Virus genome (UHGV): UHGV-1380027
Origin: a virus
Length of the DNA: 64,000 nt
Direction: 5' to 3' (one strand)
A model generated the notes under the pieces. The model saw only the letters and a program-made list of their open reading frames with translations, was not told the DNA's origin and searched no databases. The position numbers were made by a program, and so were the translations under genes. Positions 1-64,000 of this stretch are shown piece by piece (positions within the stretch are counted from its first letter, which is position 1; every line of letters starts with the position of its first letter).

Positions 1-16
1 ATTTTTTTTGAAAAGT

Positions 17-45
17 GTTGACAGCGGCCCCGCCAGGTGGCACAA
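17..45 (+). promoter_or_regulatory. sigma70-like promoter candidate (TTGACA-N17-CACAAT)
   Basis: TTGACA at 17-22, 17-nt spacer, CACAAT at 40-45; precedes first copy of a ~90-bp repeated unit. Confidence 0.3.
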
Positions 46-290
46 TATACCTATCGAAAGGACGGCAGGCACCGGTGACGGGGGAGACAACCACAGGGGA
101 TGGGCGCTGCATAAAATGAGAACGGTTATCATTATCATTTAAAAATTTATGCAAAAAATCCTTGCTTTCTTTGTCCTGTGTGATACTATAATAACAAGCC
201 GGGGCAACAGGGGCCGGGAGACAATCACCGGGGGTGCCCGTTATTCTGCAAACGAGAATGATTATCATTCAAAATTCTAAATGAGAACTT
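46..290. repeat. two diverged copies of a ~90-bp unit (46-145 and 193-290), possible small RNA genes or regulatory elements
   Basis: shared ordered blocks GGGAGACAA(C/T)CAC(A/C)GGGG and GAGAA(C/T)G(G/A)TTATCATT in both copies, each downstream of a promoter-like element; no ORF. Confidence 0.4.
162..192 (+). promoter_or_regulatory. sigma70-like promoter candidate (TTGCTT ... TATAAT)
   Basis: perfect TATAAT at 187-192, TTGCTT at 162-167 (19-nt spacer, non-optimal); precedes second copy of the repeated unit. Confidence 0.3.
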
Positions 291-397
291 TTCGCATTTC
301 ATAAATTTAGTTAGCATGCTAATTACCTACCGTGACAATTCTATATAAAATAATACCTCCTTAAGTATTTCCATATACAAATTTTAAAAATCCATTT

Positions 398-566
398 CCG
401 AAAACGAAAAATCGATTTCGTCCCCAAAAATTTCAGGTCGAGCTCCGGAACGATTTCCAGAAAATCTGATTCAGAAAACGAAAAACAGATCGAGTACTAA
501 GAAATTTATCGAGAAAAATTTTCAGAAAATTCAATCTTTGAAACGAAAAACAGATCGAGTACTGAG
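398..566. repeat. AT-rich iteron-like direct repeats
   Basis: identical 23-mer AAACGAAAAACAGATCGAGTACT at 476-498 and 541-563 inside ~47-bp repeat copies (455-501, 520-566); diverged third copy GAAAACGAAAAATCGAT at 400-416. Confidence 0.6.
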
Positions 567-721
567 AGAGATGTATCAAAACCTACTGAGAATAATGGGT
601 TTATTGTTATAAAGGGTCAAAGGTAAGCTGGGAAAGTTCTGGTAGAAGGGTGAGAGTATGTGCGGAAAATCTGGAATAGTAACTTAAAGTACGGTGCGAA
701 CGATAGAATGAGCAGCACATC

Positions 722-829
722 TTATCGCGCCTGTCTTGAAAAATCCATTTTAGTTTTCGATCCATTTTCTGATTTTCTAAGAATTTTAAAATATCCGGCC
801 AGGTAAAATATCAAAAGGAGGAAGTCCAT
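722..829 (-). CDS. possible small ORF, 35 aa, hydrophobic N-terminus (MDFLLLIFYLAGYF...)
   Basis: ATG 8 nt downstream of AAGGAGGA on minus strand; below the 60-aa cutoff of the supplied track; uncertain. Confidence 0.2.
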   Translation of the reverse strand: MDFLLLIFYLAGYFKILRKSENGSKTKMDFSRQAR

Positions 830-845
830 TTTAGAAATCCTCCTT
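815..845 (-). promoter_or_regulatory. perfect 8-bp inverted repeat AAGGAGGA / TCCTCCTT forming a hairpin that covers the SD and start codon of the small ORF; may also act as end-of-operon structure
   Basis: arms at 815-822 and 838-845, 15-nt loop containing the ATG (827-829 complement). Confidence 0.35.
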
Positions 846-874
846 ATACTTGATGTGCCAGGGATTTTCAAGTA

Positions 875-1204
875 TCAACTGTCTTTGTTTTTAGGCTTGT
901 GCATACGTAGAGGTATGGTCTTTATAACATTCCATCTACCCAACCCCTCCCAGTTCCAATTGTGAGCGTGATACCCGGTTATGCATGCACTGCTGGCGTG
1001 ATCATAAGCATAAGAGAACGCTATGCGAACCAGGTGGGGCCAGTCCCTCCACGGCTGTGGACCGTAAGCCTTTCTCCAACACCGACACAAACTAATTGTC
1101 TCAAGAATAGGTAGAATAACAAATCCATATACCGCCACCAAAATGGTCAGAGCAATGATTGTCAGGAATACATACCCTGCAGTTGAAATAATGATCTCTG
1201 TCAT
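875..1204 (-). CDS. hypothetical membrane protein (109 aa, N-terminal TM helix)
   Basis: ORF with SD AAAGGGGA upstream, ATGA overlap with upstream gene; hydrophobic stretch FLTIIALTILVAVYGFVILPIL. Confidence 0.55.
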   Translation of the reverse strand: MTEIIISTAGYVFLTIIALTILVAVYGFVILPILETISLCRCWRKAYGPQPWRDWPHLVRIAFSYAYDHASSACITGYHAHNWNWEGLGRWNVIKTIPLRMHKPKNKDS

Positions 1205-1404
1205 TTGTCATCCCCTTTCTTACGGATATAGATGTGAGAGCCCGCTTGTACATAAATTTCCCGACCATCTTCTGCAAAGATGTGGAATACACGGTCGCCT
1301 TCGTATTCAATACGAGATATCTTCATAACGGTCTTCCCACCAGGGATGCGGATCTCATCACCCACAGCAATGTTCCATGCAGATTTAAGCTTAAACATCT
1401 GCAC
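1201..1404 (-). CDS. hypothetical protein (67 aa)
   Basis: co-oriented ORF in tight minus-strand array, stop overlaps next start. Confidence 0.5.
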   Translation of the reverse strand: MQMFKLKSAWNIAVGDEIRIPGGKTVMKISRIEYEGDRVFHIFAEDGREIYVQAGSHIYIRKKGDDK

Positions 1405-1636
1405 CCTCCTTTGGGAGCTCTAACTCTGGCATAGCCATATACGCCACAACAGGGTTGTAATCAAAGTAGAAATGACCGTTAATTATCCCAGTTTTGTGGG
1501 CATAGTCACCAGATCCTGCAAGAACAATCTCGCAAACTCCGAAATCCACCTTGCCATTCTCATCTGCCATGGCTACAATATACTTTCCTAGAGGCATGTT
1601 TTTAACGCCGTCTACAAATGTCCACCCTTTGTTCAT
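1391..1636 (-). CDS. hypothetical protein (81 aa)
   Basis: co-oriented ORF, overlaps neighbours by a few codons. Confidence 0.5.
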   Translation of the reverse strand: MNKGWTFVDGVKNMPLGKYIVAMADENGKVDFGVCEIVLAGSGDYAHKTGIINGHFYFDYNPVVAYMAMPELELPKEGADV

Positions 1637-1656
1637 ACTTTATCTCCTGCGTTTTA

Positions 1657-1989
1657 TTAAGGTAACCAGTAAACAATCTCACCTTTCAGCTTCATGTCGT
1701 TTCCAACATAAATTTCCCAGCCATCCATCTTAGCAACTGCAGGCCCAAAGTCATCAGCACCCCTTACTTCTTTCCAGGTCCCGTAGTCAGGCTGCCAGAT
1801 ATAGAAACCACCTTCCTTATCCCATGCACCTGCAACTACACCCAGCAGGCTACCCATTGCAACAATGGTGGGCCGTGGGAATAATACATCTACAGATGCG
1901 CCGCAATATCGGGTATCTTTTAAATTGCAATCCCAAAAGATGTCTGCCAGTGTGGCGGCGATAGCTTTACGTCTTTCTAATGTTACCAT
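1657..1989 (-). CDS. hypothetical protein (110 aa)
   Basis: co-oriented ORF in early array. Confidence 0.5.
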   Translation of the reverse strand: MVTLERRKAIAATLADIFWDCNLKDTRYCGASVDVLFPRPTIVAMGSLLGVVAGAWDKEGGFYIWQPDYGTWKEVRGADDFGPAVAKMDGWEIYVGNDMKLKGEIVYWLP

Positions 1990-1999
1990 AGTATAATAC

Positions 2000-2191
2000 T
2001 CACTTGTTGTTAAGAAGTTCTAAGACTTTCTGTTTTACTTTATCAAGATCTGTTGATTCAAAAACTGTGCGATATCCCCAACTTTGCCCATAGGAATGAC
2101 TGCAATCACCGTAACACCATTGCTCAACCTGATAGTATTCAAGGAATGGGTGCTGTCTAACTATGATACCGTCTCGATTAAAAATTACCAT
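2000..2191 (-). CDS. hypothetical protein (63 aa)
   Basis: co-oriented ORF. Confidence 0.45.
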   Translation of the reverse strand: MVIFNRDGIIVRQHPFLEYYQVEQWCYGDCSHSYGQSWGYRTVFESTDLDKVKQKVLELLNNK

Positions 2192-2254
2192 AATTTATCC
2201 CTCTCTGCTAGTTTATGTTTATATTATATACCGCAGTTTTCAGATGTCAACCTT

Positions 2255-2449
2255 TTACAGGTTACTCCAGTATACTCGGCATTTACACTTCGGGCAATGA
2301 GGTTCTTTTATGTAATAACCGTCAGTCTTTGGAACACTTTTTGGTGCAGTTTTAAGATTGTACCGAGTAAAGCAACGGAAGCAGGTTACCTCTCCTACCT
2401 GTTGATCGTTTATCCACTCGCCAGAGTAAAGCTCTTTCTTGTTTCTCAT
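2255..2449 (-). CDS. small Cys-rich protein (CxxC...CxxC zinc-ribbon-like), 64 aa
   Basis: track ORF 2255..2506 trimmed to internal ATG at 2449 which has SD GGGAGA and avoids overlap with upstream gene; motifs CFRC and CPKCKC. Confidence 0.45.
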   Translation of the reverse strand: MRNKKELYSGEWINDQQVGEVTCFRCFTRYNLKTAPKSVPKTDGYYIKEPHCPKCKCRVYWSNL

Positions 2450-2451
2450 AA

Positions 2452-2646
2452 TTATCTCCCCAAGCCTCTGCAATCTTCTACCAGAATCTCCAGCCAGAAA
2501 GCACACGGGAACACTTTGATGATTGAATCTTTACTCGGCTCGGAAGTTCTTTTTCCGTAGGGCAGGTAGAAATACCCTCCTGCAGATTCAAACATGGCTC
2601 CTTCTGTTGTATCTATCACAGCTAGAATTAAGATTTTAGTCTCCAT
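2452..2646 (-). CDS. hypothetical protein (64 aa)
   Basis: co-oriented ORF. Confidence 0.4.
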   Translation of the reverse strand: METKILILAVIDTTEGAMFESAGGYFYLPYGKRTSEPSKDSIIKVFPCAFWLEILVEDCRGLGR

Positions 2647-2700
2647 AGTGCTCCCCTGTCTTAATCGTTGTGGTGACTATACCACCTTAAAATATAGCTG

Positions 2701-3240
2701 TCAACACTCTTTGTACTCCACCACGATAATATCTATATCAAAAGTGGCAAGGTTAATAATGTCCTCTACATGTTCCCACTTCAAACCGCCTATGCCGCAC
2801 CCGATCTTAGGGATGTAGAATGGTAAAATCGACCCCTCAAATACTTCATTGACTCGCTCAAATCCTTTCAGTATTGAGAAATATTCAGCATTAGGCCCTG
2901 GGTAGAACTGAGTATACAGATTTATTCCGTAGACAATACCTCTCGGAGATAAGTGCTCCCAGCGGGAGAACGCGCCCAGTTTACTTAGGCAACCGTGCAT
3001 AGTCATTTTATCAGCTTCCAATGCTTGAGGGAACTCACGGGCAATCTGTTTTGCTACACCCTTACCCATTGTGTGGAAGCAGTTACAACCGTGGATCAGG
3101 TGACCAGCACCGCTCTTAAAAAGGGAGATTAAATCTCCCTCTACAGTATCAATAATCACGATATTCCAGCTCCTCTTCCACAATTTCAAAAAACTCAGTC
3201 CAGCACTGTGGCATATTGGAGTTACCGAAGTGGCTTTCAT
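2701..3240 (-). CDS. macro-domain-like protein (ADP-ribose binding/hydrolase fold)
   Basis: motifs HGCNCFHTMGKGVAKQIAREFP, LYTQFYPGP, FYIPKIGCGIGGL and DIDIIVVEY match the order and spacing of macro-domain loops (NAAN..GGGV..AI / HTVGP / AISTGIYG / RIIFCVF); true start may be GTG at 3159 (SD GAGGAG) rather than ATG 3240. Confidence 0.5.
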   Translation of the reverse strand: MKATSVTPICHSAGLSFLKLWKRSWNIVIIDTVEGDLISLFKSGAGHLIHGCNCFHTMGKGVAKQIAREFPQALEADKMTMHGCLSKLGAFSRWEHLSPRGIVYGINLYTQFYPGPNAEYFSILKGFERVNEVFEGSILPFYIPKIGCGIGGLKWEHVEDIINLATFDIDIIVVEYKEC

Positions 3241-3574
3241 AGTAAAGGTTTTTACCGCTCGGAAGATAGAAATCTGTTACCTCATAAAATCCACAATCGT
3301 CGCACTCTCCCTCTTCAAACTTGGCCTTAATCTTAATACCAAGGAAGGTGAAAAGTTTATGGATATCTTCGGTCTCGAACTCCCAACTAATGTTGTTTTC
3401 CGCATCGGTGTAAAACTGGATCAGTAGGCCATCATCCATTTTTCCAAAATATTCTGTGAAGTAGCTCCCTTCCCAGAAGTCTTTGTGACAAATAATATCC
3501 ATGCGCTTGCCCATAATAAAGGTGTGGGCGTTTCGTGCATCGTCACGAATCAGTTTTGGCATTTCATAAATCAT
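3149..3574 (-). CDS. hypothetical protein (141 aa)
   Basis: co-oriented ORF. Confidence 0.5.
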   Translation of the reverse strand: MIYEMPKLIRDDARNAHTFIMGKRMDIICHKDFWEGSYFTEYFGKMDDGLLIQFYTDAENNISWEFETEDIHKLFTFLGIKIKAKFEEGECDDCGFYEVTDFYLPSGKNLYYESHFGNSNMPQCWTEFFEIVEEELEYRDY

Positions 3575-3639
3575 CGTAGTTCTCCAGGATCAATAGGTGG
3601 TGCTACAGGAAGATCATAAAACATGGCGATCACATTCTC

Positions 3640-3837
3640 TTACGCAGGAATTGCTTCAAACAGGCCGTTATCGATACCATCTTTCAAGTAAAGATTATAC
3701 TCTATGTCGGTATCTGTGTAAAGGGCAGCATCCAGCATTCTATCTGTGAGTCCATCCATTGGGTGGAGAAACCACCACCCACGCCAGTCAAAGTAACAAC
3801 CTGGTGCATCTTCTCTCACACGGATTCGATAAATCAT
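3640..3837 (-). CDS. hypothetical small protein (65 aa), possible distant member of the KDDxG-W small-protein family
   Basis: contains WFLHP also present in ORF 8092..8286. Confidence 0.4.
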   Translation of the reverse strand: MIYRIRVREDAPGCYFDWRGWWFLHPMDGLTDRMLDAALYTDTDIEYNLYLKDGIDNGLFEAIPA

Positions 3838-3933
3838 GGGCAGTGGCCTCCTGTTAGTTACACATCCCAGTTTTCTTCGTTCATCACATCCTCCAGCTCT
3901 ACAAGGTTATAATTGCACACCTTACAACCTGTG

Positions 3934-4350
3934 TCAACAGAAAACTTCAACAAATTCTTCCACAGTTTTAATGTCGTGGGAAAAAGGTTTACGGCTATAA
4001 CGAGCAATAGCACTGTCAACCACCGCCCGGTACTCCAAATCTTCAGAATATTTCATGAAGCATTGCAATGTCTCTGGACAGATAGCCAGATAGCTCCACC
4101 ACCCCTCTTCAGATTGGTAGTCAAATCCCATACTCTCTAGCCACGAAGCGTATACACCTGCACCTTCCAGCCAGTGAGTATTTTCATCAAGGAACTTGTT
4201 CACAGTCATGTGAGCTTCTAAGCATTTATCCAACTCTTTTCCGTTAACCAGCCACGCACTGACAGTGGCGCATCCAAGGTCCACAGATTGGGTTGATAGA
4301 TTGTATTGGTCATAGTTCTCAGGTTTAACAATGATATCTTCTAATGTCAT
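3934..4350 (-). CDS. hypothetical protein (138 aa)
   Basis: co-oriented ORF. Confidence 0.5.
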   Translation of the reverse strand: MTLEDIIVKPENYDQYNLSTQSVDLGCATVSAWLVNGKELDKCLEAHMTVNKFLDENTHWLEGAGVYASWLESMGFDYQSEEGWWSYLAICPETLQCFMKYSEDLEYRAVVDSAIARYSRKPFSHDIKTVEEFVEVFC

Positions 4351-4375
4351 TTTTCAGTCCTCTCTATACAAAAAT

Positions 4376-4397
4376 GCCCCACCCTTTCGGGTAGGGC
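4376..4397 (-). terminator. rho-independent terminator hairpin (GAAA-loop type)
   Basis: minus-strand RNA GCCCUACCC-GAAA-GGGUGGGGC followed by AUUUUUGUAU; fully paired only in minus-strand transcript (G-U pair). Confidence 0.6.
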
Positions 4398-4412
4398 TAT
4401 GTTAACTAGATG

Positions 4413-5639
4413 TTAAAAAGGTATGTCATCATCAAAGGCGTACTGTGCCGGATTCTGATCCATCGGGTCGTCTTCCGCATCATCTACAGGAGGAGCGTCT
4501 ACAGTGTTTTGCTGTGGGGCGGCTTCCTGTTTGGCAGCTTGAGGCTCTTGATGGTCAGTGGCTCCAGCACCGTTCTTGATCCAATCATACAACGGTTCAG
4601 CAAGATTAGTCAAGACATCTTTTGCCTCTGCAGTAATTGCTACTGCAAAATCATCAACTTTCGTTTTCTTGTCAATACGGCGACAAGCGTTCAATACCGC
4701 ATTACCAACACTGGCACCTACTTCATCTTCAGTTCGGTTAGTGGCTTGAGCGTACTCTTTCTTAAGCTCGATGGTGACCACGTGCAGTGTTTTAGCCACA
4801 TCTAAAGGGCTGTCAATCTTAAACCCGCGATCCAAGATGATCTGCAATGCATTGATACTGTGCCCTGTCTCTACACCGATGGGGTCGTAAGAGGATTTAC
4901 GCTTACCACCAGAACCTTGTGTACCGTTCTCTGCTTTAGGCGGGTAGGCCTTGAAGCCGCTGATAATATTCCCGGTGTCTTTGTCAACAATAGCTGCAAC
5001 ACGACCGCCAACCACCAGGTCTTTAAGCTGCTCATCGGAGACAACCATAGCACCTTCGCCAATCTTGTGGTCATTGACAGTAACCACGTTACCAACAATC
5101 TGAGTCACATCACCATAGATGCGTAAAACGTCCTGATTGGCATTCTGCTGAGGTTTCTGCTTCTGGCCTTGTGATTGTGTGCCTTGTTGCTGTTTTTGTT
5201 GCTGTGGAGCTGATGGAGCCTCTCCTGCCCCCAACTTAACCATTTTAGCCAGTGAGCCTTTGTAGTAGGTCTTACCGTTATGCTCATTTGCCTTTAAAGG
5301 GATATTTACGATCCATCCTGGCGTTACTGTTTCCCACTTGTCATCAATTTTAACAGAGACGGAGTCTTGATGACCAGGCTTAAGCAGCTTATCACCCATG
5401 CTGATCCAAACTTCTTCACCACCTTGGAGCAGGTTATCAGAGGAGTCCAGTTCAGAAATCAGTAAAGAGATGGTGTGGCTGGATTCAATTTTCTTACCTT
5501 GCCACACAGTGGTTTTAATACCTGTTGTAGGATCAGCACCTTTAATGGGCTTGATGCTGACACGTTTAATCATACCGTGAGCCAGTAAAACAGTTTCACG
5601 CGGATTCATCGGGTTAGCAAATTGTTGGATAACGCTCAT
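4413..5639 (-). CDS. SSB-like protein with host-SSB-type C-terminal tail (408 aa)
   Basis: C-terminus AFDDDIPF identical to bacterial SSB tip; Gln/Gly-rich linker PQQQKQQQGTQSQGQKQKPQQ; adjacent to replication genes. Confidence 0.5.
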   Translation of the reverse strand: MSVIQQFANPMNPRETVLLAHGMIKRVSIKPIKGADPTTGIKTTVWQGKKIESSHTISLLISELDSSDNLLQGGEEVWISMGDKLLKPGHQDSVSVKIDDKWETVTPGWIVNIPLKANEHNGKTYYKGSLAKMVKLGAGEAPSAPQQQKQQQGTQSQGQKQKPQQNANQDVLRIYGDVTQIVGNVVTVNDHKIGEGAMVVSDEQLKDLVVGGRVAAIVDKDTGNIISGFKAYPPKAENGTQGSGGKRKSSYDPIGVETGHSINALQIILDRGFKIDSPLDVAKTLHVVTIELKKEYAQATNRTEDEVGASVGNAVLNACRRIDKKTKVDDFAVAITAEAKDVLTNLAEPLYDWIKNGAGATDHQEPQAAKQEAAPQQNTVDAPPVDDAEDDPMDQNPAQYAFDDDIPF

Positions 5640-6049
5640 TATTTATCTCCTTGTTCTTCGTTAGTGGTTGATGTATGTGCAAACCCTGCTTGAATTAATT
5701 TGTCCTGGACTTGAGCTAACAGGCCCATTGCAAAACTCGTCGTCCCAGAAAGGGCCATTAGCATATCTCGTTGTTGAGCTACCCAACCTAAGGCATAATC
5801 CAAACGACGATATTTCTCTTCTTCTCGCAGAGCCTGGAATAACTGTTCAGCCTCTGGTTGTTGTGTGAGCTCCTGAAGTCTCCCCATGAAAGAAGAAAGT
5901 ACCAGCAGAAGAGACACTTGATCTTTGCTTAACCCTAAGAAAAATTCTTGAGGTTGTTCTTGCTCGTTCATCGCAACCGACGCTTGATCGTTCATTTGTT
6001 CCATTGTGGAATCTCCGATTTTATTTGAACAACATAAAGGAGACACCAT
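5639..6049 (-). CDS. hypothetical protein (136 aa)
   Basis: strong SD AAGGAGA 7 nt upstream of ATG. Confidence 0.55.
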   Translation of the reverse strand: MVSPLCCSNKIGDSTMEQMNDQASVAMNEQEQPQEFFLGLSKDQVSLLLVLSSFMGRLQELTQQPEAEQLFQALREEEKYRRLDYALGWVAQQRDMLMALSGTTSFAMGLLAQVQDKLIQAGFAHTSTTNEEQGDK

Positions 6050-6086
6050 TTTAGCATCTCCTTCTGTAAATTACAACAGCTATTTG

Positions 6087-6332
6087 TTAGCCAATTACTT
6101 CGAAAGTGCCCCAGCTTCCGTTCAGCAGGCAGGTGATCGGATCGCCATCATCGTCAAATATTTCAAAGTTTTCAGCATCCAGAATATGATCATCGAACAC
6201 AATGCTCTTATCTCCACCACCAGAAATAACAGCGTATTCCTTACCTTGTGTTAGGTTCTGGCAACCTTTGCCGCCGAAACCAACTTCAACACAACGTACT
6301 TTCTGTCCTGCGCGAGCAACTACTCCAGCCAT
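6087..6332 (-). CDS. small protein, KDDxG-W family member (81 aa)
   Basis: SD AGGAGA; motif IFDDDGDPITC. Confidence 0.5.
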   Translation of the reverse strand: MAGVVARAGQKVRCVEVGFGGKGCQNLTQGKEYAVISGGGDKSIVFDDHILDAENFEIFDDDGDPITCLLNGSWGTFEVIG

Positions 6333-6349
6333 CTTAAGGTCTCCTGATA

Positions 6350-6652
6350 TTAATCGTCAAGTTCAAAATAGATTTTAACAGCTTCATCAAAGATTGGAAT
6401 CCCGATGTTGTTGATAAGCTGCCAAACTACCATATCTTTTCCTGGATCTGGGAGAATGTCAACCTTTCTCCATGCGCTGTATATCCAGTTCGGACCGCCT
6501 TCTGCACTAACTGGTAGATTTTCACCAGCTTCTTGTAGATACTTATACAGCAAAAGGTATTCTGGGTACTCTAGAACACTGTCCTCTGTAGTATATAGCA
6601 GTTCACGGTATACTTTCAAGAATCCTGTTGGGTTGATGTTTTCAGTCTTCAT
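6350..6652 (-). CDS. hypothetical protein (100 aa; track ORF extends to 6670)
   Basis: internal ATG at 6652 has SD AGGAGA 8 nt upstream, the ATG at 6670 has none. Confidence 0.45.
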   Translation of the reverse strand: MKTENINPTGFLKVYRELLYTTEDSVLEYPEYLLLYKYLQEAGENLPVSAEGGPNWIYSAWRKVDILPDPGKDMVVWQLINNIGIPIFDEAVKIYFELDD

Positions 6653-7046
6653 TTGCTGCTTCTCCTGCATTCATCAGATCTGCCATAGCGTCACCAACGA
6701 AGAGGACAACCACGTCGTTGACAGCGTCAGCATCATCTTTATTGATGTTGCTGAATTTGGGGCACACTGCAATGACCATATAGACCCCGTTGCCCAACTG
6801 AACAGTGCGTGTAGTGCACATCAGTGTGGTGCTTGTGCCTTCTTTAAAGGCAAATCCTTGCAGACGTTCTTCCAGAGAGTCACCTGTTGATTTCAACAAG
6901 GCAAGATCTCCCAGTGCGTAGGTAGTGTCCTCATAGGTCAGTCCAGAGGTCAATGTTGCCTTTCCATCAGAGACTATAATAACTCCATCGGCACCGTCAA
7001 GCTCAGAGGCTTCAAAGATATTAATATCCCAAATGTTTTTCATCAC
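6642..7046 (-). CDS. hypothetical protein (134 aa)
   Basis: co-oriented ORF. Confidence 0.5.
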   Translation of the reverse strand: MMKNIWDINIFEASELDGADGVIIVSDGKATLTSGLTYEDTTYALGDLALLKSTGDSLEERLQGFAFKEGTSTTLMCTTRTVQLGNGVYMVIAVCPKFSNINKDDADAVNDVVVLFVGDAMADLMNAGEAANED

Positions 7047-7375
7047 GCTTCCTCGTCATCTAAGTAATCATCAAGAGAGGTGAAGATTTCACCGAAGTAT
7101 TCTAATACCTCCAGCTCTCTGGTGGTGCAACAAACATAATCTCCCTGGTCATCCTTGATAGTAGCCTCCTTACCTAGCACATCCACTTCAAATTCATCGT
7201 TTAGCAGGACGGCCCCTGTGTAAACTTTATCTGCCGTGCAGTCCCGAAAAGCAGAGTCCTTCTCCAAGTAGTCTGGCTTAACCTTGGCTTTAATTCGTTG
7301 ATATTGTTTGGTCATTGCTGTGGTCCCCTTTCGTTTTGATAGGGCCATTATATTAGGCCCTATCGCTATTGTCAA
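7043..7375 (-). CDS. small protein, KDDxG-W family (110 aa), paralog of 7379..7633
   Basis: shared motifs AF(R/K)DCT and (I/F)KDD(Q/E)GD.V.CT with neighbour. Confidence 0.55.
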   Translation of the reverse strand: MTIAIGPNIMALSKRKGTTAMTKQYQRIKAKVKPDYLEKDSAFRDCTADKVYTGAVLLNDEFEVDVLGKEATIKDDQGDYVCCTTRELEVLEYFGEIFTSLDDYLDDEEA

Positions 7376-7378
7376 GTA

Positions 7379-7633
7379 TTAATGCTCAGGTTTTACAAAA
7401 ACTACTTCGTTAACAGTGCACCAGACAGAATCTCCTTCATCATCTTTAAAGGTAAGACACTGGGCTGAGTTTTCCAACTCATCGAGCTCTTCTTGTGATA
7501 AATAGGTCCCTTCTTCCAGAAGAGCTTTTACCAGAGGGTTCTCACAAAACTCTGCTTCATAAATTGCACCGAGTGTGCAATCTTTAAAAGCTCGGTCATT
7601 TGCAACGCATTCTGGCTTCAAAGTGATTTGCAT
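7379..7633 (-). CDS. small protein, KDDxG-W family (84 aa), paralog of 7043..7375
   Basis: shared motifs with neighbour. Confidence 0.55.
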   Translation of the reverse strand: MQITLKPECVANDRAFKDCTLGAIYEAEFCENPLVKALLEEGTYLSQEELDELENSAQCLTFKDDEGDSVWCTVNEVVFVKPEH

Positions 7634-7709
7634 CTTAGCAGTCTCCTCAATTATTTAAAAATCAAATCTCTGTTTGTGTGAAGTATCTTATATCCAATCT
7701 TACTTCTTG

Positions 7710-8108
7710 TCAATGGCTATTTTCAATCATCCACACAGGGTCGAGGTAAATTTGTTGGCGTTTTGCCCAATGACAAACTTCATTGTACATCTGAATCTCT
7801 TTGTCTGTCAATTCACGAATAGGCTCATCTATACCCTCATTTTTGTGGTAATCCCAGTCGGCATCGATTTCCCACAACCATGACTTACGATCTTCACGCT
7901 TACGCACACAGAAGTCCCCAGGACGGCCTGCCAGTGCATTTAAGAACTCGTTCTCCGCTCGCTCCTGAAGAATACTAAGGAGCAAAACGTTGGAGCATGA
8001 CCGTAAAATATGCTTCAGCTCACAATCATCGATCTCAACTTCAATACGTTGCTTGACTGTGTGGGTACCTTTTACTAACATTCTACCTCCTCTATACAAA
8101 CTCTGCAA
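7710..8108 (-). CDS. hypothetical protein (132 aa)
   Basis: co-oriented ORF. Confidence 0.5.
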   Translation of the reverse strand: MQSLYRGGRMLVKGTHTVKQRIEVEIDDCELKHILRSCSNVLLLSILQERAENEFLNALAGRPGDFCVRKREDRKSWLWEIDADWDYHKNEGIDEPIRELTDKEIQMYNEVCHWAKRQQIYLDPVWMIENSH

Positions 8109-8286
8109 GGGTTGTGTTGTTCACCGCACCGCAGTAGATGGAATATCCCAACCCATTAGGGTGCAGAAACCACGGCACACCTTGGTCATCCTTCACGTAT
8201 ACATCTCCATTTTCCGTGAAGGGCCAATACTCTTCCCCAAGGGTAAAATACCTACTCATACCTTCAGCCAGATACTTTACTTTCAT
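8092..8286 (-). CDS. small protein, KDDxG-W family (64 aa)
   Basis: motif VYVKDDQGVPWFL; paralogous to next two ORFs. Confidence 0.5.
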   Translation of the reverse strand: MKVKYLAEGMSRYFTLGEEYWPFTENGDVYVKDDQGVPWFLHPNGLGYSIYCGAVNNTTLAEFV

Positions 8287-8510
8287 AGATCCTCTTCAAC
8301 AACTGCAAACTTGGCAAGTAGGGTGGTCCCATAGATATGATACTCACCATTTGACAGATGGGAGATATACCAGGAGATACCGTCCTCGTCTTCGATCATA
8401 TTGTTCCTGCGATCCTTATCGTAATAAACCTTGTAGACCTTACCTTCTTCAAAGAATGACAGGTCTGTCATCTTTTCTTCTACAAACGTAGCTTTAACCA
8501 AAGTTGTCAT
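8283..8510 (-). CDS. small protein, KDDxG-W family (75 aa)
   Basis: FFEEGKVYKV and EDEDGISWYI; ATGA-type overlap with neighbours. Confidence 0.5.
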   Translation of the reverse strand: MTTLVKATFVEEKMTDLSFFEEGKVYKVYYDKDRRNNMIEDEDGISWYISHLSNGEYHIYGTTLLAKFAVVEEDL

Positions 8511-8791
8511 TGATCTGTCTCCTTCTTGTTGAGCCGGAACACTGCAATAATAGCATTTCCAAGATGCAGTGTCAAATCATTCCCCAGATACCATAACATT
8601 CCACGGTCATCTTTAATGAAAGGGTAACAATCCGGTGCCTTCCAGACATTATACACTTTGCCGACCTGAAAGAAATCAGGCCCTGTTGGAATTTTAGTAC
8701 CGGGCCACACTTGGGACACCTGAACGCACTCTACCTGCATAATGACAGGGATAGTCATGGAGGTAAATGTTTTTGTTGGTTCTACTACCAT
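8507..8791 (-). CDS. small protein, KDDxG-W family (94 aa)
   Basis: FFQVGKVYNV and IKDDRGMLWYL. Confidence 0.5.
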   Translation of the reverse strand: MVVEPTKTFTSMTIPVIMQVECVQVSQVWPGTKIPTGPDFFQVGKVYNVWKAPDCYPFIKDDRGMLWYLGNDLTLHLGNAIIAVFRLNKKETDQ

Positions 8792-8842
8792 AAAAGTCTC
8801 CTCTCTTTGTCTAACAACACTTCCGTGTGTTGATAGTTTACA

Positions 8843-11620
8843 TTAGTGACAATCGCCCCAGTTACGACCGCACAAGTATTCACCTGTGATCTGGAACGGA
8901 ACGCCCATCATTTTAGAAGCCTGCCAGAAGCAATGCACCACCATTTCGCCCACAGGGCTCCAGATAAGTTCAAGCTTTCCGTCATCGTTCAAGATAGGAT
9001 CGTATACCGTATTTCCGTCCTTGTCAACCACTTCGTTTCCGTCCTCATCTTTGCGTGCCTTTTTGTACTTATGACCGTCGAACACATGAAGTTTAGCCTC
9101 TTGTTGGGCTTTAAATGTTTCCAGCTCTTCAATTGTGTCGAAGGTGTATACAGTTTTATACTTAGGGGTGTCAGGCACTTGAAGCTGATATTCGTCATGG
9201 TAATAAATAATACGACGAACACCTTCATCATACCATCCACGCTTCACCATTTGGTGGTGCATGAGGATTCCGACCAAGTCGCACAACGATGCACCGCCAT
9301 TTTGCTGATATGCATTAAGCAAAGAGTGTTTAGAGCGGGTCCAAATGGCATGCCCGTCAAAAGAGTAGATAAATTTCTTACCTGTTGCTTCCCAGAATTT
9401 CTCCAGATCCTCTTTGCGCCCCTTAAGACCTGGGTTGGCATCCCAGAGAGCATCAATTACTCTCTGCCCCAGTTCTGGAGAGATATCCAGCATATCTGCA
9501 ACTTTATCTTTTTGTGCCCCATACATAACCCCATACGTGATAGGTTTACCATCGTTACGAGACACCTCTCTACCTGCTACTTTTGTATATGCCTCAGCAT
9601 TGTTTTGGTGCGCGTCCCCGTTACTTACAACATCATAATACAGGCCGTTGTCAAACTCAAATGCACCCCAGGCCCCGATGAGCTGCTCTAAGTTGGACCC
9701 GTCAATACCGATCTCAAAGTATCCAGGAGGAACACCCCACAGACTACGCATCTCTTTACCCATAACCACTTTAGGAGATGGTTTAGGCATGTTTGCACAA
9801 ATACTATGTTTCTGTCTGGAAGTGTTTGTTAATCCAGAACTTTTAGCAGGAAGCTTGTGGTCAATCTTCAAACGTGGATGATTAAGAAGACCAGTATCAA
9901 CCTTATCTTCCTTGATTGGATCAAGGACCGATCTGCGGTTTCGCAATGATAACCACAAAACGATATCTTTAGCCATCTCTCCGTTCAATTTTTCAAGATT
10001 CGGGCACAGGTGTCCAAACGTATCTTTCAGTTGCGGAGAAGTAATAAGCGCTCTGGCTTTTCTACGTATCTTCCCAAACACTTCCTTTTTAATCCTTTCT
10101 GAGTTAGGGAAGCTTCGGAACTTATGCACAGTTGTCTGGAACTTGGCATCAGTTTTGTTCCAGAAGTTGATAATTAGATCACAATACTCTGACTCCAAAA
10201 GCTCGTCCATATATGCATATACTCGTGCATCAACATCTGCATCAGGTAAAGCTTTCTTCTTGCTGTCTTTAGTTACATCTTTAGTTCTCCACATTGTTGG
10301 GAGCCAACCAGCACTGATCAGGTATCGCTTGATGTCGTCCTGATTGCTGATTTTCATAGGTATCTTGCAGTCAGGCATTCGCTTCTGCTGTAGGTCACTT
10401 ATCGCCTGATCCATCAGCTCTTTAGGTAAAGGGTGTGGTGTAGAAGTTCCTTTGATATACCCCCTCAAGAAATCAGCCATCTTATCGGGGTCTTTACAGC
10501 CCATCTCTTCACACCATTTTATCCCCATCTTACTTACATCCCCTGTGGAGGTAAATGCTCGCTTAGGAGGAGCTTTGAACTCTAAAGCACTCATGTCCAC
10601 AGGGTAGCCAAGCTTGTCTTTTAACCATTTCCAACCATTATTGGAGATTGTCCCATCCTGGTTAAACGGCTTTTCAGGGAACTTAGGCCGCTGAGACATT
10701 GATAACTCTTTTAAAGGAAGTTGTGGTTCAACACGATCAGCGATCTCTTTCATCCACGCATCGCAACGGTCACGTAAAGCAATAGCCCCATCTATGTCGA
10801 AATACACCCCCTGTCGAGCCTGCAGCTCCATCAGGAAGTGCTGTAACATGCCTCGGCGTAATGCGTTCTTCCAGGTGATCTTCTTGAAGCCTTTCGGCTT
10901 CTCTTTGGCAGGATCGTACATAAAGTTCTGCATGTCAGATTTGCCGTAGAATACACCTTTTGATTCAGCTACCAACTCCTTCCAGAGCAACTCCTGAATG
11001 ATAACGTCCTCGAACACACGATCCACATACTTCCACAGCGGAAGCTCACGCCAGTCATCGATTTGAACTTTCTGGTTACCAAGGGCATAGCCCCATGCCA
11101 TAAGGCCATGAGGCCCAACAGGCTGCATTTTCTTGGTAACTGGATTGAATACTGCGTCCGGACAACCTTTTGGCAAAGGGCGGTCAGGCCACAAGATTCG
11201 ACTCATCGCTAACGTATCAAACAGATTAACCTGGTGGTCGTTGATAGTTCCCATGCATTTAGGATCACGGAACATATCAAAATGAATACCGGATAATCTT
11301 TCCATCAGCATAAAGTCGTAACTGTAGCAGTTATGGCAGTTCAAAGCCGTAGGTGACCAGTCTGAATTGCCTGTAAGCCAGCCTTCCAACTCTGAAAAAT
11401 CTGCTATGCGAGCCTCAAAATCTGTATAAAGGGTCTTCTTTGCCAGAATGAAGTTCTTAGCTTTCTCCACATCCTCTTCAGAGTAGTGTGTGCGGTCATT
11501 TAGGGGAAGGAACAGCATAAAACGGTTCTTATTCAGCTCTTTAAACAAACCGCAGTGATAATAAAGATCTGGGTCTTCCAGCAAGCCAGAGGCCTCAAAA
11601 TCGAACGACCACATGCTCAT
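8843..11620 (-). CDS. DNA polymerase, family A, with 3'-5' exonuclease domain (925 aa)
   Basis: Exo I FDFEASGL; motif A DGSNLEQLIGAW; motif B SRNDGKPITYGVMYGAQ; motif C IIYYHDEYQLQV; SD AAGGAGA. Confidence 0.85.
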   Translation of the reverse strand: MSMWSFDFEASGLLEDPDLYYHCGLFKELNKNRFMLFLPLNDRTHYSEEDVEKAKNFILAKKTLYTDFEARIADFSELEGWLTGNSDWSPTALNCHNCYSYDFMLMERLSGIHFDMFRDPKCMGTINDHQVNLFDTLAMSRILWPDRPLPKGCPDAVFNPVTKKMQPVGPHGLMAWGYALGNQKVQIDDWRELPLWKYVDRVFEDVIIQELLWKELVAESKGVFYGKSDMQNFMYDPAKEKPKGFKKITWKNALRRGMLQHFLMELQARQGVYFDIDGAIALRDRCDAWMKEIADRVEPQLPLKELSMSQRPKFPEKPFNQDGTISNNGWKWLKDKLGYPVDMSALEFKAPPKRAFTSTGDVSKMGIKWCEEMGCKDPDKMADFLRGYIKGTSTPHPLPKELMDQAISDLQQKRMPDCKIPMKISNQDDIKRYLISAGWLPTMWRTKDVTKDSKKKALPDADVDARVYAYMDELLESEYCDLIINFWNKTDAKFQTTVHKFRSFPNSERIKKEVFGKIRRKARALITSPQLKDTFGHLCPNLEKLNGEMAKDIVLWLSLRNRRSVLDPIKEDKVDTGLLNHPRLKIDHKLPAKSSGLTNTSRQKHSICANMPKPSPKVVMGKEMRSLWGVPPGYFEIGIDGSNLEQLIGAWGAFEFDNGLYYDVVSNGDAHQNNAEAYTKVAGREVSRNDGKPITYGVMYGAQKDKVADMLDISPELGQRVIDALWDANPGLKGRKEDLEKFWEATGKKFIYSFDGHAIWTRSKHSLLNAYQQNGGASLCDLVGILMHHQMVKRGWYDEGVRRIIYYHDEYQLQVPDTPKYKTVYTFDTIEELETFKAQQEAKLHVFDGHKYKKARKDEDGNEVVDKDGNTVYDPILNDDGKLELIWSPVGEMVVHCFWQASKMMGVPFQITGEYLCGRNWGDCH

Positions 11621-11678
11621 ATACAGTTCTCCTTAAAGGGGAGGCGGTTGTACTACCCCTCCCACTCTTGGTTAAACA

Positions 11679-13757
11679 TTAAAAAGGTGTTTCGTCGTCT
11701 TCAAAACCAGGAACGTGGTTAGAGGACGGATCATCATACTGAAGATCTTCCTGTGTGTCAACAGGGTTAACAGCAGGAGTTATAACCTTATCAGCCACAA
11801 CCTTGCCCACAGGTGTTTCTACAACTGCATGCTCCTGATCCTCAAACATAGCTTGAGGTCTCCAAACAACCTCTCCACCTTCCCCGTCTGTAAACATCTG
11901 CATCTCTTTATCCCAATACCAATTGCTGGCATCGTGGAACTTGCCTGTGTGGGGATCCATAACTAGAGTGTCCGCAATACCTAAGGTTTTTGCTGGGCGG
12001 TTTTTAAGACCTACCAGCCGGACACGCCCACGGGAACGATCCACCATCTCCTCTGCCTCTACCCCGACAACCACCCAGCTAAGTTGCTCCAATCCGGCAC
12101 TACCGCGAAGGTTCTCTTTTCGTACAGGGTACCAGAAAGGTAACGGATTTCCATCCTTATCCTTCGGAGGTACAATCTCTGTGCGCTTCAGGTGAGCAAT
12201 CACCAAGATAAACACATTAAACTGCTTACAGAACGCGGCTAGTTGAGTCATAGCCATGTCAAGCTCTTTACGCTCATCCTTAACATTAAGCCCTGAAATC
12301 ACCATAGACAAGTGATCCAGCACAATGTAACGGCAGTGATACAGGCACACCATTTGTTTAAGCTTAGTGATCAGCTCATCTACAGGGATGGAGCCGAAAT
12401 GCTTGAACACTTTGATTTTTCCGGCCTTGGCCCAAGATTGATGAATCTCAGCGTGCTCCTGATCGGTCAGGAACTGACTGGGGTCTTCAACAAACTCTTT
12501 AACATCAACCCCCAGCTGGTTAGCGTACAGAGAGTTGATTGCTTCCTCAGGATCCTCTTCAAGGTGAATCAGGCACAGGCGATCATCCTCTTCATAATCA
12601 TCAGCTTTAGGGCATGTTGGGTCCATCAAGTATCTTGCAATGCAATGTTCCAGCTTCTTGGCTACAGTTGTTTTACCACCGCCAGACGGGCCTGTCAGCA
12701 TCATCAAGGTGCCTTTGTGGAGTCCTTTCAGCATCTTCTGCAGTTTAGGGAACTCTGCACTAATATCCACGCCATTGGAAGTCTTCTTACGAAGAGATTC
12801 AATGGAGAAGTCTTCTAAATCAGATACAGCATCAGGCACATATTTGACTGGGTGACGGAACATGTTGACAATATCTTCCAGCTTTTTAGCCTTCAGCATG
12901 TCACGAATATCTTTTACACCATCAGGGTCGTTTACCTCACCTGGGTATTCCACGTGGTAAACGTTGTCAGCCATCAAAAATGCTGCGATATTATGCGTAG
13001 CTTCAACACCTTTGATAACGTGTTTTTGCTTCTCTACCTCGTTAGCTGCATCGTTGTCCATTGCAAGGACTACTGTTCCGTAGCTACGGATAAATTTCTC
13101 ATTGTTCGCAAAAGTGTCTACGGCGTTTGCACACCCGCAGTTAATTCCGACAAAAGGCAGGCATGGTTTTCCTGCCAGATCACCGCCGTTGATAACTGCA
13201 TCAATCCCATCCTGGACTTCTTTAGCCCACTGCTTCACCTTCGCCGGGGCTTTAGTATTGGTGAGAATTCCTTTTACTTGTACCTGATATGCAGCCTGCC
13301 ACGCTGCAATAACATCTCCTTCCCCCTCACAAACGTTAATCTGCTTGCGGTTGTTGGAGGATGCACACAGCTTTTGACCAAACATCTGGGAGTTGGCCTT
13401 TACTATGCCAACAACCGAGAAATGGCCCCTTTGCTCTTTAGGGATTGTCCAGTCCCGCTTTTTAAAGCCAGATAGATTACCGTAGCGGTCATAATACGGA
13501 AAGTAGGTGGCAGTAACAGTTACACCATCCTCTTGGGATAGCGATGATCGTACACCAAAATATTGTGCAGCCATCAGTCCAATATTTTGTTGTGGAACAG
13601 GGACAATTTTAGTATTTTCTAAAACAGTCTCTACAGTTTCAACTTCTTTTTCATCACGATAGTCTCGTTTCACACTTCCCCCACTTTTATACTTAGTTGC
13701 TTTCGGGTTTTGCTCACCGAAACGGTTGTATGCAGATGCCATGAATTTACTGCCCAT
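11679..13757 (-). CDS. primase-helicase fusion (TOPRIM domain + DnaB-like helicase), T7 gp4-like organisation (692 aa)
   Basis: TOPRIM motifs NVCEGEGD and LAMDNDAANE; Walker A LTGPSGGGKTT; Walker B IVLDHL; acidic C-terminus FEDDETPF; SD AAGGAGA. Confidence 0.8.
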   Translation of the reverse strand: MGSKFMASAYNRFGEQNPKATKYKSGGSVKRDYRDEKEVETVETVLENTKIVPVPQQNIGLMAAQYFGVRSSLSQEDGVTVTATYFPYYDRYGNLSGFKKRDWTIPKEQRGHFSVVGIVKANSQMFGQKLCASSNNRKQINVCEGEGDVIAAWQAAYQVQVKGILTNTKAPAKVKQWAKEVQDGIDAVINGGDLAGKPCLPFVGINCGCANAVDTFANNEKFIRSYGTVVLAMDNDAANEVEKQKHVIKGVEATHNIAAFLMADNVYHVEYPGEVNDPDGVKDIRDMLKAKKLEDIVNMFRHPVKYVPDAVSDLEDFSIESLRKKTSNGVDISAEFPKLQKMLKGLHKGTLMMLTGPSGGGKTTVAKKLEHCIARYLMDPTCPKADDYEEDDRLCLIHLEEDPEEAINSLYANQLGVDVKEFVEDPSQFLTDQEHAEIHQSWAKAGKIKVFKHFGSIPVDELITKLKQMVCLYHCRYIVLDHLSMVISGLNVKDERKELDMAMTQLAAFCKQFNVFILVIAHLKRTEIVPPKDKDGNPLPFWYPVRKENLRGSAGLEQLSWVVVGVEAEEMVDRSRGRVRLVGLKNRPAKTLGIADTLVMDPHTGKFHDASNWYWDKEMQMFTDGEGGEVVWRPQAMFEDQEHAVVETPVGKVVADKVITPAVNPVDTQEDLQYDDPSSNHVPGFEDDETPF

Positions 13758-14511
13758 TAATTCTTCTCCTTACTGCAGGCTCGTTTGCTAAGAATACAGC
13801 TCTTGCCCAGCCACGTGGTGTAAGGCTTCGAATCATCTTCGTCCTTGCACTCTTTCCACCTAGCTTAGCGTGTTGCATGGAATAACCACTAACCACATCA
13901 ACTATTTGCGGGACAGGTTTTGTGGCGGGGATTATAAATCCATTGCCTATCCAACCGCAAGTTATTTTTGGGTAGGCATCACGTGGAGCTATAAATTCAG
14001 GAAACCATGGGTTTACATCGTCCTCTGGTAGATACCCACCATAATCCGAAGGATGAAAACGGTAATCAGGTTTTCGCCACAGTGTTGACATAACTCCTAC
14101 AGGGTTCTCTACATGCCACGGGCAATCATAAATCTCTCCCAACTCTTCTGCAACCCGAGCATCTTTCACAGCATTAATTTGGATCAGTGGGTCCTTAGCC
14201 AGCTTTTTCTTAAAGTGTGCAGCTCCGGATACTGCTAAATGCGTGCACGGAGGAAATGCAAGAATAAAGTCTGGAGCTGGATACATGCAAAAAGTTTCTT
14301 GAGGGAACCATGGATCAATCCAATAATCCACATAGTGAATGTTAGGATGATCGGTTATCACCTCTGCATAACTACCGTGGTCAGCACCTTCTGCATTAAA
14401 GCACAGGCACAGGTACCCAGCTTTTGCCCAGTCAATAACTGCACCACCAGACCCGTCAAATAGACTCCACACGACACCTTTGTGGTAGTGTTCTTTGTAG
14501 ATAAATTTCAA
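13747..14511 (-). CDS. DNA (cytosine-5)-methyltransferase-like protein, short (~254 aa)
   Basis: motif I FDGSGG, motif IV PPCT, motif VI ENPVG; start moved from track GTG (14541, inside terminator hairpin) to TTG at 14511 with SD AGGAGA; 3' end overlaps primase-helicase start by 11 nt. Confidence 0.5.
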   Translation of the reverse strand: MKFIYKEHYHKGVVWSLFDGSGGAVIDWAKAGYLCLCFNAEGADHGSYAEVITDHPNIHYVDYWIDPWFPQETFCMYPAPDFILAFPPCTHLAVSGAAHFKKKLAKDPLIQINAVKDARVAEELGEIYDCPWHVENPVGVMSTLWRKPDYRFHPSDYGGYLPEDDVNPWFPEFIAPRDAYPKITCGWIGNGFIIPATKPVPQIVDVVSGYSMQHAKLGGKSARTKMIRSLTPRGWARAVFLANEPAVRRRINGQ

Positions 14512-14534
14512 TTTGCTGTCTCCTAATGCAAAAA

Positions 14535-14556
14535 GCCCCACCCTTTCGGGCAGGGC
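14535..14556 (-). terminator. rho-independent terminator hairpin (GAAA-loop type)
   Basis: minus-strand RNA GCCCUGCCC-GAAA-GGGUGGGGC then CUUUUUGCAUU; paired with two G-U wobbles only on minus strand. Confidence 0.6.
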
Positions 14557-14562
14557 ATAGTG

Positions 14563-15045
14563 TTAAACCCGGATACCTATTGTATACTCGGTGGATACCA
14601 ATGTCAAATCTAAATTTAAAATTTCTTGCATCTCATAGTATGCGTCCAGGGTGAGATACATTTCACCATCCTTTTCTACATACTTGTCAAGGTGTTTGAG
14701 GCACTTTGGATAGCTATCAAGGGCAGCCTTTAGGCACTCAAACTCCGTGCTGTTGATGAATCCTTCCATCTTGGCTACCCGTTCCGGAGTAACGATAGCA
14801 CTGTAGTGAGATTTAGCTTCCTGAATGCAATGGGTCCAAGCATCAACTTTCTCTTCGAAAAGTCCGAAGAACTTCTTCTTGGTGAGCTTCAGATTCTTTA
14901 AGTGCTTAAGAACTCGGTTGCCGATTACAGACACATCACGAAACTTAAGGATCACTTTGTCAATATCCTCGCGGCCTATTTTCACAAAACAAGCCTCACA
15001 CATTTCAGGAGAGGCATAACCTACCTTCCACATAAAATCTGACAT
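14563..15045 (-). CDS. hypothetical protein (160 aa)
   Basis: co-oriented ORF followed by terminator. Confidence 0.5.
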   Translation of the reverse strand: MSDFMWKVGYASPEMCEACFVKIGREDIDKVILKFRDVSVIGNRVLKHLKNLKLTKKKFFGLFEEKVDAWTHCIQEAKSHYSAIVTPERVAKMEGFINSTEFECLKAALDSYPKCLKHLDKYVEKDGEMYLTLDAYYEMQEILNLDLTLVSTEYTIGIRV

Positions 15046-15057
15046 AACACTCTCTCC

Positions 15058-15456
15058 TTATTCCTGAAAAGCAACAATATCATATGCACTTGCAGATGAT
15101 CCTGGTGAAGAGTGACTCCAGTCTAGGTCATCAGAGTAGTCAGCATACTGTGCACCGCTACGTAGTTTGTATTTTACCCACTTACCTGGTGCAGGGTTTT
15201 CACCACCTTCCCACACTTCCCAACCTTCTGGCAAGCCGTTATCTTGGGAGTAGCCATCAACTTCACTAGCGATCTCTGGGTTTGGCACCAAGATCCATGC
15301 AGGCTCTTCCTTCTTAGCAAGTGTCCACACAATGTATGTGTCTGAGCAGGAGCATGTCAGTAAAGTATACCCACTGTTCAGAACTTCTGCAAGCTCTTTT
15401 TCAGCATCTTCTAATTTGGTTAGGTGGTATTGGATAATCTTCACATCTGTAATCAT
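15058..15456 (-). CDS. hypothetical protein (132 aa)
   Basis: co-oriented ORF. Confidence 0.5.
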   Translation of the reverse strand: MITDVKIIQYHLTKLEDAEKELAEVLNSGYTLLTCSCSDTYIVWTLAKKEEPAWILVPNPEIASEVDGYSQDNGLPEGWEVWEGGENPAPGKWVKYKLRSGAQYADYSDDLDWSHSSPGSSASAYDIVAFQE

Positions 15457-15758
15457 TAGAAGCCTCCTACTTCTTCAGCAAATGCTGCCGCTGTCGTCGC
15501 TGCATCCAGATAGGACTCTAGTTCACGTGCTGCACGTTTGTAAATCGAGTGGCGCAGATCGTTTGGTAACTGGTGAAAATCCACCTCTTCTCCGTTGTGG
15601 TAAACATGCACATCAGTAATCTGTCTAAATCCATAATAATCAACATCAGAATCACGGCACTCCGGATCTGGCAACTGGACAACTGCCTGAGCTTCTACAG
15701 TGAGCATATCGTCAAGTTCGAAATCGATTTCAAAAGTGTATGGTTTATAACGCTTCAT
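15456..15758 (-). CDS. hypothetical protein (100 aa)
   Basis: SD TAAGGAGAA; translation initiation region nearly identical to that of the methyltransferase gene at 17161. Confidence 0.5.
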   Translation of the reverse strand: MKRYKPYTFEIDFELDDMLTVEAQAVVQLPDPECRDSDVDYYGFRQITDVHVYHNGEEVDFHQLPNDLRHSIYKRAARELESYLDAATTAAAFAEEVGGF

Positions 15759-15817
15759 CGTTTGGTGTTCTCCTTATCTTGTGTGAAGAGTAGACCTACC
15801 CTTAGATATTTTAAATA

Positions 15818-17161
15818 TTACTCTAAATCTTCTTCTGAGTCAAGCTTATCTTTCATAACTAAGTTCGGGGCAAGTTTGTAATAGCGAAAGCCCCCGCCAC
15901 CTTGCCAGTTTACAGATTTAGAAATACCACTTTGATCTTTGCCATCGATCACTTTTTGCAAGCGCGGGATGATATGGGTATGACAATGATCACCTAACTC
16001 GACAGAGATCCAACGTCTTTTCATCTTGTGAGCTACGGCAGCAGTAGTTCCTGAACCGCCGAATGAATCCAAGACTAAATCTCCTTCTCGCGTACACATT
16101 TCGAAAATTCGCTTCAAAAGCGCTTCGGGCTTTTTTCCATTTTTGAAACTAACGCCGCCTTCATTTGCTATTCCATTCCAACTAATGTCAGTCCAAACAT
16201 CAGTTATTAGTTCAGCAGGCTGCATCTTGCCGTCAATTTCCAAAAGCCTATTGGAATAAAAGACCATTTGCCTACCATTTGCGATATAAAAGCCTTCGAC
16301 ATCCTCATTTGGATGTACATAAACCTTATCCCTATCTTTCTTTGACTTCTCGATAGTTTCTTTTCTCTTTATTTTGGCACCACCGCCAATTGCAACGGAT
16401 TGAAATACACGTTCTGCATTATCAATTGCAAATTGTGCTAATTCATCATCAAATGTATCAGGCAGTTTTTTCTTGGCTTCTTTTGTATCTTTATAGCCAT
16501 TGGCCTTTGCAAACGCATCGGCAATACCGCACCACGTCCAACTTTTATAATGGTCATCTGGGTTTAATAGATATTTGTTATATCCCGTATCATACTCTTT
16601 AGGTATATAGATTTTGTTAAGTGGTTTCTTGGTACGATCTTTTGCATATACAAGCAAAAAGTTTGCTGTGGAGAAAACTGTAGTTCCTGTTGCCTTAAAG
16701 CCTGAAGGGCAATTTGTAGTCATCGATATGGTATTTAACTGATTTGCACGACCAAAAATCTCGTCCATCAAGACTTTTAAATAAGCCATTTCGCAGTCAT
16801 CTAAGTGAACGAATATCACTCCATCATCGCTTAGCAGATTACGAATTATTTCTAATCTGTCCCGCATTAAGCCCAGCCAAATGGAGTGCTCCAGGCTATC
16901 ATCGTAGTGCTCAAAATCCCTTCCGGTATTGAATGGCGGGTCTATGTAAACACACTTCACTTTGCCTGCATACTCTTGCTCTAGTGCCTTCAATGCCAGT
17001 AAGTTATCTCCAAAAATCAGTTTATTATCAAAAATATCGTTTTCGGTCACCTTTTTACTGGCGTGATAAGACTTGCTCGAATCTTCTAACAAAATGTGAG
17101 GCTCTAGCTTTTTGCGCTCGTTCTTACCTATCCAGGTAAGTTCTAATTTGGTTTTACTCAT
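15818..17161 (-). CDS. DNA methyltransferase, beta-class amino-MTase (N6-adenine or N4-cytosine), 447 aa
   Basis: motif IV IDPPFNTG precedes motif I LDSFGGSGTT (beta-class order). Confidence 0.75.
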   Translation of the reverse strand: MSKTKLELTWIGKNERKKLEPHILLEDSSKSYHASKKVTENDIFDNKLIFGDNLLALKALEQEYAGKVKCVYIDPPFNTGRDFEHYDDSLEHSIWLGLMRDRLEIIRNLLSDDGVIFVHLDDCEMAYLKVLMDEIFGRANQLNTISMTTNCPSGFKATGTTVFSTANFLLVYAKDRTKKPLNKIYIPKEYDTGYNKYLLNPDDHYKSWTWCGIADAFAKANGYKDTKEAKKKLPDTFDDELAQFAIDNAERVFQSVAIGGGAKIKRKETIEKSKKDRDKVYVHPNEDVEGFYIANGRQMVFYSNRLLEIDGKMQPAELITDVWTDISWNGIANEGGVSFKNGKKPEALLKRIFEMCTREGDLVLDSFGGSGTTAAVAHKMKRRWISVELGDHCHTHIIPRLQKVIDGKDQSGISKSVNWQGGGGFRYYKLAPNLVMKDKLDSEEDLE

Positions 17162-17222
17162 CGTTTGGTGCTCTCCTTAGTTTTTGTGGGGAGGAGTGCC
17201 TCCCCTTTATACTCACATCTTA

Positions 17223-17564
17223 CTACTCAAGGTCTTCAGAGTCAAGCTCAAAAAGAATCAAACTGTGCATGCCTGCAGAGAGATCAACACACCCTGCAAC
17301 AATAAGGGTTTGATAGTAAGGTTCAGCACCCTCAATATCTTCGTTAAAATCCACAACAAGGTAGTCACCTTTGTTAAAGGTGTATTTGTCCGATGTAAAC
17401 GCAAAACCTGCCCAGTCCCCTACTGCAGGATCTTTATCAGTCACCTTTGTTAGCAGTAGATCTTTTTCACGAGATCTTTTAGTAAAATCGTGAATCACAA
17501 CATCCTTCTCTTCAGGAGTCGGATTGCCACACACGTAGTTAACGATATTTCTCCACAAACTCAT
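17223..17564 (-). CDS. hypothetical protein (113 aa)
   Basis: co-oriented ORF, 4-nt overlap with helicase gene. Confidence 0.5.
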   Translation of the reverse strand: MSLWRNIVNYVCGNPTPEEKDVVIHDFTKRSREKDLLLTKVTDKDPAVGDWAGFAFTSDKYTFNKGDYLVVDFNEDIEGAEPYYQTLIVAGCVDLSAGMHSLILFELDSEDLE

Positions 17565-18931
17565 ACGTCCCCCTTTTCTGCTCTAGTTTCAAAATCTTTC
17601 CTGACTTTCTCGTCTAAGCCAGGGAAAGTTGTATTATAAAACTCTACGACTCTCGGGTCAACAATAATATCCACCTCTCTTAATGGACGCAACAAGTTTA
17701 TTCCTTGTATCGTCTTAACCCGACTCAAGGCAACATACGTCATTCCGGGAGAGAAAGCTCCGTTCTTTCCGAGGTCTAGGTTGTAACAATCTAACGTAAG
17801 TCCTTGACTTTTATGCGATGTTACTGCGTACCCAGATTTCAAAGGAAGTTGCTCATAAGACCCGATCACAACCCTCTCTATGAACTTCTCCATCTTCCTT
17901 TCGGCAATATTGTACCTCTGGGAAGGTTTGTACTCGTTATTCTCCCACAATCTTGGCTCAATTTCAACCTGTGTTCCGTCTTCTAGCTCAACTACTACGG
18001 ATTTGGTCTTGAATTTTACCACTGTGGCACGTGTCCCGTTAACATAATACGGGACTTTGTGAGTAGGGTCAACATCGTTTGAGGTTATCATAACCTTCAT
18101 CCCTATCTTCAGCCTCATTTCCTGCTCCACAGGTAGTGTGGAAGGGAACTTACCTTTCATTTTACCAATGTAGGTCTTCTCTGGGGCCTTGATGGCATCA
18201 TAGAAACGTCTGTTCACCTCCTCTGCTTGCTTATTGGTGGCACAGATGGTCAAGGCATCTGTTGGGACACCACCATGATAGCAACGAGTGTTAAGCTCTG
18301 CTACAACCTCTTTTATGCGACGACCTTCACGAACACAGTTCAACATTGTGGCGAAGCGAACAGATTCCTGACGGAACTGGTCTACCAAGGCTATGTTGTG
18401 AAGATTAAGATCCTCCCAAGATTCTGTATAGCAACACAGATCTGTGTGGTAGAAGTTGAAGTAGGCTTCTTTCTCCATAGAAGAGACAACTGGAGGTGCT
18501 TGGTAGAAATCTCCAAACAATAACACCTGAATGCCTCCGAAAGGTTTGTCATTTTTCCGAAGAAAGCGGAGTTTTCTATCCATCTCTATGAACTTGTCAG
18601 CACGGATCATAGAGATTTCATCGATAATCAGGATGGTAAATGCCTTGCTTTTCAGAGGCTTTGCTGTTTTTGCCCTTATTGCTGTCCAGTCTGACTCCAT
18701 GCTCACACCTGCGGCAAGATCGAAAGTTCGGTGCGCTGTTGCTCCATTAACGTTTAAAGCGGCTACCCCTGTCGGGGCAACCGTTATGCAAGAGTCTCCA
18801 TACATGGACTGGATCATGTTGATAAGATATGTCTTCCCGGTTCCACCAGGTCCACTTACGAAGACATTCTCACCGCTCATGATTGCAACAAGGGCAGCAT
18901 CTGTGCCTACATCGTACTGCCCTTTTTCCAT
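17561..18931 (-). CDS. SF1 DNA helicase, Dda/RecD/Pif1-like (456 aa)
   Basis: Walker A VSGPGGTGKTY near N-terminus, Walker B IIDEISM, helicase-like C-terminal region. Confidence 0.75.
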   Translation of the reverse strand: MEKGQYDVGTDAALVAIMSGENVFVSGPGGTGKTYLINMIQSMYGDSCITVAPTGVAALNVNGATAHRTFDLAAGVSMESDWTAIRAKTAKPLKSKAFTILIIDEISMIRADKFIEMDRKLRFLRKNDKPFGGIQVLLFGDFYQAPPVVSSMEKEAYFNFYHTDLCCYTESWEDLNLHNIALVDQFRQESVRFATMLNCVREGRRIKEVVAELNTRCYHGGVPTDALTICATNKQAEEVNRRFYDAIKAPEKTYIGKMKGKFPSTLPVEQEMRLKIGMKVMITSNDVDPTHKVPYYVNGTRATVVKFKTKSVVVELEDGTQVEIEPRLWENNEYKPSQRYNIAERKMEKFIERVVIGSYEQLPLKSGYAVTSHKSQGLTLDCYNLDLGKNGAFSPGMTYVALSRVKTIQGINLLRPLREVDIIVDPRVVEFYNTTFPGLDEKVRKDFETRAEKGDV

Positions 18932-20136
18932 TACGCCTCCTCGTAGATAATGTCGATAGTATTACCGTCGCGGTCAACCACGTACTCAATTGGGTCGCCA
19001 TCTTTGCGCGATTCTGGAGCTACTACGATTTCGTAGCGGCATGCACGGCACTTGGCGCTGTTGTGTTGGTAAGGTACACTAACTACATCAGCAGGGTCAA
19101 CCATAACCGTCATCACAGTTCCGTAGCTCTTTGCATACTCTTTGCTGGCACAGTGCAGGCCATAAGAGCATGCAGCTTCCGGATCATCCTCTACAAAGTT
19201 ACGAGGCATGGATACAAAAGCCCCCTGGTATTGTGGGACTTTACCACTGTGCCAATCCACCCACTTGTCGCCGTTAAACTGAACCCCTTTGTAGCAAATG
19301 ATTCGACCATCTTCTGCAATCTGAATGTCGTTTGCCTGCATAAAATCGTAGAGCATGTTTACAGATTTTGCAGAAGGATTGCGTAGCAGGCGAACGAGGA
19401 ATTTCACATAGCGGTCATCCAGTGTTCCGTCTGCATAATCTTTCTCAATTTTCTTTGCAATGGTGGATCGCATCTCTACACCGTAGTAGTAGAGCTTACC
19501 ATCTTTCATGATCAGGTTGTCTGCAAGTGTGGTGAACTCATTCTTGCGTTCCAGCCAGACAAGGATTTCACCAATTGCCTCGTCATATTCCTGAACAGAG
19601 ATATGGTCGAAGACTTTCTGGTAAACTTCCTCACTTTCACTGCGGCGAATTTCAAAAATACCTTCGTTGCAGGTGATCTGGAGGAGTTCCCCGCAAATAA
19701 CCACCAAAGGCTCGATGCTTCGGGTCTGTTGCTGAGACACACTGCTCACCACCTCCAGCACCGGGTCTTTGACTTCTACTAAAGGTTCTTCTGACTTGAT
19801 TGCTACCCCAGTGAACCCTACACCGTGAACAACACACAGCGGATATACCACGCCCCAACGTTTAACGGAACCTTCGCCTAAGTCTAAGATCATGGCGTAC
19901 TTACCGTTATCTTCCAGCCCATATCGAAATAAACGGGCCTCTTCACGGGTTTCAAAATCCTCACGGGTGTAGCAGACGCTGTCACGGTCAGGATCGAACA
20001 ACTCTGGGGCACCTACTGCCAGTGTCCAGGTTGTGTTACCTTTCTCAATAGCGCATGTGAAACCCTTCTTCTCAAGCTCTGCACGGCGGTCACGTGCTTC
20101 TTTACGAGTTTTGAAATGTTCGTAGATGAAAATCAT
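18931..20136 (-). CDS. hypothetical protein downstream of rIIA-like gene (rIIB-like position), ~401 aa
   Basis: start set to ATG at 20136 with SD AGGAGA (track TTG at 20172 overlaps upstream gene); two N-terminal ~35-aa repeats (KTRKEARDRRAELEKKGF / ETREEARLFRYGLEDNGKY). Confidence 0.45.
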   Translation of the reverse strand: MIFIYEHFKTRKEARDRRAELEKKGFTCAIEKGNTTWTLAVGAPELFDPDRDSVCYTREDFETREEARLFRYGLEDNGKYAMILDLGEGSVKRWGVVYPLCVVHGVGFTGVAIKSEEPLVEVKDPVLEVVSSVSQQQTRSIEPLVVICGELLQITCNEGIFEIRRSESEEVYQKVFDHISVQEYDEAIGEILVWLERKNEFTTLADNLIMKDGKLYYYGVEMRSTIAKKIEKDYADGTLDDRYVKFLVRLLRNPSAKSVNMLYDFMQANDIQIAEDGRIICYKGVQFNGDKWVDWHSGKVPQYQGAFVSMPRNFVEDDPEAACSYGLHCASKEYAKSYGTVMTVMVDPADVVSVPYQHNSAKCRACRYEIVVAPESRKDGDPIEYVVDRDGNTIDIIYEEA

Positions 20137-20146
20137 CTTGGTCTCC

Positions 20147-22129
20147 TTATTTGATGTTATTCTTTGTATCAATCAGTTCACGGTATTCAATCATAGCAGG
20201 AGTGTCCCAATATTTCAAGCCTACATGCTTCAAAAGTGGATATTTCTTTTCCAATCTTGCAATATAGGCCTTCCCGCACTTAACCCGGTTGGCGATTAAG
20301 ATTTTGGCACGATGATTTAGCTCACCGTACTTCCACGTGGTGCTACCTTCCCACTTGTGGAAATGTGGCCGATAACTTCCAAAATCCTGCATGGGGATAA
20401 TTTTACCTAACTGTCTGCACAGGCTGTCATATGAAGTTTCATTTGCTGCGCGAGTTAGTAAGAATTTCCAAGCATCCTCTTTCAACAAATGTTCCACATT
20501 CTTCTCTGTAACATATTGGCAATCAGGATCAGTCCAAAGCAGACGAGATTCCGACACCAGGTACAGATCTTCCCCTTCAGGAATCTGGAGTGCCGCACGC
20601 ACACGGTCATAATCTTGCTGGTAGATGTTGCTCATCTGCCCTAGCCAACAACTTCCGCGTTGGATATCCCCCTCATACGGTATGCAGTGCTTAATCTTCC
20701 TGAACTCTGCCTTAGTAATACGCTCACGCCGGAAGTAACCATCCTTCTCAAGTTTTTTAACCCAATAGCCTGGTTCGTAACGGGTTTTGGTTTCACCTTT
20801 CTTCGTAGGTCGGCGTGGAAGCTCCGATAACAATTTGACCGTATCTGCAAAAAACGGATGGTGTGCCGCCTCTTTAAACTCTTTCACCAGATCCGTGTTA
20901 CGGCAATAGAAAACGTTGCGTCCGGTAATCTCGCTTAAGTAGTTACACTTATTCCGGTTATATTTGCCGTCTCCGTCGTTAAATACTAAATAAACTCCCC
21001 GTAAGAATTCTACCTTTCCGTAGCAGGCGTAACCTATGCGGCCTTTATTTAAGCCGCCAGCGAAGATCTCGCAGTCCCCCAAATTTCCTAGCCCTGTTTC
21101 TTCCCAGCGGTCATACATAAAATTCTTACCGAAGATGTGCCCGAACACTCCACTGTTCTTCATCATCTCGCGTGCTTCTGAGGATGTTTTTGCTGTCTCC
21201 AGTTCTGCAACAACTTCTGCTCCACGAAGGCGAATGCCTTCTTTGACAAAAGCTTCCAAACGCTCTTGGAATCCACCATCGTCGTGACCTTCTATGGTCC
21301 ATTCACGCCCTGGGTTAATATTGCAATCTCCGATAGGGATCTCTACACAAATTGCAGGATAATCTATTAGTGTCTCCAGGAACTTAGAACGGTAAGGTTG
21401 GTGACCCATTACCACACGACTCTCGTCAGAGCTGGTATAACCCTTCAGGATGGTCATCTTCCAACCATCTTTTTCATAATAATACTGCGCCTCTACTTTG
21501 TCTCCCTCCAGCATCTTGCTCGTCATCGGGTCGGTGACAGTGAACGGAAATTTTGCATAGCGCAGGCATGATGCAATAGCGGTGCGATATTTCAGAACAT
21601 GCTCTTTCTTAACATGAAACTGAACTTTTACCCCGTTGTGCTCTTCAGTCTTCCGCTCACGGATCTTGGTGACATTTGGGATACCCTGGTCCAAGAACAA
21701 TAGGTATGTGCTTTCCACACCGTTGTGCACACTGATTACATCGAAAGTGTCCACCATGCTGAACGGGGCCTTTGAACCAACACCTTTATTGCCTACCAGA
21801 GCGTTGCTGTTGCGCTTGGTCGACTCACCGAGGTTCATGAAAGTGTTACGGACCATCTCTTCTGACATGCCTAATCCAACGTCCTGCACAAAGAAGTATG
21901 GTTCAAGGTCTGTAGGAGAGTGAATGATGATCGGAACATCACCCCGTCCAGACTCAACATGGGAGTCCACAGCATTGAAGATCGGTTCACGGCAGCTTGC
22001 CAGTACCTTATCTTCATAAATCCCTTTGATGATTAGCCCAAAAGTCTCTTTGTTCAGAGAAATTGATCCCCTGGTTACCTCCATATTCCCAGTTAGCACC
22101 GCTTTAGTTTCATTGCTGTTTACAATCAT
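20147..22129 (-). CDS. GHKL/Bergerat-fold ATPase domain protein, rIIA-like (660 aa)
   Basis: N-box REPIFNAVDS, G1 DVGLGM, G2 GNKGVGSK in N-terminal third; SD AAGGAG. Confidence 0.5.
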   Translation of the reverse strand: MIVNSNETKAVLTGNMEVTRGSISLNKETFGLIIKGIYEDKVLASCREPIFNAVDSHVESGRGDVPIIIHSPTDLEPYFFVQDVGLGMSEEMVRNTFMNLGESTKRNSNALVGNKGVGSKAPFSMVDTFDVISVHNGVESTYLLFLDQGIPNVTKIRERKTEEHNGVKVQFHVKKEHVLKYRTAIASCLRYAKFPFTVTDPMTSKMLEGDKVEAQYYYEKDGWKMTILKGYTSSDESRVVMGHQPYRSKFLETLIDYPAICVEIPIGDCNINPGREWTIEGHDDGGFQERLEAFVKEGIRLRGAEVVAELETAKTSSEAREMMKNSGVFGHIFGKNFMYDRWEETGLGNLGDCEIFAGGLNKGRIGYACYGKVEFLRGVYLVFNDGDGKYNRNKCNYLSEITGRNVFYCRNTDLVKEFKEAAHHPFFADTVKLLSELPRRPTKKGETKTRYEPGYWVKKLEKDGYFRRERITKAEFRKIKHCIPYEGDIQRGSCWLGQMSNIYQQDYDRVRAALQIPEGEDLYLVSESRLLWTDPDCQYVTEKNVEHLLKEDAWKFLLTRAANETSYDSLCRQLGKIIPMQDFGSYRPHFHKWEGSTTWKYGELNHRAKILIANRVKCGKAYIARLEKKYPLLKHVGLKYWDTPAMIEYRELIDTKNNIK

Positions 22130-22626
22130 TTATTGCGCTCCTTGTAGTAGATATGACTCCCGAATTGAGCTGTCCTCTGCATCTTTTTTGCCCATTTCGG
22201 TCGTACTTTTGTTGTATGGTAGTGTGTTGCTCCACCTGTTATATCCATAGCCATGTATGCAACATGGTTGTTATTATAGACCTTTAGAAGCATCTTTGCA
22301 AGACTTTTAGCGTGATCCCATGAATCTTTTTCTGTCACCTTAAAAGTTTTGCCGTGGTTTGTCCACGAAAACTGGTTAGGTTGGTAGACAATCTTTCTTA
22401 TAGTGTCTGGGTATTTGGGGTGAGATTTCCTGTTTAGTGTGGCAAATCCGGATGCCAGCATCCCCATCGTGCCATCCCCTCTAGCCTCCCTGTAGATATT
22501 GCATGCTAGAATGTTTTCCTTAGTATCCGACGGCTTGCAAGTGTGATATACTTTTTGTTTTGGTGCTGCAACAACAGGCAGCGATAAAAATGCGCTCAAA
22601 ATAATAGCAAAGATTTTAATTTTCAC
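22126..22626 (-). CDS. secreted cell-wall hydrolase, SleB/CwlJ-like (166 aa) with signal peptide
   Basis: N-terminal signal peptide MKIKIFAIILSAFLSLPVVAAP; motifs CNIYREARGD and YQPNQFSW. Confidence 0.6.
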   Translation of the reverse strand: MKIKIFAIILSAFLSLPVVAAPKQKVYHTCKPSDTKENILACNIYREARGDGTMGMLASGFATLNRKSHPKYPDTIRKIVYQPNQFSWTNHGKTFKVTEKDSWDHAKSLAKMLLKVYNNNHVAYMAMDITGGATHYHTTKVRPKWAKKMQRTAQFGSHIYYKERNK

Positions 22627-22646
22627 AATAGCTCCAAATAGAAAAT

Positions 22647-22662
22647 CCCCGCCGAAGCGGGG
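22647..22662 (-). terminator. rho-independent terminator hairpin (UUCG-loop type)
   Basis: minus-strand RNA CCCCGC-UUCG-GCGGGG followed by AUUUUCUAUUU; the U-tract overlaps the SD of the hydrolase gene. Confidence 0.6.
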
Positions 22663-22675
22663 TGTGTCTTAGAAA

Positions 22676-23056
22676 TTAATCGTAGTGTGCCAAAATCTCT
22701 CCATCGTTGCAAGTCCCCTCTACGAAGTTGTGAAGATTCATGCATTCATCTTGATAGAAGAATTTACCGCTTTTCAGCCGTAGACCAAACAACTCCGCAT
22801 CTCCACGATGGCAAGCCTCTACAAGTTCATAGATTTCATACGGTAATTCCCCATCGTCATGGAAGAACCCCGCTTTATCGTTGACATAGATGAAGAAATA
22901 GTCACTGCTGTCGCAAGCGTCCAGTATTTTAAACCAGATTTCATCCACATCTTTTTCTCGGATATCGATCACACAAGTGGAGCTGCATTCGTACTCCTTC
23001 TCCGGCTCCTCGGTCAATACCACTAGGTAGTTTCCCCGCTTACCTACTTTAGCCAT
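22676..23056 (-). CDS. hypothetical protein (126 aa)
   Basis: co-oriented ORF. Confidence 0.5.
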   Translation of the reverse strand: MAKVGKRGNYLVVLTEEPEKEYECSSTCVIDIREKDVDEIWFKILDACDSSDYFFIYVNDKAGFFHDDGELPYEIYELVEACHRGDAELFGLRLKSGKFFYQDECMNLHNFVEGTCNDGEILAHYD

Positions 23057-23065
23057 ACAACCTCC

Positions 23066-24250
23066 TCAAGCTTTAGCTAAAATGGCGCTAAACTCTTCAC
23101 CAAACTCTTTTACAATCTTCATCAGGTTTGGGTATGCTTTGATCAGCTGAGCAACGATCTTGTCCCTGCCTTTACCAATAAGTAAGGCATTTCCTAAGGC
23201 GTTAGGTTTCATCATCGCCATAAAGACTGAGAATACAAAGTCTCGGTTCTCATCCTTGAAATTTTCCCAAAGGAAATCAAGGAAGTTTGCCACACAGCTG
23301 ACGAGATCTTCGTCGGAGATACTTGCATTTTCCATCATATTACGAATAGCGATACAACCTTCAGACCCCAGAATCCACAAGATGTCTGGCTGCTTAGGAC
23401 CTACATATTCTTTGCAGCCTCCTGCCATAATCCGACCGATTTCTGGCAAGTTTCGTTTCTTGGTGTGGTAGGTCCAAATTTCTACCGCTGCAGTGTGACC
23501 AATTGCACCTTGTAGAAGGACACGGGCCATAGCGTCAGAAATAATACCGCTGTCAAAATCGTGCAGGATGTCAGATGCAGCAACCCAAGATCGCGGTGTA
23601 GCAAAAGATGGACAATTAATCTCAGCCATGGCCTCATAATTATCGATGGCTGATGGGACTCTTTTCAGATATCCAATTACCGAGGAGTGCACCCCATTAA
23701 GGAATGCATAGTCCTCAATAAACACCTCTGCACTGCTTGTAACTTCTACAATGATAAAGCGGTTAGCTAGAGGAGCTTCGAGCGCCGAAAGAACAGCACC
23801 GTCTGTAGCACGGTTACCTGCAGCTACAAAAACAGAGCCCTTAGGAAATGCATAGGTGCCGCACTTGTGGTCGAGCATAATTTGCATTGCAACCTTCTGC
23901 AGGTAGTTATCTGCATGAGTAAGCTCATCTAGAAAGATAATTCCGCTCCAGTCCGGATCTGCAGGCCAAAATTCTGGAATTGCAAACACTGTGCGTGTAG
24001 TCCCATCCGACTCTACAGGGATAGGTAGCCCAGATAAGTCAGCAGGATCTTTATCTGACAACCGCACGTCAACCAGGTTGTCATCTCGCTCACCGAACAT
24101 GTTATCAGCAATCTGCTTCATCACCTGGCTCTTCCCCACGCCCATCGGTCCTAAAATCAGGACAGATCGGTTATGACGCTGGGCAAATTGAATAATAGCT
24201 GGCAACTCGCGGACAGTGATTTGACCACTTTCGAATACGTTTCTTGACAT
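23066..24250 (-). CDS. AAA+ ATPase, MoxR/AAA_5-like (394 aa)
   Basis: Walker A LGPMGVGKSQ, Walker B IIFLDELTHA, sensor-region AAGNRATDG. Confidence 0.65.
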   Translation of the reverse strand: MSRNVFESGQITVRELPAIIQFAQRHNRSVLILGPMGVGKSQVMKQIADNMFGERDDNLVDVRLSDKDPADLSGLPIPVESDGTTRTVFAIPEFWPADPDWSGIIFLDELTHADNYLQKVAMQIMLDHKCGTYAFPKGSVFVAAGNRATDGAVLSALEAPLANRFIIVEVTSSAEVFIEDYAFLNGVHSSVIGYLKRVPSAIDNYEAMAEINCPSFATPRSWVAASDILHDFDSGIISDAMARVLLQGAIGHTAAVEIWTYHTKKRNLPEIGRIMAGGCKEYVGPKQPDILWILGSEGCIAIRNMMENASISDEDLVSCVANFLDFLWENFKDENRDFVFSVFMAMMKPNALGNALLIGKGRDKIVAQLIKAYPNLMKIVKEFGEEFSAILAKA

Positions 24251-24519
24251 TAGTAAAAGTCCTCTACTTGTGTGTAAGTGTTTTCAAAGTTTTCCAAAAC
24301 AGACATCACATCGGATCTGTCAATATCATACGCAACTCTCCAGCCATATGCAACCCTTTCTGCTGTTGCCTCTTCTGGCGCTAGTCGTCTGCTGGCATAA
24401 AAGAGTGTTGGAGTACACTTTCTTGCTTGCCCTCTAACTTTCCCATAATAATATCTGTGAATATCTTTGTCAAAATTTAATTCTTTTTCTGCACGAAGTT
24501 CGTACTGCTGGTATAACAT
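24250..24519 (-). CDS. hypothetical protein (89 aa)
   Basis: co-oriented ORF, start overlaps stop of upstream gene. Confidence 0.45.
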   Translation of the reverse strand: MLYQQYELRAEKELNFDKDIHRYYYGKVRGQARKCTPTLFYASRRLAPEEATAERVAYGWRVAYDIDRSDVMSVLENFENTYTQVEDFY

Positions 24520-24563
24520 CTCTACTGCTCCTTAAGCAGCATCCTTGCCGCCATCCCTGCCCA

Positions 24564-24944
24564 CTAAAATGCAGTCCGAATCCAGACAAGGTTCTTATCT
24601 GCCCAATCATAGAGGCAAGTCATTGCACTATTGAATTGCTCACACGGAGGATAATCTTCTTCCATCTTGCGCATAGCAGAGCCTTGTGGGTAAAGCTCCC
24701 GTGCTGCAAACCACGCGTCGTAGTCATCAACGGTATCGAAGTAGTATACAACATCCTCCAACTCAGGATCGAACTTTGAACTATCAGGATCCAGCCGTTC
24801 AGGGAACTTGGAGCGTAACTTGCCAGCCACAATACTTGCCAACTCGCTAACATGTTTGTTGTCCCACTCTACCAGTTTCCCGTCTTCAGTTATGCGTCCT
24901 AACCACTGATCATGAAGGTCAACTGTTGTCTTCCACTGGGCCAT
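24564..24944 (-). CDS. hypothetical protein (126 aa)
   Basis: co-oriented ORF. Confidence 0.5.
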   Translation of the reverse strand: MAQWKTTVDLHDQWLGRITEDGKLVEWDNKHVSELASIVAGKLRSKFPERLDPDSSKFDPELEDVVYYFDTVDDYDAWFAARELYPQGSAMRKMEEDYPPCEQFNSAMTCLYDWADKNLVWIRTAF

Positions 24945-24946
24945 TA

Positions 24947-25204
24947 TCAGTCTACCTCTTCTTCTCGTTGCAGTTCAAGATACCCATAGGTCTGGATATC
25001 TTCAAAGGTGTGGAACTCTCCATCTGCCGCTAAGGCACGGACAACCTGGCATAGAGTTTTATAAGGTACTTTCTCCAAACCCAGATTCAGCGCAGGAAAA
25101 ACCTTATCTAAGTCAACAAAATATACAAACTGTAGCTCACCAGTTTCAAAAGGCGTATCTTCGATAAACATCTTCTCGGCATTAGTTAAGATTTGCACTT
25201 TCAT
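24947..25204 (-). CDS. hypothetical protein (85 aa)
   Basis: co-oriented ORF. Confidence 0.45.
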   Translation of the reverse strand: MKVQILTNAEKMFIEDTPFETGELQFVYFVDLDKVFPALNLGLEKVPYKTLCQVVRALAADGEFHTFEDIQTYGYLELQREEEVD

Positions 25205-25560
25205 TATTCTGACTCCTCTTCTTTTTCTTCAGCATTAGTTTCAGTACCACCCCACTCTGGAGTTTCCACCTCGACAGTAAACTCACGCACTACACGGTAA
25301 TTGCCCATGAAGCGCTCCACTTCTTCAAGGCTTATGGAGAGGCCATTGGCAACCAAGTCTGCAGCACCCTTCTCTACCAGGTAGTCCAGATTGGCTTCCA
25401 AGGCTTCAGGCTCAAACCCTGTCAATGCAATCATATAACCTTCCCCTTCATCAGGGAGGGCAATACAGCCCAACTGATTTTCTTTAAAAAAGCAGTGACC
25501 ATCACTATTGATTGGTTGCTCATTGCAGTAAATAGCTGCACGATAAGTAACTTTAGACAT
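25204..25560 (-). CDS. hypothetical protein (118 aa), acidic C-terminus
   Basis: co-oriented ORF. Confidence 0.5.
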   Translation of the reverse strand: MSKVTYRAAIYCNEQPINSDGHCFFKENQLGCIALPDEGEGYMIALTGFEPEALEANLDYLVEKGAADLVANGLSISLEEVERFMGNYRVVREFTVEVETPEWGGTETNAEEKEEESE

Positions 25561-25572
25561 TGATAGGCCTCC

Positions 25573-25851
25573 TTAGGCAACTGTCATTTTACATTCTTGA
25601 AATTTTAGCACAAGACGGTGATTGTGTCTAGTGTCTAAAAAGATTTTTTCAACCATCAGGCACACGGTATAACCGTCTGTCTTGTTGACAACAAAATCCC
25701 CAGGGTGAGGGAGAATGTCCCCAGGATTGGGGAAACATAACCCGCTCAAGAAGGCATCATCGGTGGTGGACTTAATGGATTTCCACACACTATCTGCCTG
25801 AACATTCTCACCAACATAATATACACTACCACATGACTTCATCATAGTCAA
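25573..25851 (-). CDS. hypothetical protein (92 aa)
   Basis: co-oriented ORF. Confidence 0.45.
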   Translation of the reverse strand: MTMMKSCGSVYYVGENVQADSVWKSIKSTTDDAFLSGLCFPNPGDILPHPGDFVVNKTDGYTVCLMVEKIFLDTRHNHRLVLKFQECKMTVA

Positions 25852-26747
25852 ATCTCCGCGTAAATTAAACTGGAATCAGTATACTTCTTTAGTGGGTAAA
25901 TATCCTGTCCATAGATGCCGTCATTAAACACCTCATCTACCCAAAGGCTACACTTATATCCCATCATCTCTAAAACACCCATCTCTTCTTCGGTAAACTT
26001 ATCACCGCTCTTGCAAGATGTCAACACCTCATTCTGTACTCTTGCTACCTCGAAGCGATTATTGGCAATATCGCTATTGGCGATCAAATACTCACCTAAA
26101 GGGTGTGCGGCATTAAAGATGCACAGTGGGCGGTTGACGTAATAGTCTCCAGGTGTATAAAAATTATTGAGGTCTTTCACTAGGACATTCTTATCAGTCA
26201 CTTCATTTATAACATCATGCATATCGCACATCTTTATATGTTTGAGGATTCCATCCCCCATCACAAAATAAAAACTTGCTGAGACACTCTCGGCATAGAT
26301 CTTACTAGATCCGTTGTAGTTGTATTTTACTCGGATGCTAACGGGGGTTTTTCCTGTCGCGTTAGCCATCATCCAAAGAAATGGCAGCTCATACTTCTCC
26401 TCTGAGGAAACAAAAGGTGAAGTTGCCAGAGATCGGAAACCTCCAGAGAAGTTGAAAGTTACAGAACCGCTCCGGCGGTATGATACTGCGTATTCCACTT
26501 TTATATCAACATATCCGTTGGAGTAAGTATGCCCTCCATTATCAAGGTATGTCCACTTATCTGACCCAGATACCAACCTCCGCTCAATTACCTTCATCAC
26601 TACAGGGATTAGCGGATTAGTACAAACCGATTTTGAAGTAGCTTTATCATCCAAAGCCTCGTAAATTGCAGAAAGGATATCACCTGCTGAGAGATTGGTT
26701 GTGATATCTTGTTTCCACCTGGTGCTAAAACTGTTAAGATTTGCCAT
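25848..26747 (-). CDS. hypothetical protein (299 aa), first gene of the minus-strand early block
   Basis: preceded by consensus-like promoter and SD TAGGAG. Confidence 0.55.
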   Translation of the reverse strand: MANLNSFSTRWKQDITTNLSAGDILSAIYEALDDKATSKSVCTNPLIPVVMKVIERRLVSGSDKWTYLDNGGHTYSNGYVDIKVEYAVSYRRSGSVTFNFSGGFRSLATSPFVSSEEKYELPFLWMMANATGKTPVSIRVKYNYNGSSKIYAESVSASFYFVMGDGILKHIKMCDMHDVINEVTDKNVLVKDLNNFYTPGDYYVNRPLCIFNAAHPLGEYLIANSDIANNRFEVARVQNEVLTSCKSGDKFTEEEMGVLEMMGYKCSLWVDEVFNDGIYGQDIYPLKKYTDSSLIYAEI

Positions 26748-26787
26748 GAGTAAGTGCTCCTATGTTAGTTTTCTTTTGAATGGGTGC

Positions 26788-26816
26788 ACTATATCGTGGA
26801 TTTAGAGTAAAGTCAA
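26788..26816 (-). promoter_or_regulatory. sigma70-type promoter (TTGACT-N17-TATAGT) for leftward early block
   Basis: on minus strand TTGACT (26816-26811), 17-nt spacer, TATAGT (26793-26788). Confidence 0.55.
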
Positions 26817-26829
26817 TACGTTTTTCAGG

Positions 26830-26858
26830 TTGACATCTTCTCAGGCACTTGGTAAGAT
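26830..26858 (+). promoter_or_regulatory. sigma70-type promoter (TTGACA-N17-TAAGAT) for rightward cassette
   Basis: TTGACA 26830-26835, 17-nt spacer, TAAGAT 26853-26858; divergent to the minus promoter. Confidence 0.5.
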
Positions 26859-26889
26859 TTCTCCACCCACAGAGAACAAGAGACAACTC

Positions 26890-27879
26890 ATGAATCTTGA
26901 AAAATATTATACACCAGAAGAGTTAGAGCGCTTGCTCAAAAAATACAGACGCAAACAGAATAACGCACGGAAACGGGATATAGAGTTCAACCTGTCATGG
27001 GAAGAATATCTCCTATTTGGTAAAAAACTTTTAGGAGAGGGAGTATGCGACTATACCCTTATACCTTTCGACATGCACACAGATGAAAACGGACTGGGAA
27101 ATCCTTTCTACCCATCTCTAGAGCGGATAGATGATGAAGGTCCTTATGCGGTTGATAACTGTTGTGTGGTAGGATTGAGATGCAACTCTCTAAAGGACTG
27201 TCTGGTAGATAAAAAGACCGCAGTCTTGATTAAAGACAAAACTGATCGAAAAATTGTCCAGCAGATGATGCTCCACCTGAGCGAAGAGCGTATGGAGAAA
27301 TTGAAAGGTGATTACACTTTTGAAGATTTCATCTTGCAATATGGAACGGAAGAGGATAAACTAGCACTCTTTGACGAAGAATGGGAGGAAGATATGTCAC
27401 CAATGCAGGATTTTAAAAACTTCATGGCTAATCGTGGAGCCAACAAGCACATTTCTGACATTGTAAACGAGCCTGTAGTAGAGGAGATTGAAGAGATGAC
27501 GCAACAGGCTTACGAAGAGGAAAAAGAGCCTCAAGGGGTCGAAGAAGAGCTTACAGAAGAGGTTCCTGCACTGCCTGACGATGTTGAGATTGCCAAAGCT
27601 TACACTTTCTATTGCCAGACGTTCTACGATGCAGGTATGAAAGTTGATCTGTCATTCAGCCAGTTTAAGAGCACATACATTCGAAAATGTTGTGCTTTAA
27701 CTGGTGAACGTCTCGGTGCCGGACTTAAACCCCTATTAGTTACCGACTGGAACAAAGGTTTCACCAAAGGTAACTTCATGGTAGTATCTCCAATCATGGA
27801 GAAGGCTATGACAGACCTTATGAAGACCACTCGCATGACAATGACCGAGTTGGCTGGTATTTTCAAGCACGTTAAATAA
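26890..27879 (+). CDS. protein with two tandem HNH-like (zinc-ribbon/HNHc-type) modules (~329 aa)
   Basis: FNLSWEEY...CDYT...PSLERIDDEGPYAVDNCCVVGLRCNSLKD and a second degenerate copy CCALTGERL...KGFTKGNFMVVSP; start set to ATG 26890 because track TTG 26830 lies inside the promoter. Confidence 0.35.
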   Translation: MNLEKYYTPEELERLLKKYRRKQNNARKRDIEFNLSWEEYLLFGKKLLGEGVCDYTLIPFDMHTDENGLGNPFYPSLERIDDEGPYAVDNCCVVGLRCNSLKDCLVDKKTAVLIKDKTDRKIVQQMMLHLSEERMEKLKGDYTFEDFILQYGTEEDKLALFDEEWEEDMSPMQDFKNFMANRGANKHISDIVNEPVVEEIEEMTQQAYEEEKEPQGVEEELTEEVPALPDDVEIAKAYTFYCQTFYDAGMKVDLSFSQFKSTYIRKCCALTGERLGAGLKPLLVTDWNKGFTKGNFMVVSPIMEKAMTDLMKTTRMTMTELAGIFKHVK

Positions 27880-27891
27880 TGACAGGGGCCA

Positions 27892-29373
27892 ATGGCCCCT
27901 TCTGGAGTTTTAATGGATAGCAGAAGTTCAGAAATCATTACCGCACAAAAAGATGATGCCTTGCGAATGCTGCAGGCCGCTCGCATGTACCTTCTTGAAA
28001 AGCTGCCGTTTTATGGCACACTGTTGTCAGGGTTGCAGTTCGTAGAAAACCACACATGGTGCTCCACTATGGCAACAGACCATAAACGCATCTACTACAG
28101 TCCTGAGTTCATTATGGGGTTGGCAGATGAGCGTAAAACCATTCTTAAAGCATCTCTGACTGACAAGCAGTTTGAGATGGCTGAAGTTTTCTATTCCCCA
28201 AAATCTGTGAAAGAGGTGGCCTTTCTTCTGTCACATGAGGTGGGGCATATTATCTGTGATCATCTGGTCCGTGGTAAAAGCTTTGAGCCGGAACTGTTCA
28301 ATATTGCTTGTGATCACGTTATCAACACAGGTCTTGTGGTTGACTTTAGCAAGCCTCCTTGTGTTTTCTTCCCGAAGGGGAAAAGCACTGAGTTCGTAAA
28401 AGGTAAGCCTTTTGGCTTCTTAGCCAGTTGCTACTGCGACATGGAGTTTCATGGATGGATTGCTGAGAACGTCTATGCAGTTCTTGATAAACAAAGAGAT
28501 CAGAATAGCGGTAAAAGTAAGAACGGTAAAGGTGAGAACTCCCAAGGAGATAAACGACAAACCGATGATCACATGAGTGGGAACGGTGGCACCAGTGATG
28601 ATCTTGGAAAGGCTATGGGGTATGATCAGCCGCAACCAGTAATCAGTCAATCTGATAAAGATCAGGCCATGCAGGACTCTGGTGACATGTTGGAAGCAGC
28701 AATGCAAGCTTCAGGAGGTCGTTGCCCCGAGGCGGTGCGCGAGTTTGTCAAAAACAGAGGCAAGCCTGTAATCAATTATATAGATATTATTAAGCAACGT
28801 ATGTTATCTAAAAGAAAGGCTGAGTTAACCTACAGAAAACCTGGTCGCCGATCTGGGTCTTTGACCACCACAATGCGAAAAGTTGGAGCTATAAACAAGA
28901 ATCAACACGTTATTGTTCCTGGTCGTAATCCGGAAAACACTATAGATATTGTAGTGGCTTTAGACGTTTCTGGATCGATCTCACAAAGAACTTTAAAGAA
29001 AATGTTCAATGAGATCACCGGGTTGTGCAATTTGTATAAAGAGTTTAAGGTTACGATGTTCTGTTGGTCAACCGAGGTTGGAGAGGTTAAAGTATACACT
29101 CGCGGTAACATCGATGAGATGATCAACTATGAGGTCCACTCAACATGGGGCACAACAGCCGCCTGCGTGTTCGAGTATCTGGATGCTAACATACCGAATG
29201 CAAAAGATGTCATCGTCCTTACCGATCTCTACTTTGAGCATAACTTTGAACAAAAGGCTGTTGACAACAAGTGGAAAAAGTACGATACTTTATGGGTTCT
29301 CACTGAAGGGTATAATAAAAATTATATCCCGAGCTTTGGGAAAACTGTGGAATTAATCGAGTACGTTAAATAA
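27892..29373 (+). CDS. putative metallopeptidase (HExxH) + von Willebrand factor A domain protein (493 aa)
   Basis: SHEVGHIICDH zinc-binding motif in N-terminal half; MIDAS motif VVALDVSGSIS in C-terminal half. Confidence 0.6.
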   Translation: MAPSGVLMDSRSSEIITAQKDDALRMLQAARMYLLEKLPFYGTLLSGLQFVENHTWCSTMATDHKRIYYSPEFIMGLADERKTILKASLTDKQFEMAEVFYSPKSVKEVAFLLSHEVGHIICDHLVRGKSFEPELFNIACDHVINTGLVVDFSKPPCVFFPKGKSTEFVKGKPFGFLASCYCDMEFHGWIAENVYAVLDKQRDQNSGKSKNGKGENSQGDKRQTDDHMSGNGGTSDDLGKAMGYDQPQPVISQSDKDQAMQDSGDMLEAAMQASGGRCPEAVREFVKNRGKPVINYIDIIKQRMLSKRKAELTYRKPGRRSGSLTTTMRKVGAINKNQHVIVPGRNPENTIDIVVALDVSGSISQRTLKKMFNEITGLCNLYKEFKVTMFCWSTEVGEVKVYTRGNIDEMINYEVHSTWGTTAACVFEYLDANIPNAKDVIVLTDLYFEHNFEQKAVDNKWKKYDTLWVLTEGYNKNYIPSFGKTVELIEYVK

Positions 29374-29388
29374 AGGAGGAGATTATTT

Positions 29389-29652
29389 ATGGCAACAGAG
29401 TTAAAATTTGCATCCAACCGTAAAACTAAGAAGTATCTGTCTTCAGTAGCTCCAGGTACTGTGGTGATGTTTGTTGATGAACTTGGAGATGTGAATACAG
29501 CACTTGTTGTGAGATCACATCCTGCAAACATATATGTTGGGGTATTTGACCTGTTCAGAAAGGTGTTTGCAGAACTACCTCACACCTTGGTTGTTACAGA
29601 AATGGATGCCTGCATAGAAATTCTTGGCGAAGTTATGGTGGAGGAACAATAA
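29389..29652 (+). CDS. small protein, tandem paralog 1 of 4 (87 aa)
   Basis: SD AAGGAGGAG; shares GTVV...FDL...LP...VTE.D..I.ILGE pattern with next ORF. Confidence 0.6.
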   Translation: MATELKFASNRKTKKYLSSVAPGTVVMFVDELGDVNTALVVRSHPANIYVGVFDLFRKVFAELPHTLVVTEMDACIEILGEVMVEEQ

Positions 29653-29915
29653 TGGCTACTAGCATTGTATTCAATTCTAAAGTGAAGAACAAAAAGCGTG
29701 CAGACAGTTTTCCATGTGGGACCGTGGTAAGTTGTGACGGAGACGGCATTCAAAACATAGTTATGATTGTCAAAACAGGGGAACATTGTGTATGGGGGTT
29801 CGATTTAGAAAATAATGAGTTGTACGATCTGCCACCAAACATGAAAGTTACAGAGCTTGACACCAAAATTACCATCCTTGGAGAGACAAGCTATTCAAAA
29901 GAAGGAGGAGAATAA
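29652..29915 (+). CDS. small protein, tandem paralog 2 of 4 (87 aa)
   Basis: TAATG overlap with upstream gene, SD GGAGGAA. Confidence 0.6.
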   Translation: MATSIVFNSKVKNKKRADSFPCGTVVSCDGDGIQNIVMIVKTGEHCVWGFDLENNELYDLPPNMKVTELDTKITILGETSYSKEGGE

Positions 29916-30178
29916 TGACCACGAAAATCACCATTGCAGAACCAAAAGCTAACACGCAACCTATCGAAAAGTTTAAATGCGGTGAGGTGGTAACATTTAC
30001 ACCAGATAATGAAGATGCTAAGATTTTTGCCATGGTAACAGCCGAGTGGATGTGTGACAATACCACACAGGTGCTGCGTTTTGACACCTATCTTACAGAT
30101 GAAATCAGGAACGACAAGATCGTGACTGGTGTGGATACTGAGATTATTTTCTACAAGAGCTTTTTAGAGGGTTTCTGA
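29915..30178 (+). CDS. small protein, tandem paralog 3 of 4 (87 aa, more diverged)
   Basis: TAATG overlap, SD AAGGAGGAG; same length, FKCGEVV and VTGVDTEIIF motifs. Confidence 0.55.
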   Translation: MTTKITIAEPKANTQPIEKFKCGEVVTFTPDNEDAKIFAMVTAEWMCDNTTQVLRFDTYLTDEIRNDKIVTGVDTEIIFYKSFLEGF

Positions 30179-30179
30179 T

Positions 30180-30413
30180 ATGGCAAAAATTCGTAAATTA
30201 TCCAGCAATCAGGTTGTGAAAGACTTTGAATCTGGAGAGATCTTGTATGTCCGTGATGCAGATGATGAATGTGAAGATCTTGTTATGCTGGTAGGGCACG
30301 CTGAAGACGGATGCATCCAGGCTGTTTTTCTTGAAACAGCGATGGTGCACTGGATAGAGCTGGACCTGAAAGCACGAAAACCTAAAGCAGAAATCATTAT
30401 TTACGAAGATTAA
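30180..30413 (+). CDS. small protein, tandem paralog 4 of 4 (77 aa, most diverged)
   Basis: immediately follows paralog 3; FESGEIL motif at conserved position. Confidence 0.5.
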   Translation: MAKIRKLSSNQVVKDFESGEILYVRDADDECEDLVMLVGHAEDGCIQAVFLETAMVHWIELDLKARKPKAEIIIYED

Positions 30414-30429
30414 CAAGAAGGAGAGAGCC

Positions 30430-30879
30430 GTGTTGAGCAAACGTGAATGCGACAGCATTAGCCTGAATTCTTATAAGAAACAATGGTTTGGGGTAGAAGT
30501 TTGCCGACTACGGCTGGGCTCCTACTTGAACTTCGTCTATTATGAGAGTGACAGTCGTATCGTTTCTTATGAAGTGTTCTACACTAAGAATACATTCGAG
30601 CTGAGACGTAAGGTGGATGGCGGGAGATCTACCGCCCAGAATAATTGGGAAACTATTCTGCCTCCAGATGTTATAGGAAGTCCCCTGAATGTATCTGAAG
30701 ATGAAAATCTTATGGTTCATGCTATGATGGGACTTGACAGCTTAGAGCTGGCGATCTATGATATGTCTATCGAAGCAGTTAAGCTGGACTACATCGAAAA
30801 CACTTTAGAGGAAGGTATCAAGAAGTTTCTCGGTGAGAAATTGAAAGCCCACTTTCATAAGAAGCTATATCTGTTATGA
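30430..30879 (+). CDS. hypothetical protein (149 aa), GTG start
   Basis: SD AAGAAGGAGAGAG directly upstream of GTG. Confidence 0.5.
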   Translation: MLSKRECDSISLNSYKKQWFGVEVCRLRLGSYLNFVYYESDSRIVSYEVFYTKNTFELRRKVDGGRSTAQNNWETILPPDVIGSPLNVSEDENLMVHAMMGLDSLELAIYDMSIEAVKLDYIENTLEEGIKKFLGEKLKAHFHKKLYLL

Positions 30880-31121
30880 AGACCCGTAAAGAACGTAACA
30901 AGATTTTACCTGGCGCTCTCGAACACATGATGAAGTGCAGATCTATCTGGCACTCTGCCAAGGAGGGGCAGCATGTGGTCGTGGTTAGTGATAATGCCAA
31001 CCCGTTCGGTGATTATGTCACCATGATGACTCCATACATCCGCGACGGTGTTGTGGAAGTGGTTCCTTATAGTGGTCTGCATGAGAGGCATTTTGAGAGC
31101 ACTTTGCTAGTGGAGCTATAA
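30876..31121 (+). CDS. hypothetical protein (81 aa)
   Basis: ATGA overlap with upstream gene. Confidence 0.5.
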   Translation: MKTRKERNKILPGALEHMMKCRSIWHSAKEGQHVVVVSDNANPFGDYVTMMTPYIRDGVVEVVPYSGLHERHFESTLLVEL

Positions 31122-31123
31122 TT

Positions 31124-31690
31124 ATGGCGGTCAATGTGGCTTACAACACAGGAAAGCTTGACAGAGACATTGGGTGTCTTGTCCTTTCAGATACAGAGGA
31201 GTATTGGGGTTATGGGTTGCTGTCAGACCCACACCCGAGCAACCTTGTATCAACAGTGCTATATCGCTACGACCCTGTACCAACGGTGCACGACAAAGAT
31301 ATTCACGACCTTCGGGTCAAGTGTCTGGAAGATCTTCTGAACAATGGCTGCAACGATCTGCAGGTAGCCAAGGAGAAGCTTACAAACATCCACAAAGAGG
31401 AAGTGATGAGCACCCTCAGTAAGAGGTCAGTGCACAAAAAGATGATGCTGAACTTTGCAATGGGTATCTACATGGATGGGTATAAGGGAGGGGATCCGAT
31501 CCTCAAGCTTCGCTGCCCAACACTGTGGGAAAGAGTGGTTGACAGTAAGGACGGTACTGCCCTGCTAGAACTCCACACTGCAGGTTGGATTTGGCGGTAT
31601 GTAGACGGATACCCTCTGTGGGCATGTGGACCCGGTGAGTTTGTTGACAGACCTAGCGCGGTGGTGGATTTGCTATTGCAGTTTGAATAA
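31124..31690 (+). CDS. hypothetical protein (188 aa)
   Basis: co-oriented ORF. Confidence 0.5.
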   Translation: MAVNVAYNTGKLDRDIGCLVLSDTEEYWGYGLLSDPHPSNLVSTVLYRYDPVPTVHDKDIHDLRVKCLEDLLNNGCNDLQVAKEKLTNIHKEEVMSTLSKRSVHKKMMLNFAMGIYMDGYKGGDPILKLRCPTLWERVVDSKDGTALLELHTAGWIWRYVDGYPLWACGPGEFVDRPSAVVDLLLQFE

Positions 31691-31746
31691 AAGGTGAGTT
31701 ATAAAGCATTCATACACCTATCAACAATACAACAAGAGAGACTGAG

Positions 31747-32022
31747 ATGACGAAAGAAGAAGCTGACGTATTAGACTTTGCACTAGAGGCTACGCAAGAG
31801 GCTCTAGTGTTAGCTTGGAAAATGAACCAACGTGCTGCAGAATGCAACCGCCGAATCAATGAGATCCTGGGTATGTCTATGTATGATTTCACCATGCATG
31901 CTGGAGAGATTCCTGAATTAACTGCTGAGATGAATGATCTTGACAATAAAATTAATATCATTCTGAAGACAGCAGAAACAACTCACCAAACCGCCCGTAA
32001 ATTTATCAACGAGAAGGTGTGA
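31747..32022 (+). CDS. hypothetical protein, predicted helical/coiled-coil (91 aa)
   Basis: co-oriented ORF. Confidence 0.5.
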   Translation: MTKEEADVLDFALEATQEALVLAWKMNQRAAECNRRINEILGMSMYDFTMHAGEIPELTAEMNDLDNKINIILKTAETTHQTARKFINEKV

Positions 32023-32024
32023 AT

Positions 32025-32498
32025 ATGGACTACAGCTACTGCGGAGAAGAAGTACCTTTTAACTACAGCAATCTCACCACGAGCAATCCATATGAGACTC
32101 GTCACGGCACGCATATCATTGCTATTGACTTTGATGGAACGTTTAATGCGAGCCCTTTCATCTTCTCCCGCCTTATTAAGGACCTGAAGAAGGAGGGGTG
32201 GACAGTCTATCTTGTGACTTTCCGATTCATCACTCAAGACAACGTGGACATCGAATACTGGCGCAAGGAGCTCGATGTTGGAGTGTTTTATACTGGAGGC
32301 GTTCAGAAGGCCGCTTATCTGGCGCAGTTTGATATCTACCCAGACATCTGGGTTGATGATTCTCCAGCTTGCATTCCGGCTAAGAATCAGTTAGAGTTTG
32401 CAATGAAGGAGATTGAGTATAAGTCTGACGCTAAGCGTAACGGATGGCCCTTTATTATTGAAGATTACCCAGATCCTGAACCGGAGAAAGAACCATGA
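32025..32498 (+). CDS. HAD-superfamily phosphatase, 5'(3')-nucleotidase-like (~157 aa)
   Basis: motif I IAIDFDGTF, motif IV DIWVDDSP; start set to ATG 32025 (SD GAGAAGG), track begins at GTG 32019. Confidence 0.5.
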   Translation: MDYSYCGEEVPFNYSNLTTSNPYETRHGTHIIAIDFDGTFNASPFIFSRLIKDLKKEGWTVYLVTFRFITQDNVDIEYWRKELDVGVFYTGGVQKAAYLAQFDIYPDIWVDDSPACIPAKNQLEFAMKEIEYKSDAKRNGWPFIIEDYPDPEPEKEP

Positions 32499-32665
32499 AA
32501 CGAAGATACCATTACGTGATGTGGAAGTTATATCATGGTGCTGCTAAGGCTTATCGAGCCGTGTTTGGTAATGACAATCACTGCATTATGTTACACCTTA
32601 CATCCATTGAGCATCACAATGAGTGGATTCGTGAAATCGTAATAGGTGACAAAGACTTTAAGTAA
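32495..32665 (+). CDS. possible small ORF (56 aa)
   Basis: ATGA overlap with upstream stop, SD GGAGAAAG; below track cutoff. Confidence 0.3.
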   Translation: MKRRYHYVMWKLYHGAAKAYRAVFGNDNHCIMLHLTSIEHHNEWIREIVIGDKDFK

Positions 32666-32695
32666 AGTATGGCTTTCTAGATGGAGACTGACTAA

Positions 32696-33076
32696 ATGTG
32701 CAAGTGTAAATCTTATAATTGGAAAGTGAAAGGTGCCAAGCATCCAAATGTTATCGTTGATGTGCCTAAAAAGCTCCGTGACGGCAAAAAACGTGTGTGC
32801 CTTGATAAGTGCATGGCTAAACCTATCATGAGTCTATGGGCGGCAGGATTGAAAACTCTAAACTGCTGCTGTGGTCATAACAAAGATGTTCCAAGCATCA
32901 TTATCCCAGAGGATGCAGACCCTAAAGCTTATGCCAAAATACTGACTCGCTACCCCAGCACCTTTCTGATCGGAAAATGGTGTCACGATGAACTTCAATG
33001 GTGGATAGCGTACGGTAGTGTAGGTGCTGCTTTTGGCTTCCCAGCTTTGTCAGAGCGCTACGTCAAATCGTCATAA
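32696..33076 (+). CDS. Cys-rich hypothetical protein (126 aa)
   Basis: SD GGAGA; motifs CKCK, CLDKC, NCCCGHN. Confidence 0.5.
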   Translation: MCKCKSYNWKVKGAKHPNVIVDVPKKLRDGKKRVCLDKCMAKPIMSLWAAGLKTLNCCCGHNKDVPSIIIPEDADPKAYAKILTRYPSTFLIGKWCHDELQWWIAYGSVGAAFGFPALSERYVKSS

Positions 33077-33180
33077 TCTGTTTTAAGGCCTCAAACGAGG
33101 CCTGTGCCTTCATAAACTGCCTACCTCTGTGTGATTACCTCTCTAAATAAAATACCCTCTCAAATTGCTTAAAATTAAGC

Positions 33181-33209
33181 TTGACATCAACACCAGATTT
33201 ATATATATG
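33181..33209 (+). promoter_or_regulatory. sigma70-type promoter candidate (TTGACA-N17-TATATG)
   Basis: TTGACA 33181-33186 with AT-rich -10 region 33202-33209; in the 165-nt gap before 33242 gene. Confidence 0.4.
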
Positions 33210-33241
33210 ATTATCTCATCAACCAAGCAGAGGAGATTGTC

Positions 33242-33649
33242 ATGGATAATCTTGCAAGTGTGAACGTCGAAATTGTTAAACTAAAGTTCTTGGGCTTTCG
33301 AGACCCTAATTCTCTAACAGCTATACTGATGGATACCCACTTCACACCTGGGAAAGAGTACACTGCCTTCCGTTATATTTGTGGAGATCACGAATCGGCC
33401 TATAGTGTGAATACAAACCTCGGCGAGGGGTATTTCATCAAAGATATCACAGATCACTTGTGGGGTATGTGGGAATTGGTGGAAGAAGAGAATAAATCCC
33501 TTCCCAAAGAGATTTGGGTGCACACCTTCCACACAGGTAAGTTCGGAGGTACGGAACATAAGTCTATCCACTATGAAGAAGAAAGTGCCATCAAACAACA
33601 AGCTGTGCTTGGTGGATCTGTAGAAAAATTTGTTAAATGCGAGGACTGA
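33242..33649 (+). CDS. hypothetical protein (135 aa)
   Basis: SD GAGGAG 6 nt upstream of ATG. Confidence 0.55.
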   Translation: MDNLASVNVEIVKLKFLGFRDPNSLTAILMDTHFTPGKEYTAFRYICGDHESAYSVNTNLGEGYFIKDITDHLWGMWELVEEENKSLPKEIWVHTFHTGKFGGTEHKSIHYEEESAIKQQAVLGGSVEKFVKCED

Positions 33650-33652
33650 GAA

Positions 33653-33853
33653 ATGGCTGATTTTTGTAAAGATTGCTCTGAAGAGTTGTTTGGCTTTGAC
33701 TGCAAAGATTTGGAAGGTCTGATCACTGAGGATCAGTGGAAGGAAGGCTATGCAGCACCTGTTATTTGTGAAGGTTGTGGCTATACCTATGTTGACCATA
33801 AAGGTAAGCGCGTCAAGCCGTCTGAAGATGGGGCATGTTGGGAGTATTACTAA
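33653..33853 (+). CDS. small zinc-ribbon-like protein (66 aa)
   Basis: CKDC ... CEGCG cysteine pairs; SD GAGGA. Confidence 0.5.
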   Translation: MADFCKDCSEELFGFDCKDLEGLITEDQWKEGYAAPVICEGCGYTYVDHKGKRVKPSEDGACWEYY

Positions 33854-33866
33854 CTATAAAAAGAAA

Positions 33867-33891
33867 GGGGCCATTTGGCCCCCCTTTTTTT
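33867..33891. terminator. bidirectional rho-independent terminator between convergent blocks
   Basis: GGGGCC-ATTT-GGCCCC stem-loop flanked by AAAAGAAA upstream and TTTTTTT downstream. Confidence 0.7.
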
Positions 33892-33903
33892 ATCTACTAC
33901 TTG

Positions 33904-36900
33904 TTAAAGAGAGAAAGTCGCGTAGGCTCCCAGACGATACTGCTGGTCACCAGGGAACATAACACCTATAGAGGCTGTCCCTAGAATCCTGCCTTCCTTT
34001 CCAGACTCCATTCTGAACCCTACCCATCCTGAACTCCTTGCAGCCTCGATGTTGTCGCTATACCCGAAAGTGGCAAGATCGTCAACACCAGCCCCAAACA
34101 GCAACTGAAGCTGACTTCTCGGAAGCCCTATAATTTCAGGAATATATGCACCAAAGTACACCATCTGCCCTACCTTAGGACCGCTGCCGTACTCCATCGG
34201 CTTGCTTGTAGCAAAAGTCTTCATACCAGAAGTCCCTGCCGGATTAGGGTATGCCCCGTTTGTTGCTGTACCTATCCACATTCTCCACTGTGGTGTCATC
34301 TGTTTGACAGTAAAAGATGTTGAAGACGTTTTGCGACCTGCATCATCAGTAGCTACAAACTTTATAGTGACATTACCAGGAGCTTTAAATGTTACCAGCC
34401 CTGTGGTAGCATCCACTGTTGCAATGTTGGTATTACTGCTTTCCCAAGTCTTTCTAATCCCAGACACATTGGAAGGGGTAATAGAAGGTTCCTGCATCTG
34501 CAGTTTACCACCCACAATCCCTATGCCGTTACCTGGGTTATACAACGCACCAACTTCATCTATAATGTTACCTGCCTTGAGACTGTACTTCCTTGAGAAG
34601 TTGTAAGTTCCGTTATAAGCGTGTGTCCCTGAGAAGGTGACATCTGCTTTTCCGTAAGAGATGCAAACCAAAGCATACTTCCTGTCAGGCAACGTTTCTC
34701 CAGTCTCTGGGTGAGTTTTACCTACCTGGAACACACTCGGGTCAGTGGAGTCGTGGCTATCACTAACGGAGCTTGGACCACCCATCAGTTGTGACAAGCA
34801 ATTCCTTACCCATGTCCAGTTATTGTCACTGGAGAAGTCTACGGTCAAATCAAACACAACCCACTCATTTGGCTTCCACACAGGTGTTGTGATCAACTTA
34901 CCAACACCCCCACCCTGAAGAGTAGGAGATTGTTCAGTGATCAGGGCAGAGTATGCCAGAGTGCCCAACTGCATAGTCTGGCTTGCTGTCCTCACTACCT
35001 TAGAATCAGCATCTGTGAAGTTGTTGATGATCTGGAATGTGCCATAAGTGTTTTTACAGGTAATTCTGGCGTTCAGTGTGTCAATCTTCCTCACATCTGC
35101 CATAGCAGTGTTAGACACAGAGAAGTCAGAAGCTTTAGCTGAGTTTGCCGCAACAGCAGGATCAACGTTAAGAGTTGCGTTGAACTGACAAGCAGGGGTA
35201 ACCAGCAGCTTGTTATCACCTATTTGCTTCCATGAAACACTTTGAACAGGGAGATTCCATTTAATACCTGAGAAAACTTTAGCAACCCTTGGTCCCAGGG
35301 CTCCAGTCCTGTTGTCTTTACAGCACATGGACATGGTGATCGTTGACGGAGTTGCCTGACCAAACAATTGCTGTGCTTTTACAGAGGACATAGTGTAGAA
35401 ATTGTCCTTAACAAACTCATCAGCCGCTAACGATCCGTCAGATCTCCACCATTGTACCTGGTAGCCTGTCTTATCCCAGCCACCAACCTGCTTCAAGTCC
35501 TCCCAAGAGATTTCCAGATCCCCAGTGGTAGGGTTGATTGCCGCAGTTCCTGGTGTTCCAGATGACCATATTGGGATATCGAACCACGCTGGTTTAACAG
35601 ACTGCACTGCGTTAGGTCCTATTGCAGCAGCAAGTTGTTGACCCATCAATACGCGAGCATCTTTCACCAGGCCCCGCTCAATCATAGATCCAGAGTAACC
35701 CTCTTTCTTATATGCAGAGGACCCGTTCAAATGGATGAGCCTGCTGCAGTCGAAGCCATACGCTCCACCACCATTAGGGTCTGCGAAGTTAGTTATGATT
35801 CTATCCCTAATATTTTTCCATGCCCTACCCCCAATCTCGTAGTCATGGTCATAACATCTTTGCAGCGTTGTCCAGCAAATGATTGCCATTCTTCTGCCAC
35901 CTGTAAACCCGAAAGCGCCGTCATTCAACTCTTTCCACAGGTAGCAGTTAGTTGTCCACATAGCTCTGTGAATGTTGAACCAGTTTATGGACTTGGCTGA
36001 GTTATCCCACTGAGTCCCAGGTAATTCAGGCCACACTGCATTAACCAGCATGTCTTCTGTTCCTGCATCAACCAAGAACCCTCTTACCTTTTTACCCATG
36101 CCTACCCTGTCTTTTGCAATCCAACTGCCAAACAATCTCAGTTTTGGACCGTAAACAACATCTTCCGGATGCTCAAAAGAGACATACTTTAAGTAGATTG
36201 TTGGGTCACCGTAGGTGCCATCACAAACACTTTTGTGCATGTTTTCGCCAAGATCTAGACGAAGCCCTGTCACCACTTTAGACGTGTCAGTGAATTTGTC
36301 TGTTAAATCAAATTCATACCACCACCATCCACCACCAAGCATAAATTTCTTGCATCGAGTATTGTCTGTATCAGATATTCTCTTATCCCCTGCAAAAGGT
36401 GAATCAGCAAACTGATAATGCAGAGCAGTCTCGAATAGATGTGTTGAGGTTCCGTTTTCTGCAAGAACTTGCTTACCTATTAAGTCGCACTTAATGATCA
36501 TCACAACACGTTTGTACCCGTTTGTTACTGGAACTTGCATAGATATGGATGTTCCGTCCATGTTCGATCTTAGTGCTGTCATGATGATATATGGGTCAAC
36601 AGCGTTGCCTAAAGTTTCAGGCCCTGGGATTATCTTGTACTTCTTAACCTGCCCCATGAACCTGTCACTGGCGTAAGTTGCAGCCTCAAAGCAAGATCCT
36701 CCATTAGGCAGTTCGCCAGGACCCCAGAAAAATGCGCCATAACAGTTATAAAACCACTTGTTAGGGTCGTATTTGTTCTTGAAGGTCTGAACCTCGTTAG
36801 CCTGTTTTGTCAAGAAAACCTGCGTATCTGTAAAGATTGCAGGATTTACTCTCGCCTGACGTGGAGGGTACCCTGTCGATTGGTTAAACCACTGATTACA

Positions 36901-39540
36901 AGAGTAATCTCTCATATAGTCATAATCAGAGTATTTGTTTGCATCTTCGTTCCAACACATATTTAGGTTGGTACCGCCCATGCACACAATGTATTCTGCG
37001 ATATACTTATCGCTTCTGGTAGGAATACCTATGAACCATCTATTAACAGGCTCATCCCAAGCTGTGCGCTCATCTTTAACGCAGATAGCAATCCAGTCAT
37101 GTGTTCCTGTTTTCTTGCATACATCTCGCTTCATACCGTAGTAGAACTCTTTAGTATTCGGCTCAGGTGCATTTATCAGGTAACTCCATGCCTGATTTGC
37201 ATAAGTTCCATTGGTTCGCGGGTCATGATCAAAGGCATACATGATGATCCTTTCCCCACCAAGATGTTCGCCAAGAGTAACTTTGACATTCACATCGCCG
37301 TAACCATTGCGAACAACATCCATATTATCAATAGAGATGCCCCTAGGGGTGTAGGCAATTTTCAGAGAGCTATCTTCACTGGTGCCTCCAAGTGTAATCC
37401 CTATGTTGTTTGTTGTCCCGTCGGCATATCTTACTGTGGCTTCCCAGCGTATTCCGAAATATCCTGCATCATGGCTGACAATTTTCAGTGTACGAGCACC
37501 TGGGTGAGGTTTTCCAGGATCAGGCCAAGGGTCTGGGTGTTCGTGGACAGTCAACGACGTTCCGTTTTGCTCGTTAACCTGCAACATTTTACCGCCTCTG
37601 CCGTTAGGGTTGAACTCCCATACGGCCTGTGTCTGCACTAAGTTGTTGTAGGTATTTCGTCTCTGATCATAAATCTCTTGGGTAACATCATAGGTGACTG
37701 ATCCAGCATCCATTCTGTGGAGTCGGACCATATACGATGTATCTCCTTCTACCGCAGGCTGAGTCCCATTCAGCCCGAAGTATACAGTATCGTTAACATG
37801 GAACTGCTTGTTTCTACCAACGGTATGCCACTTACCGTCAGAAGGATACGCAGGAACTATGGTGTTCCAGTTCAAAGTCCTTGTCGTGTGAGTTCTTCCT
37901 GTGCCATGTTTGTCATGATAGGTTATTTTTACAGAGTACAGGCCACGTCTGTTAACATTCCTGTTATACTGAGTAACAACAACTTCGTTGGCCCCGCCGT
38001 GGTTCCAGTTGGTGGAGAATTGGTAATTTGCATCTGTAACAACCGTACCCGCAGCATTTACCAGTTCAATCTTGTCAATAATGAACGTAGCCCCCTCTGG
38101 CTGAGGCTTCAATTTCATCTTGACCGTGTCACCAATGTAAATATTGCTAACACTGCTAACACCGTTAACGTCAAAAATATCATCAACACCCCAACTGTCT
38201 ACTGGGACATTTTTATACCAATTCTCAGGAACCTCTGTGAACCCCTGACTATTAAGTCTGCCGCCAAACAGGTTGTTAGAGCCTGCAAAACTTCCCCTTG
38301 GGATGCCTGACCACCAAAGTTTACCATTAACAACAGTAAAGGTACCTAAAAAACCTTCTCTGTGAATGCCCTGGAAATAAACACTCTCTGTCCAGCTAAC
38401 TGGGAGGCGTTGCTCAACGTATTTGGCTGTGGCAAGAGCTTGATAGTGGATAAAATTGGCCCTAGGGTTATTGTTTGCAGATTGTGCGCCAATATCATTA
38501 CATAAGTTGCGAGAGAATCCGCGATACTGCTTAGTGCCATTATTGAAGAAAATGCCACTTGTTCCGTACCCACGAGCCATTATTACTTCATGGGTGTAGG
38601 TAATATTTAAGGAACGCCATGTATCATCTCCCCAGACATCTTGCCCGTAGAATACGTTAACAAGCTGCTGATCATTAGGCTTGTGCATCCTCTGCGTTGC
38701 AATTATCGCCCCGTTCGGACCACACATGAATCCTTTCCACTCCTCCTCTGCAGGAATGCCTTTCAAATCGTTGCGAGTAATCTGAGCAGGGGGCCAAACA
38801 AGGTCGTTTCTACTGTTGTTTCTCAGAAAGTCGTATCCAGCAATCCAAAAACCTCTGGGCCCACCGAAAATAACAGAGTTGTCATGCACCTCGCAGTTGA
38901 TACTTGGGTTTTTCCAAGGGCCTGTTTCAGGATTTTCCGATGTTTCACCAATCTTTACAGGGGTTGCATGCTGGTTCTTATCTACATGTAAAGATCCGTA
39001 GGTGTTGTTACCAGACCCGTACAGGTGTAAAATGCCGTCACCCTCAGCCTCTGCCATAACCCAAACAGTGTTGTTAATACCGCCCATTACCTCGATAAGG
39101 CGCTCTGGGTGGGTGTCAAGGTGCAATCCTTGAACAATCTGTTCCGGAAGAGGTGTCCACTCGTTTACGCAAACATCGTTACCACCTGCCGCAGTGGATC
39201 CGATAAGACCTGCAGTGCAGCCGATGTAGAAAAACTGGTTATCAAAAGTCCGGATCACAAACGCACGGTCTGCTCTCCACACATGATCAACATTCCAGGC
39301 CGTCTCGCTCGGGTAGTTTATAGGGTTACGATCCCCAGTGCGACACTCCCCGAACTTGTTATAGCCAGTAATATTAAGCTGACCATCGTCAAAAAGTATA
39401 GCTAAGCTATTTACATAAGCTACTGTAGTGCTTGTACCGTCACTGTTGTCTATTGGGTATGACAGAACAGCAAGTTCCTTAACTCCACCCCTCTTATCGA
39501 GGAAATGACGACCAAGTTTTAGCAAAGGGATTGGAAGCAT
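33904..39540 (-). CDS. giant tail fibre-like / host-recognition protein (1878 aa) with N-terminal RCC1-like repeats and C-terminal Ig-like (Big_2-type) domain
   Basis: repeats GYNKFGECRTGD, YGSGNNTYGSLH; segment VTFKAPGNVTIKFVATDDAGRKTSSTSFTVK; position at distal end of tail module. Confidence 0.45.
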   Translation of the reverse strand: MLPIPLLKLGRHFLDKRGGVKELAVLSYPIDNSDGTSTTVAYVNSLAILFDDGQLNITGYNKFGECRTGDRNPINYPSETAWNVDHVWRADRAFVIRTFDNQFFYIGCTAGLIGSTAAGGNDVCVNEWTPLPEQIVQGLHLDTHPERLIEVMGGINNTVWVMAEAEGDGILHLYGSGNNTYGSLHVDKNQHATPVKIGETSENPETGPWKNPSINCEVHDNSVIFGGPRGFWIAGYDFLRNNSRNDLVWPPAQITRNDLKGIPAEEEWKGFMCGPNGAIIATQRMHKPNDQQLVNVFYGQDVWGDDTWRSLNITYTHEVIMARGYGTSGIFFNNGTKQYRGFSRNLCNDIGAQSANNNPRANFIHYQALATAKYVEQRLPVSWTESVYFQGIHREGFLGTFTVVNGKLWWSGIPRGSFAGSNNLFGGRLNSQGFTEVPENWYKNVPVDSWGVDDIFDVNGVSSVSNIYIGDTVKMKLKPQPEGATFIIDKIELVNAAGTVVTDANYQFSTNWNHGGANEVVVTQYNRNVNRRGLYSVKITYHDKHGTGRTHTTRTLNWNTIVPAYPSDGKWHTVGRNKQFHVNDTVYFGLNGTQPAVEGDTSYMVRLHRMDAGSVTYDVTQEIYDQRRNTYNNLVQTQAVWEFNPNGRGGKMLQVNEQNGTSLTVHEHPDPWPDPGKPHPGARTLKIVSHDAGYFGIRWEATVRYADGTTNNIGITLGGTSEDSSLKIAYTPRGISIDNMDVVRNGYGDVNVKVTLGEHLGGERIIMYAFDHDPRTNGTYANQAWSYLINAPEPNTKEFYYGMKRDVCKKTGTHDWIAICVKDERTAWDEPVNRWFIGIPTRSDKYIAEYIVCMGGTNLNMCWNEDANKYSDYDYMRDYSCNQWFNQSTGYPPRQARVNPAIFTDTQVFLTKQANEVQTFKNKYDPNKWFYNCYGAFFWGPGELPNGGSCFEAATYASDRFMGQVKKYKIIPGPETLGNAVDPYIIMTALRSNMDGTSISMQVPVTNGYKRVVMIIKCDLIGKQVLAENGTSTHLFETALHYQFADSPFAGDKRISDTDNTRCKKFMLGGGWWWYEFDLTDKFTDTSKVVTGLRLDLGENMHKSVCDGTYGDPTIYLKYVSFEHPEDVVYGPKLRLFGSWIAKDRVGMGKKVRGFLVDAGTEDMLVNAVWPELPGTQWDNSAKSINWFNIHRAMWTTNCYLWKELNDGAFGFTGGRRMAIICWTTLQRCYDHDYEIGGRAWKNIRDRIITNFADPNGGGAYGFDCSRLIHLNGSSAYKKEGYSGSMIERGLVKDARVLMGQQLAAAIGPNAVQSVKPAWFDIPIWSSGTPGTAAINPTTGDLEISWEDLKQVGGWDKTGYQVQWWRSDGSLAADEFVKDNFYTMSSVKAQQLFGQATPSTITMSMCCKDNRTGALGPRVAKVFSGIKWNLPVQSVSWKQIGDNKLLVTPACQFNATLNVDPAVAANSAKASDFSVSNTAMADVRKIDTLNARITCKNTYGTFQIINNFTDADSKVVRTASQTMQLGTLAYSALITEQSPTLQGGGVGKLITTPVWKPNEWVVFDLTVDFSSDNNWTWVRNCLSQLMGGPSSVSDSHDSTDPSVFQVGKTHPETGETLPDRKYALVCISYGKADVTFSGTHAYNGTYNFSRKYSLKAGNIIDEVGALYNPGNGIGIVGGKLQMQEPSITPSNVSGIRKTWESSNTNIATVDATTGLVTFKAPGNVTIKFVATDDAGRKTSSTSFTVKQMTPQWRMWIGTATNGAYPNPAGTSGMKTFATSKPMEYGSGPKVGQMVYFGAYIPEIIGLPRSQLQLLFGAGVDDLATFGYSDNIEAARSSGWVGFRMESGKEGRILGTASIGVMFPGDQQYRLGAYATFSL

Positions 39541-39588
39541 TGTGTTCTCCAGATAAGAAAACCGCCCCGTCAGGAGCGGTCAGATATA

Positions 39589-41334
39589 TTAACGTTGTGC
39601 AATAACCACATCCACAATATCACCAACACCACAATATGTCAATTGTAGCAAGGTGACACTGTTGGCTTTGTTGTTAATAACAGGAGTAGCCGACAGTATG
39701 GCATATTTATCGTGTAAAGTCACGTTGTGGCCTACAGCATCCTGAATGACATAGATGATTGCAGTGAACGGGTAAGGTTTATCTTCAGCCGATGTTCCAG
39801 GCCATTGCCCTATTGTAAAATCCCCTTTCGCGTGGACAACATACATATTGGCCTGCCCGTTAGGTGTCCATGTCCCACTAGATGCGTCAGCCTCCTCTAA
39901 GTCAAACTCCACCTTCCCTGCATGGAAAGCAGGGGCAGTAATAGTTTTACCAGCTTCAATTTCTTGAGAGGTGGTTATCTTGCCACTAGAGTTAATGCCA
40001 TTACAGACAAAGTTGACATTAGAGAAGTCTGGCAGCCACCCAGTCACTGTACCTGATATTTCAAGGTTGTGAAGGTGGGTGGTGCCAGTCCCTGCTGCGT
40101 TTAAACTAACATCTCCATTTACCTGCAAGTTTCTGGTAACGTTGCAGTTTTCAGAGTTTGCAGTTGTTGCAGTTAAAGTGGTGGTTGTCAGCTCGGTAAT
40201 TACACCTTTGTTGGCTGTAAGTCCTTCTCCTTCAAAAGTGGCACGCTCATTCACCCTCAGAGTATTTAAAGATATGTTCTGGACAGATGCTGTGCCACGA
40301 ATGACTATAGATCCTCCAACCTCTAAATCTCCATTGATCAGTGCATCTCCCGTGCTTTCAATATAGCTAGGGTAGATCATGGTGCCATCTACAGAGTAGG
40401 TTATCCCTGTAACGGTGCCTGTCACCTCAAGGTTCTTAACCCTAGTGGTCCCATCAACCTGCAATGTCGGTTCGGTGGCTGCCTTCATGGCATTACCGCG
40501 AATGTACACGTAGTCAAAAAAGTTATTACCTAGACCATCAAAATGCACATCGTTGTTATTAGCCACTGGTTTCCCAGAAGTTATAGTGTCAGCTATAACT
40601 CTGTGAGTTGATACTTCATGAGGTTGCAGCTCTGTGCTCCTCCAGTCTGCATGCTTAGGATCGCTCCACGCAAAAGTCAGTGTAGAAGTATTTGCCGTAA
40701 GGATTAGGTTCCTGAAGCGTGCAGTAGAATCTGCTCCATTAACAGGTCCGTGTAAGGTAAGGGTACCCCCAACTATAGTGTTAGCAAGTTCTGTAAGACC
40801 TTTTACCACCAAAGATCCTACAGTAACTTTCATCCCCTCCATGGCTTTAAATATGCTATCCACATAGTCAACAACAAACTCTGTGTTTGCTATAGACTCG
40901 GACTTATCATCCATTGGAGGTGTAGGTACTCTCGGGTCACCTTCGAACCTTGGGCTGTTAAGTTTTGCGTAGTATTTTGCCATTACTGCAGAGTCGGTGT
41001 ATAATCTCCAGTTCGGAGATTGTGAAGGATCTGCTGGCATCCTAACCGGGTTAGATTTTGACGCTGCTGGAGCGTACCACCACTGAGGGCCTGTATCTCC
41101 TTTAAACTCATACAGCTGGTTAAAAACTGTTGTGGATGCACCATACGCCCAAGGGATCGGTGGCGTTTTAAAATAAAGGTTGTCAAGCATGGCTTTTCGT
41201 ACCGTAGGGATAGTGGTCCCATCCTCTACGACAACTTCATCCACAGCGTTACCGTTGACAACCAAGTGCAAACGTTCAGAATCAACAATTACTTGATCTA
41301 CCGCCTGCTCGAAGCTTGTCATGTCTTGCGCCAT
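39589..41334 (-). CDS. tail fibre / tailspike-like protein (581 aa)
   Basis: Thr/Gly/Asn-rich beta-strand repeats (TGTVTGITYSVDGT, NLEISGTVTG); location in fibre module. Confidence 0.45.
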   Translation of the reverse strand: MAQDMTSFEQAVDQVIVDSERLHLVVNGNAVDEVVVEDGTTIPTVRKAMLDNLYFKTPPIPWAYGASTTVFNQLYEFKGDTGPQWWYAPAASKSNPVRMPADPSQSPNWRLYTDSAVMAKYYAKLNSPRFEGDPRVPTPPMDDKSESIANTEFVVDYVDSIFKAMEGMKVTVGSLVVKGLTELANTIVGGTLTLHGPVNGADSTARFRNLILTANTSTLTFAWSDPKHADWRSTELQPHEVSTHRVIADTITSGKPVANNNDVHFDGLGNNFFDYVYIRGNAMKAATEPTLQVDGTTRVKNLEVTGTVTGITYSVDGTMIYPSYIESTGDALINGDLEVGGSIVIRGTASVQNISLNTLRVNERATFEGEGLTANKGVITELTTTTLTATTANSENCNVTRNLQVNGDVSLNAAGTGTTHLHNLEISGTVTGWLPDFSNVNFVCNGINSSGKITTSQEIEAGKTITAPAFHAGKVEFDLEEADASSGTWTPNGQANMYVVHAKGDFTIGQWPGTSAEDKPYPFTAIIYVIQDAVGHNVTLHDKYAILSATPVINNKANSVTLLQLTYCGVGDIVDVVIAQR

Positions 41335-41343
41335 GATTTCTCC

Positions 41344-41610
41344 TTAAGCTTTTTGCTCTTCGTTTTTAACGTGGTCAGGGTGCTGGCAACCCCACCGGAG
41401 CGAGATGAATTTGCTAATAAGCTGGGGGCAGGCTACTGAAGGTGCGTATATCCACGCATACCATTCAGGAAGCGTATCATTGTACCCCATATGAATAAAC
41501 ACCCCAGTCATCACTGCCATGCCTATGTTTGACCATAGCTTAGATTGGGACACTTTCGTAGGGTCATCCGATGCCGCAACCAACCCCCATAAAAACTGAG
41601 TTAATTTCAT
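41344..41610 (-). CDS. small membrane protein (88 aa), function unknown
   Basis: hydrophobic segments IGMAVMTGVFIHMGY and WYAWIYAPSVA. Confidence 0.4.
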   Translation of the reverse strand: MKLTQFLWGLVAASDDPTKVSQSKLWSNIGMAVMTGVFIHMGYNDTLPEWYAWIYAPSVACPQLISKFISLRWGCQHPDHVKNEEQKA

Positions 41611-41619
41611 TTACCCTCT

Positions 41620-42666
41620 TTAAGCATAAGATATAGTGATCCATTGACCGTTTACAAATTTTTGAATGGCACCAGTCCAATAGTCGCCTTGATACGGGTG
41701 TTTATAGGCGTAATTGCCGGAGCACATTACATGCCCAGGGTATACTCTTGATTCTCTGTAGGTGGTTCTGAAACGGTTTGCTATCCTTACATCTTCAACA
41801 CCCCTACTAGGCATAGGAATAGTAAGGTTACCACTGCTATCTGCGCTGCTACCATTTACCCTGCGGACCACGTTTCTCCCACCAACTGTTGCATATTGAC
41901 CCCTGGCGGTGTTATCGTTACAATCCACTCTTCCACCTATTTGAGCGCTGCCGCAGGATTGTTGTCCATTAACAGTGGCTCTTGGTATCGTTACCGCATT
42001 AGCATTTGCAGAGGAGCTTTTTGCATCATTGCATTCAAGATTCCCTTGGATAGCCAGTCTTGCACGGTTGGCAGTTATAGCATTAAGCTTCATAGCCGAA
42101 AACACAGGCTGCCCACCAGAAGGTTGAAATCTCCAACGGAAACCGTCTATTTGGTGAGAAGGATCATCAAGGTCTGTGCCGTCAGCGCCGCCGATGTTGT
42201 CCATAATCCAGAAATCCATCATCGTTTTGTCTGGAGTTATGGTGGTGTATATCGCTGCATTGTCTGTTGACGCGGATGCAAACTCGATTCTTTGAAGACC
42301 CAAAGTTTGAGTCTGGGTCATTGTGTCCCCAGTCTTGTCAACATACAGGTCATCCATTTCTTCAGGCGAGTATACATTGAGGACTTTACGTGCAGCAGCT
42401 TTGTCTGGAACGTCTGCCAGATTATTAGTGACCCTTAAGAATCTATTATCCCATCCAGGGACAACATCTTCTGTTAAATGCTTTAGCCACGCAGAGAGCA
42501 TGTGGAGTTCAAAGTTAACAACTTCACATGCTATCCTTTGTGTCATATCCCAACCTTTCAATCTCTCTTCTTTGTTCGGTTGAGACTTGTTCAACTCTCC
42601 TGTATTTTCAAGCACAACATCCTGATTGGCCCAAATATCGAGAGGGATAACTGGTTTAGTCATCAC
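41620..42666 (-). CDS. tail fibre protein, paralog 2 (348 aa)
   Basis: GDTMT motif; N- and C-termini homologous to 43679..44719 (C-terminal VNGQWITISYA). Confidence 0.6.
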   Translation of the reverse strand: MMTKPVIPLDIWANQDVVLENTGELNKSQPNKEERLKGWDMTQRIACEVVNFELHMLSAWLKHLTEDVVPGWDNRFLRVTNNLADVPDKAAARKVLNVYSPEEMDDLYVDKTGDTMTQTQTLGLQRIEFASASTDNAAIYTTITPDKTMMDFWIMDNIGGADGTDLDDPSHQIDGFRWRFQPSGGQPVFSAMKLNAITANRARLAIQGNLECNDAKSSSANANAVTIPRATVNGQQSCGSAQIGGRVDCNDNTARGQYATVGGRNVVRRVNGSSADSSGNLTIPMPSRGVEDVRIANRFRTTYRESRVYPGHVMCSGNYAYKHPYQGDYWTGAIQKFVNGQWITISYA

Positions 42667-42721
42667 ATTCTCCTGAGAAAATTCCTTAAGGACTATTTTA
42701 ACACTTTAGAGAACAAAATGC

Positions 42722-42745
42722 AAGAACGGCATCCTTACCGTTCTT
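42722..42745 (-). terminator. possible terminator hairpin
   Basis: 8-bp stem AAGAACGG / CCGTTCTT with 8-nt loop, followed on minus strand by GCAUUUUGUUCU. Confidence 0.35.
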
Positions 42746-42753
42746 ACCTTTGT

Positions 42754-43068
42754 TTACCTTTTACTATGCTCTACAAGCATGTGCAAAATCTTTTGTACAT
42801 CAGCTCGGATACCGGAGACATCTGTCCTGACATCTTGCTTAAGGTCGTTAATATCGGCCTCTAGCTTACTTAACCGGGTCTCGATAATGGAATCAAGTCT
42901 ATCTTTTGTAACCATGCTATTTTTCACTAAAATGAGGTCTTTCTCCAGCTCATCCAACCTCTTGGAAATGCCTTTCCATTTGGTGTGCCACTGGTTGAAA
43001 GCCCATACACAGATCGGGACAACGGTACCCATGCAGATACCGTACAATGCCGCCAAATCCAACTCCAC
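42754..43068 (-). CDS. membrane-anchored coiled-coil protein (104 aa)
   Basis: N-terminal TM LAALYGICMGTVVPICVWAF followed by heptad-like region. Confidence 0.4.
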   Translation of the reverse strand: MELDLAALYGICMGTVVPICVWAFNQWHTKWKGISKRLDELEKDLILVKNSMVTKDRLDSIIETRLSKLEADINDLKQDVRTDVSGIRADVQKILHMLVEHSKR

Positions 43069-43079
43069 AACACCTCCTC

Positions 43080-43664
43080 TTAGAGGGTAGGTCGTTCCGG
43101 GAAGAAAATGTCAGGGGCTTTAGATGTATCTATTTCAAGAAGTTTTACCCTGTACATTTTCAAATCTCTGATGTTGCGTTTTTGGTCATCAGTAAGATCG
43201 TATTCAAGGTCAATCATGTCTTGATAGGCACCAATTCTAGCAGTAGCCCAAGCAAGTTCTGTCTCTATGACACCCTCTGCCTGTTGAACAAAGAATTCAT
43301 TGTCTGTGACAAATTCATCACCAACTAAACGCAAAGCGTCGTGGTGGAGCATAATGTTTTCTGGTACCTCTTCTTTTTTGGCGATAACCACACGAAGACC
43401 TGGAGCAGGCCACAAGGCATCAGGTTCTTCTGTAGATGTCTTAAGAATACCCTTCTCGTCAACAAGTAAGAAGATACAGCCGGGATTTTCTTGTCGCAGT
43501 GTTCGTGATTGCACATACCAATCGCCATCATCATTACGTAAAAAATATCCAGTGTATGCTGTGTAATCCTCAACCTCCTGAGGAGTCAGCTCCTTGGTCT
43601 CCTTGTTGGTGTAGTATTCGCCAGATCCCGGTTGGTAAAGTTTAAACTCTTGAAGTATTTTCAT
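43080..43664 (-). CDS. tail fibre assembly protein (Tfa / P2 gpG-like), 194 aa
   Basis: C-terminal signature DLKMYRVKLLEIDTSKAPDIFFPERP resembles Tfa consensus (WKxYRVxLxRVDTSxAPDIxWPxxP); directly downstream of fibre gene. Confidence 0.7.
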   Translation of the reverse strand: MKILQEFKLYQPGSGEYYTNKETKELTPQEVEDYTAYTGYFLRNDDGDWYVQSRTLRQENPGCIFLLVDEKGILKTSTEEPDALWPAPGLRVVIAKKEEVPENIMLHHDALRLVGDEFVTDNEFFVQQAEGVIETELAWATARIGAYQDMIDLEYDLTDDQKRNIRDLKMYRVKLLEIDTSKAPDIFFPERPTL

Positions 43665-43678
43665 GCTAGTCCTCCGAT

Positions 43679-44719
43679 CTACGCATAATTAACAGTGATC
43701 CATTGACCATTTACAAGTTTTTGTAAAGGTCCTGCCCAGTAGGTTGAACCACGCATCTCTTTTTTATCACCAAAATGCCAACCTGTGACAACGTAGCCGT
43801 TGCGAACTGGAGATTCAGAAACACCATCAACAAGTCTTGCACCGATTCTGATATCCTGTACCCCTGTCTGCGGGATGGTGATCGTTACATCTCCGTTACC
43901 GTTAGCCGTCACTCCATTCACAGAGCGCACCACATTTCTGTTACCGACAACACAATGCTGGCTTCTTACAACCATACTGTCACAACTTGCACCGCCATCA
44001 ACATATACGGACCCAGCTGTCAACTGACTAGCCACATTACAGTTGGTGAATGTTGCTGTGCTGCTGATGGTAAGGTTGTTACACCGCATGTTATCGACAA
44101 CTTCAACATTACCTACCACTTTCAACAGCGCACGGTTAGCCGTGATCGCGTTCAGGTACATCAAAGTGAACTCTGGATTAATGTCTGGCTGAGTTGGCTG
44201 GAATCTCCAACGAAACGCATCTACTGTAGATGTGCCACCATCATCAAACGCCCCAGTGTTATCACTTAACCCAAAGTCGAGAGTTGTCTTATCTGGACCA
44301 ATAGTTGTCTCTATCCAAGCCTTATCTGTCTCGGCAGCTTTAAAGTTGATACGCTGCAAACCTAAGGGGCCTGTCATTGTATCGCCTGTAACTTTTACAT
44401 ACCTGGCGTCTGCCTCTTCCTTAGTGATAATCCCAAGGTTTCTACGGGCAACAGGAATGTTCAAAAGATCGCTCAGGTTATTATCACGTACCAGATAACG
44501 GCCCTCTTGGGCAGGGATCTGCTCGTCAGCAATATATTTTGCCCAAGTCCCGAGCATATTGAAAATATAGTTAAGTTCTTCACATGACGGCTTTTGACCA
44601 AGATCCCAACCTTTTCTCCACAAATCATCAATCGGGCGTAGCCTGTTCTGTCTGTGGGTGTTAGGCAGAACCTGATCCTCCTCTGCCCAAATCTCTAATG
44701 GAAAACTAGGTTTTGACAT
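43679..44719 (-). CDS. tail fibre protein, paralog 1 (346 aa)
   Basis: GDTMTGPLGLQRINF motif; homologous to 41620..42666. Confidence 0.6.
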   Translation of the reverse strand: MSKPSFPLEIWAEEDQVLPNTHRQNRLRPIDDLWRKGWDLGQKPSCEELNYIFNMLGTWAKYIADEQIPAQEGRYLVRDNNLSDLLNIPVARRNLGIITKEEADARYVKVTGDTMTGPLGLQRINFKAAETDKAWIETTIGPDKTTLDFGLSDNTGAFDDGGTSTVDAFRWRFQPTQPDINPEFTLMYLNAITANRALLKVVGNVEVVDNMRCNNLTISSTATFTNCNVASQLTAGSVYVDGGASCDSMVVRSQHCVVGNRNVVRSVNGVTANGNGDVTITIPQTGVQDIRIGARLVDGVSESPVRNGYVVTGWHFGDKKEMRGSTYWAGPLQKLVNGQWITVNYA

Positions 44720-44731
44720 TTTATCTCCTGA

Positions 44732-46804
44732 TTATGAGAAGTCTGGCGGAACAACATCTTCTACATACCCTTTCAGAGCAACCTGCCCCATATGCAGAAC
44801 AGTAGAATCTCTGGCGGTAACAGTGATGCTGTCAGACATTACTTGCGGGTATGCCCACACATACTGTTTTACCTCAGGGTATCTATACTCTATGGTTGCC
44901 ATGTTTCCGCAAATACATCTCCATAAAAATTCTTGGTAATTCCTGGTTGGGTCGTAGCCATATACCGGAGCAAGCTCTTTGCTAGGAACGAACCCTGCAA
45001 GGTATTGTATTTCAGACGGTTTCCAACCTAACTTAACGATAGGTATGTTTACAGACTCTTTTGCCTTTTCAATACCTCCCTGCATCACCCAATCGTAGCA
45101 CTCAGTGCAGAAGAAATCAAGAGCACCTGCTTCCTTTTTATATTGGTCAGCAAGGTTCAGTTTTTGCGTAAGCTCGGTTTCCATAATAGTGGGGAAAAAC
45201 AGTAAAGCTGTCATCTGAGCCGATGCAGCGTGTGCTTTTATTGCCTTTGAAATGGCTGCAATACGAGCGCCAAGCTTACCACGACAAAATGCTACATACT
45301 TGTCATAAACACCGCCAGTTTTAGGATCGTCAATAGTCCCAATGTCTAGTGCATATTCACCAGTCTCATCATAAAACGCCTGCTTTGTAGGGTAGTCATA
45401 AATACAAGGCTTACGAGTATCGGTATTGAACCACCACCACGGTTCACCAATCTGCATAATCACTGGTAGGTTGTTTCTCATAGCGGCTGATGCAAAATTC
45501 TTAAATACTGCAGTAAGGAAATTCATGCCCTCTTCAATGGTTGGAGACAGGAGGTAACTACAAGGCGTATAGCCTGTTTTAGCATAGTTATCGTTCCAGT
45601 CTCTCTGGGTCCATTCCAACGGACAGGCATCGCTATAAAGCTCAAAGCTTACAGACTGCATAACGTCGAAGTCATGTCGTTTGGCATTGTACATAAAATC
45701 ATCATGCCATTTATAAGCTGCAGCGTTTAGAGCTCCTGTTTTGTTTATAGACCATTGGGTTCCTGACCATGTGTAGTCATAATAATGGCTCATACCAACA
45801 TAATGGTTTATGGTTCCTGTATAGCCCAGACGCTTGATATTGCTCAACACCCTTAAAGGGGATACGTTCCACATATCGTCATATGCTGTGCAGATCCCAA
45901 CATCGTGTTCTTTCACCTGAATATTGTTAAGTTGCATCATTTTCCAGCCTGTGTCCGGCTGAAGAAGATCTAGACGCAACTCACACTCTACATTTTCCGT
46001 TCTCGGGTCTGTGCTATTACCTACCCAATCTTTAGGCATAAGTGGTATTAGAATCCTTCTCACCTGCCGAGGATCAACACCCATCATGTTGTTGTTCTGG
46101 TCCATCCCGACGCAGTCCTCGAAATCAATATGAATTTCTGCAACATTCTTATCCTCTGAGATGCTGACAGCATATTGAGCTAAAGGAACATAGATGATTG
46201 TACCATCAACAAGGTCTACAGGCATAATCATCTTTTCAGGGGTGGAGAAGTTGCTGGCATTGGTTATTGACATTCTGAACCAAAGCTTGGTGTTTCTCAT
46301 CTCGTAGTGATCATCAAATCCAATGCCGAAATGGTCATACTTGTCAACTGTTTCCCAAATGCACCCAGCCATGCCCCCATATGTTCTTGACACTAAACGG
46401 TTAATACAGCAGTTATTATCCGCAACAATACAGGTGCTTTCAGTCTGCTGTGTGGTTGTAACCCAGTATCTTGGGTGAAACATTCTCTCCTCAACTGTAT
46501 CCCAAGATATTCTGTCAAGATTCTCATCTGAAACTATTGTACATTTCGCTCTTTGTGTTCCAATCATAACCCCTTGGGAGTTTGATGAAAACTCCATAAA
46601 GAAGCTCCTTGGCAACCTGTTTGGCAATTTGTCAACAATTTCTACAGGGATCTCGATACTGGTTGCCCCAACCGGGATAGTTACATCGCCCTCAACATGA
46701 TCATAATCCCTACCCGGAACTGCAGTATCTTGAACTGTGCGGTAATGAAACCGTGCAGCCATTGTAGAGTAATCACGGTAAGGTTTAAAAACAGCTGTTG
46801 CCAT
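44732..46804 (-). CDS. structural protein with N-terminal Calx-beta-like domain (690 aa)
   Basis: HYRTVQDTAVPGRDYDHVEGDVTIPVGATSIEIPVEIVD resembles Calx-beta consensus. Confidence 0.4.
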   Translation of the reverse strand: MATAVFKPYRDYSTMAARFHYRTVQDTAVPGRDYDHVEGDVTIPVGATSIEIPVEIVDKLPNRLPRSFFMEFSSNSQGVMIGTQRAKCTIVSDENLDRISWDTVEERMFHPRYWVTTTQQTESTCIVADNNCCINRLVSRTYGGMAGCIWETVDKYDHFGIGFDDHYEMRNTKLWFRMSITNASNFSTPEKMIMPVDLVDGTIIYVPLAQYAVSISEDKNVAEIHIDFEDCVGMDQNNNMMGVDPRQVRRILIPLMPKDWVGNSTDPRTENVECELRLDLLQPDTGWKMMQLNNIQVKEHDVGICTAYDDMWNVSPLRVLSNIKRLGYTGTINHYVGMSHYYDYTWSGTQWSINKTGALNAAAYKWHDDFMYNAKRHDFDVMQSVSFELYSDACPLEWTQRDWNDNYAKTGYTPCSYLLSPTIEEGMNFLTAVFKNFASAAMRNNLPVIMQIGEPWWWFNTDTRKPCIYDYPTKQAFYDETGEYALDIGTIDDPKTGGVYDKYVAFCRGKLGARIAAISKAIKAHAASAQMTALLFFPTIMETELTQKLNLADQYKKEAGALDFFCTECYDWVMQGGIEKAKESVNIPIVKLGWKPSEIQYLAGFVPSKELAPVYGYDPTRNYQEFLWRCICGNMATIEYRYPEVKQYVWAYPQVMSDSITVTARDSTVLHMGQVALKGYVEDVVPPDFS

Positions 46805-47490
46805 TAACCCTCCTGTCTAGTTGCGTTTACTGTAATACTTTCACAATAAATGGTTGTAGTGTCCCAATCAGGTCTTACGTCAGGAACATATAACAAAGTA
46901 GCCAGCCCACCAACCCCGAACTGATTTTCTTCCCACACTGATCCAAAGCCGAGAGCTGTAGAGTCCCCTTCAAAACCAAAAGCTTGTCCTTGCGACTCCG
47001 TAAGACGCAAATGACAAGGCAATGGCAGCATATCTAAGATTTGGTCGATAGACTGCAATATGTCAAAGCAAGTTTTTCTAATGTTTATGTCAAACCTGAA
47101 ATTGTCACCTTTCCACGTATCGAAATTATCTCTTCCGAACAACTGTCGTAAGGTGGAGATGACATCTTCGCGAGTACCACCTCTTGATGATGCTGCCTGC
47201 TGAATAATCAGCGTAGCACGAAAATCCGCGTCTGAAAGACCATTCCTAAGAATACCAAGTTGATTACCAACTTCGTCAAGGTATCTCCCGCTGGCATTGT
47301 TAAGCAATCTTCCTTCAGCCAAGCCTACCAGCATTTTATCAACATTCTTCAACCTTTTAAGGTACACGGTTAAGAATGTGACTAAATTAACCTTCTCAGC
47401 CAGAAAATCCCCAGGGAGGTAATCAAGACCTCCCTGAACAAAATCTGGCAGAGTGTGGATGTGGTTGACATCCGACTTAATCTCTGCCAT
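46804..47490 (-). CDS. putative baseplate protein (228 aa)
   Basis: follows baseplate-J-like gene with ATG/stop overlap, as in P2-type J-I arrangement; no motif recognised. Confidence 0.3.
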   Translation of the reverse strand: MAEIKSDVNHIHTLPDFVQGGLDYLPGDFLAEKVNLVTFLTVYLKRLKNVDKMLVGLAEGRLLNNASGRYLDEVGNQLGILRNGLSDADFRATLIIQQAASSRGGTREDVISTLRQLFGRDNFDTWKGDNFRFDINIRKTCFDILQSIDQILDMLPLPCHLRLTESQGQAFGFEGDSTALGFGSVWEENQFGVGGLATLLYVPDVRPDWDTTTIYCESITVNATRQEG

Positions 47491-47501
47491 ATCTCACCGC
47501 C

Positions 47502-48992
47502 TTAAATAGTTTGTTGGAAAGTTATATTACTTTCGTCTAGATCAAACACCTCAGTCATGTTTGCAACAATATCGTTTGTGGTGTAAGCTTCATCAGAGGC
47601 CCCCACAGGTTTGACTTGAATTACAAGTCTGTTAAATCTGCCTATTGACACAGCAGCCGATGCAGCACCAACCAATTGGATATTGTACAACGTATCTGCA
47701 ACATCCAGTCCGTTAACAACCTGCAAAAGAGCCTCTACAATGGCATCTTTTTCTGTTGTGGAAAGCGCAGCACCTGAGTAGGTAATTCTTACATCTAGGC
47801 GGTAGGTATTTGCCTTGGAGTAATAAATCCTTTCAGTCTGACCGTCTGATGTGGTAATATCGTAGAAGATATTCCCATAAGTTCTATTTGTGCAAGCTAT
47901 GGTTTGATACAGCGCCTGACAGATATCCTCTGTTGCACCACCAAACACCACCACTTGAAACTTATAAGGTGGTATACCTTTCGCATCCGTTTTATCGGTG
48001 TTGTTAGAGAACACTCTTACTTTCTCAACACCTTTCACCTCGCTTACAGCGCTAAGGATTGCAGGACGGGTAGCTTTAGATGTCAGCTGTTTAGTGCTGG
48101 AAGCTCTTAAGCGATACTCAGAGTCTTTCTCAACATCCCTGCCCTCATTGAATCTTTCTCGGTTGGTAAGCTTGATAAATCCACTGGGAGTAGGTGACAT
48201 TGTTGTCACGGTTTCTGCCCCTCTTGACAGCTCACCAGCCTCGTTAGCGATAACATCTAGGGTGATAGTTCTTTCCCCTACAATCGGGGATACTCTGAAA
48301 TCTACCCTGCTATTAAGTCCAACTTGATAAAGATTCGAATTGTACCCTATCCACAACGTCCCTGTCAACATATCTATCTGAATTAAATCATCATTCAGCA
48401 GGGTTGTATTATCGACAATGAATTGCTTAATCTCGCCGTAAAAGCTTGGCAAATCAGAAGAGTCCAGAGCCTTATCTGTTAAAACCAGACTTTTTGTTTT
48501 GATACTTCCGTCTGTCTGGTTGGTAATTTGAAAGTTGTATTTCCCAATTCTTAGGTCTGGAGCGTTTATTCTGTGAGCAATAAGATTTCCCGCCACCTGC
48601 ACATCGTTGCTAAGAACAAAGTTGCCACTGTCCAGCGTATAAGTTTTGGAATCATAAATCATATTGTACGGCACAGTTGTGTTGATTGTCAACTGGCAGG
48701 TACCTGATGATTTAGAACGGCCTCTTCGGTAAATACCCTGTCTTCCAAGAAGCTCATCTAGGTAAATACCTTCTGCCCCGTACAGCGTCTGCGATGCGTA
48801 TACAGATGCTGCCATAAGAATAAGTTGATACTCTCGCTCGTTGAAGATAGTGGTCAGCTTATCTGCAACGGAGTTACTCTGTACGTTGAAGTTTTCGCCA
48901 AAAGCACGGATCAGGCTTTGCTTAGTTTCAACGATTAGGTCATTTAGGGTTGGTATAACGAAACCAGCCTCTGTCAATCCATACTTAGCCAC
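47502..48992 (-). CDS. baseplate J-like protein (496 aa)
   Basis: N-terminus YGLTEAGFVIPTLNDLIVETKQSLIRAFGENFNVQSNSV matches the characteristic N-terminus of baseplate J family proteins. Confidence 0.55.
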   Translation of the reverse strand: MAKYGLTEAGFVIPTLNDLIVETKQSLIRAFGENFNVQSNSVADKLTTIFNEREYQLILMAASVYASQTLYGAEGIYLDELLGRQGIYRRGRSKSSGTCQLTINTTVPYNMIYDSKTYTLDSGNFVLSNDVQVAGNLIAHRINAPDLRIGKYNFQITNQTDGSIKTKSLVLTDKALDSSDLPSFYGEIKQFIVDNTTLLNDDLIQIDMLTGTLWIGYNSNLYQVGLNSRVDFRVSPIVGERTITLDVIANEAGELSRGAETVTTMSPTPSGFIKLTNRERFNEGRDVEKDSEYRLRASSTKQLTSKATRPAILSAVSEVKGVEKVRVFSNNTDKTDAKGIPPYKFQVVVFGGATEDICQALYQTIACTNRTYGNIFYDITTSDGQTERIYYSKANTYRLDVRITYSGAALSTTEKDAIVEALLQVVNGLDVADTLYNIQLVGAASAAVSIGRFNRLVIQVKPVGASDEAYTTNDIVANMTEVFDLDESNITFQQTI

Positions 48993-49072
48993 GTCACTCC
49001 TCCGGTATGAAAATCTCTACAAGGTATTTTACCAAATTTTGTAACAATAGTCAATCTGAGCATAAAAATAAA

Positions 49073-49088
49073 CCCCGCCGAAGCGGGG
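49073..49088 (-). terminator. rho-independent terminator hairpin (UUCG-loop type)
   Basis: minus-strand RNA CCCCGC-UUCG-GCGGGG followed by UUUAUUUUUAU. Confidence 0.65.
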
Positions 49089-49096
49089 CTTTACTG

Positions 49097-52000
49097 TTAG
49101 CCATGAGACTCGTTCCAAGGTCCCTGGAAGCTAGAGTTTGAACGACTAACTATTACGGTTGGACAAGATATTGTAACTCCTGTCACGCTTGACCTTGGTG
49201 TGTATATCTCGACGATAATGTCTATGGTTTGTTCACCGAGACCAGTTATCCCTACCGCACACATGCCGTTGTTGTCGTTTCCGTACTTCTTGCCTGCAAG
49301 GATTTGATGTCCGGCTATCCAAACGTTGAGCTGGGAGCCAGACAAGGTTCCGTTTAGTTTAAAGAAGAATGTTACGTTCTTACCTTGCCCTGAAACGTTG
49401 TCCACATATCTCCACCTCCAACGGCAAACCCCCTGCTGCGAGTTATATACCGGAGGACAGTCACCATAGGTCCTATGTGCAACGATTGCACCTTCGAACT
49501 GGTCAGCACGGATAACGGAAGCTTCTACACGTCCACGGAATGTACCTCCTGTTGCATCTATGGTGCCTCTAAAGCTACCATTATTGGCATAAACATCCCC
49601 ACGGAAAGTGCCACTGGTAGCGTTAACTGCCCCTGTGAAGTTACCTGCACTAGCGTTGATGTTACCTTTCACCCACACATCCATAAACTGGGCGTGTCCG
49701 TTCTTGTTAATATACCAACCGTATTTATGGTACCCGTTGCCATCGTAGTTGTTAGACGAAATTTCTTGTGCAATCTTGGCAGAAGAGATCGTCCCGTTCT
49801 CTATAAAAGCATCTTTCAAGAACGCTTGGTTGTTCTTGATTGCGAAAGCAAGGGTTGCTGTTCCATTTCCGGGGTTGTATACCGCAAAGTTGTTTGCACT
49901 AACCATGAAGTATGATTGAACTTGGCCTCCAGAGCCTTCCATGCCCAATTGGATACCTGCCACATACTTATTCCCTGCGGAGTCTACCTGTATTTTTGTG
50001 CCCCATTGAGCATTTACTTTGCCCTCTAAGTCTGTCACAGCCTTAGATGTTGTAGCTACTGCAGCTCTAAGCTCTGACACATCACCGACATCATCAATGA
50101 TCTCCTGCTTAGCAACAGCAAGTTCTTGACGAATAGCTGACGCTGTGCCGTTAATAAGATCCACGGTTGCTTTGTTGGTATCGGAGATTGTAGCGTCCAG
50201 TGCTGTTTTTGTGGAGGTCAGCTTACCATCCAAATCCTTAATCGCCTGTTTGTTGGTAGAAATTTCTCCACGTGCAGAAGTTATCTGCTCCGACAGTGCA
50301 GAGGTTTTCTGATTCAACAAATCTGTGGTGGCCTTGTTGGTATTGGCAATCAAGGTATTGAGATCAGTTTTTGCGGTAGTTATCTTACCATCAAGGGTGG
50401 TATAGTTCTTAGATACCGTCGCGTTTGTCTGACTGATCTTTTGATCCAGAGTTTCAGATGTCCTGTTGAGAAGATCCACTGTCGCCTGGTTGGTGCTTAA
50501 GATGCTTGCATCAAGTTCCGTTCTCTGAGTATTGATCTTGCCATCTAGAGTTTTATCTCCGGCAAGGTATCCGCTCTCCACACCACTTATTTGTTCTACC
50601 AACTCCCCTTTGGCTGCAACCAATTTCTCGTCTAAAGCCTCTGTCTTTTTGTTCAGAAGATCAGTGGTTGCTTTGTTGGTTGTCTCGATCAGGGATGCCA
50701 GTCTTCCACTTTCAGTGTTCAGATCGTTGGTGAACTTGTTCTGTGCAGCAACAAGTTTCCTATCCAGAGCTGTGATATTACCATTGACATCCTCAAACTT
50801 CTGAGTTGTCTCTGCAACTACTGCACCTATCCTATCTCCAAGTTGTTGGAATGCCTCATCTACCCTTCCGTCCATGTACTTGTTAAGCTCTGTGACACGA
50901 TTTTCAACCTCCTCGATAGAGGAATCTAAAGTGCTCATCAACTCTTTATAAGTTTCTGTCTTTTTAAATTCAGCATCTATCTGAGGCATCAAATCTTCAA
51001 TAGAGGTGTAGCAGCGTGCAGCGCATTCTACAAACTGAGAACTACCAAAAGCGTTTGTGGTTCGAATATACCAATAATAAATCTTATCGTTCTGCAGACC
51101 TTCAGATGTCCAAGTTGAACCAACACCCATACGGGTAGCTTTTGAAGTAACGGTTGCATCACTTGTGTCCGGCAACCTTGTCATACCAGATGTCCAAAAA
51201 TCATACTGGGTGCTTACACTTGCTAAGTCCCTGCTGTGCGGAATCAAGGTGATAGCAAAGTATCCCTGCTTAACTTCTACAGAAACAGGAGCTTCAGGTG
51301 CTTGAATGTTGAACTCGCAGTAGGCTTCTGGAGATACACCACCCTTATAAGATGTTGCAACCACGGTTGCTGTGTATGACCCTTTGGTCAATCCTTCTAC
51401 GCGGACAAACTGCTCGACTGTTTGTGCTGTCCAAATAATCTCTCCGTTCTTTCTTACCTGCACAATATTTTGAGCATAAGTTCCAACGTTGTCCCAAGCC
51501 AAAACACCATGAGTTACTTCCCCAGCTTGAAGAACAGAGTATCTGAAGTTTTGCGGTTGAGCTACACCGGACGGGGATATCGGAATATCCACATCTCCAG
51601 AATCCGGAAGTTGCCCTGTGGCATCATTCCACTCTTTAGCATCTTGACGGAGTTTTACCTTGACACCGCCCTTTTTGGTGAACTCCCATTCAAGAACCCT
51701 CATTTCTTGGCCCACTATACCAATACTTGGGAGGTCCATCGTAACGTAACGCCCAGGCTTAAATTTAAAACCCCGCATATTGCAGGTTACTTCAATAATC
51801 CTGCCAGCTCTGGCACGTCTTAAGAATATTGCGGAAACACGCTGAGCCTGATAAGGACTGGTAACAAAACGATAATCTATATCAATTATCTTTCTTTCTC
51901 CGTCCTTCTCTACCCATTCAGGTACGAACACCGATGGGAAGTCTGTTTCAGAATACCCTTTGGTTGGACTGGTGAATCTCCCAGTTATTGTGTTTGATCT

Positions 52001-52930
52001 TTTGTCGAAGGAGGCTTCAGGATAGATCTTAACCTCACCGCAAACACAGTCCTCACTCAGTGTCATTGTTGCCGGGCCATAGTATGCACCTACCAGCAGA
52101 CCGTATTTGCCAGCTACATAGCTAAGGTCTGCACCACAAGCCTTCAGCATTTCTGCCATAATACTTGCTGGTGCTTCGTCCATGTCGAACTCACCATTAA
52201 TAGTGTAACGGCGCTCACTGGTTCCGTCCGCGTTTTTTACAGCCTCGTCGCATATGTTGGCAGCTTCCTTGAAGGACTCCCAGTTGATGGTTTCGTCAGG
52301 ACATTTAAGGTACGTTCTTAGATAGTCCAGAATCACCAAGGCAGCGTTGTTGGTATACACCTCTTTACTGATACGAGGATCATAACATTTTTTACCAACC
52401 TTGACAAGTGTAACGTTTGGCAACCCAAAAGGAAACTTGTTAGGGTCAAACTTAAAGCTGGCACGTAGCCAACTGATCCCTCTACCTATCATGTCTGGTG
52501 ACCACGAAGGGCAGTGTGTGCCCATGAAAGGATCAGAGGTTTTCCTGTCGTTATGCAACTCCCACGATACCAAATCCCCATACGAGGAAATAGGATTACC
52601 GTCGATAAGTATATCTTCTATACCTTCCAAGGGATGATTGGCAAGAACAATAGCACAATGAAGGGTTCTGTCCCTGTCCTGCTCCAAAAACGCAAGCAAT
52701 CCAGATGTGCGTGTCTTCCCATACACTACAGAGCAAGGTGCAGCAGAAGATCTGAGAAGCTTTTGTCTATCTTGTGGACTTCTGTAAGATTTGTTGCCTT
52801 CGAAAATCTTATCAAGGGTTCTGGTGGTAACAGTGTTCAGGCTGTCAGCCAGAGCTGCCTTGGATGCGTTCCAGTCATAGCTCGAAGATCTTGCAGAAGC
52901 AACGATGTTATCAATCATTGCAATTGGCAT
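49097..52930 (-). CDS. large tail/host-specificity-like structural protein (1277 aa) with internal ~53-aa repeats and C-terminal GTFRG repeats
   Basis: fibronectin-III-like segment (SYTATVVATSYKGGVSPEAY), four to five coiled-coil repeat units (TNKATTDLLNKKTEALDEKL etc.), GNFTG/GTFRG/GSFRG beta repeats. Confidence 0.5.
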   Translation of the reverse strand: MPIAMIDNIVASARSSSYDWNASKAALADSLNTVTTRTLDKIFEGNKSYRSPQDRQKLLRSSAAPCSVVYGKTRTSGLLAFLEQDRDRTLHCAIVLANHPLEGIEDILIDGNPISSYGDLVSWELHNDRKTSDPFMGTHCPSWSPDMIGRGISWLRASFKFDPNKFPFGLPNVTLVKVGKKCYDPRISKEVYTNNAALVILDYLRTYLKCPDETINWESFKEAANICDEAVKNADGTSERRYTINGEFDMDEAPASIMAEMLKACGADLSYVAGKYGLLVGAYYGPATMTLSEDCVCGEVKIYPEASFDKRSNTITGRFTSPTKGYSETDFPSVFVPEWVEKDGERKIIDIDYRFVTSPYQAQRVSAIFLRRARAGRIIEVTCNMRGFKFKPGRYVTMDLPSIGIVGQEMRVLEWEFTKKGGVKVKLRQDAKEWNDATGQLPDSGDVDIPISPSGVAQPQNFRYSVLQAGEVTHGVLAWDNVGTYAQNIVQVRKNGEIIWTAQTVEQFVRVEGLTKGSYTATVVATSYKGGVSPEAYCEFNIQAPEAPVSVEVKQGYFAITLIPHSRDLASVSTQYDFWTSGMTRLPDTSDATVTSKATRMGVGSTWTSEGLQNDKIYYWYIRTTNAFGSSQFVECAARCYTSIEDLMPQIDAEFKKTETYKELMSTLDSSIEEVENRVTELNKYMDGRVDEAFQQLGDRIGAVVAETTQKFEDVNGNITALDRKLVAAQNKFTNDLNTESGRLASLIETTNKATTDLLNKKTEALDEKLVAAKGELVEQISGVESGYLAGDKTLDGKINTQRTELDASILSTNQATVDLLNRTSETLDQKISQTNATVSKNYTTLDGKITTAKTDLNTLIANTNKATTDLLNQKTSALSEQITSARGEISTNKQAIKDLDGKLTSTKTALDATISDTNKATVDLINGTASAIRQELAVAKQEIIDDVGDVSELRAAVATTSKAVTDLEGKVNAQWGTKIQVDSAGNKYVAGIQLGMEGSGGQVQSYFMVSANNFAVYNPGNGTATLAFAIKNNQAFLKDAFIENGTISSAKIAQEISSNNYDGNGYHKYGWYINKNGHAQFMDVWVKGNINASAGNFTGAVNATSGTFRGDVYANNGSFRGTIDATGGTFRGRVEASVIRADQFEGAIVAHRTYGDCPPVYNSQQGVCRWRWRYVDNVSGQGKNVTFFFKLNGTLSGSQLNVWIAGHQILAGKKYGNDNNGMCAVGITGLGEQTIDIIVEIYTPRSSVTGVTISCPTVIVSRSNSSFQGPWNESHG

Positions 52931-53367
52931 TAATACCTCCAGACATCAACAACGATAGAATCTTTCATGTCGAACATAAAGATCCCTTTATCACCTTTCG
53001 CCCAAATCTGGTTGTTCCAGAACACACCAGCGGTGAGCCCGTTCAGACCTTCGAAAATAACAATATCACCACGCTGAACCTGTTTAGGAGTATCCAGTCG
53101 AGTCAAAAAGAGATCAAAAATAGTAGGCAGATGTGTGGTTTTGAAACGAAGCATGCACCATCTCTTGCTTTCCAACTCTGTTTTATACGTTCCTTCAAAG
53201 TTAGAAAGAAAATCTGTTCCGTATTGGGCATCAACACACTTAGCCGCAAAAGTGCAGCAATCGTGGAATCCCCATTCAAACGGGACGGTGACTTCTTCGT
53301 CAAACACTTTCCACAATCTTTCTTGCCAGTCCACTAAACGAGGGTGTGTGCTCATTAAACCTCCCAA
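52930..53367 (-). CDS. tail-associated protein, possibly NlpC/P60-like (145 aa)
   Basis: FHDCCTFAAKC and RGDIVIF motifs; weak. Confidence 0.3.
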   Translation of the reverse strand: MGGLMSTHPRLVDWQERLWKVFDEEVTVPFEWGFHDCCTFAAKCVDAQYGTDFLSNFEGTYKTELESKRWCMLRFKTTHLPTIFDLFLTRLDTPKQVQRGDIVIFEGLNGLTAGVFWNNQIWAKGDKGIFMFDMKDSIVVDVWRY

Positions 53368-53921
53368 ATGATCGGGCGGCTTGCCACCTGATCCACATAT
53401 TTAAAAAATCTGTCATTATCGTTTCTTGAGCTATGGCTCTCCTCTGTGTATCGATAAGGAAAACCTCTTAACCAGCTGTTGAAGATGGAAGATATGGATA
53501 TGGACAAAGCACTATTCTCCCCTGTCTGAATAGCCATGTCTGTTATAAGGCCGTCAAACAAGCCATTGGTTGTAACAGGTAAACCATTCTCCATAGCTGT
53601 GATATACAACGTGGCACGACAACCCGAATACTCCGTCTTCAGCAGATCACCTACATACTTGGGATCAAACCCGTTCAATGTTGCTACCACAGACCCAAAG
53701 TTGGTGGCATCTTTCTCAGATACAGCAGTCAATGTTGCTGATCCACCTATCCCTATAAAATGCTGCCCCTCAATCACCACAACACCAGTGCCTGAGCACA
53801 CCCTGACAGTTCCTGTTGGCAGCTCTAGCTTTGCGGCAATTAAGATCTCAACACTATCAAGCTCTAGCTTTTCAAGAAATAAATTATCTAATGGCGCTCT
53901 TATCATCTTAGAAATCCTCAA
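53355..53921 (-). CDS. hypothetical tail protein (188 aa)
   Basis: co-oriented ORF within tail module. Confidence 0.4.
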   Translation of the reverse strand: MRISKMIRAPLDNLFLEKLELDSVEILIAAKLELPTGTVRVCSGTGVVVIEGQHFIGIGGSATLTAVSEKDATNFGSVVATLNGFDPKYVGDLLKTEYSGCRATLYITAMENGLPVTTNGLFDGLITDMAIQTGENSALSISISSIFNSWLRGFPYRYTEESHSSRNDNDRFFKYVDQVASRPIIWEV

Positions 53922-54501
53922 AAAAGTTGATAACTATATTATCACCTTTCTGCATAGCATCAACCTTTTGCTTAATCTTATAGAGATCCCTGATATGAAA
54001 TCTACCCTTCGGAGATTGAGTTATTATCTTCATAGTATCCCCTGCGGCAATAGGTTTTCTAAGTCTTGGTGATATGTTTATAACAGCTGCCCCCACACCA
54101 TCACTTCGCACTGAGGATGTCACAACTTTCAACTCATCATTGACAGATATTTTATCCCCAGCCCTGACTATATCTCTGTTCGGTTCCCAACCAACCGTCT
54201 TCAAAAAATCGTCATTACCAGTTGGTCCTAGAGCGATTGGTTCATTGGAAGTAACTGAATGACCATAAGCCTTGATAAGAAAAATGTTTCCATCTTTGTA
54301 AACCTGATCAACAAAACTTTTAAGCTCCAATAGCTGGGACTCACTTATATTGGAAACCGTCAAAGTTCCTTTCCAGTTGGGCGTGGCATAGGTTACTTTT
54401 TGCGTCTTACCTGTAAACGGGCTTTTAAACGTAACAATATCTGCCAGCAACTCCAATCTAATATCTGGAAGATATCTAGGTCTTTCCCATAAAAACATCA
54501 T
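53908..54501 (-). CDS. hypothetical tail protein (197 aa)
   Basis: co-oriented ORF within tail module. Confidence 0.4.
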   Translation of the reverse strand: MMFLWERPRYLPDIRLELLADIVTFKSPFTGKTQKVTYATPNWKGTLTVSNISESQLLELKSFVDQVYKDGNIFLIKAYGHSVTSNEPIALGPTGNDDFLKTVGWEPNRDIVRAGDKISVNDELKVVTSSVRSDGVGAAVINISPRLRKPIAAGDTMKIITQSPKGRFHIRDLYKIKQKVDAMQKGDNIVINFFEDF

Positions 54502-54570
54502 GCCTCCAGGTTAAACAATTATGATAGTTATTTTACCAGATTTTAAGTTAATACGCAATACAAACAAAAA

Positions 54571-54590
54571 GCCCTCGCCGAAGCGAGGGC
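54571..54590 (-). terminator. rho-independent terminator hairpin (UUCG-loop type)
   Basis: minus-strand RNA GCCCUCGC-UUCG-GCGAGGGC followed by UUUUUGUUUGUAUU. Confidence 0.65.
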
Positions 54591-54596
54591 AATACT

Positions 54597-54929
54597 TTAA
54601 AGTGCTTCCAAGGTAGATACTGATGGGTCGAACATGTTCAACCTTATCGGATCTACAATTTTTCCGCTTTTAGAGATGATATTTTCTGCATCTTCGTCTA
54701 GAGCCAGAACGTTGACATAAAACAATTCACTTTTCTCGCAAACCGGGTAGACAACCATGTTGCCAAACTCATCCTCGGCCTCATAAGTGTCTTCAGTTTC
54801 TGTGTAAATGAACCCGACAACCTCTACAAGAAGGGTGTTTTGCAACACCTCATTCTCGTAAAAGCCGATTTCGTCCATGAAACCGTTAAAATCCTCCCTA
54901 CCAGTAAACCCAAGGGTAAAAGTATTCAT
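54597..54929 (-). CDS. hypothetical acidic protein (110 aa), possible fibre/spike chaperone
   Basis: ORF coupled to end of tailspike-like gene (stop/start overlap). Confidence 0.4.
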   Translation of the reverse strand: MNTFTLGFTGREDFNGFMDEIGFYENEVLQNTLLVEVVGFIYTETEDTYEAEDEFGNMVVYPVCEKSELFYVNVLALDEDAENIISKSGKIVDPIRLNMFDPSVSTLEAL

Positions 54930-57900
54930 TATTCAACACTCTCCATCATAAGCTGGGTGTCGGTCAATGCAGAGTTCCAAACTCTTACATCTTTAATATG
55001 ACCAAACAAATGTCTTTCACCTGTCGCCGTTTGACCTCCGAGACGGATGAGAGCGCCTCCTGCCAGGAATTCCCAAGAAGATTGCGTTTCCGTACTCACC
55101 AATCCGTTAGCAAAAGAGCAGGTTTTACCGTCATCTTTTATCCTGAACCCAATTTTCAATTTACGTGTTTTAGCCATCTCATAGACACGTCTGTTTGAAC
55201 CGCCAATATCACAATATGGATAACCATCTTCTGCAATATTTGCTGCAGAGCCAAATCCCATGATAAATGCAGCACCTGATTGGTGGCCCTCTGTATCAAT
55301 AACCCTAGGAGCTGCGTTAGGAGCTTTTCCCCAACCTCTCCAGTTGGCATCCACCGTAGCGGCGATGGTGAACGGTCTAGGTGCTAAATTATCAGTCATT
55401 GGGAATTTACAAAGGTCTGCTGCCCTAGTCACTGGTGAAGACCCTGTAGGGATAAACGAGGACTCACAAGATCCTAACTCGAACTGAGGTATTGCGACGT
55501 CAACCCAATCCCCTACGGCATGTTGAGAACCATCCGGTGGGGCAATCTGGAACTGGCACCCAATATTCATGTCAGAGTCCACTGCCTCAAACGTAGCAAC
55601 AACTCTTATCCAAGCAGGTCCGGCTGTTTGCCATCTCTCAGCTTTTACTTTAATTCTCCCAGCTGCACCACCTGTTGTTTTAACTTCAAGTGTTGACAGG
55701 TTAACATAGGCATCACCCTGGAATACTGTGGTAGATCCGTTATACATGTCGAATCTTACACGCAGTCTCTGGTGAGCTTTACCACCTCTTGCAATAATAG
55801 ACCCAGTACAAAATTTCTCAGCGCCTGTTACATCTGCACCACGGGTGGCTGGAACTGTAGCCAGGTTTAACGCTGTTGTTTCTACACCGGATACGTTGCT
55901 TACTGTAAATCTTGCACCTTTTGTTCCGTTAGTGTTTGTTACAGTGTTACCGACCGTAATCTGTGACTGGGCTCCCCATTTGCTCGGGTCTTCACTGTTA
56001 AGCATCAGATTTGTCCTTTGACCTTCAATGAGCAGCCCATCTCTTTCGAAACGTGGTTGGTTTGCTTGTGCAACAGCCATAACACCGCGCTTAGTGAAAT
56101 AGGTTGCGGTAGAAGGTCTGGAGAAGATCATCTCCCCCTCACCTAACACAGGTTTCAGGTTAGAGGTTAAAGGTAGCCACAGGTCTGGCATAACTGGGGC
56201 AGTTGTACTTTCTGGGAAGCTAGTTCTCTTCCAAGGGCTCCAGTTCATTCCACTTCCAGTGTTATTATAATACCTTTCCCACGTCCCACCAAGATACATT
56301 TTATATATCTGGACACACCCAGTACCCTCGTTGGCAGAGTTTCTAAGCACGATCAGCGTACCAGCCATCTGCTGTCCTGGTGGATAGTGTCTTTCCGCTG
56401 TGGCGTTGGCATTTGCCTCTTGATGGTAAATACCTTCGCGATCAGCTTTGTAATCGTTAAGGTCACTAGTACCCAACCCTTGACCACGGTGCTGAATAAC
56501 TTTGTTCCACGCTCTGTGGTTACCCTGCTCTATGGAACGGGTGTACAGCTGATCTAAACGGCCTGCCATCTGGAAAGCATAGTTTCCAGAAAATGCCACA
56601 GACAACCCGCCAACAACCATTGAACCTTCAGGTCCGTTGACATTGCCAGCCAGTATTTTGGACGGATTATTATTCCCGAACTGATTGTTCCAATCTGCAC
56701 CAGTATGACATACAAAACCACCCGGTGCTGAGAAAGTACCATCTTTGTTGAAATTGTAGAATCTGTGAGCAGAACCTACAACATCACGAACAATAACTTG
56801 ACCAGCTTCTGGAGTAGATCTGAACTCTGCCTGGCCTTTGAGGCCAGCACCATTGCCGCATTTAGAGGTAAATGTACCGTTAGTCAGATCCTCTGTCCCA
56901 TCTGATGCACACTGGAATCCTGCATTAGAGAATAACGCCTTTCTAGGACTGCTGTAGCACAAATAGTCAATACCGTCTGCCCATAGCTCGACTTTCGGCA
57001 TGTTCATTTTGCTCATCACTGCATAGCGTTCAGCAGTGCCTATATAGTGCCACTGTGTGCCGCCGCCAGTGTAGAACCCAGAGGTGCCTTTGAAGTCAAC
57101 AATAGGTCTGGTGTTAGTAATGTTATCTCCAAGAACAGCAAGATTCAAGTCAGCTGACTGGAGAGGTGAAACGAACTTAACACCGTCCTGATTGTTTGTT
57201 ACAGAGCCGACCTGATAATCTTGCTCTCTGGTAAACACTTCGACAACATTTCTACTCGCGTATATGCTGACAGGGAAAGCACGAGCCTCCACATAGAAAG
57301 CAACATACTCTTGTTTACCCCTTGTTGGAGCAACCATCCCAAGAATTGCTTTTTCATTCTGGTAGAAATTTACTACCCCGTAGAAAGAGTCTCCTCTGTC
57401 TGTCCATCCTCCAGTTCTATAGTGACACTGTAAGGTAGCGCAGTTCATAGGGTCATTTCCAGATGACGATCTGGTAACTATGGTAATATCAGTGCCAGTT
57501 GCTGGAGCATAGTACGGATCTGTTCTAACGATGATAGGGTAGTATTTCCCATCTTCCATTCCTGCGGTTCTTGGCAGTGTTAAGAAGTCTTTTACACCTG
57601 CTGCTATAGGAACTTTGAACAGATTCTGAGCATCTGCTAAAGTTGTAGCCCCTGTGCCGCCTTGCTCTATAGCAAGAGGTTGCCACGAAGCTGTTTGTTG
57701 GTTCCACATACCCCAACGGCCTGTTGCATCAAGCTGCAAGTACCCTGCTGTGTTTAAATCATCTCCGGCACGGATAACTGTTCTTGTTGGGTTGTTTGCC
57801 TCCAGGTGTTTAAATTCGTCACGAAGTGCTATTCTTTTTGTTGTTGCTACACCGTTGGTTACTGCAATGGTATACATGGCTCCGGAGGTAGCGCCACGGA

Positions 57901-58525
57901 AAATGCCATCAACAGTTGTAGTATCACGACGAGATACCACACCGTTCAGAAATTTTTCACCCGCCGCTTCAGAAGGGTAGTTAGTAGTTCTTCCCTCTTC
58001 AATAACTGCAGGACCAACAAAGTTGACAAGGTGAATAACATCGCCTACAGTATGCACTGTGCCAAAATCTACCCGCTGTGCAAGTGCTTTAGCATCGTTG
58101 GCTGTCTGAACAGTAACATCCATTACATCCTGGACAGACTGCCCTTCGGCTGTCATGATCATAGATGCGCCAATGGTAGACTCCAGCTCCTCCCTTAAGG
58201 ACGGATCTGTATATACCATCCACGCAGCGTCAGTAATCCCACCGTCAGAATATGGTGAAGACAGTGCAGGGACAGTGTGTGGAAATTCGCCTTTCCAACG
58301 CAGGTATAGATCTTCCTCTTCGAAGTAGGCAAAATCCATTGGGCCGTTTAACTTACCACCTTCCTTAAAGGAGATTACATGAGAAACAGTCCCATCCACA
58401 TGGACAACATCGCCAATTTTTACACGACGGGTCAGGTCTGGTTGTTGAACAACCAGGTAATCATCCTCTGTCACTGCGGTAGTGGCAGGAAGAGATTCAA
58501 TTCTGACAACTTTAATATCAGCCAT
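54929..58525 (-). CDS. tailspike-like protein (1198 aa) with N-terminal anchor domain
   Basis: N-terminus (LPATTAVTEDDYLVVQQPDLTRRVKIGDVV ... FKEGGKLNGPMDFAYFEEEDLYLRWKGEFP) homologous to ORF 61160..61828; long Gly/Thr/Asn-rich region. Confidence 0.5.
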   Translation of the reverse strand: MADIKVVRIESLPATTAVTEDDYLVVQQPDLTRRVKIGDVVHVDGTVSHVISFKEGGKLNGPMDFAYFEEEDLYLRWKGEFPHTVPALSSPYSDGGITDAAWMVYTDPSLREELESTIGASMIMTAEGQSVQDVMDVTVQTANDAKALAQRVDFGTVHTVGDVIHLVNFVGPAVIEEGRTTNYPSEAAGEKFLNGVVSRRDTTTVDGIFRGATSGAMYTIAVTNGVATTKRIALRDEFKHLEANNPTRTVIRAGDDLNTAGYLQLDATGRWGMWNQQTASWQPLAIEQGGTGATTLADAQNLFKVPIAAGVKDFLTLPRTAGMEDGKYYPIIVRTDPYYAPATGTDITIVTRSSSGNDPMNCATLQCHYRTGGWTDRGDSFYGVVNFYQNEKAILGMVAPTRGKQEYVAFYVEARAFPVSIYASRNVVEVFTREQDYQVGSVTNNQDGVKFVSPLQSADLNLAVLGDNITNTRPIVDFKGTSGFYTGGGTQWHYIGTAERYAVMSKMNMPKVELWADGIDYLCYSSPRKALFSNAGFQCASDGTEDLTNGTFTSKCGNGAGLKGQAEFRSTPEAGQVIVRDVVGSAHRFYNFNKDGTFSAPGGFVCHTGADWNNQFGNNNPSKILAGNVNGPEGSMVVGGLSVAFSGNYAFQMAGRLDQLYTRSIEQGNHRAWNKVIQHRGQGLGTSDLNDYKADREGIYHQEANANATAERHYPPGQQMAGTLIVLRNSANEGTGCVQIYKMYLGGTWERYYNNTGSGMNWSPWKRTSFPESTTAPVMPDLWLPLTSNLKPVLGEGEMIFSRPSTATYFTKRGVMAVAQANQPRFERDGLLIEGQRTNLMLNSEDPSKWGAQSQITVGNTVTNTNGTKGARFTVSNVSGVETTALNLATVPATRGADVTGAEKFCTGSIIARGGKAHQRLRVRFDMYNGSTTVFQGDAYVNLSTLEVKTTGGAAGRIKVKAERWQTAGPAWIRVVATFEAVDSDMNIGCQFQIAPPDGSQHAVGDWVDVAIPQFELGSCESSFIPTGSSPVTRAADLCKFPMTDNLAPRPFTIAATVDANWRGWGKAPNAAPRVIDTEGHQSGAAFIMGFGSAANIAEDGYPYCDIGGSNRRVYEMAKTRKLKIGFRIKDDGKTCSFANGLVSTETQSSWEFLAGGALIRLGGQTATGERHLFGHIKDVRVWNSALTDTQLMMESVE

Positions 58526-58560
58526 TCTTTCTCCTGAAAGGGGGCAAACAGCCCCCTATG

Positions 58561-61158
58561 TTAAAGGTACAATCCACGGTATTGAGCATAAAGTCCCAGA
58601 CCGCGAAGGATTTCGCCAGAGTGATAGCCTACCGGATCAGAAACTGCCCAGCAGCCGTTTAAAACATTATCCCCGTTAATGAAGTGGTGCTTTTGCAGTA
58701 ACTTCACACAGGCTTCTACAACAATATCTATTTGAGGTATTGTCTCTGAATACCCGCAAAGACCTAGCCAGCAGCAACCTGCAAGCCATTCACCTACCAC
58801 CCACATCCTGTCTCCTCTGTCCTGATAAGAGTATCCTCCAGAGGTGTTAAAGTCTGTAGGTAGATTTCCTGAATGAGATGACCGGAATCTGTTGAGGAAC
58901 CATGCCCATTTCTGGCAGAACAGGAACAGTCTTTCATCAACAGGTTCTTTATGTTTCTTGAGCTCATATATTGTGCGGCACGCAGCAACAAAAGATCTTG
59001 ACTGGAGCTTAGAGTTATCTACCATCTCCCACCAACCAGTCAACCCTTCATTACCTCTCTGCCATACATAACGTGAGGCAACTGGACCCTCTGTCTTAAA
59101 TGTATTGTTATACCAGACTTGAGAGTCATACAGAAAGCCTATTGTATTTGACAATCTATGGCGGTCTATGTTTTCTGCCCCCATGCAGTAGACTGCTGGG
59201 TATTGCATACCAGGATAGGGCCAACTTGGCCTTTCCTCTAAGAGATAATTTTCCTTATCTATCACCTTTCCAGCAGGGAACACACCCGGCGTGTGCCTGT
59301 ATGCACCTTGCTTGTAGTTTCTGACATAACAATCGCCAACCTTAGCGGTTGATTCTGTCTTGCTTGCCATCCATACACTAAACCAAATTAGGTAAGCATC
59401 TCTATCTGCAACATAAAATTGCGGTAGCGTGTTGACGCAATACAGATCAAACAAGCCATTACCTATCTGCCTGTCGCTCAGACTGAAATCTACAGAGGTG
59501 ATCCCTTTGGTGTTAGCAAAGAAAGGTTTAATCTCCTCTTCGGTGTGATGAGGTTGTGTAGGGTCTAGTTTAAAATCTCCCAGAGTAAGAGTTTCTGTTA
59601 TCCATTGTCCATTAGTGGCATATAGATCAGCATACCATAACCAACGGTCTTTGTCAAGAAATTTGACCCTTACCATCTCATCATCTGATCGATAAGTTAC
59701 TGAGTTTAAAGAAATCTCTCTTCCAAAATTGAAAGTTACCTTGCCTCTTACTATGTTGCAACGGGTGAAGTTGTCAGAGTGGTTGTAAATGTCGGTATCA
59801 TACTGCATACTAACACTAGCGCCACCGCTTACGGCAATGTTTTCCTCTTTTGGCAAGAGATACGGGTTACCGTCTTTACCAACCACCTCTACAAAATCAG
59901 TAACCTTGGCAACTGTTTCTGTTACCTCTGCCCCTCCAAAAGGTACACCTATTCTGTACTGTTTTTTGTTATTGTTGCCATCATTAAGGATGAAATGTGG
60001 CTGGAACAGAACCCCTTCTCCTCCGAAATTCATAACAATTTCAGCATCTCTGCCTATTTTGTATGTAGTCCCTTTTTGGATTATTTCGCAAGGCTGGCGT
60101 GCGTTCATTCTAAAATTGATATATCCGTCACTATCCCTACTCATGACAGGTACTGTTCCTGCAACTAGACAAGTACCATCTGTGAACGGGGCCTTAATCA
60201 ACGTGGTCTTTCTGAACAGCTTGTCGTAGGCATTTATATCACTAAAATTAAGCAACTTATTGTAAGACTGCTTAAACGCGGTGTAATACTTTTCCTCACC
60301 TGTCAGGGTGTAGAGTTGATAACAAGCGTCACACCACATCTCTTCCCCATCTAACTCTGGGGCTTGATTGTCTGCAACCACGTTTATAGGATTTACAATT
60401 ACAGGGGATCCAGCAGGTATCACCGATCCGCCCTGCTCTTGAGGCAATCTCACACAATAGGTAACCTTGTGGTTGCCTGTAACACCCTTATCTTGCAGTT
60501 GGATTGTGCCGAACTCTGCAGACGTATGACCACTGTCGGCTATGCTACCGTTGGCCCAATAGCGGTTACCATCCCATGCTATATACCACTCAACCAACCA
60601 ACTTAATCCGGAAGTTGTCCAATTAGGATTAGCATCTGTGCCGCCGTAAACATCAGAGTCTACAGTGTTTCTTCCTAAAACACCGTTATACGCCTGAAAA
60701 GCCTTGTCCAAGTATTCTCCCCATGTCGGGGATCCTGCTGGGATTTTTCCTCTACCTTTGTTAAAAGACACAACCACATCTTTAAACCCACCATGTGATG
60801 GAACTCCATCTGTGGATAACGGGTAGTGGGACAATCTTTGCATTTTACTTTCTACTGCATATACTCCCAGAAGATGACTGTTGTAGGCTTCCCAAGCCTC
60901 TTTGGCCCTGTCCAGATAAAAATCGCTTTTTGATGCCCTGTATGCCTCAATGTATCCCAGAATCAACACAGCTTGGGACTCATGCATTGCCCAATCATTG
61001 TTTATCTTACTCCCTGACCAACCTGACGCTATAAGTCCATCCTGGTTTACCAGTTTGTTCTGTGTAGGGAGATTGGTAATACCTGTGTTGTTATCGAGGC
61101 ACTTCCTGTGCCCCTCGATCATCTGAAATACGTTATCAATGTTGTGTTGAATACGCAT
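58561..61158 (-). CDS. large tail-associated protein, possible carbohydrate-active enzyme (865 aa)
   Basis: own SD AGGAG; follows the stand-alone anchor-domain ORF with only 1 nt between stop and start; no motif confidently recognised. Confidence 0.4.
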   Translation of the reverse strand: MRIQHNIDNVFQMIEGHRKCLDNNTGITNLPTQNKLVNQDGLIASGWSGSKINNDWAMHESQAVLILGYIEAYRASKSDFYLDRAKEAWEAYNSHLLGVYAVESKMQRLSHYPLSTDGVPSHGGFKDVVVSFNKGRGKIPAGSPTWGEYLDKAFQAYNGVLGRNTVDSDVYGGTDANPNWTTSGLSWLVEWYIAWDGNRYWANGSIADSGHTSAEFGTIQLQDKGVTGNHKVTYCVRLPQEQGGSVIPAGSPVIVNPINVVADNQAPELDGEEMWCDACYQLYTLTGEEKYYTAFKQSYNKLLNFSDINAYDKLFRKTTLIKAPFTDGTCLVAGTVPVMSRDSDGYINFRMNARQPCEIIQKGTTYKIGRDAEIVMNFGGEGVLFQPHFILNDGNNNKKQYRIGVPFGGAEVTETVAKVTDFVEVVGKDGNPYLLPKEENIAVSGGASVSMQYDTDIYNHSDNFTRCNIVRGKVTFNFGREISLNSVTYRSDDEMVRVKFLDKDRWLWYADLYATNGQWITETLTLGDFKLDPTQPHHTEEEIKPFFANTKGITSVDFSLSDRQIGNGLFDLYCVNTLPQFYVADRDAYLIWFSVWMASKTESTAKVGDCYVRNYKQGAYRHTPGVFPAGKVIDKENYLLEERPSWPYPGMQYPAVYCMGAENIDRHRLSNTIGFLYDSQVWYNNTFKTEGPVASRYVWQRGNEGLTGWWEMVDNSKLQSRSFVAACRTIYELKKHKEPVDERLFLFCQKWAWFLNRFRSSHSGNLPTDFNTSGGYSYQDRGDRMWVVGEWLAGCCWLGLCGYSETIPQIDIVVEACVKLLQKHHFINGDNVLNGCWAVSDPVGYHSGEILRGLGLYAQYRGLYL

Positions 61159-61159
61159 C

Positions 61160-61828
61160 TTAGATAGCTCCTGCGATGATCAATGCCCCGTACCAAGTTA
61201 GTCCATTATCATATGTTTCCAACTTGAAAATGTCTGTTGCACCAGCTGTAAATGTTAGGATAGGATCTCTTCCGTAGGCCCATTTAACATTGTCAGGCCA
61301 ATAAACTTTGTTACCACCAGAGGTCTGCGTTATGCATACAGTTATAGTTCTTGCCACTCCGTCGAGCCCTTCTGTTTGATTTTCAAAAGAGATTGTGGTA
61401 TTTGAAGTGAGCCGAACTTTAAACGTGTCTGCAACGTCAAGATCCATGTCAAGTTGACCACCAATAGAGCCGTAATCAACTATCCTACCTGAAGAAGTTG
61501 CAGCAAGCTCTCCAAAAACAGACCATGCTTTTGCAGACACACCTCCGGCACCCTCTACAGTGGAATCTGGGAGGATTATTTTAGGATAATCTCCATTCCA
61601 TGTGTAGTAGCGCTTAGTTTCCGGATCATAAGCAAAATCCTTCTTGCTCTTAAGATAACCGCCTTCTGTGAAATAAACTATTTTAGTAATGCTAAGATCA
61701 TTGACAACATCATCAATCTTAGCCTTTCTTGTCCCGTCAGTCTGGTTGACAACCAAGAAGTCATCACTCAAGACTGTTTCTGCATCTTCAAGATCTGGGA
61801 TTGGTATTGTAGGATAAGCTACAGCCAT
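61160..61828 (-). CDS. stand-alone tailspike N-terminal (anchor) domain protein (222 aa)
   Basis: homologous to N-terminus of 54929..58525 (IPDLEDAETVLSDDFLVVNQTDGTRKAKIDDVV ... FTEGGYLKSKKDFAYDPETKRYYTWNGDYP). Confidence 0.5.
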   Translation of the reverse strand: MAVAYPTIPIPDLEDAETVLSDDFLVVNQTDGTRKAKIDDVVNDLSITKIVYFTEGGYLKSKKDFAYDPETKRYYTWNGDYPKIILPDSTVEGAGGVSAKAWSVFGELAATSSGRIVDYGSIGGQLDMDLDVADTFKVRLTSNTTISFENQTEGLDGVARTITVCITQTSGGNKVYWPDNVKWAYGRDPILTFTAGATDIFKLETYDNGLTWYGALIIAGAI

Positions 61829-61837
61829 GATTTCTCC

Positions 61838-62554
61838 TTAGTTAACATCAATAGCACGACCAGACTGGTTGGCAATAGCCTCATCATTAGAGGTAGCAAT
61901 AACACCAGAATATTCGCGATCATCTGGAGCAAGCGTCCAGGTATTGCGGTTAATGGTTTGTTCTGCATCAGTCATCAGCAGATCTTTATCCTGAGTCAAC
62001 AGAGAACCTACAGGGATCGGGTTTTCCATCTCAGGACCAGCATACTGGTTCCACCACGTAGCATCTCCAGTTCTAGGCAATCTGAAATTGATCAGGTAGT
62101 ACAGTTTATTAGCCCACTTAATCCAACCTTCATCATCACAAAGAGAGGTTGCCCCGTCATCAGGCTGTGGGTAGGTAAACTGATCAAGACCTACGAAAGC
62201 CAGCCTTACAATCTCGTTCTCCTTGGTAACAACCTCAAAGAACGCTTGGTATGTTCTCGATCTTCGATCCATAGTAGACTGGAAGTTTATGATGTTTAGC
62301 ACATCTGGCTCTTGTCTTGCCACTTCCATAATCTTGTTATCAAGAACAGTCTTCATGACCTTCTTACTGAGAAAGTCCATATAAGGGAAGCCAAACAACT
62401 CATCAAAGTACCAGCTCCCCTTCCATGTATTAAACCTCATCCACAGGCGCTGGCGCAGACTTACTTGGTTTGAATCTATCAACTCAAGACCTTTGTCTAT
62501 CGCCAAATCACCTGTCTGTGGGTCCATCAATATATCACTATAAAGCGTAGCCAT
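61838..62554 (-). CDS. hypothetical structural protein (238 aa)
   Basis: co-oriented ORF within tail/baseplate module. Confidence 0.4.
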   Translation of the reverse strand: MATLYSDILMDPQTGDLAIDKGLELIDSNQVSLRQRLWMRFNTWKGSWYFDELFGFPYMDFLSKKVMKTVLDNKIMEVARQEPDVLNIINFQSTMDRRSRTYQAFFEVVTKENEIVRLAFVGLDQFTYPQPDDGATSLCDDEGWIKWANKLYYLINFRLPRTGDATWWNQYAGPEMENPIPVGSLLTQDKDLLMTDAEQTINRNTWTLAPDDREYSGVIATSNDEAIANQSGRAIDVN

Positions 62555-62566
62555 TCAAGCCCTCTA

Positions 62567-63244
62567 TTAGTGCGGTCCACTTGTCTCGCCATCAGGGCAA
62601 GAGTGGGTATGACCTTTATATTCTGCATAGAATGAGTCCAAATCCACACCAGCAGCCGTTATAATTCTACCTGATGGGTCTATTGTGGCACCATTCATTC
62701 TGATATTTCCATCCACAGCAGCTCGTAAATTGGCAGCCCCGTTGGTGAAAGAAAACTCCCCGCTACTGTCGCACCGTAATGTCCCACCAGGTGTTTGAAG
62801 CTCAAAATCACCAGAAGGTGTCAGCTTAAAATAAACCCTATCATTCCATAACTCCACATTATCAGGATCGATCTGTAAAGCGTTAGAGTCTGAATGAACA
62901 GAGGTTATTGCCCACCCTGGAAACAGGCCGTGAGTTTGTTGATCATCATTATTGTTTTCATTTCTCTCTGAAAACTGCAATCCTACAACATCACCAGCCT
63001 TAATAGGAAGTGTTAACCTTGCCTTCCCGCTGTTTGCAGACATCACCTGGATTGGCACATCATAGATAAGAGGGTATCTCTCAACATCCCCGTCATCAAA
63101 CGTGGTTTCAGCTATTGGCTGCACTGCTGCGGAGGGGATACTGTAATCTACACTGACAACTCTGGCCCTGATACTGGTGTGGTAGTCCCTCATTATTTTT
63201 TCTATAAAGGATCTTACAGCAGCATCTTTCCTATTAATTGCCAT
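62567..63244 (-). CDS. possible baseplate spike/hub protein (225 aa)
   Basis: C-terminal His/Cys cluster KGHTHSCPDG; position in baseplate module; weak. Confidence 0.3.
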   Translation of the reverse strand: MAINRKDAAVRSFIEKIMRDYHTSIRARVVSVDYSIPSAAVQPIAETTFDDGDVERYPLIYDVPIQVMSANSGKARLTLPIKAGDVVGLQFSERNENNNDDQQTHGLFPGWAITSVHSDSNALQIDPDNVELWNDRVYFKLTPSGDFELQTPGGTLRCDSSGEFSFTNGAANLRAAVDGNIRMNGATIDPSGRIITAAGVDLDSFYAEYKGHTHSCPDGETSGPH

Positions 63245-63993
63245 TATACCTCCTCAGTTTTGTCAACAACTCCACCCACTGTTTCCCCAAGGCCAAGCTC
63301 TGTAGTGTAATCACCACCTTCTATGGTGCCCTTATGATGGACTGTGATCACCTTATAGAAGCCTGTGTATTGCCTACTTTTAAGATAAATGGTGGACTCT
63401 GGGAGGATAGCCCCGTTAAGACATGTGGTTACAGTAAGACCAACATCCTCTCTCGGGTTTTTCTTTTTCTTCTTACTTGTGCCACCTTTCGCAGCAGCTT
63501 TAGCTTTTCGTTTTTTAGCAGGTTCTGGGTTTTTAGGTGTGGGTGAACCGTGCATCCCAGACTCTGCACTTATTTCAAACACAGAGTCCTTGAACCTTTT
63601 TCCAACCTTGGTCCAATATAAAGCCCCGTCCTGAACGCTAAATGTTGAGTTTGTCAGCCTTGCAAACCTGCGCAGGTTCTCTGCGGTGTTTCCGGAGAAA
63701 GCCATAGAGTATTGCAAAGTTTGGTTTCCAAAACCAACAACCCTCCCTTTTGGCAAGTTCATATCCTTCAGCAGGTCATTAAGCACAGAGTTCAGAGGTG
63801 TACCTTTCTGATAAGATCTTGTGCTTTGGCACTTAATGATGTTCTCAGTGCCATCCCCAAAGATGAACTTAGTTTTTCTGGTCGGGCCTTCCCATCTGTC
63901 CTCAACAAACTCTACAGTTCCAGAGAATATCAACTGGTTCTCATTATCATAGCCAGCCTCAAACATAACTGCAAGAGCATCAGCTTGATGCAT
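63244..63993 (-). CDS. hypothetical tail/baseplate protein (249 aa) with internal Lys-rich segment
   Basis: ORF complete within window; basic stretch KKRKAKAAAKGGTSKKKKK. Confidence 0.4.
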   Translation of the reverse strand: MHQADALAVMFEAGYDNENQLIFSGTVEFVEDRWEGPTRKTKFIFGDGTENIIKCQSTRSYQKGTPLNSVLNDLLKDMNLPKGRVVGFGNQTLQYSMAFSGNTAENLRRFARLTNSTFSVQDGALYWTKVGKRFKDSVFEISAESGMHGSPTPKNPEPAKKRKAKAAAKGGTSKKKKKNPREDVGLTVTTCLNGAILPESTIYLKSRQYTGFYKVITVHHKGTIEGGDYTTELGLGETVGGVVDKTEEV

Positions 63994-64000
63994 ATCTAGA

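Follow-up and report, generated by a model that had tools for sequence, protein, structure and literature searches.

Genes and features of the array

The window, meaning the whole 64 kb stretch of DNA that was analysed, derives from a Vequintavirus (rV5/FV3-like) coliphage. Downstream of its DNA polymerase gene, on the minus strand, lies an array of small genes, here named A to F, with F the first gene past the polymerase. The array has the family-A DNA polymerase on one side and an SSB-like protein on the other, in a conserved order, and is surrounded by an rIIA/rIIB–helicase–primase–polymerase module. The region is kept in 115 of 118 Vequintavirus records, and each array gene is annotated 'hypothetical' in all 118 of the related phage genomes in the collection (118/118).

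F (8507..8791, 94 aa, IKDDRGMLWY, with an N-terminal extension), E (8283..8510, 75 aa, IEDEDGISWY) and D (8092..8286, 64 aa, VKDDQGVPWF) are of one type, referred to below as D/E/F. C (7379..7633, 84 aa, FKDDEGDSVWC) and B (7043..7315, 90 aa with its corrected start, beginning MTKQYQ and carrying IKDDQGDYVCC and an acidic C-terminal tail) make up the B/C type, and A (6087..6332, 81 aa) reads GQKVRCVEV...LTQGKEYAV...IFDDDGDPITC and has an extra hairpin insert. Three other minus-strand genes are interspersed: x7710 (7710..8081, 123 aa, phrog_6273), which is conserved across Vequintavirinae, x6642 (6642..7043, 133 aa, phrog_8284) and x6350 (6350..6652, 100 aa, Pfam DUF7238 with E = 3.8e-7). The seven reading frames listed in the initial annotation, namely A to F and a further frame G (3640..3837), are all found on the minus strand, with the peptide strings quoted for them. 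The predicted pI of A to E is 4.1–4.6, with a net charge of −4 to −13, and that of F is near neutral at 6.5.

Gene starts and transcription

B was initially taken to start at 7375, but the TTG proposed there is the −35 box (TTGACA, 7375..7370) of a sigma-70 promoter at 7347..7375 on the minus strand, which matches the consensus at 12/12 positions (TTGACA-17-TATAAT) and lies upstream of B and the genes beyond it. The true start is the ATG at 7315, with a ribosome binding site (RBS) in front, and the form beginning MTKQYQ is also the dominant one in the database (P0052, 282 member sequences). A consensus scan gave a promoter-like site at 7685..7713 on the minus strand (TTGACA-17-TAAGAT, 10/12), within the 76 nt that separate C from the gene ahead of it; this site and the one preceding the polymerase gene match the sigma-70 consensus at 10–11/12 positions. 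F has the RBS GAGAGGAG ahead of its ATG. The genes had been described as translationally coupled; this applies to F/E and E/D, which overlap by ATGA, and to B/x6642 (TGATG), but not to C and B, each of which is preceded by an intergenic gap and a promoter-like site of its own. Consensus sigma-70 promoters are of the kind that host RNA polymerase uses, and we infer from the sequence that the host enzyme transcribes the array, early in infection.

The shared motif

In a six-frame translation of the whole 64 kb, the motif [ILVFM][KE]D[DE]xG has exactly five matches, in B, C, D, E and F, all of them within 7043..8791 on the minus strand. Shuffled sequence gave a mean of 0.28 matches and a maximum of 3, and 0/300 shuffles contained five or more clustered matches. 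A has a looser variant, IFDDDG. The additional motifs reported for adjacent pairs (AFRDCT/AFKDCT and FFEEGKVYKV/FFQVGKVYNV) are also present. The core of the motif is, however, a generic Asp-box-like β-hairpin signature (DxGxxW), and in searches with the D/E/F profile it also drew unrelated BNR/sialidase proteins and other β-repeat proteins. As the signature matches unrelated folds, the motif by itself is no proof of homology.

Family membership of A, D, E and F

Homology was assessed with a distant-only profile, built from 72 domain copies taken from non-Vequintavirus proteins only and including none of A to F. The hhalign E-values against this profile were 3.4e-8 (95%) for A, 8.4e-10 (97%) for D, 2.1e-11 for E and 1.6e-7 (94%) for F, compared with 0.4–0.8 for controls. 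Other comparisons agree: F matches the E family at E = 1e-32, D aligns full-length with E and F, and A, which was absent from the seed, reaches 6.6e-9 with the broad HMM and 1.5e-10 with the distant-only one. A single protein, P0156, connects phrog_4927 (A) with phrog_12623 (E). By profile comparison, A, D, E and F thus demonstrably form one superfamily.

Several other candidates were considered. The N-terminal domain (residues 12–81) of a 135-aa protein encoded on the plus strand at 33242..33649 (phrog_15992) is a possible additional distant member: its matches are weak, 1.3e-3 to the distant-only HMM and 3.6e-3 to the broad HMM (1917 ORFs), and its segment HFTPGKEYTAF...WELVEEE aligns to the family consensus. 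G, initially put forward as a distant member on the strength of its pentapeptide WFLHP, does not belong and has no profile similarity outside that string, with hhalign values of 0.45–0.71 to A, B, E, F and the broad profiles; its value of 0.045 to D alone is within the control range, and it is missing from the HMM match lists. The segment FAFKEGTSTTLMCTTR in x6642 looks like a B/C hairpin and, together with the fusion form P0058, had suggested a degenerate member, but hhalign gave only 0.05–0.45, alongside a blastp value of 0.014 against C in a very small database. Likewise, x7710 was rejected (0.06–0.8 against family profiles), as was x6350, which has no relation to these profiles. The long, multi-stretch matches P0152, P0158, P0162, P0167 and P0168 proved to be BNR, SdrD-B, chitobiase or low-complexity false positives.

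Word-indexed homologue searches returned only close Vequintavirus relatives, and it was diverged orthologues and exhaustive search that reached further. A Pfam search with A to G gave nothing above threshold. The sole Pfam match of A was DUF7244, at 14.3 bits (E 0.044) against a cut-off of 27, and B to F had none at E up to 1.

Predicted fold and the relationship of B and C

Structures were modelled for E and C. The E model is a six-stranded barrel that has a prominent β1–β2 loop and can be superposed on the crystal structure of Gp54 from Escherichia phage Bas11 (PDB 9axb / 9erv; phrog_7421; Zhang et al., Nature 2024). The C model, for which two of five models were confident, is an SH3 barrel of five strands in which a helical insert separates β2 from β3. 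On these predictions E and C have related folds, the motif falling in the β3–β4 hairpin of each. D, E and F are predicted to share a six-stranded barrel of the Gp54 type, and B and C to have diverged further, to an SH3 form with five strands and the helical insert. The shared module would consist of β1 (VxCV / VKAxF), a long loop, β2 (FTxGKxYxV), β3, the tight DDxG turn, β4 (xxW) and one or two closing strands (GxWxVxG...AxF).

B and C merge in iterated HMM searches and make a firm paralogue pair. Their relationship to the other members is less direct. Compared directly with D/E/F, they gave hhalign values of only 0.048–0.1, limited to the 19-residue motif, and 9axb was not among the best 60 matches of the C model. 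Together with the attraction of the hairpin signature to BNR/sialidase, SdrD-B and chitobiase repeats, this could mean that there are two unrelated families, A/D/E/F and B/C, in which an Asp-box-like β-hairpin turn arose convergently. We consider this unlikely. A B/C profile built from more diverse orthologues gave 1.5e-4 (52%) against the distant-only profile, with 57 columns aligned in the proper register and controls at 0.05–0.5, and the match takes in the FTxGKxY strand as well as the turn. A has matches to each group (1e-3 and 3e-3), the motif occupies an equivalent hairpin of an SH3-type barrel in the E and C models alike, and the genes adjoin in one conserved array. B and C are probable members of the A/D/E/F superfamily. 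We conclude that the array encodes standalone, acidic proteins of ∼60–90 aa, predicted to form SH3-like β-barrels, which probably arose by old tandem duplication.

Selection and copy number

All of the array genes are real and under purifying selection, with dN/dS of 0.00–0.22 and, for F, ∼0.004 at a dS of 0.54. Positive or diversifying selection was considered and rejected, every dN/dS being 0.22 or less. The description of the family as diversified holds between the old paralogues but not within the genus, where strong purifying selection acts on every member and gives no hint of an arms race still in progress. The number of D/E/F-type copies is 2, 3, 4 or 7, according to lineage. Recombinant and deleted forms occur in databases, and many phages have several copies of the fold.

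Possible functions

The initial annotation held that no function could be read from the sequence. This remains so for biochemical function, but structure supplies a handle in Gp54 of Bas11 (9axb). Gp54 is a direct trigger of CapRel-SJ46; the protein is dispensable, and its direct binding to the sensor has a Kd of 800 nM, the β1–β2 loop and the Gly/Ile starting β2 touching the pseudo-zinc-finger domain (PMC11578894). We lean, if only somewhat, towards the array proteins being small protein-binding accessory factors aimed at the host, in takeover or counter-defence. The conserved F, G, Y, DDxG, W, G and AxF elements would form the core and turns, and the variable loops (β1–β2, β2–β3 and β4–β5) would give partner specificity, so that each paralogue would bind a different protein partner. 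By analogy with Gp54, the array members are also candidate triggers of immune sensors like CapRel-SJ46. Close Gp54 homologues (SECphi27, Bas5, Bas8 and Bas10) do not trigger CapRel-SJ46 (PMC11578894), so triggering is no general property of the family.

Several observations speak for a binder role: the acidic pI, the copy number of 2–7, the recombinant and deleted forms, the multi-copy fold, and the combination of dispensability and CapRel binding in Gp54. Purifying selection, on F above all, speaks against a host-directed role, being unlike that of an arms-race gene; it would fit a conserved phage partner or a conserved host partner equally.

The conserved place of the array in the replication module, between the polymerase and the SSB-like protein, would also suit adaptor subunits of the phage replication or nucleotide-metabolism machinery, for example ones tethering enzymes to the replisome. 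Other phages fuse the domain to DUF3310/'nucleotide kinase' (T7 gp1.7-like) and to dGTP_diPhyd_N (P0156, P0144), and the very strong purifying selection on F (∼0.004) points the same way. However, other Vequintavirinae genera (Seu621, CR3, Av-05 and A73) retain the polymerase, primase and x7710 genes (x7710 orthologues were found in Av-05 and Seu621), and phmmer and iterated HMMs detected no A–F homologues at their syntenic locus. Absence from the locus in other genera, variation in copy number among close lineages and the dispensability of Gp54 in Bas11 are properties of accessory rather than core genes, and an adaptor role therefore seems to us improbable, though worth keeping in mind. Small nucleic-acid-binding barrels in the style of Sso7d, KOW or the integrase C-terminal domain, working on phage DNA or RNA as part of the replication module, are a much poorer fit: A to E are strongly acidic and F near neutral, no basic patch is evident in the sequences, and Gp54 binds protein. 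We regard such a role as very unlikely. Even less credible is a part in lysis as SH3 modules that bind the cell wall, the role proposed for the standalone DUF7244 SH3 proteins of Drexlerviridae. DUF7244 is reported in the SH3 clan and adjoining lysis cassettes (PMC13164509), and both A (0.044) and several distant relatives match it weakly, but the Pfam matches of the window proteins are below gathering scores, the proteins have no signal peptides or membrane segments, and their genes follow sigma-70 promoters within the replication module, far away from any lysis genes.

The preferred reading, that of host-directed binders, has a broader form, which we think decidedly unlikely as a whole. The Gp54-type barrel might be a scaffold that phages use widely to bind immune or housekeeping proteins of the host, deployed as single genes, tandem arrays and poly-repeat proteins; each array paralogue would neutralise or decoy a different host sensor, and CapRel-type sensors would have evolved to detect the conserved F-x-x-G edge of β2. 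The normal role of the Gp54 scaffold for the phage and any wider recognition of the scaffold by CapRel-like sensors can now be tested. The practical gain is modest, namely improved annotation and one corrected gene start, and no mechanism-level novelty is demonstrated. Searches of the literature for early transcription in rV5, for DUF6501 and for CapRel in connection with Vequintavirinae yielded nothing of use.

Comparison with known systems

The Asp-box (SxDxGxTW) of BNR/sialidase propellers resembles D, E and F in its D-x-G-x-x-W turn, and the D/E/F profile made weak matches to sialidases and one BNR protein across this segment. The likeness covers only ∼10 residues and the folds are unrelated, a β-propeller as opposed to a small barrel; it is a caution about convergence and not a sign of kinship. 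The closest systems also include classical SH3 and SH3-like small barrels, such as the p67phox SH3 domain, the Mib-Herc2 domain of HERC2, the retroviral integrase C-terminal domain and B. subtilis YorP (2heq).

Two Pfam families have the same module as the array, with its GKxY strand and DDxG hairpin. Among distant relatives found with the D/E/F profile, P0145, P0165 and P0149 match DUF6501 (PF20111) at 41.4, 34.1 and 26.5 bits (cut-off 23.8), and several match DUF7244 (PF23896) below threshold. None of A to F reaches threshold for either family, so the link is transitive, via P0145, P0149 and P0165. Both are domains of unknown function and hence add no functional information.

Gp54 alone among the relatives has a crystal structure and a known interaction. 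Sequence similarity to it is weak: identity is only 14%, and hhalign values of 1.8e-3 over 62 columns against the E family, 9.5e-3 against the D/E/F (A4) profile and 0.3–0.4 against the broad profile are below significance. Run against the sequences in the PDB, the A4 profile did not return 9axb, giving only spurious fatty-acid-binding-protein and sialidase hairpin matches. The link therefore depends on predicted structure. Gp54 lacks the KDDxG turn, with YHSG in its place, and is a single gene of a siphovirus (Drexlerviridae), whereas D, E and F are members of an array. The invariant positions align, F21, G24, W43 and G57 of Gp54 corresponding to F20, G23, W47 and G61 of E. Gp54 is likewise small and acidic, with small genes of unknown function as neighbours. 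On the predicted structure, a standalone six-stranded β-barrel of 64–75 aa with a long β1–β2 loop is a further shared feature. This barrel topology was reported to be very rare in 2024 (PMC11578894); our results suggest that it is common in phage accessory proteins, in arrays and in repeat proteins. The link to Gp54, made for D/E/F by predicted structure and for A through the sequence superfamily, is the first experimental anchor for these genes.

Relationships among the array proteins

All of the ORFs and peptides quoted in the initial annotation were found in the window. When the entire 64 kb is translated in all six frames, [ILVFM][KE]D[DE]xG is matched at five places, as one set confined to B, C, D, E and F. 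Composition-preserving shuffles gave a mean of 0.28 and a maximum of 3 occurrences, with five clustered hits in 0/300, and the signal is thus not due to chance. In our structure models of E (a six-stranded Gp54-like barrel) and C (a five-stranded SH3 barrel), KDDxG is predicted to make the tight turn that joins β3 to β4 (the 'distal' hairpin). Since this D-x-G-x-x-W turn is similar to the generic Asp-box hairpin, and since sialidases, a BNR protein and other β-repeat proteins are weakly drawn in by the D/E/F profile, the motif is a structural turn signature, insufficient alone for homology, which is established by whole-module matches.

Pairwise blastp gave only three notable matches (B-C, 4.6e-9; E-F, 2.7e-5; D-F, 0.003), and every ORF falls in a separate PHROG with a few cross-hits. 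Six polymerase-anchored IMG/VR loci include a lineage (L003-L006) with a polymerase ~73% identical and diverged orthologues in unchanged gene order. When these orthologues are added, B and C join into a single HMM family, E and F join (hhalign E = 1e-32) and D joins weakly (7.5e-4); A and G (3640..3837, a proposed distant member) remain apart. An exhaustive HMMER search with a 39-sequence D/E/F alignment against 1.84 billion representative proteins yielded two kinds of relative: small single-domain proteins, and longer proteins with 2-9 tandem copies of a ~60-aa module (consensus GxxVxCV...FTxGKxYxV...hhhxDDxGxxW...FEhVEE).

A profile built from distant module copies, with every window family left out, matches A (3.4e-8), D (8.4e-10), E (2.1e-11) and F (1.6e-7) at 93.9-97.3% probability, the four neighbouring unrelated control families, G among them, scoring 0.4-0.8. 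Together with a distant protein (P0156) that matches A's PHROG as well as E's, these profile matches show that A, D, E and F form a single superfamily. For B/C the match was 1.1e-3 initially and 1.5e-4 (52%, 57 columns) after diverged L018 orthologues were added, in the correct register (AFRDCTxGKVY with FTxGKxYxV, IKDDQGD with IxDDxG), whereas direct comparison of D/E/F with B/C gave 0.05-0.1, the control level; B/C are probably highly diverged members. The shared family of six originally proposed thus holds for A, D, E and F and is probable for B and C, but G, within the control range, is not a member; overall, the observation is partly confirmed and its interpretation partly supported. We also considered x6642, a gene lying among A-F, whose look-alike segment is without statistical support.

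Genomic context and expression

The array region shares 97% identity with the Escherichia phages ECP2303 and ECP26, and 91-95% with isolates of FV3 and rV5, and at least 80% of it is covered in 115 of 118 matching phage records, identifying the phage as a Vequintavirus. All genes under the region are annotated 'hypothetical' in these records. Separately, 16-17 unannotated 'Campylobacter phage' records (MG065644, MG065655, MG065672 and others; host C. jejuni) share 90-99% identity with the array region and polymerase of this E. coli Vequintavirus; mislabelling or contamination is probable.

Every ORF of the initial finding lies on the minus strand. In transcription order, the primase-helicase gene (11679..13757) is followed by an intact 925-aa family-A DNA polymerase (8843..11620) and directly by F (8507..8791), then E (8283..8510), D (8092..8286), x7710 (7710..8081), C (7379..7633), B (7043..7315, start corrected), x6642 (6642..7043), x6350 (6350..6652), A (6087..6332), x5639 and a 408-aa SSB-like protein (4413..5639). 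G lies among further small genes beyond, and a 179-aa macro-domain protein (2701..3240; Pfam Macro 2e-7) follows downstream, in the same direction. In a polymerase comparison taking in L002-L006, L009, L010, L018 and L019, HNH or homing-endonuclease insertions split or lengthen the gene in many relatives (Av-05, A73, SophiaRose, IMG/VR loci, L018/L019). The 408-aa protein has no Pfam match, a Q-rich centre and a C-terminus (...AFDDDIPF) with the same sequence as the end of the C-terminal tail of E. coli SSB; possibly it is an SSB of the phage, or else it mimics SSB to recruit the host's SSB-interacting proteins. Its gene has a strong terminator-like hairpin (4397..4376) on its 3' side.

A perfect sigma-70 consensus promoter (12/12, TTGACA-17-TATAAT) lies between C and B at 7375..7347 (minus), and similar sites precede the polymerase gene (11761..11733) and C (7713..7685). 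The TTG start assigned to B at 7375 is untenable because the hexamer there is the -35 box of this promoter; B instead starts at ATG 7315, with a ribosome-binding site 5' of it, giving a 90-aa product, the version that predominates in databases. Translational coupling, claimed for the genes generally, applies to F/E, E/D and B/x6642 (ATGA or TGATG overlaps) but not throughout, as C and B each have an intergenic gap and a promoter-like site of their own. A 13-bp stem-loop, GAAGGAGATGCTA-AAA-TGGTGTCTCCTTT (6036..6064, minus), scored terminator-like in the scan, covers a Shine-Dalgarno-like GGAG and ATG just 5' of x5639, and could alternatively occlude translation initiation.

Evolution and copy number

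Against six Vequintavirus genomes, dN/dS was 0.004 for F (dS 0.54), 0.05 for B, 0.06 for A, 0.09 for D, 0.14 for C and 0.22 for E. Purifying selection thus acts on all six; they are real genes whose products are constrained and not rapidly evolving. dS differs several-fold among adjacent genes and among genomes, which points to mosaic recombination.

Lineages differ in how many D/E/F-type genes they carry: the window has three, L003-L006 have two, L019 has four and L018 has seven. In the expanded L018 array (6001..8424; Logan ERR6997038, 125.8-kb contig), the F-like gene comes first, and after it an Ead/Ea22-like insertion and a 63-aa gene; six D/E/F-type genes in succession then lead up to the x7710 slot, and another unrelated gene, of 90 aa, separates x7710 from the C-like gene. 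x7710 and x6350 are retained in other Vequintavirinae genera, where A-F homologues were not detected at the syntenic locus.

Fusion, deletion and internal-duplication forms occur in databases (P0058, P0131, P0134, P0137, P0028/P0030; also L015 1344..1732). They include the N-terminus of B joined to the C-terminus of x6642 at a common CTTR, the N-terminus of one paralogue joined to the C-terminus of another, internal deletions, and F with an 11-aa tandem duplication (KAPDCHPFIKE|KAPNCYPFIKDD). Frameshifted variants of C are many, and x6642 is two ORFs in phage V18; some such recombinant or damaged forms may be assembly errors. L003 carries an extra 136-aa gene between its C and B orthologues (14294..14704, plus) whose N-terminus matches the superfamily and which falls in phrog_14592, annotated 'virion structural protein'. 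In the window, a 135-aa two-domain protein (33242..33649, plus; phrog_15992) has an N-terminal domain (residues 12-81, phrog_30425) that gives a weak match (1.3e-3 to 3.6e-3) to the superfamily profile but lacks the DDxG turn.

Possible functions

With A-E strongly acidic (pI 4.1-4.6) and F near neutral, the charge of the array proteins argues against nucleic-acid binding; they show neither signal peptides nor enzyme motifs. The one studied relative, Gp54 of Escherichia phage Bas11, is a non-essential 66-aa protein of unknown function that binds the pseudo-zinc-finger domain of the immune sensor CapRel-SJ46 (Kd 800 nM) by partial unfolding, activating the toxin; its escape mutants are G24D and W43* (PMC11578894). 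The consensus sigma-70 promoters, the smallness of the proteins, their varying copy number, the dispensability of Gp54 and its recognition by an immune sensor all fit small protein-binding accessory factors, with a conserved barrel scaffold and variable loops.

We favour a host-directed role, in takeover or counter-defence; by extension, the array proteins would be candidates for triggering CapRel-type sensors. The chief alternative, that they serve as adaptors in the phage's own replication or nucleotide-metabolism machinery, draws support from where the array lies in the genome, from the very tight constraint on F, and from other phages in which the module is fused to DUF3310/'nucleotide kinase' and dGTP_diPhyd_N domains.

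Comparison with known families

By structure the array is nearest to Gp54. Gp54 lacks KDDxG, but its F21, G24, W43 and G57 align with E F20, G23, W47 and G61, which are invariant in E's family; its sequence matches to the family are sub-significant (1.8e-3 to 9.5e-3). Bas11 also has a motif-bearing superfamily member besides Gp54, as gp48 (L012 12579..12944, minus; 121 aa; phrog_2684) matches the D/E/F profile at 1.7e-4 via FKAGKRYQI...YVFDEDGDRF. In a Foldseek search of BFVD, many small proteins of enterobacterial phages, all uncharacterised, have the fold of E, often several per genome (NBD2 has three, for example, and Cronobacter phage CR9 has one).

Among curated families, Pfam DUF6501 and DUF7244 come closest in sequence, and DUF7244 is reported to belong to the SH3 clan; several distant relatives exceed the DUF6501 threshold, and none of A-F does so in the Pfam search. 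With these nearest relatives, the array belongs to a known kind that is functionally uncharacterised. What is new is the revised B start, the grouping of A, D, E and F (with B and C as probable additions) into one family, the structural connection that the models suggest between D, E and F and Gp54, and evidence that phages commonly carry this 'rare' barrel, both in arrays and in repeat proteins.

Follow-up and report, generated by a model that had tools for sequence, protein, structure and literature searches.

Orphan DNA methyltransferases are known from phages, the Dam enzymes of T4, T1, and P1 being examples, and the lactococcal phage phi50 reportedly took the LlaI methylase domain of pTR2030. 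Two further systems can be compared with the genes described here. The Dcm protein of phage K42 (Drexlerviridae), which is near-identical to bas06_0055 of phage KarlJaspers, raised the 5mC content of msDNA as determined by LC-MS and triggered the retron Ec86, and a quadruple mutant of C82, E128, K175, and K176 lost its activity; the CCWGG specificity of this enzyme was assumed by analogy and its sole support is a mutated msDNA site (bioRxiv 10.1101/2023.08.16.553469). In the type III enzyme EcoP15I the MTase domain of Mod ends at residue 516 and the C-terminal domain (CTD) comprises residues 539-644; the Mod subunits dimerize through the N-terminal domain (NTD) and the MTase domain, and it is the CTD of ModA that contacts Res extensively (PMC4490356). 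The EcoP15I Mod2 dimer without Res is an active methylase (PMC3333885).

The two methyltransferase genes and their neighborhood

We analyzed a stretch of 64,000 nucleotides of viral DNA (UHGV-1380027), here called the window. The phage is a Vequintavirus, that is an rV5-like lytic coliphage, and it has 98% DNA identity to vB_EcoM-ECP26. The region under study was matched in 119 phage records, named Escherichia phage for the most part, and in 86 of them at least 80% of the region was covered. The minus strand contains both methyltransferase reading frames proposed in a first-pass annotation, and both have the motifs claimed for them. They are neighbored by three small open reading frames and by genes for a helicase, rIIA/rIIB, the primase/helicase, and the DNA polymerase:

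13747..14511, minus strand, short C5-cytosine DNA methyltransferase gene, 254 aa, TTG start, phrog_757 ("Dcm-like") phage family
14563..15758, minus strand, three small open reading frames of 160, 132, and 100 aa between the two methylase genes
15818..17161, minus strand, type III Mod-like N6-adenine methyltransferase gene, 447 aa, without the C-terminal Res-docking domain

Both methyltransferase genes had already been annotated. Searches with open reading frames and profiles found no restriction-enzyme gene between or beside the two methylase genes in the window, confirming the earlier statement that no cognate endonuclease is apparent: neither gene has a nuclease partner beside it in the phage. 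The three small open reading frames gave no nuclease match with any profile searched and no Pfam hits, their PHROG matches are families of unknown function, and no relationship was found between the 100-aa frame and the missing C-terminus of Mod. The count of two methyltransferases holds for this window but not for the related genome of Bas51, in which four are annotated. Two of these four, adenine methylases of related phages that lie outside the window, have no match in it.

The short cytosine methyltransferase

The features of the short gene are the following, the motifs being read from the translation and the promoter and hairpin being predicted:

14443..14460, minus strand, motif I FDGSGG, SAM binding, aa 18-23
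14242..14253, minus strand, motif IV PPCT, aa 87-90, with the catalytic Cys89
14095..14109, minus strand, motif VI ENPVG, aa 135-139, with Glu135
13747..13757, minus strand, 11-nt overlap of the methylase 3′ end with the ATG of the primase/helicase gene (from the ORF positions)
14535..14607, minus strand, promoter-like site (14579-14607), then a terminator-like hairpin with T-run (14535-14556)

The gene starts with a TTG at position 14511 with the sequence AGGAGA 7 nt upstream, and an alternative longer frame could start with a GTG at 14541, which falls within the terminator-like hairpin. For these two reasons we prefer the gene model of 254 aa, which is identical to that in the annotations of the BASEL phages. 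The predicted promoter and hairpin, in this order, are directly upstream of the ribosome binding site; the promoter matches at 11 of 12 positions in a consensus scan, and the hairpin has nine pairs, seven of them G-C. At the other end, the stop codon at 13747-13749 overlaps the primase/helicase gene (11679..13757, ATG at 13757), as proposed earlier, and the annotations of Bas55 and Bas51 show the same 11-nt overlap. The short methylase is probably translationally coupled to the primase/helicase.

The translation bore out the three C5 motifs as well as the length of about 254 aa. Among 28 members of the short family P87, P88, C89, E135, N136, and P137 are invariant, and in motif I G20 and S21 are conserved in at least 90%. 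The segment IRSLTPRGWARAV (aa 227-239) resembles motif IX as judged by eye, and inspection of the sequence, without residue-level structural alignment, identified no motif X of the GN(S/A)V type. About 60 residues are left for target recognition. The enzyme combines a normal catalytic core (FxGxG, PPC, ENP) with a very small recognition region, similar in this to the catalytic domain of DNMT3.

In the profile searches the protein matched phrog_757 (5.8e-87); PF00145 and NCBIfam gave no hit for the window protein itself, and 16 of 28 close relatives matched PF00145, at profile positions 4-94 only and in three cases above the curated cut-off of 22 bits. Homologues of the phrog_757 type number 4,183 and form 1,013 clusters at 50% identity. 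Phage records with a member of the short family number 1,506; Drexlerviridae, Dhillonvirus, and Kagunavirus are among them, and a lambdoid prophage has a member in its nin region. The fold is that of a C5 methyltransferase and resembles the small catalytic domain of DNMT3. The catalytic domains of DNMT3A and DNMT3B are small like the phage enzyme, but the identity is only 12-16%, and DNMT3 has regulatory domains and a DNMT3L-type partner whereas the phage protein has neither.

With the Dcm of K42 the short methylase shares 54% identity over 235 aa, placing both in the same family. The lengths are similar (236 and 254 aa), both are orphans in lytic coliphages, and the residues C82, E128, and K175 of K42 Dcm are retained as C89, E135, and K182. 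The two enzymes differ in the recognition segment, which is DNPGW in K42 Dcm and GYSMQH (GYSxQH type) in the short methylase, and in their genomic neighborhoods.

The first-pass annotation had regarded the gene as unusually short. This view has to be given up: the whole phage family has lengths of 210-260 aa, mostly 225-260 aa, the fold is DNMT3-like, and the 54%-identical member has been reported to be active. The suspected oddity is typical of its family, which is very common in phages. Between two Vequintaviruses dN/dS is 0.03, which indicates strong purifying selection on the gene. We conclude that the protein belongs to a large phage-specific family of short SAM-dependent DNA cytosine-C5 methyltransferases and predict this activity for it from its sequence.

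The Mod-like adenine methyltransferase

For the second gene the assignment to the beta-class amino-methyltransferases was confirmed by the order of the motifs and by the match to PF01555 (E = 8e-43, aa 68-394), and it can be made more exact, the protein being a type III Mod:

16931..16942, minus strand, motif IV DPPF, adenine pocket, aa 74-77 (translation)
16046..16066, minus strand, motif I FGGSGTT, SAM binding, aa 366-372 (translation)

In 26 homologues D74, P75, and P76 of motif IV are invariant and so are F367, G369, S370, G371, T372, and T373 of motif I. The protein resembles three solved type III Mods in sequence and fold, with 26-31% identity to EcoP15I Mod and the other solved Mods (4zcf, 6k0w, 7dsu) over the structurally aligned regions. 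Of a type III Mod, the 447 aa comprise the NTD, the catalytic domain, and the target-recognition domain. Neither the coverage of profiles nor the alignment with EcoP15I revealed a C-terminal Res-docking domain: the PADLOC profile MTase_III is covered at positions 2-445 of 575 by the phage protein and at positions 2-572 by the E. coli protein (P0271) described below, and in the alignment the phage protein stops at residues ~520-530 of EcoP15I, that is before the CTD. Thus the phage Mod ends in the linker that precedes the domain docking Res in EcoP15I. EcoP15I Mod contacts Res through its CTD, whereas the phage protein has no CTD and the phage no res gene. The role of the CTD is borrowed from EcoP15I, which is a distant relative of the phage Mod.

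Relationship to the SNF2-Mod-Res locus of E. coli

A much closer relative of this gene is found on the chromosome of E. coli:

15832..17174, minus strand, stretch 94.3% identical on the DNA level to a chromosomal E. coli mod gene, comprising the ribosome binding site and codons 1-443 of 567 (blastn against positions 7987-9330 of locus L008)

The E. coli protein (WP_024226319.1, 567 aa, strain SMN013SH2) is encoded in a SNF2-Mod-Res defense island and has ~124 further C-terminal residues compared with the phage copy. Over codons 1-443 the proteins are 95% identical; since this includes the recognition domain, we expect both to have the same target sequence. In the junction alignment the homology stops in the region of the phage stop codon, and among the phages the 3′ end of the gene differs, giving proteins of 441 or 447 aa. 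The E. coli mod gene is followed by a gene for a 912-aa Res-type helicase-nuclease, its neighbor being matched by REase_III at 8.8e-191, whereas the phage copy has no adjacent res.

The SNF2-Mod-Res locus is present in 29 of 5,426 complete E. coli genomes, and Acinetobacter and a Bacillus-related genome have the same gene order (in the latter case the protein is named as one of [Bacillus] caldolyticus). The Mod proteins of this triad are unusually conserved, with 58-76% identity across phyla, again including the recognition domain. The SNF2 helicase is always part of the host locus, which may differ in its behavior from a type III system of the textbook kind.

For the Mod-like gene dN/dS between the phage and the host copy is 0.11, and this gene as well is under strong purifying selection. 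The dS values are 0.18-0.21 between the E. coli copy and each phage copy and 0.32 between the phage copies; by this measure the E. coli copy is as close to the phage copies as these are to each other. Presumably the gene was transferred from the host to the phage. The case resembles that of phi50 and LlaI in that a lytic phage carries part of the methylase of a host restriction system without the nuclease and presumably pre-methylates its own DNA. Unlike there, a type III-like Mod is the source, and what the copy has lost is exactly the domain that docks the nuclease.

Discussion

We consider it probable that the two genes encode stand-alone methylases of the replication module which mark new phage DNA, and that the Mod-like enzyme is an antidote derived from the host. 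Both enzymes would be made alongside the replication proteins and would methylate the newly made phage DNA. The benefit of the short enzyme is likely to be the blocking of restriction enzymes that are inhibited by 5mC, and CCWGG has been suggested as the target of a relative; the known drawback of enzymes of this kind is that retron Ec86 can be triggered by them. As the phage Mod stops before the CTD, it should dimerize and write the "self" mark of the host and should not assemble with the host nuclease. It would then protect the phage specifically in strains with a matching SNF2-Mod-Res system.

The earlier proposal of self-protective anti-restriction methylases accordingly stands in part. 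For the long gene the near-identical, truncated mod of an E. coli Mod-Res locus provides strong indirect support, whereas a broad protection is not borne out: in the BASEL study the Vequintavirinae reportedly stood out by an exceptional susceptibility to the restriction systems examined there, and any protection must therefore be narrow. The virion DNA of Bas51 is densely adenine-methylated and thus the genus does methylate its own DNA. In the Bas51 methylome, the one for a relative, only 6mA was called, with GATC, GTAC, and "other" signals. The GATC signal belongs to bas51_0176, a protein of 177 aa encoded outside the window, and the residues D69, D79, and T83 match this protein only. Neither gene of this window is hence the GATC methylase and retron trigger published for Bas51, a confusion that is easily made and corrected here.

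Alternatively, the methylases could serve the DNA transactions of the phage itself, such as marking for packaging or replication, avoidance of MutH or SeqA, or tuning of expression. Dam serves the packaging of phage P1. That both genes lie within the replication module, that the short one is probably coupled to the primase/helicase, that helicase genes adjoin members of the short family in some unrelated phages, and that the Vequintavirinae are still very sensitive to the tested restriction systems would all agree with such a role. We nevertheless regard it as unlikely: a near-identical copy of a self-marking host Mod is hard to square with housekeeping, and the GATC methylase, which could have an effect on MutH or SeqA, is encoded by another gene.

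The truncated Mod could also act mainly as a subunit poison, forming mixed dimers with the host Mod and thereby lowering the amount of Mod2Res, with or without methylation. The phage protein and the host Mod are 95% identical, the truncation lies within the linker, and with EcoP15I as a guide the phage protein has kept the dimerization surfaces (NTD and MTase domain) and lost the domain that binds Res; the purifying selection, moreover, fits a poison as well as a catalyst. On the other hand a pure decoy could do without its catalytic and SAM-binding residues, and here all of them are conserved. In addition, each mixed dimer would still possess one CTD. Poisoning as the main function seems to us quite improbable.

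A transfer of a non-methyl group by the short enzyme, for example of carboxymethyl from Cx-SAM, a compound made by E. coli, or the start of a hypermodification, is very improbable, and with it the base-modification pathway considered in the first-pass annotation, for which no evidence emerged. CmoX candidates have an SPPC motif together with an Arg at the position of HhaI N304, and a phage CmoA and a ligase are usually encoded nearby. The short methylase has FPPC instead, the complete Bas51 genome has no annotated CmoA or ligase, the 54%-identical K42 enzyme gave 5mC by LC-MS, and the genus is sensitive to restriction. The truncation and the varying 3′ end of the Mod-like gene could raise the suspicion that one gene, or both, is an inactive relic without current function, but this is hardly tenable with dN/dS values of 0.03-0.11, the wide occurrence of the region in phage records, invariant catalytic residues, and a truncation at a domain boundary.

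Returning to the antidote reading, the phage Mod offers a concrete and testable case of a lytic phage disarming a specific host defense: widespread coliphages that are candidates for therapy carry a copy of a host methylase, ~94% identical on the DNA level and cut where the nuclease-docking domain begins. It predicts that there are E. coli strains, ~0.5% of the complete genomes, which these phages can infect only through their mod gene. More speculatively, and with considerable doubt, SNF2-Mod-Res could be a distinct, little-studied defense module against which the "disarmed" phage Mod writes the self mark and may in addition poison the assembly of the nuclease. If this is true, the phage Mod would be a dual-action anti-restriction protein built from a subunit of the defense system itself. 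The SNF2-Mod-Res module deserves characterization.

Genomic setting of the two methylase genes

The part of the window between positions 13000 and 17500 shares 98% identity with Escherichia phage vB_EcoM-ECP26 and is matched by 119 phage records at 80–99% identity, most of them named Escherichia phage. Judged by those matching records whose taxonomy was read, the source of the window is a Vequintavirus, an rV5-like lytic myovirus of E. coli. Sixteen GenBank records (MG0656xx) entitled "Campylobacter phage" with C. jejuni as host show about 93% identity to this E. coli Vequintavirus region, and 39 "Campylobacter phage" records in all carry the family of the short methylase, some with genomes of 35–50 kb. 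These records look mislabelled or contaminated.

All genes in the methylase region are on the minus strand. First come rIIA and rIIB, then a Dda/PIF1-type helicase, an ORF of 113 aa and the long methylase; these are followed, after three small ORFs of unknown function, by the short methylase, primase/helicase and DNA polymerase. The features discussed here are:

15818-17161, minus strand, long gene, type III Mod-like N6-adenine methyltransferase, 447 aa
14535-14607, minus strand, near-consensus sigma-70-like promoter sequence TTGACA-17-TACAAT (11 of 12 promoter positions) and strong terminator-like hairpin with T-run
13747-14511, minus strand, short gene, Dcm-like C5 cytosine methyltransferase, 254 aa

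Because public records already name both genes ("Dcm-like C5 cytosine methyltransferase" for the short one, "putative N6 adenine methyltransferase" or "type III ... mod" for the long one), their existence is not new. Translation of the window recovered both ORFs together with every motif quoted in the first-pass annotation, the observation of which is thus confirmed while its interpretation is partly supported. The start proposed there for the short gene is the better model, as an AGGAGA ribosome binding site precedes the TTG at 14511; an alternative upstream GTG at 14541 is located inside a G+C-rich hairpin which is followed by a T-run. The proposed overlap with the primase-helicase gene was also borne out, the BASEL phage records giving the same 765-nt gene with an 11-nt overlap onto the primase/helicase ATG. 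The promoter-like site falls in the terminal part of the preceding ORF, with the terminator-like hairpin directly after it and then the ribosome binding site and TTG of the short gene. Given this order the hairpin would fall in the 5′ leader of the short methylase transcript.

The window has an intact DNA polymerase gene (8843-11620, 925 aa; compared with L006:19933-24283 from the related BASEL Vequintavirus Bas51). In Bas51 the polymerase is annotated as two pieces with the putative homing endonuclease gene bas51_0078 within its span, and a second homing endonuclease gene is situated between primase/helicase and polymerase.

The Mod-like gene and its host counterpart

The informative result of this analysis is the near-identity of the Mod-like gene to a host gene, which emerged from the homologue search. 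The best homologue cluster is represented by a 567-aa E. coli chromosomal protein with 95% identity over residues 1-443, and on the DNA level window positions 17174..15832 are 94.3% identical to E. coli mod, a match that opens 14 nt ahead of the start codon and reaches codon 443. The E. coli gene is followed by that of a 912-aa helicase-nuclease matching PADLOC REase_III (8.8e-191). The long ORF of the window matches the MTase_III model PDLC03636 with 1.3e-205 at positions 2-445 of 575 only; the E. coli Mod covers 2-572.

The E. coli island also contains HTH, DrmD-like SNF2 helicase, Abi_2 and AIPR genes and IS66. Its Mod-Res locus occurs in 29 of 5,426 complete E. coli genomes, among them poultry (APEC), cattle and human isolates, and the order SNF2-Mod-Res is repeated in Acinetobacter and in a Bacillus-related genome (protein named from [Bacillus] caldolyticus). 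The Mods of this subfamily share 58–76% identity across phyla over a region including the recognition domain, an unusual degree of conservation for the Mod.

Conserved SNF2-Mod-Res triads and the defence-type cargo between SNF2 and mod
E. coli, L008:2106-12464: Abi_2 and AIPR
Acinetobacter, L017:366-9571: AAA_21 and DUF4276
Bacillus-related genome, L016:2143-9428: nothing

An assignment of the island to MADS or ARMADA was rejected, as the HTH protein alone scores high enough for the MADS1 model and the island has the gene set of neither MADS nor ARMADA II. RefSeq labels a small HTH gene of E. coli SMN013SH2 (L015:4115-4315) "mads1" with a score of 82 bits, the cut-off being 80; this label may mislead, the island being otherwise without the eight-gene make-up of MADS.

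Aligned with EcoP15I Mod, the phage protein stops at about residues 520-530. In EcoP15I Mod the methyltransferase domain ends at residue 516, the C-terminal domain spans 539-644 and in ModA contacts Res, and dimerisation takes place via the N-terminal and methyltransferase domains (PMC4490356); Mod2 is a stand-alone methylase (PMC3333885). By this comparison the phage Mod would keep all parts required for site recognition and methylation and, because its end precedes the region equivalent to the EcoP15I C-terminal domain, would be without the nuclease-recruiting part.

In mod of Bas51 and of Bas55, a further related BASEL Vequintavirus, an 8-nt deletion creates the stop codon; homology to E. 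coli runs ~20 nt further and then the next phage gene follows. The short tail in the phage of the window differs from that of Bas51 and Bas55. Among Vequintaviruses the mod 3′ end and spacer (window 15758-15845 versus L006:15712-15860) are variable, with products of 441 or 447 aa, and the window phage has ~50 extra nucleotides in this region. The 100-aa ORF downstream of mod (15456-15758, minus strand) was rejected as a detached Mod C-terminal domain on account of having no similarity to it; this ORF does weakly match (2.5e-5) the C-terminal portion of phrog_1573, a family annotated as "DNA methyltransferase". A second truncated Mod, of 444 aa and 81% identity, comes from a contig carrying genes of large-phage type (NrdD, PhoH, ClpP and a Dam-type methylase), where its gene is flanked by those of PhoH and ClpP.

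Selection and direction of transfer

Judging by the substitution rates, purifying selection acts on both methylase genes, and neither is a relic.

Pairwise substitution rates of the methylase genes
Mod-like gene, window versus E. coli: dN/dS 0.11, dS 0.21
Mod-like gene, window versus Bas51: dN/dS 0.05, dS 0.32
Mod-like gene, Bas51 versus E. coli: dN/dS 0.085, dS 0.18
Short gene, window versus Bas51: dN/dS 0.03, dS 0.35

By dS the E. coli mod copy is placed roughly midway between the two phage copies. Such a position fits a slowly evolving host gene resembling the ancestor of faster-evolving phage copies, without thereby proving the direction. Transfer from host to phage is favoured by the host gene being full-length, by the res gene next to it and by a broad distribution in bacteria. 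Divergence profiling did not show the methylase region as an island less diverged than the remaining genome, so the capture cannot be dated in this way. Between the window and Bas51 dS is 0.88 for primase/helicase (11679-13757) and 0.32–0.35 for the methylase genes (13747-17161), and genome-wide the identity changes in mosaic fashion between 84 and 97%, which suggests frequent recombination within the genus.

The short C5 methylase

The short protein alone had no Pfam, NCBIfam or significant PDB sequence match, and because these direct searches gave nothing significant we relied on family-level and structural comparisons. Against phrog_757 ("DNA methyltransferase") it scored 5.8e-87. We find 4,183 homologues in a 90% clustered database, the best 120 of which are 219–262 aa long, and at 50% identity the family forms 1,013 clusters, nearly all of 210–260 aa. 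It is matched in 1,506 phage records, including Drexlerviridae, Dhillonvirus, Kagunavirus and other large myoviruses, and a lambdoid prophage has a member in its nin region. Since the family is very large and nearly all its members have this length, being short is a trait of the whole family and not, as "unusually short" had implied, an anomaly of one gene. The concern that little room is left for a target-recognition domain is answered by the DNMT3 catalytic domains, which the short enzyme resembles in fold and which have ~285 aa with a recognition region that is likewise very small. Aligning 28 family members shows P87-P88-C89 and E135-N136-P137 to be unchanged in all of them; PF00145 is matched by 16 of the 28, three of them above the curated threshold, and the part of the profile covered is motifs I–IV.

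The 711-bp dcm gene of phage K42 (Drexlerviridae, a KarlJaspers relative) is reported in a preprint to trigger retron Ec86, and its expression leads to more 5mC in msDNA by LC-MS, an effect which is abolished in the quadruple mutant C82A, E128A, K175A, K176A (bioRxiv 10.1101/2023.08.16.553469). The KarlJaspers gene bas06_0055, likewise of 711 bp, encodes a protein with 54% identity to the window protein over 235 aa, and C82, E128 and K175 correspond to C89, E135 and K182 of the window enzyme. Because a Dcm of 54% identity makes 5mC and these mutated residues are conserved, the short enzyme is very probably an active DNA 5mC methylase. The target CCWGG of K42 Dcm was assumed by analogy to the host Dcm, with the mutation of an msDNA site as sole support (bioRxiv 10.1101/2023.08.16.553469); in the presumed recognition segment the window enzyme and K42 Dcm belong to different subtypes.

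The first-pass annotation had also considered a role in base modification. The CmoX cytosine carboxymethyltransferases have SPPC and a carboxyl-binding Arg and are usually found beside phage CmoA and a ligase. The short enzyme, however, has FPPC, and no CmoA or ligase partner is annotated in the full Bas51 genome. Moreover, the Vequintavirinae are described as exceptionally susceptible to restriction systems, which disfavours hypermodification, and this role is not supported.

Methylases and methylation of Bas51

A "Bas51 N6 adenine methyltransferase" is reported in a 2025 paper to methylate GATC in virion DNA and to trigger two retrons (nanopore reads, PMC12548924). It is tempting but wrong to equate this enzyme with the long ORF. 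Bas51 (WalterGehring, MZ501111) has four annotated methylases, and the residues mutated in that study, D69, D79 and T83, are found only in bas51_0176, a 177-aa NPPY enzyme (L007:8091-8624), which is the published GATC methylase and retron trigger; orthology to ORF 15818..17161 was rejected. A further gene, bas51_0200 (L007:24069-24887), encodes a 272-aa NPPF type II-like adenine methylase. Neither of the two has a match within the window.

The source data of that paper list 1405 methylated adenines in GATC, 509 in GTAC and 576 elsewhere for wild-type Bas51, and 35, 511 and 349, respectively, for the T83P mutant; the study called adenine methylation only. Compared with the 703 GATC and 258 GTAC sites of the genome, these counts mean that both motifs are essentially fully methylated, GTAC (~99% of sites called 6mA) independently of the GATC enzyme. 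That the GTAC signal is 5mC set by the short enzyme and miscalled as 6mA is unlikely, two other adenine methylases being available as its source. In the whole Bas51 genome GATC is not depleted relative to the Markov expectation (0.99), and GTAC is depleted to 0.59 though nearly every site that is left is methylated. For CCWGG the depletion is mild (~0.70; 229 observed, 328 expected). These word statistics gave no clue to the methylase target sites. The rV5 genome paper and the survey of Korf et al. contain nothing on methylation or digestion resistance of Vequintaviruses.

Proposed role of the two methylases

Both genes are further members of kinds already known, and only two points go beyond the database annotations, namely how the phage and host copies of the Mod-like gene are related and the domain-precise way in which the phage copy is truncated. 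Catalysis, the target sequences, protection and an inability to bind Res are what we infer from these comparisons. Both methylases would be produced along with the replication proteins and would act on nascent phage DNA. The short enzyme could place 5mC at some short motif and so block nucleases inhibited by 5mC, at the price of detection by sensors of the retron Ec86 type. The Mod-like enzyme would write the self mark of one host restriction module while being unable to arm the nuclease of that module. Such a narrow, system-specific protection agrees with the Vequintavirinae being reported as otherwise very sensitive to restriction.

Follow-up and report, generated by a model that had tools for sequence, protein, structure and literature searches.

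Holin-independent export by Sec is known for Lys44 of fOg44, Lyz of P1 and R of phage 21, each the sole endolysin of its phage. SAR domains are weakly hydrophobic and remain uncleaved. T5-like phages, which have SleB homologues in their early region, have their own endolysin and holin. The natural substrate of SleB is muramic-delta-lactam cortex peptidoglycan. For secreted phage SleB proteins, the searched literature gave functional notes only on Aeromonas phage ASG01 and Pectobacterium phage CB7. Cwh of ASG01 is a Hydrolase_2 protein whose signal peptide has 23 aa. As the sole protein expressed, it lyses E. coli; E42A lowers this lysis and C34A abolishes it (PMC10975977). The CB7 homologue was noted to have a signal peptide and to be toxic in E. 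coli (data not shown there), and a passage of the same paper calls CR3_087 'implicated in host lysis' (PMC7344957). In Kayvirus, the secreted accessory lytic transglycosylase Tgl is transcribed early, from a gene separate from that of the main endolysin. Its effect in E. coli is toxic or lytic; at the level tested it lysed S. aureus only after dissipation of the proton-motive force (PMC7150955).

The closest described locus is that of rV5. Kropinski et al. 2013 annotated gp2 as 'cell wall hydrolase', listed it with PF07486, and gave the terminator t003, printed as CCCCGCTTCGGCGGGGATTTTCTATTT at -16.0 kcal/mol, as one of the 20 terminators of their Table S4 (PMC3606486). That work leaves the signal peptide and the GTG start undiscussed, and likewise the overlap of the gene with rIIA and the conserved position of the terminator. 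We analysed a stretch of 64,000 nucleotides (hereafter the window) that belongs to a Vequintavirus, i.e., an rV5-like E. coli phage, with 99.9% identity to phage ECP26; phage FV3 is about 96% identical over the hydrolase region. The gene and the hairpin are those of rV5, without structural difference, and ECP26, FV3, Murica and others carry identical annotations. The direct impact of the locus is small because publications and GenBank records already cover gene, domain, signal peptide and terminator. What we add is that the leader layout is kept across genera of Vequintavirinae, that coupling to rIIA is possible, and that the phage has a separate endolysin and spanins. The features are collected in Table 1.

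Table 1. Features of the hydrolase locus (coordinates of the window).
Feature	Position	Strand	Evidence
rIIA homologue	20147..22129	-	phrog_612, E=2.9e-123
SleB-type (Hydrolase_2) cell-wall hydrolase CDS, 166 aa	22126..22626	-	ORF list, Pfam, PHROG, PDB, AF2/Foldseek
GTG start and TGA stop of the hydrolase CDS	22626-22624 (GTG); 22128-22126 (TGA)	-	
Hydrolase_2 catalytic domain, residues 51-161 (Pfam envelope)	22144..22476	-	Pfam, AF2, Foldseek
Glu47 codon GAG	22486..22488	-	aligned to first Glu of SleB YGESRGE (phmmer, 4f55/4fet)
Predicted Sec-type cleavable signal peptide, codons 1-20, cleavage as MKIKIFAIILSAFLSLPVVA/A	22567..22626	-	sequence, pLDDT, homologues
Shine-Dalgarno (SD) GGAG, 5 nt before GTG	22632..22635	-	sequence; invariant in 6 Vequintavirus genomes
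Interrupted U-tract AUUUUCUAUUU (A-UUUU-C-U-A-UUU), adjoining SD	22636..22646	-	sequence
Terminator hairpin CCCCGC-UUCG-GCGGGG, rV5 't003'	22647..22662	-	terminator scan
Upstream gene, rV5 gp3 homologue, 126 aa, acidic, phrog_12370	22676..23056	-	ORF list, PHROG

The protein, 99.9% identical to the ECP26 'cell wall hydrolase' (QDB73441), matched the Pfam profile Hydrolase_2 (PF07486) over positions 2-100 of 100 with 70.4 bits (cut-off 27, E=2.1e-19). The gathering score is exceeded, which makes it a member of the Hydrolase_2 (SleB/CwlJ) family. It also matched phrog_938 'endolysin' (E=1.7e-27). Searched with phmmer against the PDB, it matched only the catalytic domains of SleB (4f55 and 4fet), its YREARGD aligning over YGESRGE. 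The AlphaFold2 model has a mean pLDDT of 91.5, and its predicted fold, which begins near residue 28, retrieved only SleB with Foldseek: the significant PDB matches to the model were 4fet_A/B and 4f55 (probability 1.0, target TM 0.72-0.79), with 4fet_A at a target TM of 0.79 and an rmsd of 2.7. No further Pfam domain was matched; the catalytic domain is preceded only by the signal peptide and about 10 residues. A search with the single sequence gave 10 homologues, whereas the profile gave 1,829. Within the motif Y-x-E-x-R-G-E/D, neither Y45 nor E47 varies across alignments of 14 and of 67 sequences, and R49 hardly does. We take Glu47 to be the catalytic residue, from what is known of the SleB family. 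The enzyme is probably a lytic transglycosylase, as SleB is, and its homologues suggest that it may act on E. coli murein.

The initial annotation had reported a Sec-type signal and SleB motifs. Both stand, the latter on the matches above and the former on N-terminal features, cleavage being assessed by rules of thumb. The N-terminus reads MKIK-IFAIILSAFLSLPVV-A/A (the slash marks the predicted cut): a basic n-region (K2/K4), an h-region of 15 residues (IFAIILSAFLSLPVV; Kyte-Doolittle about 2.7, 27% G/A/S/T), and a cleavage-type c-region, V-V-A/A. The model has a pLDDT of 55-66 across residues 1-20. Among 121 homologues inspected, nearly all full-length sequences have N-terminal signal-like segments; equivalent cleavage sites occur in homologues as ...PVLA/K and ...SQA/S, and T5.083-type proteins also carry an N-terminal signal (MKAALLLVAALTFSFSSQA/S). 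C42 is invariant and C30 is kept in the aligned Vequintavirinae and Stephanstirmvirinae sequences, which fits a periplasmic disulfide and so supports export. A SAR endolysin was ruled out, since the h-region is strongly hydrophobic with only 27% G/A/S/T and is followed by an A-x-A-type site. The protein does not appear to be a virion-associated lysin: none of five of its tryptic peptides was in the rV5 virion mass spectrometry table, a weak result given the low coverage of minor proteins, and a Sec signal is incompatible with assembly in the cytoplasm. Export without a holin, as the initial annotation proposed, is plausible in view of the lysis by ASG01 Cwh and the toxicity of the CB7 protein.

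The leader of the gene is compact. The UUCG hairpin lies where it had been placed, ending 20 nt before the GTG; it has six G-C pairs closed by a C(UUCG)G tetraloop (dG -12.0 kcal/mol). On the transcribed strand it has the form of an intrinsic terminator, whereas the opposite strand (TGTGTCTTAG) is without a U-tract. Two details had to be amended: the U-tract adjoins the GGAG and does not overlap it, and, being interrupted, it does not establish a 'strong' terminator. In the window, CUUCGG occurs 23 times for 17.5 expected, which is not significant. Since 20 nt leave no room for a promoter, transcripts of the hydrolase must cross the hairpin. This much of the earlier proposal of expression by read-through or antitermination holds; the antitermination part is unsupported, neither a factor nor an RNA element for it having come to light (Rfam, positions 21900-23300, E<=1, gave nothing). 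A promoter overlapping the terminator was considered and rejected: such a site is seen in CR3 only (TTGACT-16-TAAACT, 9/12) and has no equivalent in the window.

The layout is conserved. In six Vequintavirus genomes the hairpin, U-tract, GGAG and GTG are unchanged, while the spacer between SD and start and 3-4 nt 5' of the stem vary. Loci of Seunavirus, Mydovirus-like phages and Certrevirus have the same layout with other stem sequences, and two Certrevirus-type hairpins differ by three stem substitutions with pairing preserved in all. Among Vequintavirinae-like IMG/VR loci, a hairpin with U-tract ends 17-20 nt before the homologous start in 15 of 18 cases, vs. 5 of 114 other ORFs taken as controls from the same loci (Fisher p=5e-13, without correction for phylogeny). 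On these counts the placement exceeds chance. The start codon is GTG or TTG in most lineages; for comparison, 4 of the 53 annotated ECP26 genes have a non-ATG start.

The hairpin could nevertheless do no more than end the early operon before it (P010 to gp3); it would then lie near the SD through tight packing of the genome, with no regulatory bearing on the hydrolase. The rV5 authors list it plainly among their terminators, and in FV3 about a dozen others precede the next start codon of their strand by 16-35 nt; judged from these, a terminator adjoining the next SD is a general habit in this genome. Pairing of the SD in the read-through RNA is also inconsistent between genera. Against this, the position directly before SleB is kept where the upstream gene differs, the excess over other ORFs of the same loci is large, and the hairpin co-occurs with non-ATG starts. 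We hold a purely operon-ending role to be rather unlikely. The frequency of the terminator-SD layout is at the same time a point against reading the hairpin as a throttle of an accessory enzyme. Sequestration of the SD in the read-through RNA was dropped as a mechanism: in the minimum free energy fold of the window the GGAG and start region pair with the 3' end of gp3 (z=-2.5), but partners and pairing are inconsistent across five other genera.

As first described, the hydrolase gene has the MoxR-like ATPase region on one side and rIIA on the other, and the structural genes are far away. Upstream, a transcript of the gp3 homologue would stop at the hairpin. A conserved gp3-SleB pair was rejected: gp3 had no tblastn match in the related loci searched and is not kept upstream of SleB in other genera. 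Downstream, the ATG of rIIA (22129-22127) overlaps the TGA of the hydrolase as ATGA. This implies that the two genes are co-transcribed, translational coupling is possible, and read-through of the hairpin also carries rIIA, which ties the hydrolase to the early/middle replication block rather than to a late switch for lysis. The same read-through would be needed for rIIA and possibly for rIIB and the helicase, which speaks against a throttle specific to the hydrolase in this genus. In 12 related loci rIIA follows SleB, and the linkage SleB-rIIA-rIIB is kept in several genera. In Certrevirus, Seunavirus and Mydovirus-like phages SleB is followed by a small holin-like ORF with two TMDs, which is absent after SleB in Vequintavirus; its absence counts against an accessory lytic role as well. 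A relocated homologue of this ORF was sought in Vequintavirus by tblastn (E<=10) and rejected, the matches being noise. The hydrolase CDS contains a promoter-like site, TTGCAA-17-TATAAT at 22301..22273 (10/12), also present in FV3 and ECP26. We rejected it as an internal promoter of rIIA: the position is not conserved and the match is probably due to coding constraint. Seunavirus-type loci have 11/12 promoter-like sites elsewhere, coinciding with the codons of the conserved LDIT...YYH motif.

The phage lineage has other lysis genes. LysECP26, a lambda-R-like endolysin active in vitro, comes from the phage 99.9% identical to the window (PMC9728275). FV3_00082 matches lambda lysozyme 1am7 (phmmer, E=1.5e-48), and Rz/Rz1-like spanins adjoin the terminase gene. 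Pfam at 0.01 gave no matches for the FV3 lysozyme, membrane protein and spanins. With a separate lambda-R-like endolysin and spanins, the hydrolase is unlikely to be a stand-alone lysin. This bears on the suggestion that it is a tightly timed lysis enzyme, i.e., the principal endolysin, independent of a holin, with regulated read-through or antitermination setting the moment of lysis. PHROG and several GenBank records do call the protein 'endolysin', Cwh lyses E. coli by itself, CR3_087 is linked to lysis in the CB7 passage quoted above, and three groups of related phages have the holin-like ORF next to the gene. But the active endolysin and spanins are encoded elsewhere in the same lineage, Vequintavirus lacks the adjacent holin-like ORF, neither an antiterminator nor a riboswitch-like element came to light, and constitutive export offers no obvious timing device. 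The gene also belongs to an early/middle leftward block with its stop overlapping the start of rIIA, and the terminator-SD arrangement is commonplace. We consider a principal endolysin improbable, and tight timing of lysis is not borne out.

The genomic position suits another role, that of a secreted peptidoglycan remodeller acting without lysis in early or mid infection, with lysis on overexpression as a side effect. Such an enzyme might loosen the sacculus for enlargement, change the envelope together with rIIA/rIIB, or concern superinfecting phages or peptidoglycan-sensing defences. Besides the early/replication block, the possible coupling to rIIA and the conserved linkage to the rII genes, this reading draws on the T5-like phages, whose SleB homologues with signal peptide lie in the early region of phages with their own endolysin and holin, and on Stephanstirmvirinae, whose homologues adjoin early-type small genes. 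A low-dose design of terminator and GUG would also suit an enzyme whose action has to stop short of lysis. Yet the functional data on homologues concern only lysis and toxicity, the adjacent holin-like ORF of other genera indicates lysis, and the searched literature gave no experimental support for a non-lytic role. A pure remodeller seems doubtful to us, although a secreted role other than primary lysis, the second option of the initial annotation, is closer to the evidence than the timed lysin.

The explanation we favour, to which we give about an even chance, is that the hydrolase is an accessory, second muralytic enzyme exported by Sec, whose dose is limited because the terminator lets only some transcripts pass and the start is weak. 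The cleavable signal would take it to the periplasm through the host Sec/LepB pathway, without a holin. Transcription would come solely from read-through of a partially efficient terminator that closes the upstream P010-gp3 early operon, and a weak GUG would initiate translation of an ORF whose stop overlaps the rIIA start. Terminator and non-AUG start together would hold the periplasmic dose below that needed to lyse an energised, wall-synthesising cell. Once the canonical holin, lambda-R-like endolysin and spanins fire, the pre-positioned hydrolase may aid the destruction of the sacculus. The searched literature gave no transcript, termination-efficiency or protein-localisation data for Vequintavirinae.

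A broader reading would make SleB, the optional two-TMD protein, rIIA and rIIB one conserved envelope/lysis-timing module of Vequintavirinae, ordered as leaky terminator, non-AUG start, Sec-exported hydrolase and rII proteins. We regard this as very improbable. If true, the rII proteins, enigmatic for so long, would bear on the very process in which a murein hydrolase exported ahead of time takes part, e.g., by keeping it from causing premature lysis; rII function outside T4 would then become open to concrete biochemical study.

A Hydrolase_2 homologue is encoded in at least 1,337 of 50,697 phage records, among them those of T5-like, rV5-like, phi92/phAPEC8-like and PAK_P3-like phages. The phage homologues examined have a signal peptide, and several of these phages also encode a canonical endolysin. 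The conserved terminator-SD-GUG/UUG design and the linkage to rIIA/rIIB raise the question of whether virulent phages of Gram-negative bacteria routinely pre-load the periplasm with such an enzyme. For enzybiotic work, the hydrolase is likely to be toxic if expressed with its signal peptide.

Compared with Bacillus SleB (4fet, 4f55), the hydrolase shares the fold of the catalytic domain and the E-x-R-G-E/D motif at 21-24% identity, but it is phage-encoded, predicted to be periplasmic, and without the N-terminal PG_binding_1 domain. This last difference led us to reject an assignment as SleB proper, the germination-specific cortex-lytic enzyme. As the E. coli host has no muramic-delta-lactam cortex, substrate specificity must differ too. 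ASG01 Cwh has the same domain and a signal peptide, and its C34 and E42 correspond to C42 and E47; it differs in sequence (about 30% identity, from its close relative 2L372X_174) and in the second cysteine, C72 instead of C30. Moreover, Cwh is regarded as the endolysin by the ASG01 authors, who detected neither a holin nor a spanin nor a further lysin, whereas the rV5-like phage has a separate endolysin. Lys44, Lyz and R of phage 21 resemble the hydrolase in Sec export, but its strongly hydrophobic h-region is unlike SAR. The T5.083-type SleB and the Hydrolase_2 proteins of Stephanstirmvirinae (phAPEC8/phi92-like) are 34-43% identical to it and have signal peptides. They occur in phages that encode another endolysin, within non-structural blocks made up of small genes (for T5, the early region). 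Their leaders differ: T5-like phages have no upstream terminator, the gene starting 5 nt past the previous stop, and in Stephanstirmvirinae a promoter-like site comes after the hairpin and the leader is longer. Kayvirus Tgl matches the proposed role, as a second muralytic enzyme exported by a signal peptide, but it belongs to the IsaA/SceD-type fold family, serves a phage of a Gram-positive host, and has no described arrangement of terminator and weak start.

The hydrolase gene and its terminator are both already known. In the rV5 genome paper, gene 2, the homologue of the window gene, appears as "cell wall hydrolase, PF07486", and an identical hairpin is printed as terminator t003 (rV5 2490..2516, -16.0 kcal/mol) (PMC3606486). 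Several GenBank records also carry a "terminator" feature at this site. Our additions are modest: a conserved layout pointing to low expression, and a linkage to rII. The features are collected in the table.

Table. Positions of the hydrolase gene and associated features (window positions unless a locus with an L number is named).
Feature	Position	Strand	Basis or remark
Hydrolase ORF, 166 aa	22626 (GTG) to 22126 (TGA)	-	ORF list and sequence
Hairpin CCCCGC-UUCG-GCGGGG	22662..22647	-	terminator scan, sequence
Gene 5' of hairpin (gp3), 126 aa	22676-23056	-	listed pI 4.3, phrog_12370
Two-TMD ORF	L007 4036-4209; L006 4036-4191; L008 3977-4165		two hydrophobic segments
Two-TMD ORF	also L011/L013/L016/L018/L019/L021/L022
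Sigma-70-like match, TTGACA-17-TATTAT	24445-24473	-	11/12
Sigma-70-like match in hydrolase CDS, TTGCAA-17-TATAAT	22273-22301	-
Sigma-70-like match in SleB CDS, Seunavirus-type, TTGACA-17-TATTAT	L007 3898-3926; L016/L019/L022 at +391/+397 from SleB start		11/12
Terminators GCCCTGCCCGAAAGGGTGGGGC and GCCCTACCCGAAAGGGTGGGGC	14535-14556 and 4376-4397	-	rV5 t232 and t213
SleB start, Mydovirus-like isolates	L011 and L012, ~2985-3010		GGGAGG-TTAAC-ATC-AAA...
Lipobox-clade member	L092 5001-5465		amid small genes, 97-kb contig

The initial annotation had proposed a signal-bearing SleB-type hydrolase at this site, and the ORF, the Pfam, PDB and Foldseek searches and the N-terminus bear it out. The protein matches Pfam Hydrolase_2 (PF07486) with 70.4 bits (cut-off 27) and PHROG 938, labelled "endolysin". 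Its only PDB matches were the Bacillus SleB catalytic domains 4f55 and 4fet, with YREARGD aligned to YGESRGE. The AlphaFold2 model, built from a 67-sequence alignment, has a mean pLDDT of 91.5 (55-66 for residues 1-20), and SleB was its sole significant Foldseek match in the PDB (4fet_A, probability 1.0, target-normalised TM 0.79, rmsd 2.7 Å). Glu47 was unchanged across both homologue alignments (14 and 67 sequences). The N-terminal residues, MKIK-IFAIILSAFLSLPVV-A↓A, are built like a Sec signal, judged by sequence rules. G/A/S/T account for 27% of the h-region, which is strongly hydrophobic and thus unlike a SAR domain. The promoter-like matches inside the coding sequence fall on different codons in the window and in Seunavirus-type loci. 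The Seunavirus match lies on the conserved LDIT...YYH motif, so such sites are probably a by-product of coding; we dropped an internal promoter because its position differs between genera.

Homologues were found by tblastn in 1,337 phage records, including T5-like phages, PAK_P3-like and further phages, and Stephanstirmvirinae, where a Hydrolase_2 protein is reported alongside a Phage_lysozyme. The T5 homologue, T5.083, has the signal peptide MKAALLLVAALTFSFSSQA↓S and lies in the T5 early region. Of the 121 homologues retrieved, nearly all that are full-length had a signal-like N-terminus. A large clade of ~155-aa Hydrolase_2 homologues (P0006, P0052-P0121) starts with a lipobox-like ...ALLLSTASC, which suggests that in these the secreted hydrolase is a lipoprotein; one member, on a 97-kb contig (L092), has small genes around it. 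The paper on Pectobacterium phage CB7 described homologues with a signal peptide in every Vequintavirinae genus, toxic on expression in E. coli (data not shown there) (PMC7344957).

The initial annotation had also placed a terminator before the hydrolase gene, with its U-tract overlapping the Shine-Dalgarno sequence (SD). The UUCG hairpin is indeed directly 5' of the gene, but the U-tract is interrupted and abuts the SD; the order 3' of the hairpin is AUUUUCUAUUU, GGAG, 5 nt, GTG. The observation is thus confirmed, and its interpretation (a timed lysis enzyme or a secreted non-lytic protein, with expression dependent on read-through or antitermination) is partly supported. Six Vequintavirus genomes share the hairpin, U-tract, GGAG and GTG without change, and vary in the 3-4 nt directly 5' of the stem and in the SD-start spacer. 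Between genera the position of the terminator is constant and the stem sequence changes: AGCCCCG-CAAU-GGGGCU UUUUAAUUUGGAG...UUG in Mydovirus-like loci, AGCCCC-UUUCUU-GGGGCU ...UUG in Seunavirus, and AAAGGCUCAGU-GAUAA-ACUGGGCCUUU ...AUG in Certrevirus. Two Certrevirus-type stems differ at 3 positions and keep pairing at all 3. A hairpin with a U-tract ends 17-20 nt 5' of the SleB start in 15 of 18 Vequintavirinae-like IMG/VR loci, against 5 of 114 other ORFs there (Fisher p=5e-13, a value that ignores shared ancestry); the control count for FV3 is 14 of 197. In a 16th locus the hairpin is present and the U-tract degraded. The SleB start is GTG or TTG in most lineages; non-ATG starts occur in only 4 of the 53 annotated ECP26 genes.

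A terminator unrelated to the hydrolase gene would account for the same arrangement. FV3 has about a dozen other terminators 16-35 nt 5' of the next same-strand start, which counts against a special role for this hairpin. The gene 5' of the hairpin differs between genera, and the constant partner of the hairpin is thus the hydrolase gene; we consider an unrelated terminator unlikely. An Rfam search around the hairpin (window 21900-23300) found no RNA element, and SD sequestration in read-through RNA was dropped since the predicted pairing is inconsistent between genera.

Two near-identical terminators in the replication block of the window stand 23-25 nt 5' of the next start codon; like the hydrolase hairpin, they have the terminator-then-SD layout, and their rV5 counterparts are t232 and t213. 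In two Mydovirus-like isolates the aligned SleB start lacks ATG, GTG or TTG and the upstream terminator is missing too; ATC or GTT may serve as the start, or translation may be very weak.

Over window 21000-24300, identity is 99.9% with Escherichia phage vB_EcoM-ECP26 and 94-99% with over 100 further Vequintavirus (rV5/FV3-like) genomes. The matches to this region include 16 "Campylobacter phage" records (among them MG065659 and MG065635; host C. jejuni, some UNVERIFIED) that are 92-99% identical to rV5-like coliphages; at least one, C12, is a Vequintavirus in the NCBI classification, and these host labels are probably wrong. The ECP26 annotation gives, on the minus strand in transcription order, MoxR ATPase, a hypothetical protein, cell wall hydrolase, rIIA protector and rIIB protector, and further along helicase, methyltransferase, primase-helicase and DNA polymerase. 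In the rV5 paper the leftward block (genes 10-1-238-164) is put forward as a single transcriptional unit from promoter P010 (PMC3606486). The top sigma-70-like match of the neighbourhood, absent from the promoter table of that paper, lies within an 89-aa ORF just 5' of the MoxR-like ATPase gene; this predicted promoter could feed transcription to MoxR, gp3 and the hairpin. No Pfam domain was found in gp3, nor any homologue of it 5' of SleB in other genera, and a conserved gp3-SleB pair was dropped, as gp3 had no match in the related loci searched. The gp3 row of rV5 Table S3 names T5.083 as homologue; T5.083 is the SleB homologue of T5, so this row is possibly shifted.

The hydrolase TGA shares bases with the rIIA ATG (ATGA at window 22129-22126), and rIIA is downstream of the hydrolase gene in 12 related loci. 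This linkage would suit a non-lytic remodelling enzyme tied to rII, an alternative to which we give little credence; the toxicity of the homologues counts against it. In all of the 12 loci but L020, a 51-77-aa two-TMD ORF (e.g., MKNFLLLCVCIIPYLVILSITQWMFWEQVSGAYLLGLLAGIYIVRKARKRNPINNCK) lies between the hydrolase gene and rIIA. It is directly 3' of SleB in Seunavirus, Mydovirus-like, Certrevirus and related loci, and before rIIA where rIIA is present. A small two-TMD ORF overlapping the CB7 homologue was put forward as a class II holin (PMC7344957). No homologue of the two-TMD ORF was found by tblastn anywhere in the window or FV3, and a relocated holin-like ORF in Vequintavirus was dropped for this reason.

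These phages have other lysis genes. Elsewhere in their genomes, FV3 and rV5 have a gene for a lambda-R-like lysozyme (FV3_00082 versus 1am7, E=1.5e-48), and Rz/Rz1-like spanins adjoin the terminase gene. The "obvious lysin" of the rV5 authors is gp89 (PMC3606486), and LysECP26, the purified ECP26 orthologue of the lambda-R-like lysozyme, lysed all of the 29 Gram-negative strains on which it was tried (PMC9728275). The rV5 virion MS table, which has low coverage of minor proteins, holds no peptides of the SleB-type protein. With a separate lysozyme and no virion peptides, the hydrolase would be a second, non-virion, predicted muralytic enzyme. A stand-alone, timed lysin is quite improbable given these genes, even if a relative, Cwh of Aeromonas phage ASG01 (Hydrolase_2 domain, 23-aa signal peptide), lyses E. 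coli on its own (PMC10975977).

Our preferred reading is a secreted enzyme kept at low dose. The presence and conservation of the hairpin are observed, and the rest we infer; no transcriptomes of Vequintavirinae phages turned up in the literature searched. The hairpin would end the P010-gp3 early operon, some transcripts passing it and carrying the hydrolase gene, rIIA and genes beyond, and the weak GUG start would further cut hydrolase synthesis. The enzyme would reach the periplasm via Sec, losing its signal peptide. The cell may withstand a small amount there until the phage's canonical holin and endolysin take effect, and the hydrolase would then add to wall destruction. The Kayvirus Tgl paper (PMC7150955) discusses studies of secreted lysins, and from these comes our logic of dose and proton-motive force. 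In ASG01 Cwh, lysis is abolished by C34A and reduced by E42A (PMC10975977); mapped through 2L372X_174, a Cwh relative 30% identical to the window protein, these residues correspond to C42 and E47 of the window hydrolase.
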